Assembly (NCBI GenBank): GCA_951406725.2
Contig: OX597825.1
Coordinates: forward strand, 10,726,001 to 10,790,000
Direction of reading: 5' to 3'
Length of the DNA stretch: 64,000 bases
From: Octopus vulgaris
Taxonomy: Eukaryota
This document shows, one piece after another, positions 1 through 64,000 of this stretch (position 1 is its first letter; each line of letters begins with the position of its first letter). The translations under genes and the position numbers were made by a program. The notes under the pieces are model-generated. The model was given only the letters and a program-made list of their open reading frames with translations. It had not been told where the DNA came from and ran no database searches.

Positions 1-470
1 ATGTATATATGTATATGTGTATATATGTATATATGTGTATATATATGTATGTATATATGTGTATATATATGTATGTATATATGTGTGTATATATGTGTGT
101 GTATATATGTGTGTATATATGTGTGTATATATATGTATGTATATATGTGTGTGTATATATATGTATGTATATATGTGTGTATATATATGTATGTATATAT
201 GTGTGTATATATGTGTGTATATATGTGTGTATATATGTATGTATATGTGTGTATATATGTATGTATATATGTGTATATATATATGTATGTATATATGTGT
301 ATATATATATATGTGTATATATGTGTGTGTATATATGTGTATATATATATGTGTATATATGTGTGTGTATATGTGTGCATATATATGTATGTATATATGT
401 GTATATATATATGTATGTATGTATGTGTGTATATATGTGTGTATGTGTATATATGTATATGTATATATGC
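1..470. repeat. Compound (TA)n/(TG)n microsatellite
   Basis: Only short ATAT/GTGT/ATGT units; the three overlapping ORFs (M/Y/V/C/I-only) are artefacts of it. Confidence 0.97.
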
Positions 471-472
471 TT

Positions 473-690
473 GGAGGCGTAATGGCCCAGTGGTTAGGGC
501 AGTGGAGTTGCGGTCATAGGATTGCACTTTCGATTCCTAGACCGAGCGTTGCAAGTGTTTATTGAGCAAAAACACCTAAAGCTCCACGAGGATCTGGCAG
601 CGGGTGGTGGCAAACCCTGATGTACTCTTTTACCACAACTTTCTCTCACTCCTTCTTCCTGTTTCTGACTGGCTCTATCTGGGTTTTTCA
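473..690 (+). mobile_element. tRNA-derived SINE (decayed)
   Basis: A-box-like TGGCCCAGTGGTT and B-box-like TTTCGATTCC, then 'ttgagcaaaaacac'; related copy at 56991-57450. Confidence 0.65.
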
Positions 691-699
691 CATCATCTC

Positions 700-1960
700 T
701 CCTGTATGTGCCTTTGTTGCAGCTATAATGTATATACTTTGCAAAAGCTTCTGATAAATTAGATCATGGTATGATATGCCACAAATAGCGTGATCTTGGC
801 ATAGCTGAAAAGCTTGGAGAGTGGTTACATGACTTTCTGAAAGATAGAAGTCGGGCAGTAGTGGCCAATGGAGCCACCTCAATGAAAACACAAATAGTGA
901 GCAATGTTCCACAGGGCACTGTCTTAGGATCACTGCTTTTCATAGTGGCCCTTTCAGATGTGCCCTCAACTGCCCGGATAGCCACCCTTGCTTAGCTACG
1001 CAGACGATACAAAAAATACCGAACCTCATGGATGTTGCACACCTGTAGCAGAAGTTGGACTCAATTTGCAGATGGGCTGAGGATAATAATATGCGGTTTA
1101 ATGCTGAAAAATTCCACCCCTGCGCTACCAGTATCCAAAACTGAATATAAAACTTACAAGGTACAATGGTCCACTGAGGATTACAATCTCAGAGCCTAAA
1201 TCAGTGAGGGACCTGGGTATCGACATGAGTGATGATACCTCTTTCCAAGTGCTTGTTACCAGGATGGTGACAAAGTGCATATGACTGGCTGGATGGATCC
1301 TGAGAACATTCAGAACCAGAGAGAAGGAAACTATGATGGTCCTCTGGTGGGCATTCGTCCTCAGCTGCCTGGATTACTGCTCACAGCTATGGTCACCCAC
1401 TAGTGTGAAATTAACAGTGGACCTTGAAGTAATCCAGCATAGCTTCACAAAGAAGATCGTCTCTTTGCAACAGCTCAGCTACTGGGAAAAGCTGAAACAG
1501 CTAAGACTCTACTCTCGGGAGCGAAGGCGGGAGAGGTATGCAGTAATATACATCTGGAAGATCTTGGAAGGAATTGTGCCAAATTTTGGCATTGAAAACT
1601 ACATCAATGCCAGAATGGGTAGACACTGCACAGTGCCAAAGATCCCAGCAATTCCTTCGTGCTTCAGGACCAGTTACTGCAACAGCTTGGGTTTCAGGGT
1701 CCCATAGCTTTGTAATATTCTCCTAAAGAGCCTGAGGGACCAACACAAAGTGGACGTAGGTGTTTTCAAATCAAAACCGGACTCCTTCCTGTCAAGAGTC
1801 CCAGATGAACCTACCTCACGGCAAGAGATACAAATGAGGATAGCGACATTAAACTCCCTTATTCTCCAAATGCCACATATTAGAGGAGGCTTTCAATAAT
1901 AACAGTGTAGCAAAATGGCAGTACCCCGGCGCATGGCAACAGCCCTGAGCTGAAACTAAA
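700..1960 (+). mobile_element. Decayed CR1/L2-group LINE, reverse transcriptase C-terminal half
   Basis: Frameshifted RT motifs: VPQGTVLGSLLF (~905-940), YADDT (~997-1011), RDLGI, then ORF 1333-1707 LDYCSQLWSP...ERRRERYAVIYIWKI. Confidence 0.85.
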
Positions 1961-2564
1961 GAAGAAACAAATTATATATATATGTGTGTGTAGTTAGATT
2001 AAATAGTATTCTAAATTATGGAAGCACACTCTCTTATAATATTGTAGTAATCATTTGTGAAATTGGTCTCGGTTACCCAACATATGTACCTGTATAGCAG
2101 TGTGTGTATATAACAGGGAAACAGTGTATATTTTTCGGTTGAAGTTTTTCAGAAAGAGAAAAGTAAGAACTGGCATTTATCTTCATTTAATATACAATCA
2201 ATTTGATTCAAGCGATTTTTATATTTCAAATTTCATTAATGTCAACCATAAAAAAAAGAAATTATTCCTGTATCGTTTATATAAATATCATTTAGGGGGG
2301 GGGTTGTAATTTTCTGGTTTTTGTTTGGTTTTTTCTTTTTTCTTTTTCTTTTTTTTTTGTCAATTTGGCAGTGTTTGTGTTTTGAGGGAGAAGCGAAAAC
2401 GGTTTAGCATTATTTTGGTATGTTAAGAGGCAGAGGATAAAAATAACTATCTCCAGGCAGCAGAAATCATATTTATCATCACACTTACATACACACTTAT
2501 CTACACACTCTCACACACACACATGCACACAAGCACACTCTTATACACCTACTCTTACACACAA

Positions 2565-2617
<53 letters not shown>

Positions 2618-2752
2618 CCAGCTGTAGAAACTCTGCCAAATCAAGATTGGAGCCTGGTACAGCCATCTGGTTCTCCAGCCCTCAGTGAAAATCGTCCAAC
2701 CCATGCTAGCATGGAAAGCGGACGTTAAACGATGATGATGATGATGATGATG
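2618..2752 (+). mobile_element. 3' fragment of SINE family C ((GAT)n-tailed)
   Basis: ccagctgtagaaac...ccatgctagcatggaaagcggacgttaaacgatgatgatg; many copies of this family in the window. Confidence 0.85.
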
Positions 2753-3352
2753 AAAGTTGTAGTGATACACACACTTGATAATAATAGTGACAAAAAAATA
2801 TAAATAAAATCCTAGTGCAACCAATTAGAATGAGCTGGGTTTAGACTTTGGTGTGTATATTACAATATTTAATCATTAGTTTACCATCAAAATTTGACCA
2901 TTCCATGGTTCCTTGATTTTTCATCAGCACCTGTCCATAGATTTTTCAGTATTCTGTTTTGATTGCTTATGAAACTAATCAAACACACAGACACCAAAAT
3001 CTATGATTCCAATAAGCTTTATATAAATGTTGTTTTCTTTCGGTAATCATTTATGTGAAATATGTGCTTTAAAAGTTTCTAATGCATTCTGGACCAGGTT
3101 GAAAGGGCTGAAGACAGACACTTTCCTCTTTTGGTCAAGCCCTCATCAACTCTTTCAAGTTTCGCTTGAAAAGGAGAGTGAGGATAGAGAGGGAAGAAAT
3201 GCCTTCCAATAATTTTGTTAAAAGGTGGGTGAACGTAGCACGAATGGCCCCAGTGAATGGCCCTACTCTAAGCATGCACCTGTAGATCAAGGGTAGATGA
3301 AGTGGAGAGGGCACTTGCCCTAGAGATCAGGGCAATTGTAGTTTTTGGGGAT

Positions 3353-3700
3353 TTATTACCTCTGTCTTAGCAAAGGTATTGTTTTTATGGTTGTTTGTTT
3401 GTCCATGAACAATATATCTCAAGAACCACTGGATGGATTCTACTGAAACTTTTGGGGATGAGTGGCATGAACTGATTAGATTTTGGGATCGATCTAGTAC
3501 CAGACAAGGATTCTGGATTATTTTTCCTGTTTTTTTTTAAAATTTAATTTTTGAGAGCAGTCAGGTTCTTTTTAGTGTTCTCTTTTGTGAGAGCAGTCGA
3601 GTTTATTTCAGATATTCTCATTTTAAAAACCATCTCTGGCTAATCATTGAGAGGATGTTGGTGTTGCCTTGGCAGAGGTTTGCACTTTCTGAGTGCTCGT
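3353..3700 (+). mobile_element. Helentron/DINE-1-like non-autonomous element
   Basis: 5' ttattacctctg with subterminal inverted cagaggt near the 3' end, (GTTT/GTCC) tract after the 5' end, 3' hairpin gcact-ttctg-agtgc. Confidence 0.6.
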
Positions 3701-3841
3701 TATAATTTTTATTGATTTTACCTTTTTACTCAATTAAATTAAAAGACGATTAAAATCTTTTTTCTGTGTTGTGCTGTCCTGTGCTATCCCCAGTAAACCT
3801 TCAATGGTGAATAAAGAAAAGAAGATTATCATTATTATTAA

Positions 3842-4260
3842 GGCAGTGAGCTGGCAGAAACGTTAGCACGCCGGGCGAAATGCGTAGCCGTTTACCGTTA
3901 CATTCTGAGTTCAAATTCCGCCGAGGTCGACTTTGCCTTTCATCCTTTCGGGGTCTATAAATTAAGTACCAGTTACGCACTGGGGTTGATGTAATCGACT
4001 TAATCCGTTTGCCTGTCCTTGTTTGTCCCCTCTATGTTTAGCCCCTTGTGGGTAGTAAAGAAACAGAATCATTAGCACACTGGACGAAATGCTTAACAGT
4101 ATTTCATACGTCTTTACGTTCTGAGTTCAAATTCCACCGAGGTCAGCTTTGCCTTTCATCCTTTCGGGATCAATAAAATAAGTACCAGTTACGCACTGGA
4201 GTTGATGTAATCGACTCATCTCCACTCCTTCAAGCTGCCCTTGTGGAGAAAATTTGAAAT
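3842..4260 (+). mobile_element. SINE family B (Meta-domain-like), two adjacent copies
   Basis: ggcagtgagctggcagaaacgttagc...gagttcaaattcc (B box)...gcctttcatcctttcggggtc...aagtaccag. Confidence 0.85.
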
Positions 4261-4640
4261 AATTGTTGTAATTCTTTGGTCTCGTAAGAATTATTTTATT
4301 CTTGAAACTTTAGTGTTATTACCTCTAAAAACAAAAAAAAAACAACAAGCATTCTTAATCTACAGTTTTGGTGTTTGTTTGTTAACTAATCAGAAACGCT
4401 ATCTCCAAAATCACTGGCAAACCACTGTCTTTCGTTCCCACCATTTTTTGAGATAAGATTCCCCACCTTCTCTCCAACTCTATCTCTTCTGACTTGTTCT
4501 TGTGATGACGACGATGATGATGATAATGGTAACTCCCCCCCTGCCTCTCACCACCATTCCTACTCGTCAACAACAGAATTTTATACTCTTCTGACGATGA
4601 TAACTTAACGATGAAATCAATCTTATCTCTCTGCCCCCCC

Positions 4641-4680
<40 letters not shown>

Positions 4681-5261
4681 TCACTCTCCCTCTCTTTAAA
4701 CTTCTCTCATAATTTCTTTACTCTCTCTCTCTCTTTCACCATTCTCCCCTCATATTCTTCACTTAAATGCCTAGTCTGTTGCTCTTGCTGCTACTACTAC
4801 TACTACTACTACTGCTGCTGCTTGTACTATACCATTGTTGCTGTTATTTATTTCCTACATAGCAGCACTTGTTTTTCTTTGTCATGCACCAACACAGAAC
4901 CAGTTACCATGTAGAGAAATTCTACTACTGCTATTATTGCTTCTAATAAACCCTGGATGTGTGTATATCCCATTTGGAATATTGTAAATAAACACACAAG
5001 TGTGCGAGTCTGGGATATTTTTTAAAGGAATATATTCTTTCATTATATATATATATTTACATAGTGTTACACACACACACACACACACACACACAACACG
5101 TATACACACACACACACACACACGTATACACATATAATTTCGAACCACATTAATATAATATGATGGACAAAGGGAAACAGAACACCAAATGAAAGTGAAA
5201 GGAAGGCGCTCATTTTTGTTAACTAATGTATTGTATACGTGTAGTGTTGTTTAGCATGGTC

Positions 5262-6003
5262 AGGCGAAATGCTTAGCGATATTTCGTCTGCCGTTATGTT
5301 CTGAGTTCAAATTCCGCCGAGGTTGACTTTGCCTTTCATCCTTTCGGGATCGATAAATTAAGTACCAGTTACGCACCGGGGTCGATGTAATCGACTTAAT
5401 CCGTTTGTCTGTCCTTGTTTGTCCTCTCTGTGTTTAGCCCCTTGTGGGTAGTAAAGAAATAGGTATTTCATCAGCCGTTACGTTCTGAGTTCAAATTCCG
5501 CCTAGGTCGACTTTGCCGTTCATCCTTTCCGGGTCGATTAAATAAGTACCAGTTACGCACTGGGGTCGATGTAATCGACTTAATCCGTTTGTCTGTCCTT
5601 GTTTGTCCCCTTATTGTGTTTAGCCCCTTGTGGGTAATAAAGAAATAGGTATTTCGTCTGCCGTTACGTTCTGAGTTTAAATTCTACCGAGGTCGACTTT
5701 GCCTTTCATCCTTTCGGGGTCGATAAATTAAGTACCAGTTACGCACCGGGGTTGATCTAATCGACTTAATCCGTTTGTCTGTCCTTGTTTGTCCTCTCTG
5801 TGTTTAGCCCCTTGTGGGTAGTAAAGAAATAGAAATAGGTATTTCGTCTGCCGCTACGTTCTGAGTTCAAATTCCGCCGATGTCGACTTTGCCTTTCATC
5901 CTTTCAGGGTCGATAAATTAAGTACCAATTGCGTACTGGGGTCGATCTAATCGACTGGCCCCCTCCCCTCAAATTTCAGGCCTTGTGCCTAGATTAGAAA
6001 AGA
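5262..6003 (+). mobile_element. Tandem tetramer of SINE family B
   Basis: Four ~185-190 bp units; junctions 'gaaata|ggtatttc' at 5462, 5648 and 5838. Confidence 0.9.
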
Positions 6004-6369
6004 TTATTACTTGTGTTATTATACTAAAGTTGATTTCGTAGAGGTTTTGTATTTCAATGGCTTTCCTATCTCTCGTGAAGAAAACCTTCGGTTAAAAAGA
6101 AGAAAAACAAAATTAAAATGTTGAAACGAAATAAATCAATTGCATATCAATAATTAGTACAATTATTGTTGATTGTTGACGATTTTTGCTGATTGTTAAC
6201 CATTATTTGTTATCTTTTCGCTTTCAGTCGGTAGTTTGTTTCAATTTGTCCTCCGCCATATTTGTACAAAGTTCGAAAGATCGATACATACATACACACA
6301 TATATATATATAATGTGTGTGTGTGTGTATATACTCTTTAATACTTTAACTAGTGTCAGCCCTAAACTT

Positions 6370-6805
6370 GCGGCCATGCTGGTGCACCATCTTTGGCTTT
6401 ACTACACCCTCGGTGTTTGGATGTGGCATTTGGTGAATGAAGGAGTTTGATGCTGCTGTCCTCATCTCCGTTTCCTGCCATGAGGTAAGCTCATCCGAAA
6501 TCCTTGACAGGAGATCCAGTTTTGTTTTGAAGACACATCCACACCATGCAGGTCTCCCAAGCTTTGGGAAAGGATATTGTAGAAGTGTGGGGCCTTGAAA
6601 CCCAAGCTATTGCAGTATCTGGTCCTGTATCTTGATGGCAATGTTGGGTTCCTTGGTGTTACACAGTGGCACCCCATTTTGCTGTTTGTGTAATTTTCAG
6701 TGCCAAGGTTTGGTACAATTCCTTCTTCCAGGATCTTCCAGATGTATATCACTGCATATCTTTCCCACCTTCATTCCAGGGAGTAGTGTCTTAACTTTTT
6801 CAGCC
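6370..6805 (-). mobile_element. 3' fragment of the same LINE family as 700-1960
   Basis: ORF 6462-6752 IYIWKILEEGIVPN...YCNSLGF closely matches ORF 1333-1707. Confidence 0.85.
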
Positions 6806-7128
6806 ATTAATATTATTGTTGTTGTTCATTTATTCAAATTCTGCCATGGCCAACTTAGCCCGTCATCCTTTTAGGGTTGATCAAATAAGTACCAGTTGAA
6901 CACTGGGGTCAATGTAATCAGCTCCTCCGAAACTGTTGGCCTTGTGCCAAAATTTGAAACCAATATTATTGTTGTTTTTATTACTTAAGGCAATGAACTG
7001 ACAGAATTGTTAGGGAATCAGAAAAAATGTCCTGTTGCATTTGTTCTGGCTCTTTATGTTCTGAGTTCAAATCTGAGATTAGCTTTTTCTTTCATCATTC
7101 AGGTTGGCAATCAACCAAAAAAGTGAGG

Positions 7129-7468
7129 CAATACAGTTCTATATTTAAGAGATGAGGAACTATTTACATTATTTACATTTGACGGATATTTGTCCTCATC
7201 TTGTTTGTTGTTAACACAACATTTTGGCTGATACACCCTCCACCATTCATCAGGTGTCTTGGGGAAATTTCAAACCTGGGTTCTCATTCCTAAGGTATTT
7301 TTCAATGTTATCATTATTATTATTCAGATCACTGCCTGGAATCGAACTCGGAATCTTGGAGTTAGTAGCCTTGCGCTTTTAACCACTATACCATATGCCC
7401 GCGGGCAATTATGGAGTGAATTTTAGAGCTACTAACCCCAAGATTCTAAGTTCGATTCCCGGCAGTGA

Positions 7469-7499
<31 letters not shown>

Positions 7500-7654
7500 G
7501 ATAATAATATTGAAAAATACCTTAGGAATGAGAACCCAGGTTCGAAATTTCCCCAAGACACCTGATGAAGGCTGGAGAATATATCAGCTGAAATGTGTTA
7601 ACAACAAACAAGATGAGGACAAATATCCGTCAAATGTAAATAATGTAAATAATG
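7129..7654. mobile_element. Palindromic (head-to-head) tRNA-headed element with hammerhead motifs, flanked by 13-bp TSD
   Basis: ~230-bp inverted arms; CAAAAAAGTGAGG at 7116-7128 and 7655-7667; tRNA-like head at the centre; hammerhead-like cores at 7213-7258(-) and 7557-7599(+). Confidence 0.85.
7557..7599 (+). ncRNA. Minimal type I hammerhead ribozyme motif (degenerate stem III)
   Basis: gacac-CTGATGA-a-ggctg..cagct-GAAA-tgtgtt. Confidence 0.55.
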
Positions 7655-8184
7655 CAAAAAAGTGAGGGTTCATATATTTGGATTGTCTTCTGCTTGGGGC
7701 TATGACTAAAGAAAGTGGTGAGCTTAGTATCTTACTGCTTGCTCTCTCTCACCAGAAAAAGGATGATAGAGTAGTTTTTATGACCAAGAAAGCCATGAAA
7801 TGAGTTTAGTATCTTACCACATAAGCCAATTGAGATAATCCCTTGTGATTAAGGAAAGCTAATTTGTTTGATCATCTGAAAATGAATGGATTAGATAGAT
7901 AGTCCAACTAGAGATGGAAGTGTAGTGTCTTCTTATTTAGCTCCAGATTAGAAAACTTACTTTGTATTAGTCTCTTGAGTGACTAGGTGTGATCTACAGT
8001 TTTGTTGTTTCAGATATGCTCTTCTCCATCTTGATCCAGTAAGGTAGCCTCAATGCAGTTGCTGGACCTGTTAGAAATATCAGCCACCGGTCCCTCAAAG
8101 TACTTACTGTTGTCCTTAAAAAACAAAGAGAAAGTTATATTGTCTAATACATTTTTAGTCTGGGTGTTCAGGGCTTGAGCAGCA

Positions 8185-8936
8185 GACAAATATTTGATGC
8201 TATATGGTAGACCCCCTTCGGTCATGAATGACCATGGGATTGCACCTAGGAAAATTACCCTCCGAGGTACAAGTCCGAGCAAGGTTGTTTATGGAAGACC
8301 AGCAGTCGCCCATGCATACCAGCCTCCCCTCACCACACCACCAGTGTTATCCAAGGGAAAGGCAAAGGGGCCGATACAGCTTGGCACCAGTGATGTTGCA
8401 ACTCATTTCTACAGCTGAATTAACTGGAGCAACGTGAAATTAAGTGTCTTGCTCAAGAACACAACACACAGCCCACACATAGGCACAGGAGTGGCTGTGT
8501 GGTAAGTAGTATGCTTACCAACCACATGGTTCCGGGTTCAGTCCCACTGCGTGGCACCTTGGGCAAGTGTCTTCTGCTACAGCCTCGTGCCGACCAAAGC
8601 CTTGTGAGTGGATTTGGTAGACGGAAACTGAAAGAAGCCTGTCGTATATATGTATATATATGTGTGTGTCTGTGTTTGTCTCCCTAGCATTACTTGACAA
8701 CCGATGCTGGTGTGTTTATGTCCCCGTCACTTAGCGGTTCGACAAAAAGAGACCGATAGAATAAGTACTGGGCTTACAAAGAATAAGTCCCGGGGTCGAG
8801 TTGCTCGACTAAAGGCGGTGCTCCAGCATGGCCGCAGTCAAATGACTGAAACAAGTTAAAAAGAGCCCGCTCCGGGAATCGAACTCACAACCTCACGATT
8901 GTAAGCTCGACGCTCTAACCACTGAGCCATGCGCCT
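8185..8936 (-). mobile_element. tRNA-derived SINE interrupted by a family A SINE
   Basis: Head at 8870-8936 (rc aggcgcatggctcagtggttagagcgtcg...gagttcgattcccgg); body 8185-8474; 'agccc' repeated on both sides of the insertion. Confidence 0.75.
8482..8863 (+). mobile_element. SINE family A, full length
   Basis: ggagtggctgtgtggtaag...gggttcagtccc...ccttgggcaagtgtc...(TA/TG)n...atgactgaaacaagt tail. Confidence 0.9.
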
Positions 8937-9332
8937 TCACACATGGTGCCATATAGGGCTACACCAAAAAGGGTTAATCAACAGCAAAAACAAACTACCT
9001 GATCTTTTAATCACAACACACCAGTGGCTAAGATAGTCTGGAATACATTATATCTGAAGACAGACGTAGTTCTCATAGCTGTGACTCTAGTTCAATGGAG
9101 AAAATAAAACAAACCGTGTAAAACAGGTTTGGGTGAGTGAATGAGATTGTGGTGAAATCCGCCACAAGTGTAGCACATTCTATTGTGTTCTATGCTGGGC
9201 ATTGTTGACTGTGATAAGCCAATGTCAGTCCTTCCTTTAATCATGATACCAGGGCTAAACAGCGGCTCTTTTAACTGTTGAGGTTTTACATACCCTGTGC
9301 ATATCATTGCAACGACCATGCTTGGAATCTGA

Positions 9333-9815
9333 CTCTTTTACTTGTTTCGGTCGTTTGACTGTTGTAGCCATGCTGGAGCACCGCCCTTTAGTCGAGCAAA
9401 TCGACCCCCAGGGCTTATTCTTTTGTAAGCCTAGTACTTATTCTATCGGTCTCTTTTGCCGAACCGCTAAGTTACGGGGACGTAAACACACCAGCATCGG
9501 TTGTCAAGCGATGTTGGGGGGACAAGCACAGACACACAAACACACACATATATATATATATATATACATATACAGACCCCAGTTGAACCGTCCAACCCAT
9601 GCTAGCATGGAAAGCGGACGTTAAACGATGATGATGATGATGAGGATATATACGACGGGCTTCTTTCAGTTTCTGTCTACCAAATCCACTCACAAGGCTT
9701 TGGTCGGCCCGAAGCTTTAGTAGAAAACACTTGCCCAAGGTGCCACGCAGTGGGACTGAACCCGGAACCATGTGGTTGGTAAGCAAGCTACTTACCACAC
9801 AGCCACTCCCTGCGC
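9333..9815 (-). mobile_element. SINE family A, full length, with nested family C 3' fragment (~9572-9643)
   Basis: Reverse complement of 8482-8863; nested ccatgctagcatgg...gatgatga in its microsatellite. Confidence 0.9.
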
Positions 9816-10379
9816 CTAATAATACTGATAATTTATTCCAGGTTTTTTCCTTGTTTCACTTGCTAGAATACCAGGTTTTTCCCAGTTTCACTTTACTATT
9901 TGGGAAAAACCAAAGAGGAATTTTGGTTTTACTTTCTTTTGTATGGTTTTTCAGTAATGGTCGATGATTGATGTGCTGCAGTTTTTAAAAAATATAGTTA
10001 AAACTTTAGAAAATCAATATTAAATGCTTGAAAATCAATAACTGAATGCTTGGTCATCATGAAAAGTGTGTTATTCATCATTTTGTTATACACTGGTATA
10101 ATTGATGAAACAATATAAGAAAAATGTCTGTATTTTTTTTTCTGTTTTTAAGTTTAAAACAGGTTTTTTTCTTTCTTAAATTTGTTTAAAATATTAAGGA
10201 AAAAGAACTTTAACATCATAGTCCTTTCAACTGTAGGCACAGGGCCTGAAATTTTGGAGGAGGCGGGTGGGTACTTGATTACATTGACCGCAGTGCTCAA
10301 CTGGTACTCATTTCATTGACCTCGGAATGATGAAAGACAAAGTTGACCTCAGTGGAATTTGAACTCAGAACATAGAGAT

Positions 10380-10660
10380 AGGCGTAGGAGTGGCTGTGTG
10401 GCAAGTAGCTTGCTTACCAACCACATGGTCCCGGGTTCAGTCCCACTGTGTGGCACCTTGGGCAAGTGTCTTCTACTATAGCCTCGGGTCAACCAAAGCC
10501 TTGTGAGTGGATTTGGTAGATGGAAACTGAAAGAAGCCTATCATGTGTGTATGTATGTATATATATATATGTTTGTATGTCTGAGTCTGTCTCCCCAACA
10601 TCGCTTGACAACCGATGCTGGTGTGTTTATGTCCCTGTAACTTAATGGTTCTGCAAAAGA
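10380..10660 (+). mobile_element. SINE family A, 3' truncated
   Basis: Matches the 5' part of 8482-8863. Confidence 0.85.
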
Positions 10661-11144
10661 GTGTGTATCTCTCTGGCCACTCTAAGTCAATTTCTTTTAG
10701 GTCATCTTTGATTTAAGCTTTGTTTCATTTATGCAAACGACCTAGGTCACGAATGTGTCCTTTTTTTTTTTTAATATATCTAAGTGTCCACCAGAGCTAA
10801 GGTAGGACAACTGCTATACTGATACACCTAATAAGACAAAAATCCAAGCCCATAGCTCTTTCCTTGTTTCCAAACAATCTGACTTACTTTTCCTTAATGG
10901 TATATTAATCTTAAAGAATTGTTGATGCTTGACTTCACCTCCTCCTCTCATTAGGGAGTTGTTGCCATTTGCCATAATGTGTGTGTTCTACTCTCTTCTG
11001 TAAACAAGGATAATTTCAATGAATCCAGTATTTTCTATATTGTTTTGATATGCCATTTATTTGTCTTTGTGTTATTTCCCTTACTTTTCATTTCGCATGC
11101 AAGTGTGTGTGGGTTTGGCTTTGTAGCTATCTCTTGCTCTTGTC

Positions 11145-11430
11145 TCTTGAGACAGCATTCACCCGGGGTGGGTGGGTTGAGCTGGCTTCATTCATCCTCA
11201 ATGCTGCATCTCTCACAAACGCCGACCAGGCCTGGCAATTTGAGGCTAATGACCGCATGATCTCCAACCACTCCTTATCCCAGTGGTGAACGCCGTAGAT
11301 ATGGGGGCTAGGTTGGGTTCCAGATCAGCCTTGACTGTCATCAGCCAGGTTTTTCGTTGTCCACCACATTGCTTTTGCCAACCCTGAAGGGGAGCTGGGG
11401 CAATTGCTTCATAGATGAATTCTCCTTGTA
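11145..11430 (-). mobile_element. RTE-like LINE 3' remnant
   Basis: Minus-strand remnant reading ...SNCQAWSAFVRDAA...NEASSTHPG*, typical of an RTE ORF end. Confidence 0.45.
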
Positions 11431-12552
11431 GCTATGAAGTTCCCTTTGCAACATCATCGTTCCAGGTTCAATACCACTGCACACAGAATCTTGGCCAAGG
11501 GTTTTCATCTATAGCCTCTGACTGACCAATGTCTTCTAGGAGAATTTGCTTAACGGAAATTGTAGAAAGGCCATTGTATATGAGTGTGTGAATGTCCATA
11601 TTTGCATTCCACGAGTTTACTTGAATGAAGCAGTGTTGTGTTCAGATTTGTTGTTGTTAACATTATGACCAGTCATTGTGGAGTAAGAAATCCCTTAAGG
11701 ATGGCCAACAGGAAGAGCATCCAACCATGAAATCCTGCCTGAAATATGTTGTCATCCAATCCATAATACCATGGAAAAATTGATATTAGATAAACAGACA
11801 ACCATACAAATATGTTTAGAAACATCCTTATGTTTCTTTTGGACAAAACAAAATGCTTTTTGTATGATACATTGTTTTAACAATACACATGCACACAGCT
11901 GTTTGCACCATGTGTCTATATATACACATCTGTGTGTGTGTGTGTGTAGCCCCTGCAAACATGAAAAATTATTTTGACTTTTTGTAGAAATAAGCTATGA
12001 ATAGACTGCACTTGATAACCTCAGCTGCTTATGTAGTAAGAAGAATGCATAACTAAAAAAATAGTATAGAGAGGGGGGGAAGGAGAGAGAGAGAGAAATA
12101 TTATTTTTTTTGTGTGTTAGTGTGTGTGTGAGTGAGAGAGAGAGAGTGAATCTGTGTGTGAGTTTTGTTTTCTGTCAGTTGTTCAGCTATGCTTTCTAAT
12201 ACTTTGTGATAACAATAACAGTGTATTTAAACATCATTCTGTTCTGATGGAAACCATTCTATATCATGCTAATAAAACCAACTGCCATTTAAAACCATTC
12301 CAGTAGAATTATCCTTTGCACTAACTTCACTTATTAGTTACTAGCTCTGTTACACCCACATCACTCTGCATCATAGATCAGTGCTCTAACATATGTTATC
12401 ACATATCTCTCAGTTACTGATTTACAAAAACTGGACACGTTGCATAATACAATCCTAATGAAATTGTTTACATAAAAAAAACTGAATAGCCATGGCTAGA
12501 GTGTCTTATATCATAGTTCTCCAATCATGGTTCATTCGGAGGTCAAATAACA

Positions 12553-12850
12553 TCATAATCATCATCATCGTTTAATGTCCGCTTTCCATGCTAGCATGGG
12601 TTGGACGATTTGACTGAGGGCTGGCGAACCAGATGGCTGCACCAGGCTTCAATCTTGATCTGGCAGAGTTTCTACAGCTGGATGCCCTTCCTAACACCAA
12701 CCACTCCAAGAGTGTAGTGGGTGCTTTTACTTGCCACCGGCATGGGGGCCAGTCAGGTGGTACTGGCAACGACCTCGCTCGAATTTTTTTACACATGCCA
12801 CCAGCTCAGGTGCCAGTAAGGCGATGCTGGTACACAGGTGCCAGTAAGGC
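12553..12850 (-). mobile_element. SINE family C
   Basis: catcatcatcgtttaa...ccatgctagcatggg...ggatgcccttcctaac...gtgggtgcttttac. Confidence 0.88.
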
Positions 12851-13179
12851 AAAAATCAAATATTAGATTGCACCCCACCTTATCTTTTTTTTAACCAAAA
12901 GACAAGCCATCTGAAAGGCAAACTTATGGAGTTAAGGCCAAAATATTTAATGTAGTGAGCTTAAAAAGTTAATCTGTAGTTATACGATGGTGAAAAGACA
13001 ATAGTCCAATGCCTATTTTATTCTGGCAAATATGGGAGGTAACTCTAAACATGTTTTGACTTTATTAGTCCTTCTCATTGAACCATACTTGCCAAAATAG
13101 TAATGAGAGAATACCTAAGCAAATGTATAATATTGCAGCTGTTTAGGTGTAAAAAATTAGCATATTTAAAAAAGAAACC

Positions 13180-13570
13180 CTTCATCTTAAGCTACAAGTG
13201 GCCAAAATGGGGTTTCTCTAAAGGATAACAGGAGTAACATTATTCAATAGGGTATGTTGCTCAGAGATTAGGGAGTCTCTGCATGTTGAGCTGCTACTTT
13301 CCTGTATTAAGAGGTCACTGCTCTGGTACTACAGACATGTAATTAGAATATCACAGTAAAGAATGGATTCACAAGATGGATTCTTGAAGCCTACTCAATC
13401 CAACCAGTAGGAGACCTAGGGGTAAACAAGAACGAGATGGTTGGGTAAGATCCATGGTTTCAGTTAGTCATGCTTGAGAATCCAACCAGAAAATCTAATG
13501 ATGATTGCTTCTGATAGAACTATGGTGGAGGTACCTGAGGACTCTGGCCCTTCCACCCTCCCAGGAATAA
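13180..13570 (+). mobile_element. RTE-like LINE 3' remnant
   Basis: Decayed reading SEIRESLHVELLL..IKRSLLWYYRHVIR, like the RTE 'LRW.GHV.RM' region, followed by an RPRG-like motif. Confidence 0.5.
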
Positions 13571-15364
13571 TGGAAGGAGTAGATTCAACAGAATCAACCT
13601 CAGTACATAACTGGTACTTACTATCAGTGATGGAAGTCAGTGAGCTTCAATAGGATTTGAACTCTGTTGTAAAGAGGACGAGATTTTCTCTGGTACCCTA
13701 CCATTTCTTCCACCACCCCTCCTTCATACTCCTTAATGACACACAAGGCCTTGGACAGAAGTCCTCCAAGCAGTGAAAGGAAGGCCCTCTTCCGCTTGGG
13801 TGACTTCTGTTATGGCTCTGAGTTCACAAATAGCAAAACCAATATTGGCAGGGATGTAACTAAATACCACAAGGCATTTTATCTGGTGTTCTGTTTTTCC
13901 TGATACAATAGTTTCTAATTTAGGTGCAAGGCCTGCAGTTTTGGAGAGGAGGGGGTTAGTCAGTTTCATTGCCCCAAGTATATGACTGGTACTTTATTTT
14001 ATTGACCCTGAAAGAACGTAAAGTAAAATTGACCTTGGCAGGATTTGAACTCAGAATGTAAAGAACCAGGAGAAATGCCACAGGGGTTGTTTTTTCATTT
14101 TTATTTATTTTTTATTTTATTTGCTTAAACAAGTCTGCCAACTCACCACTTAATAATTATGATTGACGTCTTTGATTGAGTGACCCTTGGTAGTTTAAAG
14201 AAAGCCAAGTCAGTTTTATTTGCGGTACAAGTTGAATATAGCTTCTCTAACTATTTATAGTAACAGAGATAAGCTCCACTGTTTCAAAACATTGAGCTGC
14301 ACCATTTATAATCAACCATTTGCTGATTAGATTCTTGACAGGACAAAATGAAAAAAAAAATACTAAAAAATTAAAAAAAAAATATCAAAGATTCTATTCA
14401 AGTTCATTTGTTTTTATGATTTTTACATCTCTTGTTTGTAGTTTTTTTTTTTATTCAAGGTAATTTCTTCCTATATGCAAAAATAGCCACCAGATAAGCA
14501 GTGTTGCTAAGTTCTGGCTTGTATTTATTTTGTTAATCCGACAAGGCCGAAGAAAAGAATTACCGAAGGCCTTCTTATCCTCTTTTAAACTTACAGTAGG
14601 ATTTGCTGCTGGCAGGGTTGCAGTATGGACATTGACCAAAGTAGATAAAGTAGCGGATGAGTAGGATAGATAGTCTTATTATTTAGCCGCAGGTCAGTCC
14701 TCATAGAACAGACAGACCACTGATCAAAGGCGTCTGATCATAGTCATAGCTATCTCACCTTTGATGGTTTACACTTGCCGCCGATACATACTTCCTGTTT
14801 TAAGATGGTAGGGCGTAACGAGGGAGGTTTGACTACTGTTTCTAGCAAGTAAAGCAACCACATAAAAGCTCTCTCTTTAGTTTGTGTACTTCAAGTGCAT
14901 AGAGGTGAGGTAGCATAGAAATTGAGTTGGGATAAGTATTGTTAGTCATTACTCAGCCAACCATAACCTGTCTATTTTAGCAGGTGCTTCGTCTCTCTCT
15001 GTCTGCCTCTCTCATTTCACAGTTGAGTGATTAGCAACAGGAGTATTATCCAGACAATTACTCCAACAGCATGCAATGCAAACCAATGTTCAAAGACCTG
15101 TGTTTTAGCATAAAAATGTGAGCATAAAACAGAAAAGAATTGATTAGCAAATATTGTATTATTAGTTAAATCAGAGAAGAAAGAGGTGTCCGCTCAACAG
15201 TTGTTGGTCACCATTGTAGGATTGAATTTGCTTGTGGAGTGGACAAATCATTCCTTGTCTGTAAGTCTTGTGAACGAGAGAATATAGTTTATGAATCATT
15301 CTGGACTTGTAAACAATATCCTTGTGGGGTGTGTATTTGTGTATTTCATAAAGGTGGATTACTA

Positions 15365-15645
15365 TCATCATCATCATCATCATCATCATCATCGTTTAAC
15401 GTCCGTTCTCCATGCTAGCATGGGTTGGACGGTTCGACCGGGGGATCTGGGAAGCCAGAAGGCTGCACCAGGCTCCAGTCTGATCTGGCAATGTTTCTAC
15501 AGCTGGATGCCCTTCCTAACGCCAACCACTCCGTGTGTGTAGTGGGTGCTTTTTATGTGCCACCTGCACAGGTGCCAGGCGAGGCTGGCAACGGCCACGA
15601 TCGGATTGGTGCATTTTACGTGCCACCGGCACGGAAGCCAGTCAA
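15365..15645 (-). mobile_element. SINE family C
   Basis: (CAT)n tail plus family C body; an older copy follows at ~15770-15990. Confidence 0.88.
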
Positions 15646-17025
15646 TTGAACTAATTGTTCAATAATAAATATTTCTGTTGTGTTTTGTTTTCTTTATATG
15701 GCCAGCTTCTAAAGAGAATTAAACACTGTGGTTGAGGCTTCAGTACTGCTCCAGTCCATAGCCATTGTTTTGCATCATCTTCATCATATCTTGGTTTTCC
15801 ACACTGGCATGAATTGGGTGGTTCGACAGGAACTGGCAAGCCTGGGAGCTGCACCAGGCTCCAATTGTCTGTTTTGGTATGGCTTCTATGGCTGGATGCC
15901 CTTCCTAACACCAACCACATTAGTGTGTACTGGGTGCTTCTTTTTTTTATGTGGCACCAGCACCAGTGTTTTACCTGTGACACCATCACAGGTGCTTTAT
16001 CTGTGACATATAAGAAGCCAATGGTTTTTAATAGTTGGATTCCCTTCTCATCATAAACTGAAAAATCATGAAATGAGAACACAACTTATTGTTTACTCAT
16101 TTGAGTGAAGAGATTTGTGCTTTGCCCCGAGTTGCTATAGAATGGATGGTGGTTGTAGTAGTAGTAGTAGTAGTAGTAATAGTAAAGTTTGAAATCCTAA
16201 TTATTTGGTCAGTAGTGCTGCATCATAACATCATCACCTAACCATTAAACATATTGAAAAACTGAATTAAATGCATGTTCATATGACATGGCAAAATCCG
16301 AAATTTCCAGTTATTTTTGAATTGGATGTTTGGAAAGAGAAAAAGATTGTCCTTTGAAGAGGTTTTTCTCTTCTTCTTTTTCTAAGTAGCAGACAGAACA
16401 ATAAAACCAATTTAGAAACATGACACTTGCCAAAAGAATTTTTCTTTCTTCCTTTCCTTTTGTTAACTCTTTTTTTTCTTCTTTTGTCAATTTAGAAAAT
16501 CTAGCTAAAAGGTTATATAAGCCTAATTTATTGAGTCAGTAACCTAGTTTCTATGTTAATAACTGACCATTTTAACCCATTCCATTTAGCCAACGTTTCC
16601 AGTAGCCAAAAGGCCAAATGTCATGGCATCTCTTTTAGATTGAATATCAACTTTGGTGTCAGATGAAAATACACACGGAATTTATAATGAAATGGACTGT
16701 TCTGCACCAATAAACACACGGAGCTTCTAATCAAACGGGATCCAAATCTATGATAGAGAAAACCATGACTACTAAAAGACATTATGATATATGTTCAAAT
16801 ACTGATGCTATTTCATTAGATCCACGTGAAGAATTGAACTCGTCAGCTTAAAAGGGGGGTCACTGTCTACAGTGATAAGTCCTTCCTTCCTTAGGGTATC
16901 TCTTTATATTTAAGCAGACTATCTCATTTAAGAATTAAGTTGTTCATCACAAACATGATGCTTGGAGTGTGATACAAATTTATTTGGTTCAACTTTCTGT
17001 GATACACTCCAATGTTTTATGCATA

Positions 17026-17395
17026 TCTCTCTATATATAAACAGCAAAATATCTGTCTGTGTGTGTGTATCCTTTATACAAATCCACAATTTTTCAGTTA
17101 GAGGGCTTACACTTTCTATGGTCATTCAAAACCGTCCAAGGGTGGTCGTGCACATCTTTACATTTCCCCAGTCACCCCGCAAAGCCATTAAAAAGTCAAT
17201 AGAAGTGACTTTTTTGTGAATTTTCTATCCAAAACCCAATCAAAATGCCTGAAACTTGATACGCCAATTGAATGCCAGCTAGCTGTATGTGATTGGTTGG
17301 AGATTTGGACAGTACTCATGTGTATGTGCGCATGCACACAGCTGTATATGCATGCACTAGCACTGTGACACGGCGTTGCTGGATCATAGTGCTAG
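17026..17395 (+). mobile_element. Non-autonomous Helitron-like element
   Basis: A|TC...CTAG|T insertion with no TSD; 5' TCTCTCTATATATA; 3' palindrome ctagcactgtgac..gatcatagtgctag; near-identical inverted copy at 43456-43825. Confidence 0.8.
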
Positions 17396-18210
17396 TAGAA
17401 TTATAAATCATAAAATTATTACTTTGATCTTTGCTTCATTGAGCTTTCCATGCAGGTCTCAGTGCTGGGTTTTTTTAATGATATTCTTTGACTTTACTGA
17501 TTTCTCACATGCCTTTATCTCTCTTTTGTGCTTTTCGTTTATAAACCTTTAGCAGGGCATTATATATATACGTATGTACAAGGAGCTCCTGCTCTTTGGA
17601 ACTGGCTCTTCCACTTCAGTCAGTGGTTTTCAGTCAGTCCATTTGAGCACCAGGGGGTGGGGTGGGGGTCTATATTAGATTTTAGGGGTTCATGCAAGCA
17701 GAATTAGTAAATTGGGGATCCACAGTGGTAGTTTAAGAGTCCATGAAAATATTTTGCGTTGCATGTATTTATTGCTTGGAGCACTCAGGTTTTAGAATTC
17801 TCTAACATTTAGTTTGATATATTTATGGCCACTGATACCTGTTCTCTGAGAGTGCTCTATAGCAAACCTACACATGTGAATGGCTGTAAAACAAAGTAAG
17901 AATTTTGAAACCTCGAATCGCTGGTGGTGGTGGTGGCCCCACAAGAATAAAATAGTAATCAAAGGGGTCCACAATTATAAAATGGTTTGAGGGCCACTGA
18001 CTTAGGTATTCAACCACCCACATACTTTTTGGTCTTGCTCTAAGCTCTACATCCTTTGCTTCCTTCCCAGAATTGCTCTCCTTCCTCCAACCATCCCAAA
18101 TCCACCCCCATACCAGTGTTAACTTAGGTTCAAGAACATTAATGGCATCAGTGTTACCTGTCTAAGAAATGCTTATGAAGGCTGTGACCACTATTCCTTT
18201 CTTCACAACT

Positions 18211-18458
18211 ATCATCATCATCGTTTAACGTCCGCTTTCCATGCTGGCATGGGTTGGACGATTTTGACTGAGGTCTGGCGAGCCAGATGGCTGCACCAGA
18301 CTCCAATCTTGATCTGGCAGAGTTTCTACAGCTGGATGCCCTTCCTAACGCCAACCACTCCGAGAGTGTAGTGGGTGCTTTTTACATGCCACCGGCACGG
18401 GGAGGGGGGGGGCAGTCAGGCGGCACTGGGGCCAGTCAGGTGGCACTGGCAACGACCT
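18211..18458 (-). mobile_element. SINE family C
   Basis: Same diagnostic motifs as 12553-12850. Confidence 0.88.
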
Positions 18459-18666
18459 AAGTTAAAAAAAACAAAAAAATCAATGTTTTTGTTGCTTTGT
18501 GAAGACAGAATTAAAAAAGAAATCCAAAAAATAATTGAGCTCTGTTGTTAATGGCCTTGTTAAGATTATTGATATCTCACACTATCAGATTATGTTTATC
18601 TTGTGTCATGCTACTGTTTAAATCACTTTTCTTCTCTTTTCTCTCTCTCTCTCTCTCTCTCTTTAG

Positions 18667-18782
18667 GTTGATCTGATTTAAATATCTGCTGTTGTTTAAA
18701 CAGTGACCAGGTGATCAGGTCAAAGACAGTTGACCTTTCTACCAAACAGCTGAAGTTACTGTGGTTGTGGTTTCAACTTTGA
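18667..18782 (+). other. Candidate non-coding internal exon
   Basis: Long polypyrimidine tract + TTTAG acceptor; GA|GTAAGT donor; stops in all three frames. Confidence 0.3.
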
Positions 18783-19054
18783 GTAAGTTCAATGATTTTG
18801 CAGTTCAAATTTCAAATTGTTTTTGCTTTCCTACTTCAACCTCCTTTCCGTTTTGTAACTCAACATATGTGACTCAACTGGCCCAGTCACACATATCCAT
18901 CACTCCTCACACACACACACACACACACACACACTCTCTCTCTCATTATATATGTCGCTGGGCCTTTCATATATAATATGAGTGGAAAAATTTCAATTAG
19001 CTTAGATTACCTGAGCAGTTGGTAAATAAAAACTCCCTTCAGGGTTCTTTTATC

Positions 19055-19472
19055 CTTTTATTTGTTTCAGTCATTTGACTGCGTCCATGCTGTAGTACCA
19101 CCTTTAGTCGAGTAAATCGATCCCAGGGCTTATTCTTTATAAGCCTAGTACTTATTCTATCAGTCTCTTTTGCTGAACTGCTAAGTTACAGGGACATGAA
19201 CATCCCAGTATCCATTCTCAAGTGATGTTGGGTGGGGGGGGCAAACACATATACATATATATAATGGGAAGCTTTATGAAAATAAACAAAAGACAAAAGC
19301 AATACACACACGATAGACTTCTTTCAGTTTCCATCTACCAAATCCACTCACAAGCCTTTGGTCGGCCCAAAGCTATAGTAGAAGACACTTGCCCAAGGTG
19401 CCATGCAGTTGGATTGAACCTGGAACCATGTGGTTACTAAGCAAGCTACTTACCCCACAGCCACTCCTGTGC
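19055..19472 (-). mobile_element. SINE family A (diverged)
   Basis: Reverse complement of family A consensus. Confidence 0.82.
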
Positions 19473-20377
19473 TTATGTTTAAAATCTGGAAACAATAAAC
19501 ACCAATAAGATCAATTGATCAAAATATTTGGGCGAGAGAAAAAAAAACTGGTGTCTTCACCAACTGTGCCTCGTGTTTTTGTAGCAAATCAGAAAATGCC
19601 AAGGTACAGAAAACCTGAGTTTTTACTGCATCACACTTGTGCTTGTGCATTTCTATGCAGCAAAGAGGTGCCCCAGCATGGTTGCAATCTAATGACTGAA
19701 ACTAGTAAAAGATAAAGATTCTAAAACTTTTAAACAAGCTGATTGCTTGCTACAACACATTTAGTTTTTTATTCATTTAGCTGTAGATGGAAAAACAATT
19801 GAAAATAATTGATATAGATAATGCATATCAGAGTAGATCTGGTTTTTAAAGGCAACTGGTAACAGACATGTTTCAGTGTTATTGAACCTTCTCAGCAAAA
19901 CATTCTGTTTAGTTAACAAAAGCAATCGATGCAGAGAAATGGTAGGATGGTAGCGATGCCAATTGTGTGTCGATTCCAGTCTTCACATTATTAACTTTGA
20001 ACATCTGCGGACAGTTATGAAGTACAAGCGCTTACACACACATGTACACACATGACGAGAACTTCTACCTACCAAATTCAATCACAAGGTTTTGGTCGGC
20101 CTGGGACTATCGCAGAAGACACTTGCCCAAGGTGCCAAGTATTGGGACTGAACTGGAAACCTATGTGGTCAAGAAACACGCTTCCTAACCACGCAGCCAT
20201 GTGGAAAATAGAAGCTTTACTTAAATGCAGTTAATAATGTTTCTTTTCTCTCTTTTTTTTTTTAAAGTTCATGTTTATTTCTGGTTGAGTAAACCTATAC
20301 TCAAAGACCTTTCAACTAATACTGTTCGTTCTTCTTTGCCCAAACGGTACACCTGGGACCATGTTAGTAACAACCTG

Positions 20378-20796
20378 GGATCTTTTCGGTTTGAACGGCA
20401 GTTTTTTCTAGCGATGTCATATGAAATTGTCACCCATAATTATGACCCTAGTATCGATCTATTGCATTTCAATCTGTTTTAGGGTTAGTTAGGGTTGGGG
20501 GAAAGGGTATCTTTTTTTCTTCACAAATGTAAATAAACCCAATCTGTTTCTTAAACGAGGGACATATTCGTACGGCACAGAATGTCTTTTTTTTACCTCA
20601 ATAGACGTCAGTGATTGGTTGAAATTGCATAAATTGAAGAAAAACAACAACAAATATCTTACAAACTATAGAATTTTCTCAATAAAGCCAAGAGCAAAAG
20701 ATGTTTTATAAACACATTTTACCAACATACGAAGTTAAACATTTTTTAGTTACCTAGAAATTATGTTAAAAACTGCTGTTCACACCGAAAAGATCC
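20378..20796. mobile_element. MITE with ~28-bp TIRs and 8-bp TSD (Merlin- or hAT-like)
   Basis: GGATCTTTTCGGTTTGAACGGCAGTTTT...AAAACTGCTGTTCACACCGAAAAGATCC; TSD ACAACCTG on both sides; second copy at 50439-50854. Confidence 0.9.
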
Positions 20797-21332
20797 ACAA
20801 CCTGTAAAAAATAAAGGTTTCATAGGTGGTTGGAGTAGAGTTGTGCCATCATCAGCGTAATCGTATCCAGACGTTTTTGCTTGTTCGTTTAGTGAAGGGC
20901 AATTGGTGGTGGTGGCGAGGGCGTTTGGCATCGGGTAAGTAAGACGGGTGTAAAAGAAATAGAAAAATAATTAGAGAGATGTTAGCAAAGTTTATCTCCA
21001 TCAATCAATGAGTGGCATACGAGAAACAGATGGAAATGGTTTGGATATATGTTCAACGTAAGCAAGCTTGATAGATTCTAGGAGACAGTGTATTGGATGA
21101 CAGAAGAAGCGAGAAGAGGGAGACCGTGATGCTGCGTATAGTGAGGATGTGTGAGAGAGAGAGAAGCAGGTTGGTGGCGGATGGGAGAGCGACGTGAACA
21201 TAGTTGAAAAACCGGGCCCTGAACAGGGAAACAGCATAAATATCCTCTGCATTGCTCAGAGTTTTAACTGTGGCGGCGATGGCAGCTATGTGGAGGCTCC
21301 TTTGATTTGTTATATATATGTATATATATATA

Positions 21333-21829
21333 CTAGCAGTATCGCCCGGCGTTGCTCGGGTTTGTAAGGGAAATAACTATATAAGCATTTTTAGAGTTAT
21401 AGCCAAAAAATAGCAAAAAAATGCATTAAAAATGGGGAAAAAATGATGGTAAATTTTTTTTTAAAATCGTTGACTCATCGTAGACATTTTTAGAAAGTTA
21501 CTTCCCTTATATAATAGCGAAAAAATGCATTAAAATGGAAAAAATGATGGCAAATTTTTTTTAAATCGTTGACTCATCGCAGACATTTTTAGAGAGTTAC
21601 TTCCATTATATAATAGCGAAAAAATGCATTAAAATGGAAAAAAAATGATGGTAAATTTTTTTTAAAATCGTAGACTCATCGTAGACGCGCGCTAATACCC
21701 AGAAGGGCTCGATATGAATCACGACTATAAGATACCCGGTTTTGGTTAAACTGCACCGCAAAATGTGGGAGTAGTTAGGAATCTAAATCGTAGGAGACAG
21801 ACACACAACTTCACTTTTATATATAAAGA
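21333..21829 (-). mobile_element. Non-autonomous Helitron-like element with internal ~100-bp tandem repeats
   Basis: rc 5' A|TCTTTATATATA, 3' hairpin cccgagcaacgccggg then CTAG|T; three internal repeats (aaaatgcattaaaatgg...gactcatcgtagac). Confidence 0.8.
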
Positions 21830-23123
21830 TGTATATTTTTATTGGGTTCATATTTTGCTGTTATCGTTTCACAGTATGGAACCCTAAGGTAGCGTGTAGA
21901 TAAACGCATTCTTGTTTACTAATGTTCTTTTAAGAACAGATGCACTTACTTAGGACGTCAACCCGCCTGCTTTGAATCTCCTCTTACAGTGCATCTGTGC
22001 TGCACAAGTGTGCTGTGTTCTTGCACACTGCAACTGAAGCACAGCATATCCCATGTACTGTTCCCAAATATTTGATTTAAATACTTCTATGCATATAAAG
22101 TTTTTGTTTGAGTATATTCAACAAGTGTTAATACCACCGTTTCAAAACGTTTTACTCGACATTATTGTAGCTAAATGTGCCTAAAATCGATAATGTCGAC
22201 ACACAAATATGCAAGAAAAAGCAAAAAAAAAAAAGGCGAAGTGGTTACGGTTAGAACCAAAGTACGTAATTCTATTTATCCTGAGTTCGCTTGGAACTAA
22301 ACAACATGTAATATATCAGCTCTGTGTGATTGATTTCCTTGTCCACTAACATCAAACACATTCCATTTTGCTTATAAGTAAGAGAAATGGGATGTTCAAC
22401 ATTCATGCCTTTACCATGGGGTGTAGGTTGGAAATTATACCAAAATAGTTATTACCAATCACAGTAACTAACTCGAATTTTGACTTGCAAGTGGATGAAA
22501 CTTATTCTATTAACTTTGCAGGGTTTAATTTTGTCTTAGAACTAAACTGTTCAAGAGGAAATCTCGTGAGCTTCTACCAAAAGCCCCACAAAATTTTATG
22601 GAAACCAACAGGCAATTAATTATACCTGGAAAGTTGATTAAAGGCATGTGTATCTGGTTTTTAAAACAGTAGAGAAGAAACAGATAGACCTAAAACTATA
22701 GACTACGTTTATTTTGTAAGTCATCAGGACCTGCAAATTTGATCCCTTTTTCTGTAGAAGTAAAAACTGCCGGTTGCTTGTCTACGTAAGTTGATTTTTT
22801 CGCTGCAGCATTTGAACTGGGGCAGTTAAGGTCAAACACACACAAACTAGTGCAAACGAAGATTCTAAAACTAAATATAAGCAACGATATATTAAACATA
22901 TACCGAAATTAGTTTACGAGCAAGCTATATCCCCATTTGCAAAAACATTGGTGGATTAACAGAACTTGTCGAACCCAATGTCCTGCAGGTTACGGTCCTT
23001 TGCGTCTACTTTCAAATCATATCGAAATCAGTGTCGATAAAATGAAATACCAGTCATAATTCGGGGTGTTGCTTGTTCTAATAATAACCTCCTTAATGTG
23101 AATGGAATTATATAATTCAAGAA

Positions 23124-23666
23124 GGCGGCGAGCTGGCAGAAACGTTAGCAGTTCTGAGTTCAAATTCTGCCGAGTCGACTTTGCCTTTCATCCTTTCGGG
23201 GTCGATAAATTAAGTACCAGTTACGCCCTGGGGTCGATGTAATCGACGTTGTCTGTCCTTGTTTGTCCCCTCTATGTTTAGCCCTTGTGGGTAGTAAAGA
23301 AATAGGTATTTCGTCTGCCGTTACGTTCTGAGTTCAAATTCTGCCGAGGTCGACTTTGCCTTTCATCCTTTCGGGTCGATAATAGTACCAGTTACGCCCT
23401 GGGGTCTAAAATCGACTTAAGCCCTTTATCTGTCCTTGTTTGTCCCCTCTATGTTTAGCCCTTGTGGGTAGTAAAGAAATAGGTATTTCGTCTGCCGTTA
23501 CGTTCTGAGTTCAAATTCCGCAGTGGTCGACTTTGCCTTTCATCCTTTCGGGATCAATAAATTAAGTACCAGTTACGCCCTGGGGTCTATGTAAATCGAC
23601 TTAAGCCCTTTATCTATCCTTGTTTGTCCCCTCTATGTTTAGCCCCTTGTGGGTAATAAAAAAATA
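23124..23666 (+). mobile_element. Tandem trimer of SINE family B inside a 24-bp TSD
   Basis: GAATGGAATTATATAATTCAAGAA at 23100-23123 and 23667-23690; unit junctions at 23305 and 23482. Confidence 0.92.
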
Positions 23667-23959
23667 GAATGGAATTATATAATTCAAGAACAACAAATCT
23701 GACTGGTACTTAATTCATCTGATCCACTTTTACGATGTCCCCCCTCCTCTTCTTCCCCCCCCCCCAGTCAGGCTACCTTGTTATTCCAGCGGTAATTCGC
23801 CCTCAAAAACTCAGATACATGTGCTGCCGTAAAATCAACAAGCAAAAAAAATAAAAGCAAACAAACAAACAAACAAACGAAGTTTGTTCAAATCTGACTT
23901 CGTTAACCAGGTTTTTTTTTTTTTTTATTTTCTTCTCGTGTCAACTGTTAAACATAGAA

Positions 23960-24423
23960 ATGTTTACGGAGCTGAATGAGAGAAGGGCGGGAGAAGCGAA
24001 GTGGCGTTGTGTGGCGGGGGAAGCCGAACAACACACGGAAACAATACTTGACAAAAACAAAATGACATATGGGAGAAGAACTGGCGCTCAGAAACATTAC
24101 CGCCGCAACCACCACCACTAATTAACAATACACTCTCTCTCTTCTCTCTCTCTCTCTCTTTCACTCCCTCTCGCTAATTTTACTACTACCACCACCATAG
24201 TCATCCCCTCTCCTCCCTCTCTCTCTGATCATTACCCCCCTCCCTCCTCACTCCACGATACTATTGTTGCCGACTTAACCTCTCACCTCCTCCTCCCCTT
24301 CATAACACCGACTAGTCCACTTTCCAGCCAATGAAATCAGTCGTAGCAGCTTCGCTACTTCAACTACGACTGTTACTCTTACCGCCACTGACACCGACCC
24401 CCTCCTTTCCTTCCTCTTTTACA

Positions 24424-24458
<35 letters not shown>

Positions 24459-24750
24459 CATCGCACGCACCACCACCCCATTGACACTTCTGCCTATTAA
24501 ATTCTTACCACCGCCACCACCTCCACCACCACCACCTTCTTTACTATTGACACCCCCCTCCTCCTCCCGTAAACACACGCTTCTTTGACAGCCTCACCGC
24601 CCCCACCACCACCTCCACCACCACCGGTTTCTCTTTTTTCCCTTCAAACTAAGAAATGTTTGTAATGCTGTTTTTGTGACGAGAAGGGAACCTATGCACG
24701 CTGCATGCATTAGAAAGCAAGTGATGTATAAAGAATTTATTTCCACAGTA
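23960..24750 (+). promoter_or_regulatory. Candidate promoter / 5' non-coding exon region of the F-box gene
   Basis: Repeat-poor, locally CpG-retaining, (CT)n and C-rich tracts; possible donor ACA|GTAAGA at 24748. Confidence 0.3.
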
Positions 24751-25914
24751 AGAATCTAAAGGAAGAAGAAACAACGTTTTGGACAGAAGCATTCACCAGG
24801 AGAGACAGAGAGAGACAGAGACACAGAGACAGAGAGAGCAAGAATCCCATGTAGGCCTTACAGACACACACCAACTCTGAATGATTTTATTCACACTGGC
24901 CTCGTTGTTTGTTTAACCAAAGTCCATCCAGCCCTCATCGAACAGACTTGTGCACGATAAAGGACACTCCAGTTGCGACCATCTCATCTGTTGGCATACC
25001 TGTGATTGCAATTCAATTAACACGACGTTTTTGTATCTAAGGCGATCGGATGCGATTTGAGAAAGATTTGGCTGCTATTTCTGTTTAACAGAAGGGCTGC
25101 ATAGGTGCCCTGTTTCCCTCTTTCATTGGTTTGCTTCGCCGTTGTTGATATTTTCGGAAGCAGCTCATGGTGAATTTCTTATTTAAGCAGACACTTAAAG
25201 AACACTTAAGAAAAACGATCGAACAGATTGTAAATCTATTTTATCGACCCCCGGGAGAGAGAGAGAGAGAAGGAAAGACAAAGTCGACCTCAGCAAGATT
25301 CGAATTCAAAAAACATTTTGTTGATAAAAAGGTTTGTTTATGGCTGCTACATTTGGGGAAAAGAAAAAACAGATCAATCGCCCGCATAGAAGCTAGAATT
25401 CGAGGTATGAAACCGACTTGCTCGAACATTTCTACATTTTCTCGGTGACTAATGTTAAACACGGTTTTCGAGTGAGACAGTCGAGTAGACAAAGTATGAA
25501 TATCCTTTCTAGATTTGGTCATGGTTAGAACGCTTTTTGTAACGGGCCTTCTAACCCTAACCCTAACCGACCTGGTGTTAAACATGTCTTTTTTTTTTTT
25601 TAGCTATAGGCTTAAGTTTTTTCGTGTTTGTGCAGGGAGAGGCATGACCATCATTCATGTTTTTCGGTTACTTTTCCTCCACATATTATATGCTCGCATG
25701 TCGATACAGTGACATAACATTTGTTGTATTTCATGTTATATGAGTCAGAAGAATGCAGTGGAAATAGTTGCTGGGTTGTTTCGTTAATCAGAGATATTCA
25801 ACATCGGGTTTGAATGGCTAAGATGATGTAAAGATCGGAGGGCGGGGAACCCTTCCAATCAGGAGAAAAAAAGACAAAAAAAACCTTTGGTATTGTATAT
25901 TTTGTAATGTTATT

Positions 25915-26453
25915 GGCATACCTACACAAATGTGCCCCTCCCCTCTAACTTTGTTTCCTCATAACTTCTAGAAAAATTTAATATTTCTTAAATGAAATTT
26001 TCTACAAATATTCTTCATATGGTGTAGGCTACGATTATATAAGAATTTATGGTAAAAAATGTTTTTGAGGGTGAGGTGGGAAGTTGCAGAAAATTGACAC
26101 CAGCCGGCTTTGATTCCTTATATCTTTGAGAAAAAATGGGTATTTTCTAATGAAATCTTCTACAAATACCTTTCAGAGTGTTTAGATTACGGTTATATAG
26201 GAATTTAATATTAGAAAAACTGGTTGACTCCTACACATACTGACACACATCACAATTTTTTTTTTGAAAATTTCATTTTGATATATATGTAATGTGTACG
26301 AGCGGACCAAATATTTTTTATATATATTAAATTCAGATCTAATCATAATCTACACACTCTGACAGGTAATTTTAGAAAATTTCATTGAAAAGTATCCATT
26401 TTTCTTAAAGTTATGAGGAAATAAAGTCGGGGGCACACTTGTGTAGGTATGCC
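25915..26453. mobile_element. MITE with long imperfect TIRs
   Basis: GGCATACCTACACAAATGTGCCCC ... GGGGCACACTTGTGTAGGTATGCC, complementarity extending ~80 bp inward. Confidence 0.8.
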
Positions 26454-27244
26454 TTGATGGTGTAATTTATTTGTTTCACAAGTTTTTTCATCAGTCCCAA
26501 ATATCTTTTCATTTCAGGTAACTTCCTCCACCCCCAAAAAACCCTTGTCTATTCCCTACAGTATGTTTAGTGAATTAAATACAATGAATTGTCTTGCCCA
26601 GATACAGTGCAGCAAGGCCTGTACTAGAGGTAGCCACTTCGTGGTTGCTCAACATGCTAGAAATGGCTGCTAAATCTCCTTAGACTCATACCATGCGACC
26701 TTAAAAATAAAGAAACGACACATTGGATAATAATGTAATTGAACTACAAGTTCCCTTGTAGTTAAAAAAAAAAGTGGGATGGTCATGGCCAGAATATCGT
26801 TTATGAAAGATCTTGTCTGTCATGGTTGACTTGAGACTAAACATCATCTTCAAACAGGACTCCAAGACGTCCAAATTCTTCAGTTATTTAACCACTTGGC
26901 TTTCACTCTTCCCCGTTGGCTAACTTACTGAGACTGCCAACACCTCTCACTTGCAATAGCTTCATATTCCAGCATTTTAAAAGTTTTTTTTTTTTTTTGC
27001 ACCCATGACACCACGTAACAGCAGTTGGACAAACGGGTTCAATAAAATTAAAAACCATTTTATGCAGCAGATGTGGAACAATCTGACACAGACCAAATAT
27101 TTTGGAAACTGTCTGTGCTGATGACTCATTTGTGTGTGTGTGAGTGTGCATACATATGCATACATGCACATGTGCACAAAACTGAAATTGCCAGCTCAAG
27201 CTGTTGTCTGTACTTAAATACACACATGCTTGCATATATATACT

Positions 27245-27641
27245 CTTTTACTCTTTTACTTGTTTCAGTCATTTGACTGCGGCCATGCTGGAGCACCGCC
27301 TTTAGTCGAGCAAATCGACCCCCAGGGCTTATTCTTTGTAAGCCCAGTACTTATTCTATCGGTCTCTTTTGCCGAACCGCCAAGTTACAGGGACGTACAC
27401 ACACCAGCATCGGTTGTCAAGCAATGCTAGGGGGACAAACACAGACACACAAACACACATATATATATACACATTTATATGACAGGCTTCTTTCAGTTTC
27501 CGTCTACCAAATCCAGTCACAAGGCATTGGTCGGCCCAGGGCTATAGCAGAAGACACTTGCCCAAGATGCCACGCAGTGGGAATGAACCCGGAACCATGT
27601 GGTTGCTAACCAACCTACTTACCACACAGCCACTCCTGCGC
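27245..27641 (-). mobile_element. SINE family A, full length
   Basis: Reverse complement of family A consensus. Confidence 0.9.
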
Positions 27642-28140
27642 CTATATATACATGGGGTTAGAACTTTAAACACCTGGAATATTCATCACTAAAATTATAG
27701 AGGCCCCTTTTATATAAAAGACCACAAAAATATATAACCAAACCAGCTAAATGACATAATTGTACGTAACAACAAACAAAATGAGGACGATATCCGTCAA
27801 ATGTAAATAATGTAAATAATGTGTTATACGGTGTCTAAATGTTAGACATATCTTTTACTTGTTTCAGTCATTAGACTGTGACCTTGAAGGATTTTAGTAG
27901 AACAAATTGACCCCAGTACTTATTCTCTAAGCCTAGTACTTATTCAGTCGGTCTCATTTGCTGAACTGCTAAGTTGTGGGTGACATAACCACACCAACAC
28001 CAGTTGCCAAGTAGTGGTGGTGACAAGCACAGACACAAAGACACACACACACATGTATAAATGGGTTTCTTTTAGTTTCCACCTATCAAAGTCAGAAGGC
28101 TTTAGTCAGACCAAGGCTGTAGAAGACAACTTGTTCAACA

Positions 28141-28557
28141 TATATTTCTTTACTACCCACAAGGGGCTAAACATAGAGGGGACAAACAAGGACAGACAAA
28201 GAGATTAAGTCGATTACATCGACCCCAGTGTGTAACTGGTACTTAATTTATCAACCCCGAAAGGATGAAAGGCAAAGTCGACCTCGACGGAATTTGAACC
28301 CAGAACGTAACAGCAGACGAAATACCTATTTCTTTACTACCCACAAGGGGCTAAACACAGAGGGGACAAACAGGGACAGACAAATGGATGAAGTCGATTA
28401 CATCGACCCCAGTGCGAAAGTGGTACTTTATTTATCGACCCCGAAAAGATGAAAAGCAAAGTCGACCTCGGCGGAATTTGAACTCAGAACGTAACGACAG
28501 ACGAAATACCGCTAAGCATTTCGCTCGGCACGCTAACGTTTCTGCCAGCTCACCGCC
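28141..28557 (-). mobile_element. Dimer of SINE family B nested in an old family A copy (~27853-28628)
   Basis: Junction rc of 'gaaata|ggtatttc' at ~28326; 'caacat' on both flanks. Confidence 0.82.
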
Positions 28558-29030
28558 CAACATGCTGCACCGAACCCAGAACCTTATGGTTGTGAAGCAA
28601 ACTTCTTACCACACAGCCACAATTGTGCCTGAAAATTAATCAATTGTGGTACTGTTACCAAGAATAACTCTTTAAATAAGGGGCCACAGTTCATTTTACC
28701 CAGTTTCACTCAGAATGCTTGAATTGATCTGAAAATAATTGCCAATAGACCAAGCTGTAAGATTGAAGTCAGTGACTTGTAATTCCGAAGCAAGCCTCTG
28801 AGTCACTGAACTATGTTTGCTGTTTGCGTTCATTGTTGCGTGCTTCTATTGAATCCTCTTCATATAATGTCTGCTTTCCATGCTGGCATGGGTTGGATGG
28901 TTTGACAGGAGCTGGCTGGGTAGAAGACTGCACCAAACTTCGTCTATTTTGGCAGGGATTTTACAGCTGAATGCCCTTCCTAAAGCCAACCACCCCACAG
29001 AGTGAAAGCATCCATATATAAATATATATA

Positions 29031-29356
29031 TATATATTAGTCATACAATATAGTGTATATTTAAACACATGAGGAATCCACTCACAGGAATTCAACACGC
29101 TAGAAAGAACAGCTAGGTTCTATAACCACAAAAATTAGGGATAAAATTCGACAGGAACAAAATGAAAAATAAAAACATTTTACCATCTAGTTTCCTGGAC
29201 CAATTGGTTTGTTTTTATTTTTCATTTCGTTCCTGTTGAATTTTATCCCTAATTTTTGTGGTTATAGAACCTAGCTGTTCTTTCTAGCATGTTGAATTTC
29301 TGTGAGTGGATTCTTCATGTGTTTAAATATACACTATATCCTATGACTAATATATA
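29031..29356. repeat. Long inverted repeat (~145-bp arms, ~30-nt spacer) between (TA)n tracts
   Basis: tatattagtcata...aaataaaaaca / tgtttttattt...tatgactaatata. Confidence 0.9.
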
Positions 29357-29429
29357 GTCTTTTGGACTAAATTTTTACATGTTAGACCACTGGAAATGTA
29401 AATTTTAATTAATTTCCCATTGATATGAT

Positions 29430-29486
<57 letters not shown>

Positions 29487-29504
29487 GTGTGTGCATCTAT
29501 ATAT

Positions 29505-29894
29505 ACTCTTTTACTTGTTTCAGTCATTTGACTGCGGCCATGCTGGAGCACCGCCTTTTTTAATCGAGCAACTCAACCCCGGGACTTATTCTTTTTGTAA
29601 GCCCAGTACTTATTCTATCGGGCTCTTTTGCCGAACCGCTAAGTAACGGGGACATAAACACACCAGCATCGGTTGTCAAGCAATGCTAGGGGGACAAACA
29701 CAGACACACACGCATATATATATATATACATATATACGATGGGCTTCTTTCAGTTTCCGGCTACCAAATTCACTCACAAGGCTTTGGTCGGCCCAAGGCT
29801 ATAGTAGAAGAACCTTGCCCAAGGTGCCACGCAGTGGGACTGAACCCGGAACCATGTGATTGGTAAACAAGCTACTTACCACACAGCCACTCCT
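29505..29894 (-). mobile_element. SINE family A, full length
   Basis: Reverse complement of family A consensus. Confidence 0.9.
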
Positions 29895-30748
29895 ACACAT
29901 AGATACAGATTTGGTCTTCTGTGCTTGTAGACATGCAACCTCTTCTCCATCACTAAGTGTAATATTCACAATGACTATGGGGGTTTACATTTCAAAGCTT
30001 TTGATATTAACTTCTGTTACCATGGTTACAGTTATTGCTCCATAACCAGTCACTATTATATCACATTATTTTGGATCATCTTAGACACTTAGACTCTTAA
30101 TTTTATTTCACCCTTCAGCATTCACATTACTCTGTCAACTCCAATGTTCATTTATTCACATTGCTTTCAACCAATCAATTATCATCTTGTAAGCTTTTAA
30201 ATTTCGGTGATATGATTGCAGATTTTCAAAATGACATTGTAGGATAGGTGTGAGAGGCAAGACCTGGCCAGTTTGAACATAAAACAAGTAGACTATTTGG
30301 GCTGGATTTCGCCGGATTAAACCTTGATAGGCTTTGAGCAAGATTCTTAACTAATTCATATCAATTTTCATGGAAAGATACTAAGTGTCTAGTCTAGTTA
30401 GGGAAGTTAAACTATGGTAGGTAGATGTGCTTTCCAACTAGAAAATTGCTCTCTCGTTTGTTTATTGGTAAAAGTTTCAATTTGTTTAAAAAGTTGTTAA
30501 ACTCTTCTGAGCTTGTTTTGTTTTCTGTTTATTTATTTTATTCTTTTTACATTTTCAGAAATCAAAGCTGGAATTGGTGATGGACACAGTGAAGCTTGCA
30601 TCATAGATGAGAAGAAAACACTTATGAAGACCCATTGAGAGAGAAATCTGGTTCTAATTAACAGTGGACTGAGCGGATTCTGTGGATAGATTTCTTCAAG
30701 TTGTGTTCTATTCTCAATATCTCTCTATTAAGTTCAGCTAAGTCCAAA

Positions 30749-31816
30749 ATGGAAGAAGCTAGGCAATACTTCCCATTTGAAATGCTACCTGACCTTTGCA
30801 AGCAGAAGATCTTCTCTTACCTGAATGCTGTGGATAAAGGCCACTCAGCACAGGTGTGTACTAATTGGCGAGACCTCATGTCTTCGTCTGTTTGGGACAC
30901 AATTGATCTTTCATCAGACTTGGGATTCGGGTGTCTTCCGTCGGCAACCCATTCGGTGGAGGGCAAAGAGTGCCACGAATGTTACTGCAAGAGGGTTAAT
31001 GATTTCTTCATCTATCTCAACCGAATACAGCCTACCATACGTCGCTTGGATTTTTATTTTGATATCGGAGACATTAACAACAACAGCAACAACTACCTGG
31101 ACAACATCCAGCGTGGACTTATTCCATCACTCTGTAAGCACTTGCGTTATGTCCGTGTGAACTGGAAGGACTCGAGAGACCGATGGCTCGATCCGGGTCA
31201 CCAGCCAGATCAAGATGCCGTGTACAGCTACAAACTGCATCTACGACGGTTCACACATTTCTTTGAGTATTTCACAACAATTGTACCATCTCTCACCACT
31301 TTAATTCTACCATTTGATTGGAACCAAAAGACAATACAAAGCTTAACTCGGCTCAAGAGCCTTCAGTCACTAGTCTTGAAACGGGTTGTCTGTAGTCAAT
31401 CTCTGATGCAGAGCCACTTGGATCTCGTTCTCTCAGAGCTTCCGTCTTTGAAACAGTTGCTCTTAGAAGTATGGTTACCAAGTGGGGATGGACTGATTCC
31501 GTACACACTAAAATCTGATTCACTAGAAAATTTGGACATTTCCGAAAGTCATGGACTTTATCTAAATCATGTGGATATGCCTCATTTGAAAGGCATTCGT
31601 ATCGCACGTCACATTTTACATGGACCCTTAAAAACATTCAACAGATTAAATCTGCCGTGTTTGCACAGTGTACTGTCAAACGGGGCGCCAACACTCTCAA
31701 AAATTAACGATCATTATCTTCAACCTAATTGGCGCCACGAAATTTATGTGACTTTGGAAGAAGTGCTTCGGGCGGTCTGTTCTTGCCGGAACCATCTCAC
31801 TGATTTAATTGTGTGA
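30749..31816 (+). CDS. F-box protein with LRR-like C-terminal region, 355 aa, CDS in one exon
   Basis: ATG in good context (caaaATGg); F-box LPDLCKQKIFSYL...AQVCTNWRDL..SVW; LRR-like LxxLxL units (LTTLIL, LQSLVL, LKQLLL, LENLDI); acceptor ttttcAG at 30558. Confidence 0.88.
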   Translation: MEEARQYFPFEMLPDLCKQKIFSYLNAVDKGHSAQVCTNWRDLMSSSVWDTIDLSSDLGFGCLPSATHSVEGKECHECYCKRVNDFFIYLNRIQPTIRRLDFYFDIGDINNNSNNYLDNIQRGLIPSLCKHLRYVRVNWKDSRDRWLDPGHQPDQDAVYSYKLHLRRFTHFFEYFTTIVPSLTTLILPFDWNQKTIQSLTRLKSLQSLVLKRVVCSQSLMQSHLDLVLSELPSLKQLLLEVWLPSGDGLIPYTLKSDSLENLDISESHGLYLNHVDMPHLKGIRIARHILHGPLKTFNRLNLPCLHSVLSNGAPTLSKINDHYLQPNWRHEIYVTLEEVLRAVCSCRNHLTDLIV

Positions 31817-32817
31817 GTGTTGTTAGAAGGTACCACAATTTGTTTTTTTTAATCTTTACAAACAGGTGTTGTAAGGAAAGGTATGACTGCAAACAAACAT
31901 TAAAAAAAAATAGAGAGAGAGAGAGAAAATGCGAAGGAAATGAATTTGAAATATGCAAACAATTGAATGCTCAAATGAATGTGTATGGTTTTATTTTCAC
32001 AAACATATATGCACATGCATGTGTTCACACATATACATACATATATAGATATCTGCATTGAATACTGAATGTACACCTTTGTGCATATACATACACACAT
32101 ATTTATCAATTTCCTTCACTTTTGGTCAAAATTATGTGTGTATGCATACATGTGGTCTGTATAAGTGTATGTGTGTATAAAGTGTATATGTAGAGGACAG
32201 ATATGTGTTTTAATATATCAGCTGTTTTTCAGTTGCACATTATGTCTATTAATGATATACTCATATACATCTACTTTTATGTTGATACATAGATACACTC
32301 TTATACACACACATACCATTTATATATGTATTATCATGCAAGTGTACACAAATATACATTCTTGTGTATATGAATGTAGAAACTATTCTCTGTGCATAGA
32401 CATGCAAACATAAAATCATGTGTGTATATATGAACAAGCATGTGCAACTGTGTGTAGACATTAAATTTTATGCATTATATATGTGTATATATATATATAT
32501 ATATATGGGAAATCCCTTCATGTCATTTTGGGGTGGTTTTGCTGTACTGCTCACAAATTAATAATCTATTCCTAAACATAACGACAGTGAATTGGGGCTA
32601 GAAACTTCCAGAACATCTTAATTTCCAGCCATACTCCATATCACCTGTGTCTTCGCTGTTTTGTTTTCTGTGCATTGTTTTCCATCTTCCGCCTGTCTAC
32701 AAGATTTCATACCATTTTTACCACAAAAGACTGGAGCACCTCTGTTTCATAGTTACAACAAATATAGTTTATTATTATTATACACATAGACACATAAGTG
32801 TATGTACGTGTCCACAT

Positions 32818-33019
32818 AGCTGGATAAATATTCTTAATTTGTGGGTAATCAAATATACCATTAGTTTCAGGCCAAGAGAAATCTCTCAACAATTATCAAT
32901 TTTCTCCAACATTCCATGTGGAAGACTTGATAATTGTTAAGAGATTTCTCTCTTCGCATGAAACCAACGGTAGCCTTGTTAACCCACAAATAAGTAACCA
33001 TAAATTTTATCTTCCAGCT
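32818..33019. repeat. Imperfect ~200-nt hairpin downstream of the F-box stop
   Basis: Paired blocks agctggataaa/tttatcttccagct, atttgtgggtaa/ttaacccacaaat, taccattagtttca/tgaaaccaacggta, agagaaatctctcaacaattatcaa/ttgataattgttaagagatttctct. Confidence 0.8.
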
Positions 33020-34764
33020 TACATGTAGTGTTAGACATTACCAGGGTCACTGATTTTGGTAGGTTTTCTAATTGTATTACATTCCTGACCGTTGTGCAAG
33101 AGAGAATGAGATGACCTCTGAGCGTGTGGAGATTTCTGTGTCTGTTTCTGCACTTGTAAACTTTCCAGGAGCGAAAGTAATAACAAAGCGAAATATAGAG
33201 ATTTAACGATAAATTTATTGCTTACTCAGAAAATATATTATACCAACCTTGGCACCATCAAATTACACCTTTTCTCTTTGATCAAATTAAGCTGCGTATG
33301 CTTATCTGATGTGTTAGGGGTGTAATAGGGAGCAGCTTTAACTTTTCCTTACTCTCAAATTATTATTTACAAATACTGTTAACTGTTCAATATTTTATGA
33401 GGAAAAATAACAAAAATCTTTGTTAATTTATTTAAATGTGTGTGTAAGGCAGTGAGCTGGCAGAACCATTAGCATGTCAGGCGAAATGTCTGTCTTGATG
33501 TTCTGAGTTCAAATGCCACCAAGGTTGACTTTGCCGTTCATCCCTTCGGGGTCGATAAAATAAGCACTTATTCAGCACTGGAGTCGATGTAATTGACTTA
33601 CCCCCTCCCACCCAAATTGCTGCCCTTCTGTCAAAATTTGAAACCAGTTTATTTATTTATGTGTGTGTGTGTGTATGTATGTATGTGTGGTGGGAATATA
33701 ATATAGTTAGGAAAATACCAGGTCTATTGGCTTTTCCATGGTAACCCTTTCATCTGTTGGTTGTTCTGTTTTCCTAAAAGACATTTCCATTTCTCTTCTT
33801 CCTTGAAAGTTAATTCCCCTGGAGTTAGTGTCTCCATAATTACATTATTCATAATATTTCAAATAATTGAAAATGGCACCGCTAATGAAGGTGGTTTTTA
33901 TGGTGTCTAATTCTGAGGATTCAGTTCTCACCTCTAATGTTTCAATCCCAGATGGAGTGGGGTCAGGTGCAACTTATGCATTTATTTTATTTATTTTTTT
34001 AAATAACCAAAATTTTACTTAAGCGTGGTACACGTCACCATATCTTTTATTAACAGTGGGGCACAACACTGGCTTGTACCATGATTTGAACTTGTGTCCT
34101 TATGGCCAGTAATAAAGCACCTTACCCTCACAACCATTGGGTGTCGTGGTGAGTCTGATAAATCACTGAATCTTCGTTGTAGATACCCGTAGCAAGGACA
34201 AGTCTGTTTGGCTGTGCTAATCTCTCTGCTTTTGGTAACCACAGGAACTAACGAACCACCTTGCAGTATTGTTGTCACTCGCTAGAAATATCAGCTAAAT
34301 CTCCCTTAAATCACAGTGCTGTATCTCGAAAAACAGTACACACTAAACCAGTGTACTCCTGGATGTATCAGATCTGATCTGGAGCTAAACAGCAATCGTG
34401 GGGTTGGTTTTACTTTGTAATGCATGTTTACCACTGGACGGACTCTAACAAATAATATTGACTGCTATAATAATAATAATAATAATTGTATTAGAATGGT
34501 AGTGAATGAAATGAGAACCTTACAGTTGTCTTCTACCTTTATTGACTTTGCCATTCATACCTGAATATCATTAATTGAAATTGAAAGAAAAATTACGTTT
34601 CTGTCTAACGAAGATGTTTTTATGTAAGACATTTTTTGTTTTGAAAACATTAGTAATTTTATGATTCCAGACCTGGGTAATTTTTATATAAATGAGCAGT
34701 AGGGAGAAGTACATATTGTGTTCTAGGCATTGATGTGTAGGTACTTTGAACATATCACAGTGTA

Positions 34765-34960
34765 CAGTGATCCCTAATTTATTGCGGTAGATTAGTTCCG
34801 AGACCGGCTGCGATAACTGAATTTCTGCGAAGTAGGGACACCATATTTACAGTATTCATTTAATGTGTATTTGGACTTTTAAAACCCTCCCTGTACTGTT
34901 AACAACCCACCCATTACTGTAGTCTATTAATAACAAGGACAACTGTTAAGCAATAACACT
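34765..34960 (+). mobile_element. pogo/Tigger-like DNA transposon 5' remnant
   Basis: TA|CAGTGATCCCT...TTATTGCGG...GTTCCGAGACC..CGATAACTGAATTTCTGCGAAGTAGG resembles Tigger-type termini. Confidence 0.5.
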
Positions 34961-37914
34961 TTAGATTTAAAAAAATAAAGATTGGTACCGTTACACAGGC
35001 CAGATTACAAAATAGAAAGCTGTGATTTGTCGTCTCCTTCCATTGCATTAATCACAGCCCATCTTAAGCCTATTATAATAAAGACATCTATATATGTACC
35101 TAAATGTGGTAAATTGTGACAGCCAGGTAAATTGATCTTGCATCTCAAAGGACATAATGCATGATAGGTTCCCAAGCATTCAGTAACAGTGGACTAGTTT
35201 CTGCAGGAATGGACCTTAGTTGACCGCATCAACCTCAGCTTATTACTGGTATTTGTCAGTACTGGTTGACCCTTGGTAAAGTTTGAACCAAGACTGAAGA
35301 AAGAGATGAAACTAAACAAAATAGGGCATTTAATCTTGTACTTTACTCTTTCTGCCAACTTATCTTTTTTTGATGACCACCCTTCAGGATTGTCTGGGTG
35401 CTCTACTCAGTGTCTGCTTCTTAAGAATCCTCAGAGTTCCATCTTCAGCCTGGTGCAAAATGGAAGCAATATTACACCCTGTCTTAAAGGCGGTGAGTTG
35501 GCAGAATCATTAGCAAGTCAGGCAAATTGCTTAGTGGCATTTTGTCTGTCTTTATGTTCTGAGTTCAAATTTCACTAAGGTCAACTCGGCCTTTTATCTT
35601 ATCATGGTCAATAAAGTAAGTACCAGTTGAACACTGGGGTTGATGTAATCATGCCCCCCCCCCCCCCATCTCCCAAAATTGCTGGCCATGTGCCAAAATT
35701 TGAAACCAAATATTACATCCTGTCTAATTAGAATATTCTGTCCGTTTGTTGCTCCAATCCTCACATTGACCCCCAAAGAGTGATGCATTCAGGATTGTAT
35801 CACCCCTGACAGAATGACTGGATCATTTGAAAGGTGGATGTATCCAACCTAGATACAATGTGGTACCGAGCAAAGCTAGTGATTTGAAACTTTGACTTCT
35901 AGGCTTGTTGTTCGGTTCACTGCCAAGTCCATCATCCATGCACGATGTATGTTGTTGGAAACAGGTGGGTAGGAGTGTATGAATGGATGAGAAACTGGAT
36001 GGAATCTTAATCCTTAGTAATCAATCTAGAATTAGTTAATCAGCTCAAAGTAAGACAATGTAGTCTAGAGAATACCTGACACTCTCTCTTTTTCTCTAGT
36101 GCTAGTTCCATCTCGTATAAAATGCTCCCAGGATACTCTGTAAAGTAAGTATTAGGAATGGCATCTAGTCATAGAAAACACGCAGGTAACGGAACAGCTG
36201 AGCAAGACTTGTTCATCCTACTGATCTAAGATGGCAGTAATTCAAATCAGAAGAGACTCAAACCCTCATTAACACTTTCTTTACATTCTACATTAAAAAA
36301 CTGACCCTTTTTCACTTTGTGATGAATTATTAAGTAAACCCCTAAAATTAAACTGACATGGTGTTTAAGAAAAAAAAAGAAATTATTATAATGTATCTTA
36401 AGTACTGAGTGTGATGTAGGTGGCGTTGGCATCACTATTTCAAAGGGGAGGTAACAAGGACACAAATGATGATATGGTTTGTTTTTTTCTTCTTTTGTTA
36501 GTATTTTAAAACTTTTCAGGAAATTTTTAAAAGGTGAGCAGCATTAATTACCACCACAGTGTTTCTTTAGAGTCAAAAGGAATGGTAAACTGAAAAAGAG
36601 TCCAAGAGTCACTATTTCCTTTTTATCTAGCGAAATACCCCCCATACTGCACAAAAATCTCATGATTGATTTTTACATTTCTTGACATCTTTGAGGAAAG
36701 AATCCAGATACTGAGGAACGAAATGATCTTACGTTGTTTGTTTCCTCTCTTCCAGACCCACCACCCAATCTCCATGTCTTTGGAACAATGGAATCATTAC
36801 ACAATTTCTTCATCTCACCATTTTTTATTTTCCTTTAGCCAATCCATTGGATCTAAATTTTTAATATTTTTACTTTAACTTATTTTACTCCCTTCTTCCA
36901 TCGTTCTGTAGAGTGGGAAGAAGATTGATCTTTTGACTTTCCCCTGAAGAAAATGGCTCTGTTCTATATACATAAGTACATGTTTGTGTCTATGTTTGTA
37001 TATTCATACCTGTCTGTCACAATCCCTGTCTCCACAGACTCTCCACCACTCCCTACATTCTGTGTAAAAACTTATAAATCAAACAGAAAAAGAAAAAAAA
37101 CTGACCCTTTTTTTTTTCCTTCTTAAAATAAAACCAACAAAAAAAAAAGATGCAATTGGTGGTTCAGCATCAGTCCGGTCACAACTGGTGTTTGTTATGT
37201 ACTACCTGGCAAAATAATACTGATGTTATTGCATGCTAACTAAAAATAAGGAAGAAAAAAATGTAAAAATACAATGAAAACAAAAAGACAGGTTGATAAC
37301 TACAATGCTGTGTGTGTGTGTATGCGTGTGTCAAACATTCATACATGTGAATAAAATATGAAAATAAAAAGAAATATTTAAAAATTTTGGCTTCTGTTTT
37401 TCTTTCAAAAGGTAACACTTCTAATATATTCATGTTCTTGGATATACCTGTAAAAACCTATGTAATTTATGCACTTTTTTCTGCATAAATGACTAGAAAA
37501 GCACTTGGAGAGCGCAGACCTCAGCCTAGCAGCTCATTTCCACCTATATACACGCATGCTGAAAATCGCCCAATTTCCCAAACCAACGCCGGTTTCATAC
37601 AAGTTTTGTATGAAATTTCATTAAAAGATATCTGTTCTTCTGAAAGTTGGGAAACAAATTTTGTGGGGCACAGTCAGTAATCTCTTGACTATTGCAGGTG
37701 TTATGTTTCCAAGCCCTGTCGATAGGTGAAAATCCATGAAATAGAAACGGTACTGTATTGCGTATATTTTTTTTTTATTATCATGTTATCCTCCGCAGAC
37801 CTTTGCCAAGCAGCTCATTTTAAGAGAGCTACGTGAGTAAAAATTACTAGCACAAACACTTTGTAATTTAATAGCTTTTAATGTGATACCTGTTAAACAG
37901 AAATTATTTTCATT

Positions 37915-38158
37915 TCGCCTGGCCCCCGTGCCAGTGGCATGTAAAAAGCACCATCCGACCGTGGCTGTTTGCCAGCCCCGTCTGGTACGTAAAAAGCACC
38001 CACTACACTCACGGAGTGGTTGGCGTTAGGAAGGGCATCCAGCCGTAGAAACATTGCCAGATCAGACTGGGCCTGGTGCAGCCTCCTGGCTTCCCAGACC
38101 CCAGTTGAACTGTTCAACCCATGCTAGCATGGAAAGCGGACGCTAAATGATGATGATG
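37915..38158 (+). mobile_element. SINE family C
   Basis: ggcatgtaaaaagcacc repeats, ggttggcgttaggaagggcatcc, (GAT)n tail. Confidence 0.88.
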
Positions 38159-38387
38159 AAAATTTAATAAAATCTAATCATAAGTGAGTGAAATTATGCT
38201 AAATCCAACTAAATCGAAAACCTTTTTCCCCCTGGCTATATCAGCAATTCTGAAAACTTTTGGGTGCGAATTTTACAGGAGCATAAGCTTTTTTTAACAA
38301 TTTTTAACCTGAAAATCACCTTCGTAAATCACACAGGTGCACAAATTACATGGCTTTTCACAGTATATATCTAAGAAACAAAAAGGA

Positions 38388-38625
38388 TAACATTATTTGC
38401 ATTTGATGGATATTTGTCCTCATCTTGTTTGTTATTAACACAATGCTTCGGCTGATATACCCTCCAGTATTCGTCAGGTGTCTTGGGGGAAATCTCAAAC
38501 CTGAGTTCTCATTCCTAAGGTTTTTTCCGATGTTATTATTACTATTATTCAGGTCACTGCCTGGAATCAAACTCAGAATCTTGGGGTTAGTAACCCGCGC
38601 TCTTAACCACTACACCACATACCCA
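38388..38625 (-). mobile_element. Single copy of tRNA-headed hammerhead element
   Basis: Head rc gggtatgtggtgtagtggttaagagcgcgggttactaaccc...; core rc gacac-CTGACGA-a..ctg..cagcc-GAAg at 38437-38482. Confidence 0.8.
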
Positions 38626-39229
38626 TGTGATAACCTTTTACTTCTAAGGGACCTGAATACTGGTGGAGAATGGAAAGGAGTTGAATAAATGATACCTCCT
38701 CTAATGTCCCCTCTCCCCTCAAGATTTTTGGCAGGGCCACACAGTACCTTGCAAGACAGTGTAGGTGCCACACAAAAAGTATCCAGTCCACATTGTAAAG
38801 TAGTTGGCATTTGGAAGGGCATCCAACTGTAAAAACCTGGCCAAAATTGACCTCGCCTATGCTGGTGTCATGTAAAAAGCACTAAGTCCACTCTGCCGAG
38901 TGGCTGGTGTTAGGAAGGAGATCCAGTTGTAAAAACCATGCCAAAACACACAGACATCTGGTGTGGGCTCAAGCCTGGCCAGCTCCTGTCAAACCGTCCA
39001 ACCCATGCCAGCATGGAAGGCAGACGATGATGTGAGGAATTTGACACAAACGAACCCAGGTCCCAAGTCTTTGGGGGATGTAATATAAACCATTGTTTCT
39101 CTGTCCATCCTTCACATGATCAGATCAAAATAATTTTCAAGTGATTTATTTATTTATCTTTTAGTCAAGAGGGAAGGCAGTCCCCGTAATACAACCACCA
39201 GGTTTCAGGCAAGAATTTGAAAATATACT

Positions 39230-39551
39230 GGCCTTCGTGCCGGTGGCACATAAAAGGCACCATCCGATTGTGGCCGTTGCCAGCCCCGTCTGACTCCTGT
39301 GCCGATGGCACGTAAAAAGCACCATCCGATCGTGGCCGTTTGCCAGCCTCGTCTGGCACCTGTGCAGGTGGCACATAAAAAGCATCCACTACACTCACGG
39401 AGTGGTTGGCGTTAGGAAGGGCATCCAGCTGTAGAAACACTACCAGATCAGATTGGTCCTGGCGCAGCCTACTGGCTCCCCAGACCCCGGTCAAACTGTC
39501 CAACCCATGCTAGCATGGAAAACGGACGTTAAACGATGATGATGATGATGA
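39230..39551 (+). mobile_element. SINE family C
   Basis: Three internal ggcac..taaaa.gcacc units, family C core and (GAT)n tail. Confidence 0.88.
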
Positions 39552-39594
39552 CATACATATGTGGTTGTGTGCTAAGTTTCATTCCCAACTTAGC

Positions 39595-39670
39595 GTGTAT
39601 GTGCACACGCACGCAGCTGTATATGCATGCACTAGCACTATGACCTGGCAACGCCGGGTCACAGTGCTAG
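39595..39670 (+). mobile_element. 3' end of the Helitron-like family seen at 17026-17395
   Basis: gcagctgtatatgcatgcactagcactatgacc...acagtgCTAG|t. Confidence 0.7.
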
Positions 39671-39844
39671 TAAGTTATAAGATATATACAAATATATAAA
39701 AACACTGCACTCATTATTATATTAGGAGATTAGAATGTATTAGAAAAATGATGACAATGATGATGATGATATATTTTATGGTTGATGTTTCAGAATGAGC
39801 AATGTTTTTCAATTTGATGAGTTATCACAGTTTACAGTTTCCAC

Positions 39845-40224
39845 TTAGAGTTGTTCATGGTTGGACTCAACTATCGGTAGAGCACGTCTTACAAAACAAG
39901 CCACAAAGAAACCATTAGTTTTATCAATTTCTGATGTGAACCGTAGGCAATACTTAGAACACTGATATCCCTCTAAGCCACGGTGAGGAAAGTCTGGCAT
40001 AATTTCCTCCAGGCAATATTCCTTCTGGAACCTTTCAAAGATTGTATCGATGACTTGTTCGTTTTCTTCTGGGAAGACAGAACACGTGGAATAAACGACT
40101 CTTTTAACACCGGGGAAGCTGAGTGCATGTCTCAGTAAATTTCTCTGAATAAAATACAGTTTCTGTAAGCGGTCGCTGGTTGTAGGATTACTGTCAAGTA
40201 CATTGTCCATTCTGGAAATTATGC
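39845..40224 (-). CDS. NSUN5: NSUN5 exon 8 (last coding exon)
   Basis: IISRMDN...HALSFPGVKRVVYSTCSVFPEENEQV...PHRGL...GFFVACFVR; catalytic TC motif; acceptor tctccAG, phase 1. Confidence 0.92.
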
Positions 40225-42356
40225 CTGGAGAAAAGGAGATAGAAAACAAGATAAGATGAATTCCTCATCAATAAATGTGTTCAACCACACATTTATAAAT
40301 CATATTGGTTTAACATGATCAACACAAGTTACAGTGTCTACGAGTTAGCCCTTTACAGGGCGGCTAAATCTGATAGAAACAAGTCAAATCAGTAGTCTCT
40401 CTTGTAATTTGTCTCACCAGGAAGAGGATATCAGTTGACCCCTGCTCTAACACAAATCTGCACTACACTTGATCTAAGGAAATTTCCTTCCTAATTAGCT
40501 GTTTGAGAACTCTTTCTCTTACTGCCATAACATCATCATTTGAGTTCTTGGTTAGACATCTTGACAGGAGCTGGCAAGGACAGGGTCCACACCAGGTCCC
40601 TAAGTCAATTTTGGCTTGGTTTCTAAAGCCTGATGCCCTTCCTAATGCCAACCACCTTACAGAGTGTACTGGGTGCTTTTCACATTGTACTATCACCAGT
40701 GGTTTTCCTGTGACACCAGCACCCACACCAATGCTGTTTATGTGGCACCTTGGTTTTAGGATCCAAATTCCGTTATAATGCGTGGGTGGGGCTTCTTGAG
40801 CGCAGCAATATCGATTTTATGCTTTTTGTAGTTTCTTACTTCTAGCAACATTTGTTTCCCCCTTTAATAAGTTATTGATGAGATTGCTCTATTGCTAATC
40901 ATTTTGAATAACCCCTTCTTTTACTTCCTGATTAACAAAATCATAAACTAATGAGTATCCTTCCTTTATTAAATATTTACAACATTTCCGGGTCTGCGTC
41001 TAACCTTCATAACCTTAATAGCCATTTCCAATGTATTGCCATCAAATTCAAATAACTGATCCCTATGAAGGGTTTAATTGGGGTCCTTCCTCTTCTCCTA
41101 AGCATTCTCCTTAATCAGTACCTCTCTTAATAGCATCTCAATGCCTTTGTCTGTCAGTGAGGGCAAGTGTACCAATTCCATTAAAAACTCAATCTATTGT
41201 CAACCATAAATGAGTGTGATTTGATAAGAACGTACCACCATACCTTTGGTGATTGATTTAGGGCTCTATAGAACTGTAATCAGACAAACATACCCTTACT
41301 CTTTCCTTCCCTTCACCCAGAACACCTAGCATATGACCGCTGCACCAATATTAGCCTGGTACTCGTTTACAGGTAAGTAGATTGCTGGAATGTGAAAGGT
41401 GTCTTACTGAAGAACACGACATACTACCCAGTCAAGGAATTGAACCCTTGACCTCATGATTGTGAGCTTCATACACTAGCCATTAGTTCTCCATTAATGG
41501 AACCCTGTTTCATATTGACTTACCAGAGTTTCTCACATTACAGAACATTGGCAAACTTTTTATTTTCAATGTCTACTTCTCTCCTTGCTTAACTTAAAGT
41601 CTAACCTTCTCTTCTAGGCATGTCTGGCCCTATGCTTTCCCCACTTTCTTCCAAACTGAAATACAGATCTTTCAAGAAAAAAGTTCCATTTGTAGATCCG
41701 GTCAGAGGTTCATAACAGGTTGTCATGGAAAATCGACCTGTTGTCTTCTATGTTATAGACCTTTATCTCCTTTCAAACATATGTATCAGCTAGCACTTCT
41801 TTGAAACCCATGTCTGCTAAGCATTAAGACTGCATGTTCGCTTCAATCCAAAAATAATCCCCAAAACTATCTTAACGACAGTAACACAGAAAAATGGTGA
41901 ACACAAAGTTACAAAAGAAAATACTTACAAAATATTCACAGAGAGAAAAATATAAGGGAGGTAACTGCTTTATCGAGTTTTAACGCAAATTTTAATTTAT
42001 CTTTAATGAATTTAGACTTATAGTATAAGCCTTTTATGCTGATGTTGGCTAAATAATGTAATTTTTAACAGAAAAGTAATTAAGATAGTCATACATTCAA
42101 TGTCTTCTATTAATAAAGATCAAAAAATTTTCCAAAGAAAAACGATGAAAAGTTAAAATTTCCTAATATATAAAGATGTGTAGAGAAAGATAATTCATTT
42201 AAAACATCAGTTTTAGACAATTAAGGTAGGATTGAGCCAAAAAATAAACAAATTTTTTATACCGAATTTGAAGAGAAAAGTGAATTCCACCAGGACTTCT
42301 CTTGGAGTTTGCACAGCTAAACCCTGCATTAGCAAGTAAAATGACCCCAAAAGGTT

Positions 42357-43017
42357 TTGGAGAATTCTGCTTTATGCAAGCCATATAACTCTTCATAACT
42401 TTTCTTATTTTTTAGAATTTTCAGAAAATTTTTGTGAATTTGTGTTCTACACGTGGGAATTCATACGATTATGCAAAAGCGAAAATAACAAAGAAATTTT
42501 GGTGCCTGATTTAAGGTCTATTTAGCTGTTATTTTTAGCACATCTCATAATCACCTCATACCCTCCGCGTTCGTTTGTCAGTCAGATGTATTGATGTTTT
42601 TCAATATCTTTCTCTCCATAAACATTTTAAAGAGATTTTTGCTGGGATTTAAGCCCAAAATTTGGATTGTCCATATTTTAAACTGTGATTTAAAAAGAAA
42701 AAAATTCGATAAATTAACCAAAGAATTAAGAAAAAAAAATTTTTTCTCCCACTTCACTCACGGAGTGGTTGGCGTTAGGAAGGGCATCCAGCCCTAGAAA
42801 CACTGCCAGATCAGACTGGGCCTGATGTGGCCTTCTGGCTTCACAGACCCCAGTTGAACCGTCCAACTCATGCTAGCATGGAAAACGGACGCTAAATGAT
42901 GATGATGATGATGTGCTAATTCCCATGTGAAGAATACAAATTCACAAAAATGTTCTCAAAATTCCAAAAAATAAAAGTTACAAGGGGTTATATGGCATGC
43001 TTAAAGCAGAACTCCAC
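42357..43017. mobile_element. Foldback/MITE with ~100-bp inverted arms, carrying a family C SINE (~42752-42912)
   Basis: ttctgctttatgcaagccatataac...gtgggaatt vs aattcccatgtg...gttatatggcatgcttaaagcagaa. Confidence 0.65.
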
Positions 43018-43163
43018 CAAAGTCCCCTGTTCTCTATATTTGTGCCCTCACTTTGTTATATCCAAAGATATACATCATCAAAACAGCTGTCATTCTTTGT
43101 GGTTTTGAAAACAAAAAAAGAGATTGTATTTAGAGATAAACTAAAACGTGATTGAGATCATAC

Positions 43164-43342
43164 CTGATCCAGTACATGATGGATCCACCAGAATGAATTC
43201 CACATCTTTAAATCGAGGGTCAGCAGGATCTAACATCATAAAATCTTCCCAGATAGTTTCAACAATCTCACTGCCTGTCTTTGTAATGAAATCTTTTAAA
43301 GTCTCCATTCGACGTGCATCCCTTTCAATAGCATAAATTTTT
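43164..43342 (-). CDS. NSUN5: NSUN5 exon 7
   Basis: KIYAIERDARRM...EDF...DPRFKDVEFILVDPSCTGSG (motif IV Cys); phases 2/1 fit neighbours. Confidence 0.93.
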
Positions 43343-43455
43343 CTGCCAAATGAAGAATATAAGCAAATCAGATAAACAAAGTTAAAAGATAATTGCAAAT
43401 TAAAGCTACTCCATAAATGTAATTTGTACGAAATTTGTTTTATTTTATATGCTAA

Positions 43456-43825
43456 CTAGCACTATGACCCGGCAACGCAGTGCTAGTGCATGCATATACA
43501 GCTGCGTGCGTGCGCACATACACGCGAGTACTGTCCAAATCTCTGACCAATCACATACAGCGAGCTGGCATTCAATTGGCGTATCAAGTTTCGGGCATTT
43601 TGATTGGGTTTTGGATAGAAAATTCACAAAAAGGTCACTTCTATTGATTTTTTAATGGCTTTGCGGGGTGACTGGGTAAATGTAAAGATGTGCACGACCA
43701 CCCTTGGACGGTTTTGAATGACCATAGAAAGTGCAAGCCCTCTAATTGAAAAATTGTTGATTTGTATAAAGGACACGTGCACACACACAAAGAGACAGAC
43801 ATTTTACCGTTTATATATATAGAGA
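43456..43825 (-). mobile_element. Non-autonomous Helitron-like element (NSUN5 intron 6)
   Basis: Inverted near-copy of 17026-17395 with TC...CTAG termini. Confidence 0.8.
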
Positions 43826-44240
43826 TTTCCCACAAGTGGTAAACTATAGCCAAACAACAAATATGTGTTTCACTATTTTAAATAAAAAAGATTTTGTGCT
43901 GATATGTTTTAATCCAGTAGCATTTAACCCCTTCGTTACTTTACATCCCTGTAACTTAGCAGTTCAGCAAAAGAGACTGATAGAATAAGTACTAGGCTTA
44001 CAAAGAATAAGTTCCGGGGTCGATTTGCTCGACTAAAGGCAGTGCTCCAGCATGGCCACAGTCAAATGACTGAAACAAGTAAAGAGAGTAATCTAGTGAA
44101 CTGGTAGAATTATTAAAGTGCCAGACCAGATGCCTGGCAGTTTTTATTCCTGTTATTTGGTTCTGGGTTCAAGCCTGCTGTGGCCTACTGACCCCCATAG
44201 AATTCAAAGAAGGAAGACGGAGAAGACGTGGTGGTGAGAC

Positions 44241-44530
44241 TATCATCATCATTTAGCGTCTGCTTTCCATGCTAGCATGGGTTGGACGGTTCAACTGGGG
44301 TCTGGGAAGCCAGGAGGCTGCACCAGGCTCCAGTCTGATCTGGCAGTGTTTCTACAGCTGGATGCCCTTCCTAACGCCAACCACTCCGTGAGTGTAGTGG
44401 TGCTTTTTACGTGTCACCGGCACAGGTGCCAGATGAGGCTGGCAAACGACCACGGACGGATGGTGCTTTTTACGTGCCACCGGCACGGGGGCCAGGCATG
44501 GCTGGCAACGGCCACGATCGGATGGTGCTT
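44241..44530 (-). mobile_element. SINE family C
   Basis: Family C core. Confidence 0.88.
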
Positions 44531-44595
44531 ATTTGATGGAAGGAATTTCGATTAAATGCTATTGTGAAGAGATTAGACAATAATAATTCTTCTTA

Positions 44596-44712
<117 letters not shown>

Positions 44713-44825
44713 CTACAAAAAAATAAAATAAAAATAAAAACACAAGTAAAACAATATTTGAAGAATCAAAACTATTCGAAAACTTTTTAACAAAGACAAA
44801 AGCAGCAGCTGACAATTCTGCCATA

Positions 44826-45200
44826 GGTGCAGGAGTGGCTGTGTGGTAAGTAGCTTACTTACGAACCACATGGTTCCGGGTTCATTCCCACTGCGTGGCA
44901 CCTTGGGCAAAGTGTCTTCTACTATAGCCTTGGGCCGACCAATGCCTTGTGAGTGGATTTGGTAGACGGAAACTGAAAGCCCATCGTGTATATATGTCTG
45001 TGTGTCTGTGTTTGTCCCTCCAACGTTGCTTGACAACCGATGTCGGTGTGTTTACGTCCCTGTAACTTAGTGGTTCGGCAAAAGAGACCGATAGAATAAG
45101 TACTAGGCTTCCAAAGAATAAGTCCTGGGGTCGATTTGTTCGACTAAAGGCGGTGCTCCAGCATGGCCACAGTCAAATGACTGAAACAAGTAAAAGAGAG
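44826..45200 (+). mobile_element. SINE family A, full length
   Basis: Family A consensus. Confidence 0.9.
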
Positions 45201-45340
45201 TTTGCCTTAGTTTATATATTTCCAGTAATAATGGATTCAAATTTTAGCACAAGTGTAACTGGATTAGGAGAATCGGTAGAGCTTTGGGAAACTGTAGGGG
45301 TAGCAAGGATTCCAAAGTCAACAAGAAATGAGTTACTTAC

Positions 45341-45482
45341 TTTTTCTTGCAAAACTATTTTCCCGGACAAAAACAACGGATGTTCGTGGAATTCAGAACC
45401 AGCTGGAAAAACCAGGAGTGTAGGGATGTGAAGATCTCGCAGAAATTCACCAGAATTCATAAATTCTATGGCATTAAGAAAC
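45341..45482 (-). CDS. NSUN5: NSUN5 exon 5
   Basis: FLRDLHIPTLLVFPAGSEFHEHPLFLSGKIVLQEK matches the NSUN5 LLVFP..HEHPL..G..ILQD block; AAA|gtaagt donor. Confidence 0.93.
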
Positions 45483-46087
45483 CTGAAAATCAGCAAGATA
45501 AGCAAGGGTATGAGAGCAGAACAGTAGTAAAGATTAAACAAACTTTGGCGGCATCAACATGGTTCTCTGTCCAATCACACTGTGTGGTACCATCAACAAG
45601 GGTTTTCTTTTCATTACCAAGATCAATTCGTGACTGGCATCCATGCTAGCGGGGTGCAAAGAGCACCATACAAGTGTGATCGTTGACAGAGTGGCTAACC
45701 GGCTTCCGTGCAGTGGCACATAAAAGGGCACCATTCAAGTGTGATCGTTACCAGCGTCGCCTTACTGGCACTTGTGCATGTGCTAGTAGGGTGCTAATCC
45801 GAGCGTGATCGTTGCCAGAGCAGCCAACTGGCTTCCGTACCCATGGAACGTAAAAGGGCACCATTCAAGCGTGATCGTTACCAACGTCGCTTCACTGGCA
45901 CGTGTAAAAACATTCGAGCAAGGTCGTTGCCAGTACCACCTGATTGGCCCCGTGCTGGTGGCACATAAAAAGCACCCACTACACTCTCGGAGTGGTTGGC
46001 GTTGGCACTTAATAACTGAAGAAGAAGAAGAAGAAAAAGAAATAATAATAATAATTCTAACTCTTTTATAGATGTGAAGAAACTTAC

Positions 46088-46208
46088 TCTTCATAAGTTT
46101 TTCCTTTCCGGTGGATCCTTTTGTAGCCGTTTTCTTTAAATATTGAGCAAACAGCTTTTGTTCTCACCTTGAGAGTATTGACACGGATATACCTGGGTAG
46201 AGTCAGCA
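46088..46208 (-). CDS. NSUN5: NSUN5 exon 4
   Basis: LTLPRYIRVNTLKVRTKAVCSIFKENGY (LPR.VRVNTLK motif); tctcAG acceptor, GA|gtaagt donor. Confidence 0.93.
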
Positions 46209-46260
46209 CTGAGATATACAAAATTACAGTTTAAGTTATTTTTCACACACACACACACAT

Positions 46261-46290
<30 letters not shown>

Positions 46291-46295
<5 letters not shown>

Positions 46296-46474
46296 ATCCA
46301 AACAAGAAAACACAAGCGAGGACATGGAACAAATATGGTATTATTGGACGCTCAGGAAAGAAGGAGGGTTTAACGTTTCGAGCGGAGCTCTTCGTCGGAA
46401 ACATAGGAGAAGGAAAGATCCAGAGAAGGGAAGACAGAGGGAAAAAAAATCGCCAACGGTACACACGAGGTCAC
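46291..46474 (-). mobile_element. Short element in a (TA)n tract carrying a hammerhead motif (Penelope/retrozyme-like)
   Basis: ~180 bp between two (TA)n runs; hammerhead core at 46368-46402. Confidence 0.65.
46368..46402 (-). ncRNA. Minimal type I hammerhead ribozyme motif (U4C variant)
   Basis: rc GTTT-CCGACGA-a-GAGC-tcc-GCTC-GAAACGTT-AAAC: stems I and II pair perfectly; palindromic AACGTT stem III. Confidence 0.65.
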
Positions 46475-46478
46475 ATAT

Positions 46479-46520
<42 letters not shown>

Positions 46521-47240
46521 TATACATATACATCAACATCCTGCTAGGAGGAGGGGAGAGAGAGTGAGAGTAAAAAATGTGTACATACACAAGTATATGT
46601 GTATATACTTGTGTATATACTTGTGTATGCATCATCTCGAGTGTGGCAGCTGGCAATGGCCGTTTACAAGATTCTGTCCTAAGAGTGAGTAAGGCATCAC
46701 AATGCAGTGAATGCAACGCATTTTCTACTGCACAGATTGGAACAATGTGAAATGGAATGCCTTGCTCAAGAGCACAATGTGATGCTTAATCCAAGAATTG
46801 ATCCCATGACCAGGTAATAAGTTCAACAGCCACACATTCGCAACATACACTTATACACACATACTCCTATGACTGTTTAAGAATACGAACCAAAGGGAGC
46901 TGCTGTGTAATTTGCTCAACCGGAAAATGAGAGCTAAAACTTTCTTTGGACAAGATGATTGTTGTATTGTAGGCAACACTACCACACTATCTCGGTCAGA
47001 GGTTTTCATCAGGGCCCATATGGTCTTTGGAGGCCCGTATAAAATTTTGTTGTGCCAATTTCAGTGTTAAATGTGATGTCCGAGTTTACATAGTTCAAAT
47101 ATAATTTTACCGTCCATGTGTTTTACAATAATTTCTTGACCATTTCTGCTCAACGGTTGCCCTACTCCAACAGAATATCAGTTAAAAAAAACAAAAAACA
47201 AGACATCCATATAAAAAGAAGTATAACATGTCCAACATAC

Positions 47241-47349
47241 CACTTGCATTATCACAGGTCAGTAATTCTTTCACATCATCAATACCTTTTTCTTTCATTA
47301 ACAATTCACAGTGGTTATTGATTTTGTCTCGATATTTCCTCATAACATT
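47241..47349 (-). CDS. NSUN5: NSUN5 exon 3
   Basis: NVMRKYRDKINNHCELLMKEKGIDDVKELLTCDNAS; tttcAG acceptor, G|gtatgt donor; phases 0/1 bridge exons 2 and 4. Confidence 0.82.
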
Positions 47350-47679
47350 CTGAAATTGAACAACAACAATTTCTTTTTAATCCTTTCTTTACCATATTTC
47401 TGCTGAAATATATAACCATTTGTTTCAATTAAATTTTAAAATAATTAAGAATTTAGCACAATAATTTTGTAATTATTAAGCTCATGCTTGTAGCTTTAGC
47501 ATTTAACCCTTTCGTTACTGTATTTATTTTGAGATGCTCTGTGTTTCTTTCAATTACTTTAAATATAACAAAGAATTTAGTAAAATAACTTTGTTATCAT
47601 TCAGCTGGTGTTAGGATCATAAATTGTGACTAAGGTTTGGTGGAAGATTTTAATTCAAAACTTATGAAAACAAGACATT

Positions 47680-47924
47680 TGTGGCTGTGTGGTAAGTAGC
47701 TTGTTTACCAACCACATGGTTCCAGGTTCAGTCCCACTGCGTGGCACCTTGGGCAAGTGTCTTCTACTATAGCCTCGGGCCGACCAAAGCCTTGTGAGTG
47801 GATTTGGTAGACGGAAACTGAAAAGAAGCCCATCGTATATATGTATATATATATGCATATGTGTGTTTCCCTAGCATTGCTTGACAACCGATGCTGGTGT
47901 GTTTACGTCCCCATTACTTAGCGA
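47680..47924 (+). mobile_element. SINE family A, truncated
   Basis: Family A consensus. Confidence 0.85.
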
Positions 47925-48242
47925 TGGACTTCTTTCAGTTTCCATCTATCAAATCTACTCACAAGACTTTGGTTAGCCCAGGGCTACAGTACAAGACATT
48001 TGCCCAAAGTATTATGCAGAAGAACTGAACTTTAAAATCCATGTTGTTAGACCACAGAGCCACAACTACATGGAAAATTCTTAACATGTATCCTGCTATT
48101 CATTAATCTCACATTATCATATAGTTGTTATTGTTGCAGTTGACAAGAGATGCTTTGCTCACAGTCTAACGAGGAAAAAACAAATTTATGTGGAAAAAAA
48201 AAAGAAAAACAAAAAGTCTCAGCAGAAGGTAAAATACTCAAC

Positions 48243-48431
48243 TTTAAACCGTCTGGAACCACAGATACCTTTACCAAAAATTTTGTCATACAGCAGCAAT
48301 TGTAAAAGTGGCATATTTTGTCGTAAGGCATAAGTCTCATTGTTCAGAATATTCAGAGAAGTTGCTATTTCATGAAGAATGTTTTTGTGTTTTAAACCTT
48401 GACAAACTAAAGCGAAGAGTTTCCTCTTGTT
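48243..48431 (-). CDS. NSUN5: NSUN5 exon 2
   Basis: NKRKLFALVCQGLK...LLLYDKIFGKGICGSRRFK parallels the NSUN5 N-terminal LYALVCET...LVYELLLGKG; ttccAG acceptor; donor AAA|gttgag. Confidence 0.88.
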
Positions 48432-48480
48432 CTGGAAAGAAAAAGAAAACAAAGGCAGAGTTTTGGTTAAATTAAAAATA

Positions 48481-49050
48481 TATTGGGTTGTCCGGAAAGT
48501 TTGTGCCAATTTTTAAAGGAAAGAAAAAGGTCAATAAATACTTGCCATTACATTTTTAATCAACCAAATATGAACCATTTTGTTGCACAATGCATCTCCA
48601 TTTTTCCTTTAACTTGAAAATACCCTCTTCCCAGAATTGAGGTGCTTTCATGGCAAAGAATTTATCAAGGTATCTTTTTACGTCATCCAAGGAATTGAAA
48701 TTTTTGCCATTAACACTATTCTGCAGAGACCTGAATAAGTGGAAATCCGAAGGAGCAATATCTGGTGAATATGGAGGGTGGGGTAACAAATCCCAGCCGA
48801 GCTGCAGCAATTTTTGTCTGGTTCCCAGTGCATCAAGTGCCGAAAATGAACTTTCTTATCTTCAATTTTAAAGGGTTACAGAATTAATGCAGGTTATAGG
48901 AACATAAACCTTCTTCCATGAAAAGATAGCTTAAACTGTGCTCTAAATAGAGTTGTAGTCAAATCCTCTTTTATGGACTCGATCATGTTCTAAAATAAGT
49001 CAAAAGGTAAGCTACTATAAATCGGCATGAACTTTCCAGACAACCCAATA
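48481..49050 (-). mobile_element. Internally deleted mariner element (NSUN5 intron 1)
   Basis: TIRs TATTGGGTTGTCCGGAAAGTT / AACTTTCCAGACAACCCAATA with TA TSD; ORF 48556-48810 LPHPPYSPDIAPSDFHLFRSLQN. Confidence 0.92.
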
Positions 49051-49644
49051 TTTATAGCACAGAAAGTCTCGCCTACCCTTTTATTTCTTTGGGTGATGGG
49101 TGCACAATGCTACCCAGTTCAACAGCATTATCATGCTTTTAAGAGTCTTTAGTAGGTTTGATCTGTTGCAAACATCCAGAGTGGTCCTTTGGTTTGAGGA
49201 TTTTTGACCTATCTATGCAGCATACCCCCTCCACAAAAGTAGATCCAAACATTTTAGCCAATTTTCCCTTCCTTTCTCAAACATCCAAGTAACTTCCATT
49301 TACTCCAACCCAAAATCTCCCTCCCACATTTCCAGCCAAAAAGTGTTGAGGGCTTGATGTACTAAAAATTCATCATAGCATACCCTGTTTGAGCATATGC
49401 ACAGGGCTCAATTTGAACAAATCTGTTTAATTGGCTTAAAACCAGCCCTGCTGATACTATTAGTCAAAACTCCGAGCAGAAAAGAAACAAAGTAGATACG
49501 GTGCCCCAGCATGGCCATAGTCCAAATGAATGAAACGAGTAAAAAAATCAAAATTAGCAACAATTCGCCAAAAGCATAGAAGTAACAACGAAAGAAATTA
49601 ATTAATGACAGAAAATCATTTACTTTCTTTCCTATTAAATTCCT

Positions 49645-49876
49645 ATTTCTTTACTACCCACAAGGGGCTAAACACAGAGAGGACAAACAAGGACAGACAA
49701 ACGGATCAAGTCAATTATATCGACCCCAGTGCGTAACTGGTACTTATTTAATCGACCCCGAAAGGATGAAAGGCAAAGTCGACCTCGGCGGAATTTGAAC
49801 TCACAACGTAACGGCAGACGAAATACTGGTAGGCATTTCGCCCGGCGTGCTAACGATTCTGCCAGCTCGACGCCTT
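49645..49876 (-). mobile_element. SINE family B monomer
   Basis: Reverse complement of family B consensus. Confidence 0.88.
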
Positions 49877-50021
49877 CAATTCCGTTCCAATTAAAGACAC
49901 CAAAAACGGAATTCTAATTCTGTGTTGAATCTCGACCACGTTGGAAAAGAAAGAGGATTTTACAAACTGGTTTGTATTAAGATAAAAGTAAAGAAGTTAT
50001 TAAATCATAAGCAATACTTAC

Positions 50022-50120
50022 TGGATATTCTGACGCATAAACAAGATTTTTGACGTGAGCTTTCTTGGCCAAAGCATTGGTGAAGATCTCAGCCGCGTGA
50101 ACATAGAGATTATCTGCCAT
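50022..50120 (-). CDS. NSUN5: NSUN5 exon 1 (28S rRNA cytosine-C5 methyltransferase; joined CDS 1335 nt, 444 aa)
   Basis: MADNLYVHAAEIF...HVKNLVYASEYP parallels the NSUN5 N-terminus (LY..AA...IK.LVY); CCA|gtaagt donor; all eight exons join in frame. Confidence 0.88.
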
Positions 50121-50438
50121 GCTTGGAGGCAACGTGGGAAATGTTTCGCTGAGACCGGCGGTGTAGCAGCAATCATGTTCCCAGCAAAACATAAACACCT
50201 CCAGTCAACGACAGGCCCTCTACTTAGTCGCTCAACGTTGAAATAACAGCCAAATTCCCTCAAATCATTTCACCGTCTTTACAAAAGAAGGTTGCATTGG
50301 ACAGTCCGTGACATAGGAAATGACCAGATGGTCACTGCTCAAATGTCTACAGGATTAGAAGTGAGGCGGAAATATTCCTGCTACAGGACTCTCTTGTTAA
50401 CGAAAGAACCGGTATTGATGGTGAATTGAACAAAATGA

Positions 50439-50854
50439 GGATCTTTTCGGTTTGAACGGCAGTTTTTTCTAGCGGTGTCATATGAAATTGTCACCCATAA
50501 TTATGACCCTAGTATCGATCTATTGCGTTTCAATCTATTTTATGGTTAGGGTTAGAGGTGGGGGGAAGGTATCTTTTTTTCTTCACAAATGTAAATAAAC
50601 CCAATCTGTTTCTTAAACGAGGGACATATTCATACGGCAAAGAATGTTGTTTACCTCAATGGACGTCATTGATTGGTTGAAATTGCAGAAATTGAAGAAA
50701 AAAAACCACAAATATATTACAAACTATAGAATTTTCTCAATAAAGCCAAGAGAAAAAGATGTTTTATAAACACATTCTACCAGTATACGAAGTTTAAAAT
50801 TTTTTAGTTACCTAGAAATTATGTTAAAAACTGCCGTTCAAACCAAAAAGATTC
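50439..50854. mobile_element. Second copy of the GGATCT-TIR MITE, just upstream of NSUN5
   Basis: Colinear with 20378-20796; flanks CAAAATGA / CAAAAGGA (7/8 TSD). Confidence 0.88.
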
Positions 50855-51119
50855 CAAAAGGAGACTGGTGCAGATGTGTGTGCTGGCCAATGCTTTAGAA
50901 AAAAGACCATTGGTTAAATTGCATAGATGGCATACGCAGGGGATCTTCCTCAAAAGAGCTGGAGTACTGACAGAAGATATTTTCTATTCACATTGCAGTA
51001 GTCTAATGCGTGAATAATTGCTCTTGCTTGAGGTGCAAAAATCTGCATAAGTAGGAATGGGGAAAATGGACAAGAAAAACTAGCATTGTGGATGAATATC
51101 AGGCCAGAGTATAATCTGG

Positions 51120-51630
51120 CAATGTGCTGTGCTTGAGAGGACCCATCAAGCCAAGTGCACCCATGCTAGTGGCATGTAAAGATCACCTTTTGAGTGTAGG
51201 ACCTCACAGAAGCTAAGTGGCCGAGTTCCTTTTGAGTGTTGGGCCTCACGGAGGCAATGACTGAGACCTTTGGCATTATGTTGTGCTTGAGAAGAAAACC
51301 CTACAAGCCAAGCAAAATCGCAGTTGTGGCAGATACCGGTGTCATGCAAATTGGCACCAATGCCGGTGGCATGTAAAAGCACTCGGGTGTCCCAAATGGC
51401 ACCTGTGCCGGTGGCACATAAAAGTATATCGGTGTCACACAAATGGTACCCATACCAATGGCATGTAAAAGCACCCGTTACATTCTCGGAGTGGTTGGCA
51501 TTAGGAAGGGCATCCAGTGATAGAAAGCCATGCCAAATCGGATTGGAGTCTGGTGCAGCCTTTCAGCGTACCAGCCTGGTCAAACCGTACAGCCCATGCC
51601 AGCATGGACAACGGATGTTAAACGATGATG
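51120..51630 (+). mobile_element. Longer, older SINE family C copy
   Basis: Repeated ggcatgtaaaagcac units, core and gttaaacgatgatga tail. Confidence 0.75.
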
Positions 51631-51789
51631 AGGAAAGATCTGATTGAGAATGCATGTATGTACGAGTCAGATGTGTGAGTGTAAATGACTCATACATAGT
51701 CCTGTTCATTTACACCAGTGGATCAGTAGTTGTATGTTCATGTGAATGTGGATATGGGTTGTGTAATCTATACCAGTGGGTCAATATAA

Positions 51790-52500
51790 ATAATAATAAT
51801 AATAATGAAATTATTGTATACAGTGCTCAGGTGCACCACAACTTGTCAGAAAGTGCATATAAAGTGTATGCACTAATGTACAAATGTCTGGGAAGTGAAC
51901 TGTGTATGAGTCAGATACATGCTTGCGTGTGTATGGAGGGGACGAAATCAGGTGTAGTATTAGCGAATCTCAGGAAGCATAGAAGTTTTGAAGGATGCAG
52001 TGCTCCGACAACTGACAACTGATGCCGGCAGTTTGTTCCATGCTTCAGCAATTCTTAGCGTGAAAAAGTGTTTCTGAAAGTCATGAGAGCTGTGCTGTTT
52101 TCTGACTTTGTAAACATGTGCACGGGTGTTAGACAGGTGGAGTTTGAAAAGGTGCTCAGAGTTATTGTCAGTAAGATGGTTAATAATTTTATGGGTGTCT
52201 GTCAAGTCAGCTGCCAGACGTCGGAGTTTCAGTGTATCCATGCCCAGGGAAGTAAGGCGTTCAGAATATAGCAAATGCTTGATGGAGGGTATTCTCTTGG
52301 TTGCACGTCGCTGAATGGTTTCCAGACGATTAATATCCTGGGCAAGATAGGGGTTCCAAACGAGTGATGCAAATTCCAGGTGAGGTCGCACCATAGCTAT
52401 ATAAAGCCTTAGATAGATAGCCGGAGAGTGGCTCACAAAGGATTTGCTGAGTGATGCCAAGACACCGTCAGCCTTCTTGGCAATTTTAGTGAACCAATTC
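51790..52500 (-). mobile_element. CR1-like LINE 3' end
   Basis: ORF 51960-52547 LYIAMVRPHLEFAS.VWNPY...IQRRATK...RRLAADL...FFTLR..EAWNKLP; (ATT)n tail; related fragments at 60770-61050 and 63177-63750. Confidence 0.9.
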
Positions 52501-53490
52501 AGCTTTCCAAGCTTAGGAACAAAAGATGCTTTAATAAATTTGGACAACAGAAATATTTAGATGTATAGAGAGGTTAGATGTGGGGGCATCTGCTCCTGCC
52601 TTGCATTGCTGCATTCGCCTCCTGGGTGACCCATCAAGCAGAGTCCTCCATCAGTCCCCATCTCCATCCTCATCTGCCATGACAATATGGTAATGTCGTT
52701 GGCCAAGATGAGCCATCAATCCAGTTGGATCTTCAGTGAGGAGAACGCAGTAAGCAGAGCCTAACTCAAAAATTTAGCGACATGGCCAAACAAAGAGATA
52801 CAAAATAAATAACAGACACAGAATTATCAAAATAATTTTATTTTCATATTTTTAATCAGATTCATGTCAGATCACTACCAATCATGTATCACTGGAGATG
52901 AATGAATAAAACAGTTGGTTCTTAAGGTTTAGGAAGAATCAAATCTCAAATTCATAAGTTCATACCCTATCATTGGCATTTGGACTGTTGAGTACCTTAT
53001 GAAAAAAAAATACTCAACTAATTCTTTTAACCAAGAAGAACTTCTTTTGGTTCATCACCTACCTAGCAAACCAATGAGTGAGAATGGTAAAAGGATATTC
53101 TAGTGGTGGTGGGGGGTGTCCTTTTGTTAGAATACTCATATTTAGGTGACTTCCTTAGGGTGATATAAAACTGCACTAGAAATAAATGACTTTAATCCAT
53201 AACCCAGGACGTCTTGCATAAGTCCAGTTTTGACCATGTATGCTCATTAACTTGGGTTTAATTTGGTGTTTATCTTTTTACCCAACAAACCACTTTGATT
53301 AAAGAATAAACATGCTCCTATCATAACTAGACTAAATTGGTATATACATCCATCCATACACACGTATATATTCACACACACGTATATATTCACACACACA
53401 TAGATACATACATATAAATATGTACATATACAGACACACACACATATATAAATATAAATACATATATATACATAAATACATACATATATA

Positions 53491-54719
53491 CAAGGTGTGA
53501 GGGGTATTTGGGGACATTTCGGTTTTTGTTCATTACACCTTCAAATTGTTTAATGTATCACATGTTTTTCAGATTACCCTTTCAAGATGTCAAGCTAAAT
53601 CAAGAAATGAAAAAATCAGGCAGTCATAGATGCTAAACATGCAAACTACAGTCATTTATAAATTAGCAACTTTCTAAATGTTGCAAAATCATTTGTAGAC
53701 AAAATTCAGTTGGAATTGAAGGCATGTGATGGCAACGTTTCACTTATATGAAAGGGAGAAGAAACATTCACGATGCCCAGATACTAAAAGGACACCAGAA
53801 TTTATACATATTCAAAACATTATTGATGAAAACCTCAGAAGATCAATGAGGTCCAACACTAAAGAACTTCGGGTGTCAAAGTGGACTATCAGAACTGTGG
53901 TACATCATGACATTCGATACAAGTCCTATGTAATGAGGAAAGGCCAATTTGTGTCTGTAAAGACACAGGAAAACTGTCTCATCCGTTCAAAATGGTTACT
54001 TGAATAAGTGAAAAACCCTTCTTTGGCTATTCTTCAACCAAGTTCAAAAGTCTAACAGAAGAAATGACAGGTGCTTATGTGCAGATCCTTCTGAAGTACT
54101 CAGGGTGATGCACACGAAATTTCCAGCAACTGTGATGGTTTTAGGAATGGTGAGTAGTGAAGGTCATGGGATGCCTCCCCACTTTTTTCCACTGAGTCTT
54201 AGAATTAATGCTGCTGGATACAATGAGGTACTGGAAACTGTTATCAAACCCTGGATTGATGAAGTATGCAATGGGAGGCCATACATGTTTCAACAAGACT
54301 CAGAACCTTCTCACAAAACCCTTGTCACCCAAGAATGGTTGGCAGACAATCTTTATGATTCTGTAACACCCAATATGTGGTCCCCAAACTTGCCAGATTT
54401 GAACCCCAATTACTACTACATGTGGAGTGCTGTTGAAAGGGGCAGACTAATCGTCATCCTCATAATACCATAGCTTCACTGAAGGTCGCCATTGTCCAGG
54501 TGATGTCCGAAATAAACAGGGACCATAGAGTGTCAGCATGCCAGCAGTTTCGGTCCTGCATTGAAGCGGTCATCGAAGCCAAAAGTAGAATAATTTGCTT
54601 TAAAAAATCATTATCAAGACTAATTGCACAAATGTTTATTCAAATACATATTTATTTGTGCTGAAATATAGTTGTTTCATTGTATACCCAAACTATCCTC
54701 AAATACCCCTTACACCCTG
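53491..54719 (+). mobile_element. Decayed Tc1/mariner-superfamily element, DD37D (maT-like)
   Basis: TA|CAAGGTGTGAGGGGTATTTG...CAAATACCCCTTACACCCTG|TA TIRs; broken ORFs with HTH, VMVLG.VSSEG, FQQDS.PSHK and W.PN.PDLNP motifs. Confidence 0.88.
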
Positions 54720-55956
54720 TATTTATATAAATACATATATACATACATATATACACATACACACAAATATATATATATACATACACACACATATGTATAT
54801 ACATATACACACATGCATATATGAATAAAAAGCAGCTCTAATAATACAAACATTATCAATACTACATACTGGATATGTTATGTTCATATACTCACTAGTT
54901 ATATGTGAATGTGTATATATTTGTATATATATATTCAAAAAATGTTTTGATTAATACTGCATTGAAGGTTCATTCACTTGTAACTTACAGCCCATTCTGG
55001 AGCGAGTCATGCTCCACCAAAGTATCACAACATCCCATCCTGAGAAACACCGATTTCATTCAAAACAATCTTCACAATCACAACTGGGTATGCTCACTCA
55101 TACAAACTACCCTGTACTGTGTCATCTTCATTAATGAATAAATAACTAACCTCATTCACTCAATGTCGAAACACCATCACATTCTCCATGTATACTTCGA
55201 AGATATAAGCATGTCGTTCACATATATTGAACTGGGAAATGTTTTAAGAATAATAATATATCAAATAGAATGTGAGCAGTAACTAGGCAACCACTAATTT
55301 CAGTTTTGATACCAAACTAATCATTCCAGAAATATTAAATACTTTCATATAATTGATAGGATTATGCTATGTCATATATAATTAATTAATAAACAACAAA
55401 TTAAACCAGTTTCTTACAGGTTTAATTATACTTGTTCTGTTGTTTTTATTTAAAACTTTTTATGGTCCCCATTTTTTGTGGTCTTTGTTACTGAAGAATT
55501 ATATTCCCCACTTAAAAAGTAAACAAATTAGTTACAGCTGGTGAAAAAACTCTGGTTATTTATTAATGCTTCTATCACAAACGGAATGTCAGTTTATGAA
55601 GTAAAAGATCAATGATTCCTATTCTGCCATCAGCACTGGGCTGTGTTTACTAAACTCCTGTCAGACTTCAACCTTTAAAATTAAGGCAAAGACCATAGAC
55701 AAATAGAAAATTGAGAGATAATCCCTTTGACACCTAACAAAGGTTAGAATGTCAAAGATTTGGTCACTTATTCCTACAAACTTATTCGCTCTTACGGTGA
55801 TTATTAGCATTAAAAGACAAAGGGTGGTCCCTGTATATTACAAACCAATGAAATATTTTGTTTTAGAGCTACAGAATGAAGATATCAGTAAAACAGAATG
55901 AAAGGAGAGTCGATGGAGGCGACTGACTATCAAACTACTCAGGTAAGAACGAAGAG

Positions 55957-56052
55957 TCACTGAACGACACCTGTTGATAAAAAAAAATGTTTTGAAGGGA
56001 ATTTGATGTTCAATTCAGGACAGACTTCTTGTAGGACAAGTTCAAGAACATT
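55957..56052 (-). CDS. SNX25: SNX25-like last coding exon
   Basis: NVLELVLQEVCPELNIK...VVQ*; ttttcAG acceptor; matches the PXC end (ELLL.ELCPEL). Confidence 0.85.
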   Translation of the reverse strand, partial: NVLELVLQEVCPELNIKFPSKHFFLSTGVVQ

Positions 56053-56544
56053 CTGAAAAAACAAGAAAAAATTATTATTATTATTGAGTGACAGAGCAGT
56101 GCATGCCATCAAAGTGACACTGGGGTAAAATATACGAAGCCCAGTATACCCATCATAACTACCTGTCTGATAAGGGTACACCAAGCACATGCATCACAAC
56201 CATATGTGCGTGATAGGCCCGAGGCTATAGTAGAAGACACTTGCCCAAGGTGCCACGCAGTGGGACTGAACTGGGAACCATGTGGTTGGTAAGCAAGCTA
56301 CTTACCACACAGCCACTCCTGCATCTACCCATTTTCACAACACGACTTCACACACCAACATGCACCTCATCCACTTACATACTTTCACACATACACACAC
56401 ATTTACATATTATATACACTTCCATGACTCTACACACTGCCACATGCATCTGAACACTTTCATCAATCGATAAACTCATACATCCACTTACACATTTCCA
56501 CATACAGACACCTTCACTACTTCACTCATAGATACATCCACACA

Positions 56545-56586
<42 letters not shown>

Positions 56587-56619
56587 CACACACACACACA
56601 AACGCACACACACACACAA

Positions 56620-56658
<39 letters not shown>

Positions 56659-56710
56659 TGTGCACACACACACACACAAACGTGCACACACACACACACA
56701 CAAACACACA
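56545..56710. repeat. (CA)n microsatellite
   Basis: Direct. Confidence 0.95.
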
Positions 56711-56765
56711 GCTTTATAAAAACATGTAGTGGAGTTGGCAATTGGGAAAATGAAACAGGACTTAC

Positions 56766-56866
56766 ATAAAACAGCTGCTTGTTTAACTGGACATCTTGTA
56801 GAATTTCAAATATTTTAATGGTCCCTTGTCTTGCATTGTCATCACCGACCAATGTCTTTAGTACGT
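56766..56866 (-). CDS. SNX25: SNX25-like exon (PXC domain)
   Basis: [34 protein letters not shown]; ttttAG acceptor, TAT|gtaagt donor. Confidence 0.9.
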
Positions 56867-57022
56867 CTAAAAAATAAAACCAACAAAATGATATATAAAA
56901 AAAGTATATAAAAATAAAACCAACAAAATAATATAACAATCAGTTTTACTATTATGGTCAAGAATTAAGAAGTTGTAAAAGTAGCAGTGTGGAGGCGTGT
57001 GGCTTAGTGGTTAGTGTGTCAG

Positions 57023-57241
57023 AGGGCGGCGAGCTGGCAGAAACGTCAGCACGCCGGGTGAAATGCTTATCGGTATTTCGTCTGCCGTTACGTTCTGAGT
57101 TCAAATTCTGCCGAGGTCGACTTTGCCTTTCATCCTTTCGGGGTCGATAAATTAAGTACCAGTTACGCACTGGGGTCGATGTAATCGACTTAATCTGTTT
57201 GTCCCTTCTGTGTTTAGCCATTTGTGGGTAGTAAAGAAATA
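57023..57241 (+). mobile_element. SINE family B monomer nested in another tRNA SINE (56991-57450)
   Basis: Flanked by ggttagtgtgtcag / ggttagggtgtcag (13/14 TSD). Confidence 0.88.
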
Positions 57242-58061
57242 GGTTAGGGTGTCAGCATCATGATTGCAAGATTGTGGTTTCGATTCCTGGACCGGGCGAC
57301 GCGTTGTGTTCTTGAGCAAAACACTTCATTTCACGTTGCTCCAGTCCACTCAGCTGGAAAAAATGAGTAACGCTGCGATGGACTGGCGTCCCGTCCAGCT
57401 GGGGAACACACACGCCACGGAAACCGGGCCCATGAGCCTGGCTAGGCTTTAAAAAGAGTGCATTTATTTATTTATTAAAAATAGCAGTAAAGATTTTGAT
57501 TTTGTGAAGTGTATTTAGAATGATAGGAATAGAGTCAGTGATGAATGTTGTGAAGGAGAAATGGGATGAAATGGTTGAGTCACGTGTTGAGGAAGGACAA
57601 AAGTAGAGGAAGAAGAGGAGTGAGAAAAAATGGTTAAAAATAATGGGGAAGGACATTTTACTTGTTCCAGTCATTCGAGCACCACCTTGAAGGGTTTTAA
57701 TTGAACAGTTTGACCCCGGTGCTTACTTTTAAAATCTGGTACTTATTCTGTTGTGTCTTTTGAAGAACTGCTAAGATACAGGGATATAAACAAACCAACA
57801 CTGTTGTCAAGTGGTTGGCAGGACAAACATAGGCACAGAGATATATGCTTCCAAACATTTTCTACCTACAAGGCATTGGGTAGCCTGAGGCTATTGTACA
57901 AGACATTTTCCCAAGGTGCCATGTAGGAGGATTGAACCCAAAATGTGGTTAAGAAGCTTGCTTTGCAACCAAGTTTCTTAACCATCCAGTAGTTCTTCTC
58001 TTCACAGCAAACTAACACATCTCAAATATTGCTTCTGTAATATAGCAAGATTTGAACTCTT

Positions 58062-58380
58062 CATCATCATCATCGTTTAACGTCCGTTTTCCATGCTAGC
58101 ATGGGTTGAGAGGTTCGACCGGGGTCTGGGAAGCCAGGAGGCTGCGCCAGGCTCCAGTCTGATCTGGCAGTGTTTCTACGGCTGGATGCCCTTCCTAACG
58201 CCAACCACTCCATGAGTGTAGTGGGTGCTTTTTACATGTCACCGGCACAGGGGTCAGAGGAGGCTGGCAAACGGCCACGATCGGTTGGTGCATTTTATGT
58301 GTCACTGACACGGACGCCAGTCAGGCAGTGCTGGCATCAGCCACATTCGTATGGTGCTTTTTAAGTGCCATTGGCATGGG
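58062..58380 (-). mobile_element. SINE family C
   Basis: Family C core. Confidence 0.88.
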
Positions 58381-58471
58381 TATCATAATTACAATTTCCA
58401 TTTAACCAGCATCATGTCTTCATAATCACAATGTCTCAAATGCAGAAATACAATTTGTCAGAGATACATAC

Positions 58472-58653
58472 CAGGTACATTTTGAATAATTTTCTCTTTT
58501 GCTTCCATTCTGATTTTCATTTTTTCCTCTTCTGTCCTTGGTGGAGATGGCTCAGCCAGAACGCCGTTGGGCCAAAGAGAGTCTTTGAATGTTTTTATGT
58601 AATAAATTAGCATCGAATCAGAGAACATCCAGTCAACAGCCATACGTAATTGT
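58472..58653 (-). CDS. SNX25: SNX25-like exon (PXC domain)
   Basis: QLRMAVDWMFSDSMLIYYIKTFKDSLWPNGVLA...RTEEEK...AKEKIIQNVP; phases 2/1 fit. Confidence 0.92.
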
Positions 58654-58852
58654 CTGAAAGATGAAATGAAAAAAAAAAATTCAAAATACCGCCTTGAAGG
58701 ATTTTAGTTGAACAAATCTTTTTTTTTCCAAAGCCTAGTTCTATCGGTCTCTTTTGCTGAACTACTAAGTTACAGGGACATAAACACACCGACACCAGTT
58801 TTCAAGCAGTGATGGGGGAACAAACACAGACACAAAGACACACACAGATACT

Positions 58853-59064
58853 CTTTTACTCTTTACTCTCTTTTACTCTTTTACTTGTTTCAGTCATTTG
58901 ACTATGGCCATGCTGGAGCACCGCCTTTAGTCAAGCAAATCGACCCCGGGACTTATTCTTTTTGTAAGCCCAGTACTTATTCTATCGGTCTCTTTTGCTG
59001 AACCGCTAAGTGACGGGGACATAAACACACCAGCATCGGTTGTCAAGCAATGCTAGGGGGACAA

Positions 59065-59106
<42 letters not shown>

Positions 59107-59272
59107 GCATATATACGACGGGCTTCTTTCAGTTTCCGTCAACCAAATCCACTCACAAGGCTTTGGTCGGCCCGAGGCTATAGTAGAAGACACTTGCCCA
59201 AGGTGCCACGCAGTGGGACTGAACCCAGAACCATGTGGCTGGTAAACAAGCTACTTACCACACAGCCACTCC
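58853..59272 (-). mobile_element. SINE family A, full length
   Basis: Reverse complement of family A consensus with repeated ctcttttact tail. Confidence 0.9.
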
Positions 59273-59563
59273 TGAAATACATATAAATGAAGGGCTTCTT
59301 TCAGTTTCTGTCTACCAAATCCACTTACAAGGATATAATCAGCCTGAGGCTATAGAAGAAGGCACTTGATCAAAATGCTATGTTTACATTCTTAGAATTT
59401 CCTCTCACAGCAGGGCTTTCCAATATAATATTTAAATTTATTTCATGTCCTTGAGATTGATGTTGTGCATGAAATATATGTTGACTGACAATCTTAAAAA
59501 GCATAAATAATATCAATTAAACTGTTTCAGTAAATCATCCAAACCAAAGAAGCAAAGGCTCAC

Positions 59564-59710
59564 CTATTAATGGGGCCTCCACACATCGCTTCAACACATA
59601 TTATGAAGCTTTTCCGTAACCATTTCAGTGGACCGTGCAGCTCGAAGATTTCATTAATCAAATGGTGTAACGGCTCGGCAATGGAATCGCGGTTCTGTTC
59701 CTCTTTACCA
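59564..59710 (-). CDS. SNX25: SNX25-like exon
   Basis: GKEEQNRDSIAEPLHHLINEIFELHGPLKWLRKSF...GGPIN(R); AAG acceptor, AG|gtgagc donor. Confidence 0.88.
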
Positions 59711-60769
59711 CTTTTAAAAGAAACGAAAAAAAAAAATTTTTCAAAGGAAAAAAAACAAAAAAAAAACAAATAAAAAACATCTCAATATGGTGACTTTATT
59801 GTGTAAGAAACAACACTGGAAATTTGTTGTGGTTTATTATGGATTTTAAGTTCTGCCAATGTCAGCATTATCTGTCATCCTTCGAGGAACAATAAAAGAA
59901 AGTATCAAAGTAATCGACCAGCTCCCACCTTTAAATTTCCAGGCCTTGTGCCTAAAGTAGGAAGGATTATTATTATTATTATTATTATTGAGGCGGTGAG
60001 CTGGCAGAATCGTTAGCACACTGGGATAAATACTCAGCAGCACTTTGGCTCTTGGCACATTCTGAGTTCAAATTCTGTTGAGGTCGACTTTGCCTTTCTT
60101 CCTTTCGGGGTTGATGTAATCAACTATACCCCTCCCCCGAAATTTCAGGCCCCAAAATTATTATCATGAAGGTAGCTAGTTGGCAGAATTGTTAGCATGC
60201 TGGACGAAATGTTTAGTGGTATTTCGCCAGTTGCTATGTTCTGAGTTCAAATTCTGGCGAGGTCGACTTTGCCTTTCATCCTTCCGGGCTTGATAAATTA
60301 AGTACCAGTTATGCACTGGGGTCCATGTAATCGATTAGTCCCCTCCCCAACAATTTCAGACCTTGTGTCTAAAGTAGAAAGGATTATTATTATTATTATC
60401 ATTATTTCTAAAATAGGCACTAGGCCAGAAATTTAAAGGGAGAGGAGCAGTCAATTCGATTGACCCCCCCCCCCCTGGCACTTGACTGGTTCTTTATTCC
60501 ATTTGTCCCAGAAAGGTGACAAGCAAAAATTGATCATGGCAGGATTTGAACTTAGAAACTAAACAGCTGAAACATATACTGCAGAGCAGTTTGCACTGCT
60601 GTCCTTCCTTCCTTGACTAAATGGTAAAAAATGGACTACTGCCACACACCTCGCATAACATTACACAGCCACACAGCATTACACTTCTTATATAAGCTAA
60701 TAATGTCCACTTTCTGTATACAAGGGGGTGCCGGAAAGTTCCTGGCTTTGGGTAAAAGAAAATACTGGA

Positions 60770-61050
60770 GGATCACTGAACACCTTTTTGATCTCCATGT
60801 GTCCAACACACGTGGACATGCCGACAAAGTCAGAAAACAACACAGCTCCCATGACTTTCGGAAACATTTTTTCACGCTCAGAGTTGCTGAAGCATGGAAT
60901 AAACTGCCTGCATCAGTTGTTGACTACCATGACACTGCATCCTTTAAGGCCCTCATGCTTTCCGAAATCCGGCGAAACTACACCTGATTATATATACACT
61001 TTAGATGAGTTGTAGTGCACCTGAGCACTGTACACAATTATTATTGTTAT
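60770..61050 (+). mobile_element. CR1-like LINE 3' fragment
   Basis: EHLFDLHVSNTRGH..KVRKQHSSHDFRKHFFTLRVAEAWNKLP, same family as 51790-52500. Confidence 0.85.
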
Positions 61051-61084
61051 TATTTTAATTATGATTTTATTTAACATATCCTCT

Positions 61085-61353
61085 GTATGTGGCTGATGCC
61101 AGTGCCGCCTTGACTGGCTTCCGTGTCTGTGACACGTAAAAACACCAACCGATCGTGGCCGTTGCCAGCCTCCCTTGGCACGTAAAAAGCACCCACTACA
61201 CTCACGGAGTGGTTGGCCTTAGGAAGGGCATCCAGCTGTAGAGACACTGCCAGATCAGACTGGAGCCTGGCGCAGCCTCCTGGCTTCCCAGACCCCGGTC
61301 GAACCATCCAACCCATGCTAGCCTGGAAACCGGACGTTAAAGATGATGATGAT
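61085..61353 (+). mobile_element. SINE family C (further copies ~61868-62097 and ~62335-62515)
   Basis: Family C core and (GAT)n tail. Confidence 0.88.
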
Positions 61354-61619
61354 ATTCCCCTCTCAGATTCACACAGTTATTGCAAAAGTCTTTCAGTTTT
61401 TCTAAGCCCTGTAAAAGAACTCAGAAGGTTGGGCCTTCAACCAAGCCTTTTGCAATACCCTTAAAGCCAGAGCTTTTTCAGTGCCCCACCCCCTCATAAA
61501 ACAAGAAACTTGTTGTCAACAGAAACATTAACAGCTTCCACATTCCCCTTGTTGACACCCTAACAACAACAACAACAACAACAGCAACAACAACATCAAT
61601 ATTGAACCAGGGAACTTAC

Positions 61620-61679
61620 CCTTCACAGTTAACAAACAGGAATTCATCTTCAGCATCAGTGTCAGAGTTAACAGGGAGT
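61620..61679 (-). CDS. SNX25: SNX25-like 60-nt exon (acidic linker)
   Basis: LPVNSDTDAEDEFLFVNCE; tatccAG acceptor, GG|gtaagt donor; phase 2/2. Confidence 0.78.
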
Positions 61680-62119
61680 CTGGATAAAACAAAGAACATT
61701 CAAAATTAGATTTCATTTTGTCTCTCTGAACTTGTCACGTTAATTAATCTGATAGCAATTAATATTTTCTGTATTAATCAGCTTCTTTATTTAGCTTTCT
61801 GTTTTTAGTTCCCTATTTCAGTCGCTCCAACCTCCAGTAACCTTCAACCCTTTAGCATTCAGATTGCACCAACCGATCGTGGCCGTTTGCCAGCCTCCTC
61901 TGGCCCCTGTGCCGGTGGCATGTAAAAAGCACCCTCCACACTCATGGAGTGGTTGGCGTTAGGAGGGGCATCCAGCTGTAGAAACACTGCCAGACCAGAC
62001 TGGAGCCTGGTGCAGCCTCCTGGCTTCCCAGACCCCAGTCAAACCATCCAACCCATGCTAGCATGGAAAACGGACGTTAAACGATGATGATGATGATTAT
62101 TCTATTAAATGTAGTAGTA

Positions 62120-62161
<42 letters not shown>

Positions 62162-62559
62162 TAGCAACAGCAACAGTAGTAGTGGTATGGGGATTTGCAC
62201 TGTAACAGCACATTACTACATTCACCGTTTTTTGGATTCCCTACTCCTGGTGGCTGGTGCCCCTGCATGATCCTCCAACACATGGGTCTGTTTTGGGTAC
62301 TCAATGTTGGAAAGGGTTTTGAGGTTGGTGCTGGTGGCATGTAAAAAGCACCCAGCACACTCTGTTGAGTGGTTGGCATTAGGAAGGGCATCCAGCTGAA
62401 GGAACATTGCCAGATCAGACTGGGCCTGGTGCAGCCTTCTGGCTTTCCAGACCCCGGTTGAACCGTCCAACTCATGCTAGCATGGAAAACGGACGTTAAA
62501 GGACGATGATGATGATTATTTACATTTGACGGATATTTGTCCCCATCTTGTTTGTTGTT

Positions 62560-62605
62560 AACACAACGTTTCAGCTGATATAACCTCCAGCCTTCATCAG
62601 GTGTC
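62560..62605 (-). ncRNA. Minimal type I hammerhead ribozyme motif, intact core
   Basis: rc GACAC-CTGATGA-a-GGCTG-gaggttatat-CAGCT-GAAACGTT-GTGTT. Confidence 0.72.
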
Positions 62606-62717
62606 TTGGGGAAATTTCGAACCTGGATTCTCATTCCTAAGCTATTTTTCAATGTTACTATACTACTACTACTACTACTACTATCACCACCACCACCACC
62701 ACCACCAATACCACCAG

Positions 62718-62768
<51 letters not shown>

Positions 62769-62836
62769 CACTTCTACTACTACTACTATTATTATTATTA
62801 TTCAGGTCACTGCCTGGAATTGAACTCGGCTACTAA

Positions 62837-62877
62837 CTGATGAAGGCTGGAGGGTATATCAGCCGAAACATTGTGCT
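62837..62877 (+). ncRNA. Hammerhead motif lacking the 5' strand of stem I
   Basis: CTGATGA-a-GGCTG-gagggtatat-CAGCC-GAAACATT-gtgct. Confidence 0.55.
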
Positions 62878-63449
62878 AACAACAAAACAGATGAGGACAA
62901 ATATCCGTCAAATGTAAATAATGTAAATAATGTACATAATTCCTCGTCTCTTGAATACAGAACTGTAATTAAAAACAATTTGAATGAAAAAGCATATCAC
63001 ATCATGTATTATCTCACAGCTTTGAGATTTCAATACTGTGAAAACATTACAACTCTAAAGAAGCCAGTGTTGTTCTTAAACATTTGATCAATTACCTCAG
63101 TGACAACAATTTTACTGAAGCAGAGCTGATCCTAGAGCTAAGTAACCATAACAACTGGAGCATTTATGCGTATTCTTTCAGAAACATCTTTTCACGCTAA
63201 GAGTTGCTGAAGCATGGAACAAACTGCCGGCATCAGTTGTTAGTTGTCGGAGCCCTGCATCCTTCAAAACTTTATAATATCTGTGCTGGAGAAATTGTAC
63301 ATAAATCATGTTATTCTCTTTGTACACAGAAAAATAAAGGAGATTATTTGGATATGTTTTATAGCTGATTAGCCACTTTCCAGAAGATAAGTGCCCCCTT
63401 ATTCATCTGTTTACAAAGAGATCAGAATAGCAAATACTTTTTAAATCAA

Positions 63450-63752
63450 ATACGCTAAGAGTTACTGAAGCATGGAAAAAACTGCTAGCATCGGTTGTCA
63501 GTTGTCGGAGCACTGCATCCTTCAAAACTTCCATGCTTCCTGAGATTCGCCAACACTACACCTGATTTTCTCCCCTCCATACACACGCAAGCATGTATCT
63601 GACTCATACACTGTTCACTTCCCAGACATTTGTACATTACTGCATATGCTTTATATGCACTTTTGACAAGTTGTGGTGCACCAGAGCACTGTATACAATA
63701 ATTTCATTATTATTATTATTATTACTATTATTATTATTATTATTATTATTAT
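63450..63752 (+). mobile_element. CR1-like LINE 3' end with (ATT)n tail
   Basis: Inverted match to 51790-52060; a shorter piece lies at 63177-63272. Confidence 0.85.
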
Positions 63753-63765
63753 ATCATGTACTCAC

Positions 63766-63899
63766 TTCCGAAACAATTTACCAAGAGAAAAGTTCCAGTT
63801 GCTTCGGTTTTGTGTCTGCTGACTGAGGAAGTCTGGTGCCGGTGAGAGGAATTCAAAGAGTGCTTCACTTTGAGCCATACGATCATCTTTCATTACAGT
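63766..63899 (-). CDS. SNX25: SNX25-like exon (end of PX domain); gene continues beyond the window
   Basis: TVMKDDRMAQSEALFEFLSPAPDFL...NFSLGKLFR, like SNX25 QSEALYAFLSPSPDYL; ttgtAG acceptor, AA|gtgagt donor. Confidence 0.9.
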
Positions 63900-64000
63900 C
63901 TACAAGCAGAATGGAAAGGAATTAACTTAATAAACATTTAATGAAATACAGTTTATAAATAAAGTGAAACATTCATAATAATGTGAAGATCAATATATTC

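Follow-up and report, generated by a model that had tools for sequence, protein, structure and literature searches.

A head-to-head pair of truncated Penelope-type pLTR copies in an SNX25-like intron of Octopus vulgaris, probably from one integration event

An intron of an SNX25-like gene of Octopus vulgaris holds a palindrome with a hammerhead ribozyme motif in the sense of the gene. How did the inversion arise, and does the host make use of it? We analysed the surrounding 64,000-nt stretch of DNA (the window) together with copies of the same repeat elsewhere in the genome. Our preferred reading, at a probability of roughly 0.8, is that two truncated pLTR copies of a Penelope-type element (PLE) lie head to head in this intron, likely as the product of a single integration event and likely without host function. 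The parts of the locus, in window coordinates, are these:

62515..62829, minus strand: minus arm, a 5'-truncated Penelope-type pLTR copy without tail, starting at position 49 of the tRNA-like segment
62802..62829, minus strand: remnant (3' half) of a tRNA-derived segment, recognised from sequence, with a B-box-like motif at 62816-62827
62658..62801, minus strand: expanded trinucleotide tract, AAT/AGT/GGT on the element strand, forming the loop of the predicted hairpin
62632..62634, minus strand: ATG whose frame continues, in partial-tandem copies at other loci, across ribozyme and tail and on into the element ORF; putative start codon
62560..62605, minus strand: minimal type I hammerhead motif, with 5-bp stem I, CUGAUGA, 5-bp stem II, GAAAC and GUU
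62828..62837, plus strand: inversion junction, a 10-nt piece of the tRNA-like anticodon region (loop)
62837..62938, plus strand: plus arm, a shorter 5'-truncated pLTR copy, continuing into the tail to 62967
62939..62967, plus strand: Penelope tail, ~29 nt, on the plus arm only; ORF coding sequence in full elements
62328..62515, plus strand: unrelated short repeat adjoining the minus arm
63765-63899, minus strand: SNX25-like PX-domain exon (open frame; SNX25 PX match, E 2.7e-4), upstream of the palindrome
58470-58655, minus strand: Nexin_C exon (Nexin_C match), downstream of the palindrome
7131..7660 (~7425): second palindrome of the window, with the tail on its minus arm only and a 13-nt target duplication

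Head-to-head inverted arms had been proposed at 62516..62965 in the original prediction, and they are real: the inverted repeat comprises 62515-62600 and 62837-62922, 86 nt each, 92% complementary and 236 nt apart. The ~130-bp duplex proposed with them was too long, as only these 86 nt pair; the plus arm measures ~130 nt, but the final ~45 nt of it, the 29-nt tail among them, are left unpaired. The plus arm does start in the tRNA-like loop and then jump to CTGATGA, as had been read. The 10-nt piece at 62828-62837 corresponds to positions 30-39 of the tRNA-like segment, has 2 nt in common with the minus arm and 1 nt in common with the plus arm, and is missing from the minus arm, which begins at position 49. 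In the plus-arm hammerhead the 5' strand of stem I is missing and the cut triplet is altered. Junction comparison likewise upheld the claim that this junction is unlike the one at ~7425, so the two palindromes record separate events. No target duplication was found in the flanks of the focal insertion. The adjoining short repeat is itself abundant, with copies at 61909-62101 and 62328-62520 (both plus strand), GAT-triplet ends and many RNA reads in a related species.

SNX25-like exons lie on both sides of the palindrome, all on the minus strand, which makes the palindrome intronic and the minus-arm ribozyme sense. A further SNX25-like PX exon, also minus, is found in L091 (~33 kb beyond the window start plus 64 kb flank). 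A search for the PXA domain in this gene gave no match, and comparison of 25 candidate exons with Pfam gave no family above the cut-off. The window also contains a 384-aa open frame with an F-box domain (30662-31816, plus) and an exon matching RsmB/F methyltransferase (39845-40264, minus), which a pLTR copy at 38390-38624 adjoins.

To establish the nature of the repeat, we used 29 further loci found with the minus arm, a screen of 72 evenly spaced 10-kb stretches for upstream continuation, and loci picked on the coding sequence thus reached. Copies at L026 and L101 run upstream into RT-thumb and endonuclease-like frames. Conversely, all 30 loci picked on endonuclease-coding DNA (one being the query's own locus) run into the repeat. 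A reverse transcriptase ORF lies upstream of the endonuclease part (RVT_1, E 5.8e-8 on L184). The C-terminal part resembles GIY-YIG clusters (atlas look-alikes at 0.97, with PF01541 on 18–27% of members); a Pfam scan of the endonuclease itself returned no score, and BLASTP against another PLE family of the same genome gave nothing significant. At the other end, 20 loci were selected by the start of the ORF; in 17 of them the tail immediately precedes it, and the reading frame begins within the pLTR and passes through ribozyme and tail. L195 shows the complete layout, in which an inverted copy is followed by a partial pLTR with tail, the ORF, and a further pLTR with tail. Every copy examined is broken, and none has an intact element ORF.

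Since endonuclease-picked and ORF-start loci alike adjoin the repeat, it is the 3' end repeat (pLTR) of a Penelope-type retrotransposon encoding RT and GIY-YIG endonuclease. The original prediction did not recognise its "hammerhead element" as the terminal part of a retrotransposon that encodes proteins. The family shows the properties of endonuclease-bearing PLEs: RT, C-terminal GIY-YIG, partial-tandem pLTRs with the ORF start in pLTR and tail, a head-to-head 5'-truncated inverted copy, a 30–40 bp tail at one end and a short target duplication. From domain order, hammerhead and N-terminal motif, we take it to belong to the Penelope/Poseidon clade. The tail had been considered as an intron, which its being in frame with the ORF rules out.

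Other candidate partners were set aside. A search through PF01541 led to further PLE families, which have long open frames and lack the repeat. A broken PLE fragment at L138 with an abutting tail was dropped once the RT and endonuclease partner had been found. That fragment (L138:7500-8654) represents a third PLE-like family; an inverted tail from the family studied here is fused to its 5' break, either as a chimeric insertion from two RNAs or as a tail-only arm, and its own 3' end has a CTGAAGA...GAAAC motif. A young PLE family at L131-L139 (e.g. G000:C16:20833000-20842000) has many equal-length 781-aa frames, a second long frame upstream and a long 3' region; the studied repeat is absent from it, and a pattern search found no canonical hammerhead.

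The unusual feature of the octopus family is a tRNA-derived segment within the pLTR. The pLTR head has A-box-like and B-box-like motifs, and the family-majority head aligns best with the genome's tRNA-Arg(TCG) (z 9) among 20 distinct tRNAs that cover few anticodons. ARAGORN called no tRNA in the window or in 39 loci. With Rfam at a loose E-value, nine loci yielded nothing beyond simple-repeat noise and a single weak, unrelated tRNA match, and the head of L178 had no tRNA match in Rfam. Our literature search, which covered papers rather than repeat libraries or supplements, found none that describes a pLTR with a tRNA-derived part; the element may already be included in Repbase-type libraries and in the supplement of PMC13282606.

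Such a head invites the reading that the short form is a SINE, transcribed by Pol III and mobilised in trans by the Penelope enzyme, and not a shortened copy of the long RNA. The A- and B-box-like motifs fit it, and so do the break points: in the sets chosen without regard to the ORF, the interval -8..+10 around the tRNA start takes up 17 of 44 pLTR break points where 3.1 would be expected, and several single copies start there, closed by a target duplication. The head of a SINE should not, however, be part of the partner element, and here the tRNA-like sequence is a constant component of the coding element, directly following the ORF stop in 28 of the 30 endonuclease-picked loci. The pile-up could also result from RT stalling at the GC-rich hairpin where the tRNA-like segment starts; of the 27 unselected arms, 4 reach upstream of position -10. 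We lean against the SINE reading while regarding it as a real possibility; as regards the palindrome itself, it is compatible with our preferred explanation.

How often the repeat occurs as a palindrome was assessed in an unselected sample of 112 evenly spaced stretches (1.12 Mb of the 2.8-Gb genome). Its 19 copies comprised 7 head to head and 12 single, with none tail to tail and no tandem array; a head-to-head neighbour within 500 nt is expected by chance for 0.4% of copies (P 1e-12). Extrapolation gives ~47,500 copies (28,600–74,200) and ~17,500 palindromes (7,000–36,000) per genome. In the 29 loci selected with the minus arm, 17 of 32 clusters were head to head. Tail-to-tail adjacency appeared only in the ORF-selected set, in 3 of 75 clusters, within complex arrangements. 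Non-LTR retrozymes are non-coding tandem hammerhead units; here there is no tandem array and the unit is coding. Four apparent singles (L014, L019, L021, L103) have a tiny inverted arm of about 10–55 nt inside the target duplication, which suggests that many "single" copies are also two-armed. Separately, a different repeat repeatedly adjoins the AAT tract of the pLTR (L004, L005, L012, L223), suggesting that the tract is an insertion target.

These frequencies bear on the simplest account of the focal locus, two independent insertions that came to lie side by side by chance. The focal arms would suit it in having no shared derived changes and no target duplication. Chance adjacency at ~0.4% per copy, the lack of tail-to-tail pairs among the unselected copies, and the focal pair's obedience to the one-tail rule described below make it exceedingly unlikely.

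The anatomy of the palindromes is more informative. We collected 58, of which 35 keep both 3' ends. A tail is present on exactly one arm in 34 of these, on neither in one and on both in none (17.5 one-tailed expected, P 1e-9). Of the 35 pairs, 23 are enclosed by a flanking duplication scoring at least 8 and mostly 10–13 nt long; among 396 mismatched flank pairs such a score occurs in 0.25%. The duplication is missing, as at the focal locus, in 10. The 59 junctions divide into 24 where the arms abut and 35 with extra or unassigned bases. Microhomology was scored on the abutting ones: 16 of the 24 overlap by at least 3 nt and 13 by exactly 3, against a null of 5% (P 2e-15, or 4e-8 with all 59 as the denominator). 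At 7 of 59 junctions the two arms break off no more than 15 nt apart (4.2 under shuffled pairing, P 0.11); in the majority the breaks are far apart, often by hundreds of bases. Along the pLTR, break points are not random: besides the pile-up at the tRNA start, positions 26-33, the site noticed in the original prediction, recur in 5 of the 26 break points further downstream (P 0.002). Derived non-CpG changes are common to paired arms in 17.5% of cases, against 6.5% for unpaired arms (35 pairs; reached in 4 of 2000 permutations); the focal pair has none.

We propose that two priming events within one insertion would produce this pattern. The element's enzyme would cut both target strands with a stagger of ~12 nt, and each free 3' end would prime reverse transcription toward the 5' end of the RNA, one cDNA starting from the tail end and the other from an inner site ~30 nt upstream. 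Synthesis of both cDNAs would end prematurely, and a match of a few bases would then link them; at the focal locus the tailed cDNA would first have switched from the ribozyme into the tRNA-like loop. Two-site priming accounts for the outward 3' ends, the duplication, the one-tail rule and the uncoupled break points. At the focal locus, where there is no target duplication, the single-event origin rests on the family pattern. The changes shared by paired arms suggest one RNA template for both cDNAs; they also fit fold-back copying or gene conversion.

Biochemistry on the Poseidon protein, so far as the accessible text of PMC11167929 describes it, agrees in that both strands are cut and extended and that two RT start sites bound the tail. 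According to the same text the start site was alike on both strands in vitro, and with no strand difference there, that work does not explain the strict one-tail rule.

The main competing origin is a fold-back, in which the inverted arm is made by self-priming on a single template, as proposed for Penelope elements of Adineta in PMC3846280. In its favour, paired arms have more derived changes in common than chance would give, the commonest 5' end coincides with a small hairpin, both breaks lie close together at a few junctions, and two ORF junctions do resemble fold-backs. Self-priming nevertheless predicts coupled break points, and their closeness does not exceed that of shuffled pairs, so it fits a minority of junctions. 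Nor is the shorter arm a simple mirror of the longer arm's end: the focal minus arm lacks the piece 30-39. The one-tail rule, the 3-nt microhomology and the uncoupled break points fit two priming events better, and we consider a fold-back origin improbable. The original prediction that the inversion comes from the replication mechanism thus holds, in the form of the element's own integration, which is already a published PLE property; neither random break points nor a pair frequency at chance level was found.

Does the host use the motif? The minus-arm core is intact at 62560-62605 and on the strand of the SNX25-like gene, as predicted, and it has the CUGANGA and GAAA core with stems I and II of a minimal type I hammerhead that lacks helix III. 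The predicted cut falls between 62565 and 62564, at a GUU site, and there is no helix III loop. Rfam at its gathering score found no hammerhead in the window. The focal core had been called the best preserved, which is true among the copies of this window only; family-wide, core and stems are kept in 43 of 116 sampled copies covering the motif, and in stem II the pair adjoining the core is G-U at the focal copy but G-C in most copies. Conservation among copies is 94.3% for core bases and 94.0% for the remaining non-CpG bases; the copies thus show no selection on the hammerhead. Minimal hammerheads without helix III act as dimers, and the focal locus has a single sense copy.

An adopted switch, with self-cleavage of the intron held in check when the antisense arm covers the ribozyme and with editing adjusting the balance, would draw on the intact core on the transcribed strand and on a predicted hairpin in which the antisense arm pairs with 40 of 46 ribozyme bases. 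As a folding prediction the proposed masking stands, over ~86 bp; the antisense arm is transcribed before the ribozyme arm on the gene strand, and the intronic hammerhead would be paired with it. Yet any intronic palindrome has one sense arm by construction, and thousands of like loci are estimated. Helix III is lacking, the site is GUU, stem II has its G-U pair, and the core is no better kept than other bases. PMC6155905 describes, in the portion available, the minimal hammerhead form for PLEs, and the Anolis (Poseidon) ribozyme cut only with the element's protein in the corresponding part of PMC11167929. RNA reads from a related species cover the repeat on both strands and leave the unique flank uncovered, so they are not locus-specific and bear on neither editing nor cleavage here; they have no listed end at the predicted cut site, and their base differences also occur in a large contig set. 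The self-cleavage proposed for the intron is not supported: cleavage of the SNX25 transcript by the focal motif is unlikely, and an adopted switch very unlikely. That the hairpin attracts editing is plausible. The best explanation is that the hammerhead belongs to the transposon's own cycle, and the focal locus is ordinary: real, explained and one of many.

Much of the architecture is known. Inverted pLTRs, one-sided tails, target duplications and microhomology have already been described, on the evidence of the available parts of PMC3846280 and PMC8557442. The latter lists for PLE insertions generally the 5' truncation, partial tandems and adjacent inverted 5'-truncated copy, often with a tail at one end, that we see; its Naiad/Chlamys elements, with N-terminal endonuclease and no canonical hammerhead, are unlike the octopus element. 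Pen2/Pen2a of Adineta vaga, according to PMC3846280, have a pLTR with a TATA/Inr-like promoter and few copies, whereas the octopus pLTR has a tRNA-derived segment and an estimated tens of thousands of copies, and the self-priming proposed there fits octopus break points poorly. Poseidon_Ac of Anolis carolinensis, from the accessible text of PMC11167929, is similar: its hammerhead overlaps the start of the ORF, a C-terminal GIY-YIG follows the RT, the tail lies between two RT start sites, and both target strands are cut and extended. Its ORF starts at stem II, against ~35 nt upstream of the core in the octopus element; that text reports no tRNA-derived part and does not analyse inverted products.

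Metazoan non-LTR retrozymes share the type I hammerhead and the PLE link, but in the portions available of PMC7229834 and bioRxiv 10.64898/2026.07.22.740005 they are non-coding tandem arrays, whereas the octopus repeat is dispersed, inverted and part of a coding element. Cassandra, Helenus and Ajax likewise have a tRNA-like sequence inside the terminal repeat of a retroelement; these are non-autonomous LTR elements (PMC10886601), and the octopus pLTR belongs to a Penelope element. The octopus OR and OK SINEs also have a tRNA-derived head but are SINEs, a likeness drawn from description and not from sequence identity. They were reportedly described by Ohshima and Okada in 1994, the OR families being said to be of tRNA-Arg origin.

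In genome annotation, short pLTR copies of this kind can readily be mistaken for SINEs or for ribozyme switches belonging to the host. How PLE inverted ends form is an open question according to the available text of PMC8557442, and the copy statistics here discriminate fold-back from two-site priming; they are modest evidence on Penelope integration and yield a bench prediction. A wider scheme, which we offer as speculative and rather doubtful, is that an autonomous Penelope element with its own tRNA-type Pol III promoter in the pLTR sheds a short SINE-like RNA, and that its tens of thousands of inverted insertions arise by asymmetric twin priming on one RNA, one strand starting at the tail and the other at the inner site. 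If true, it would settle the origin of head-to-head copies in Penelope, and the family would have seeded thousands of intronic dsRNA substrates for editing.
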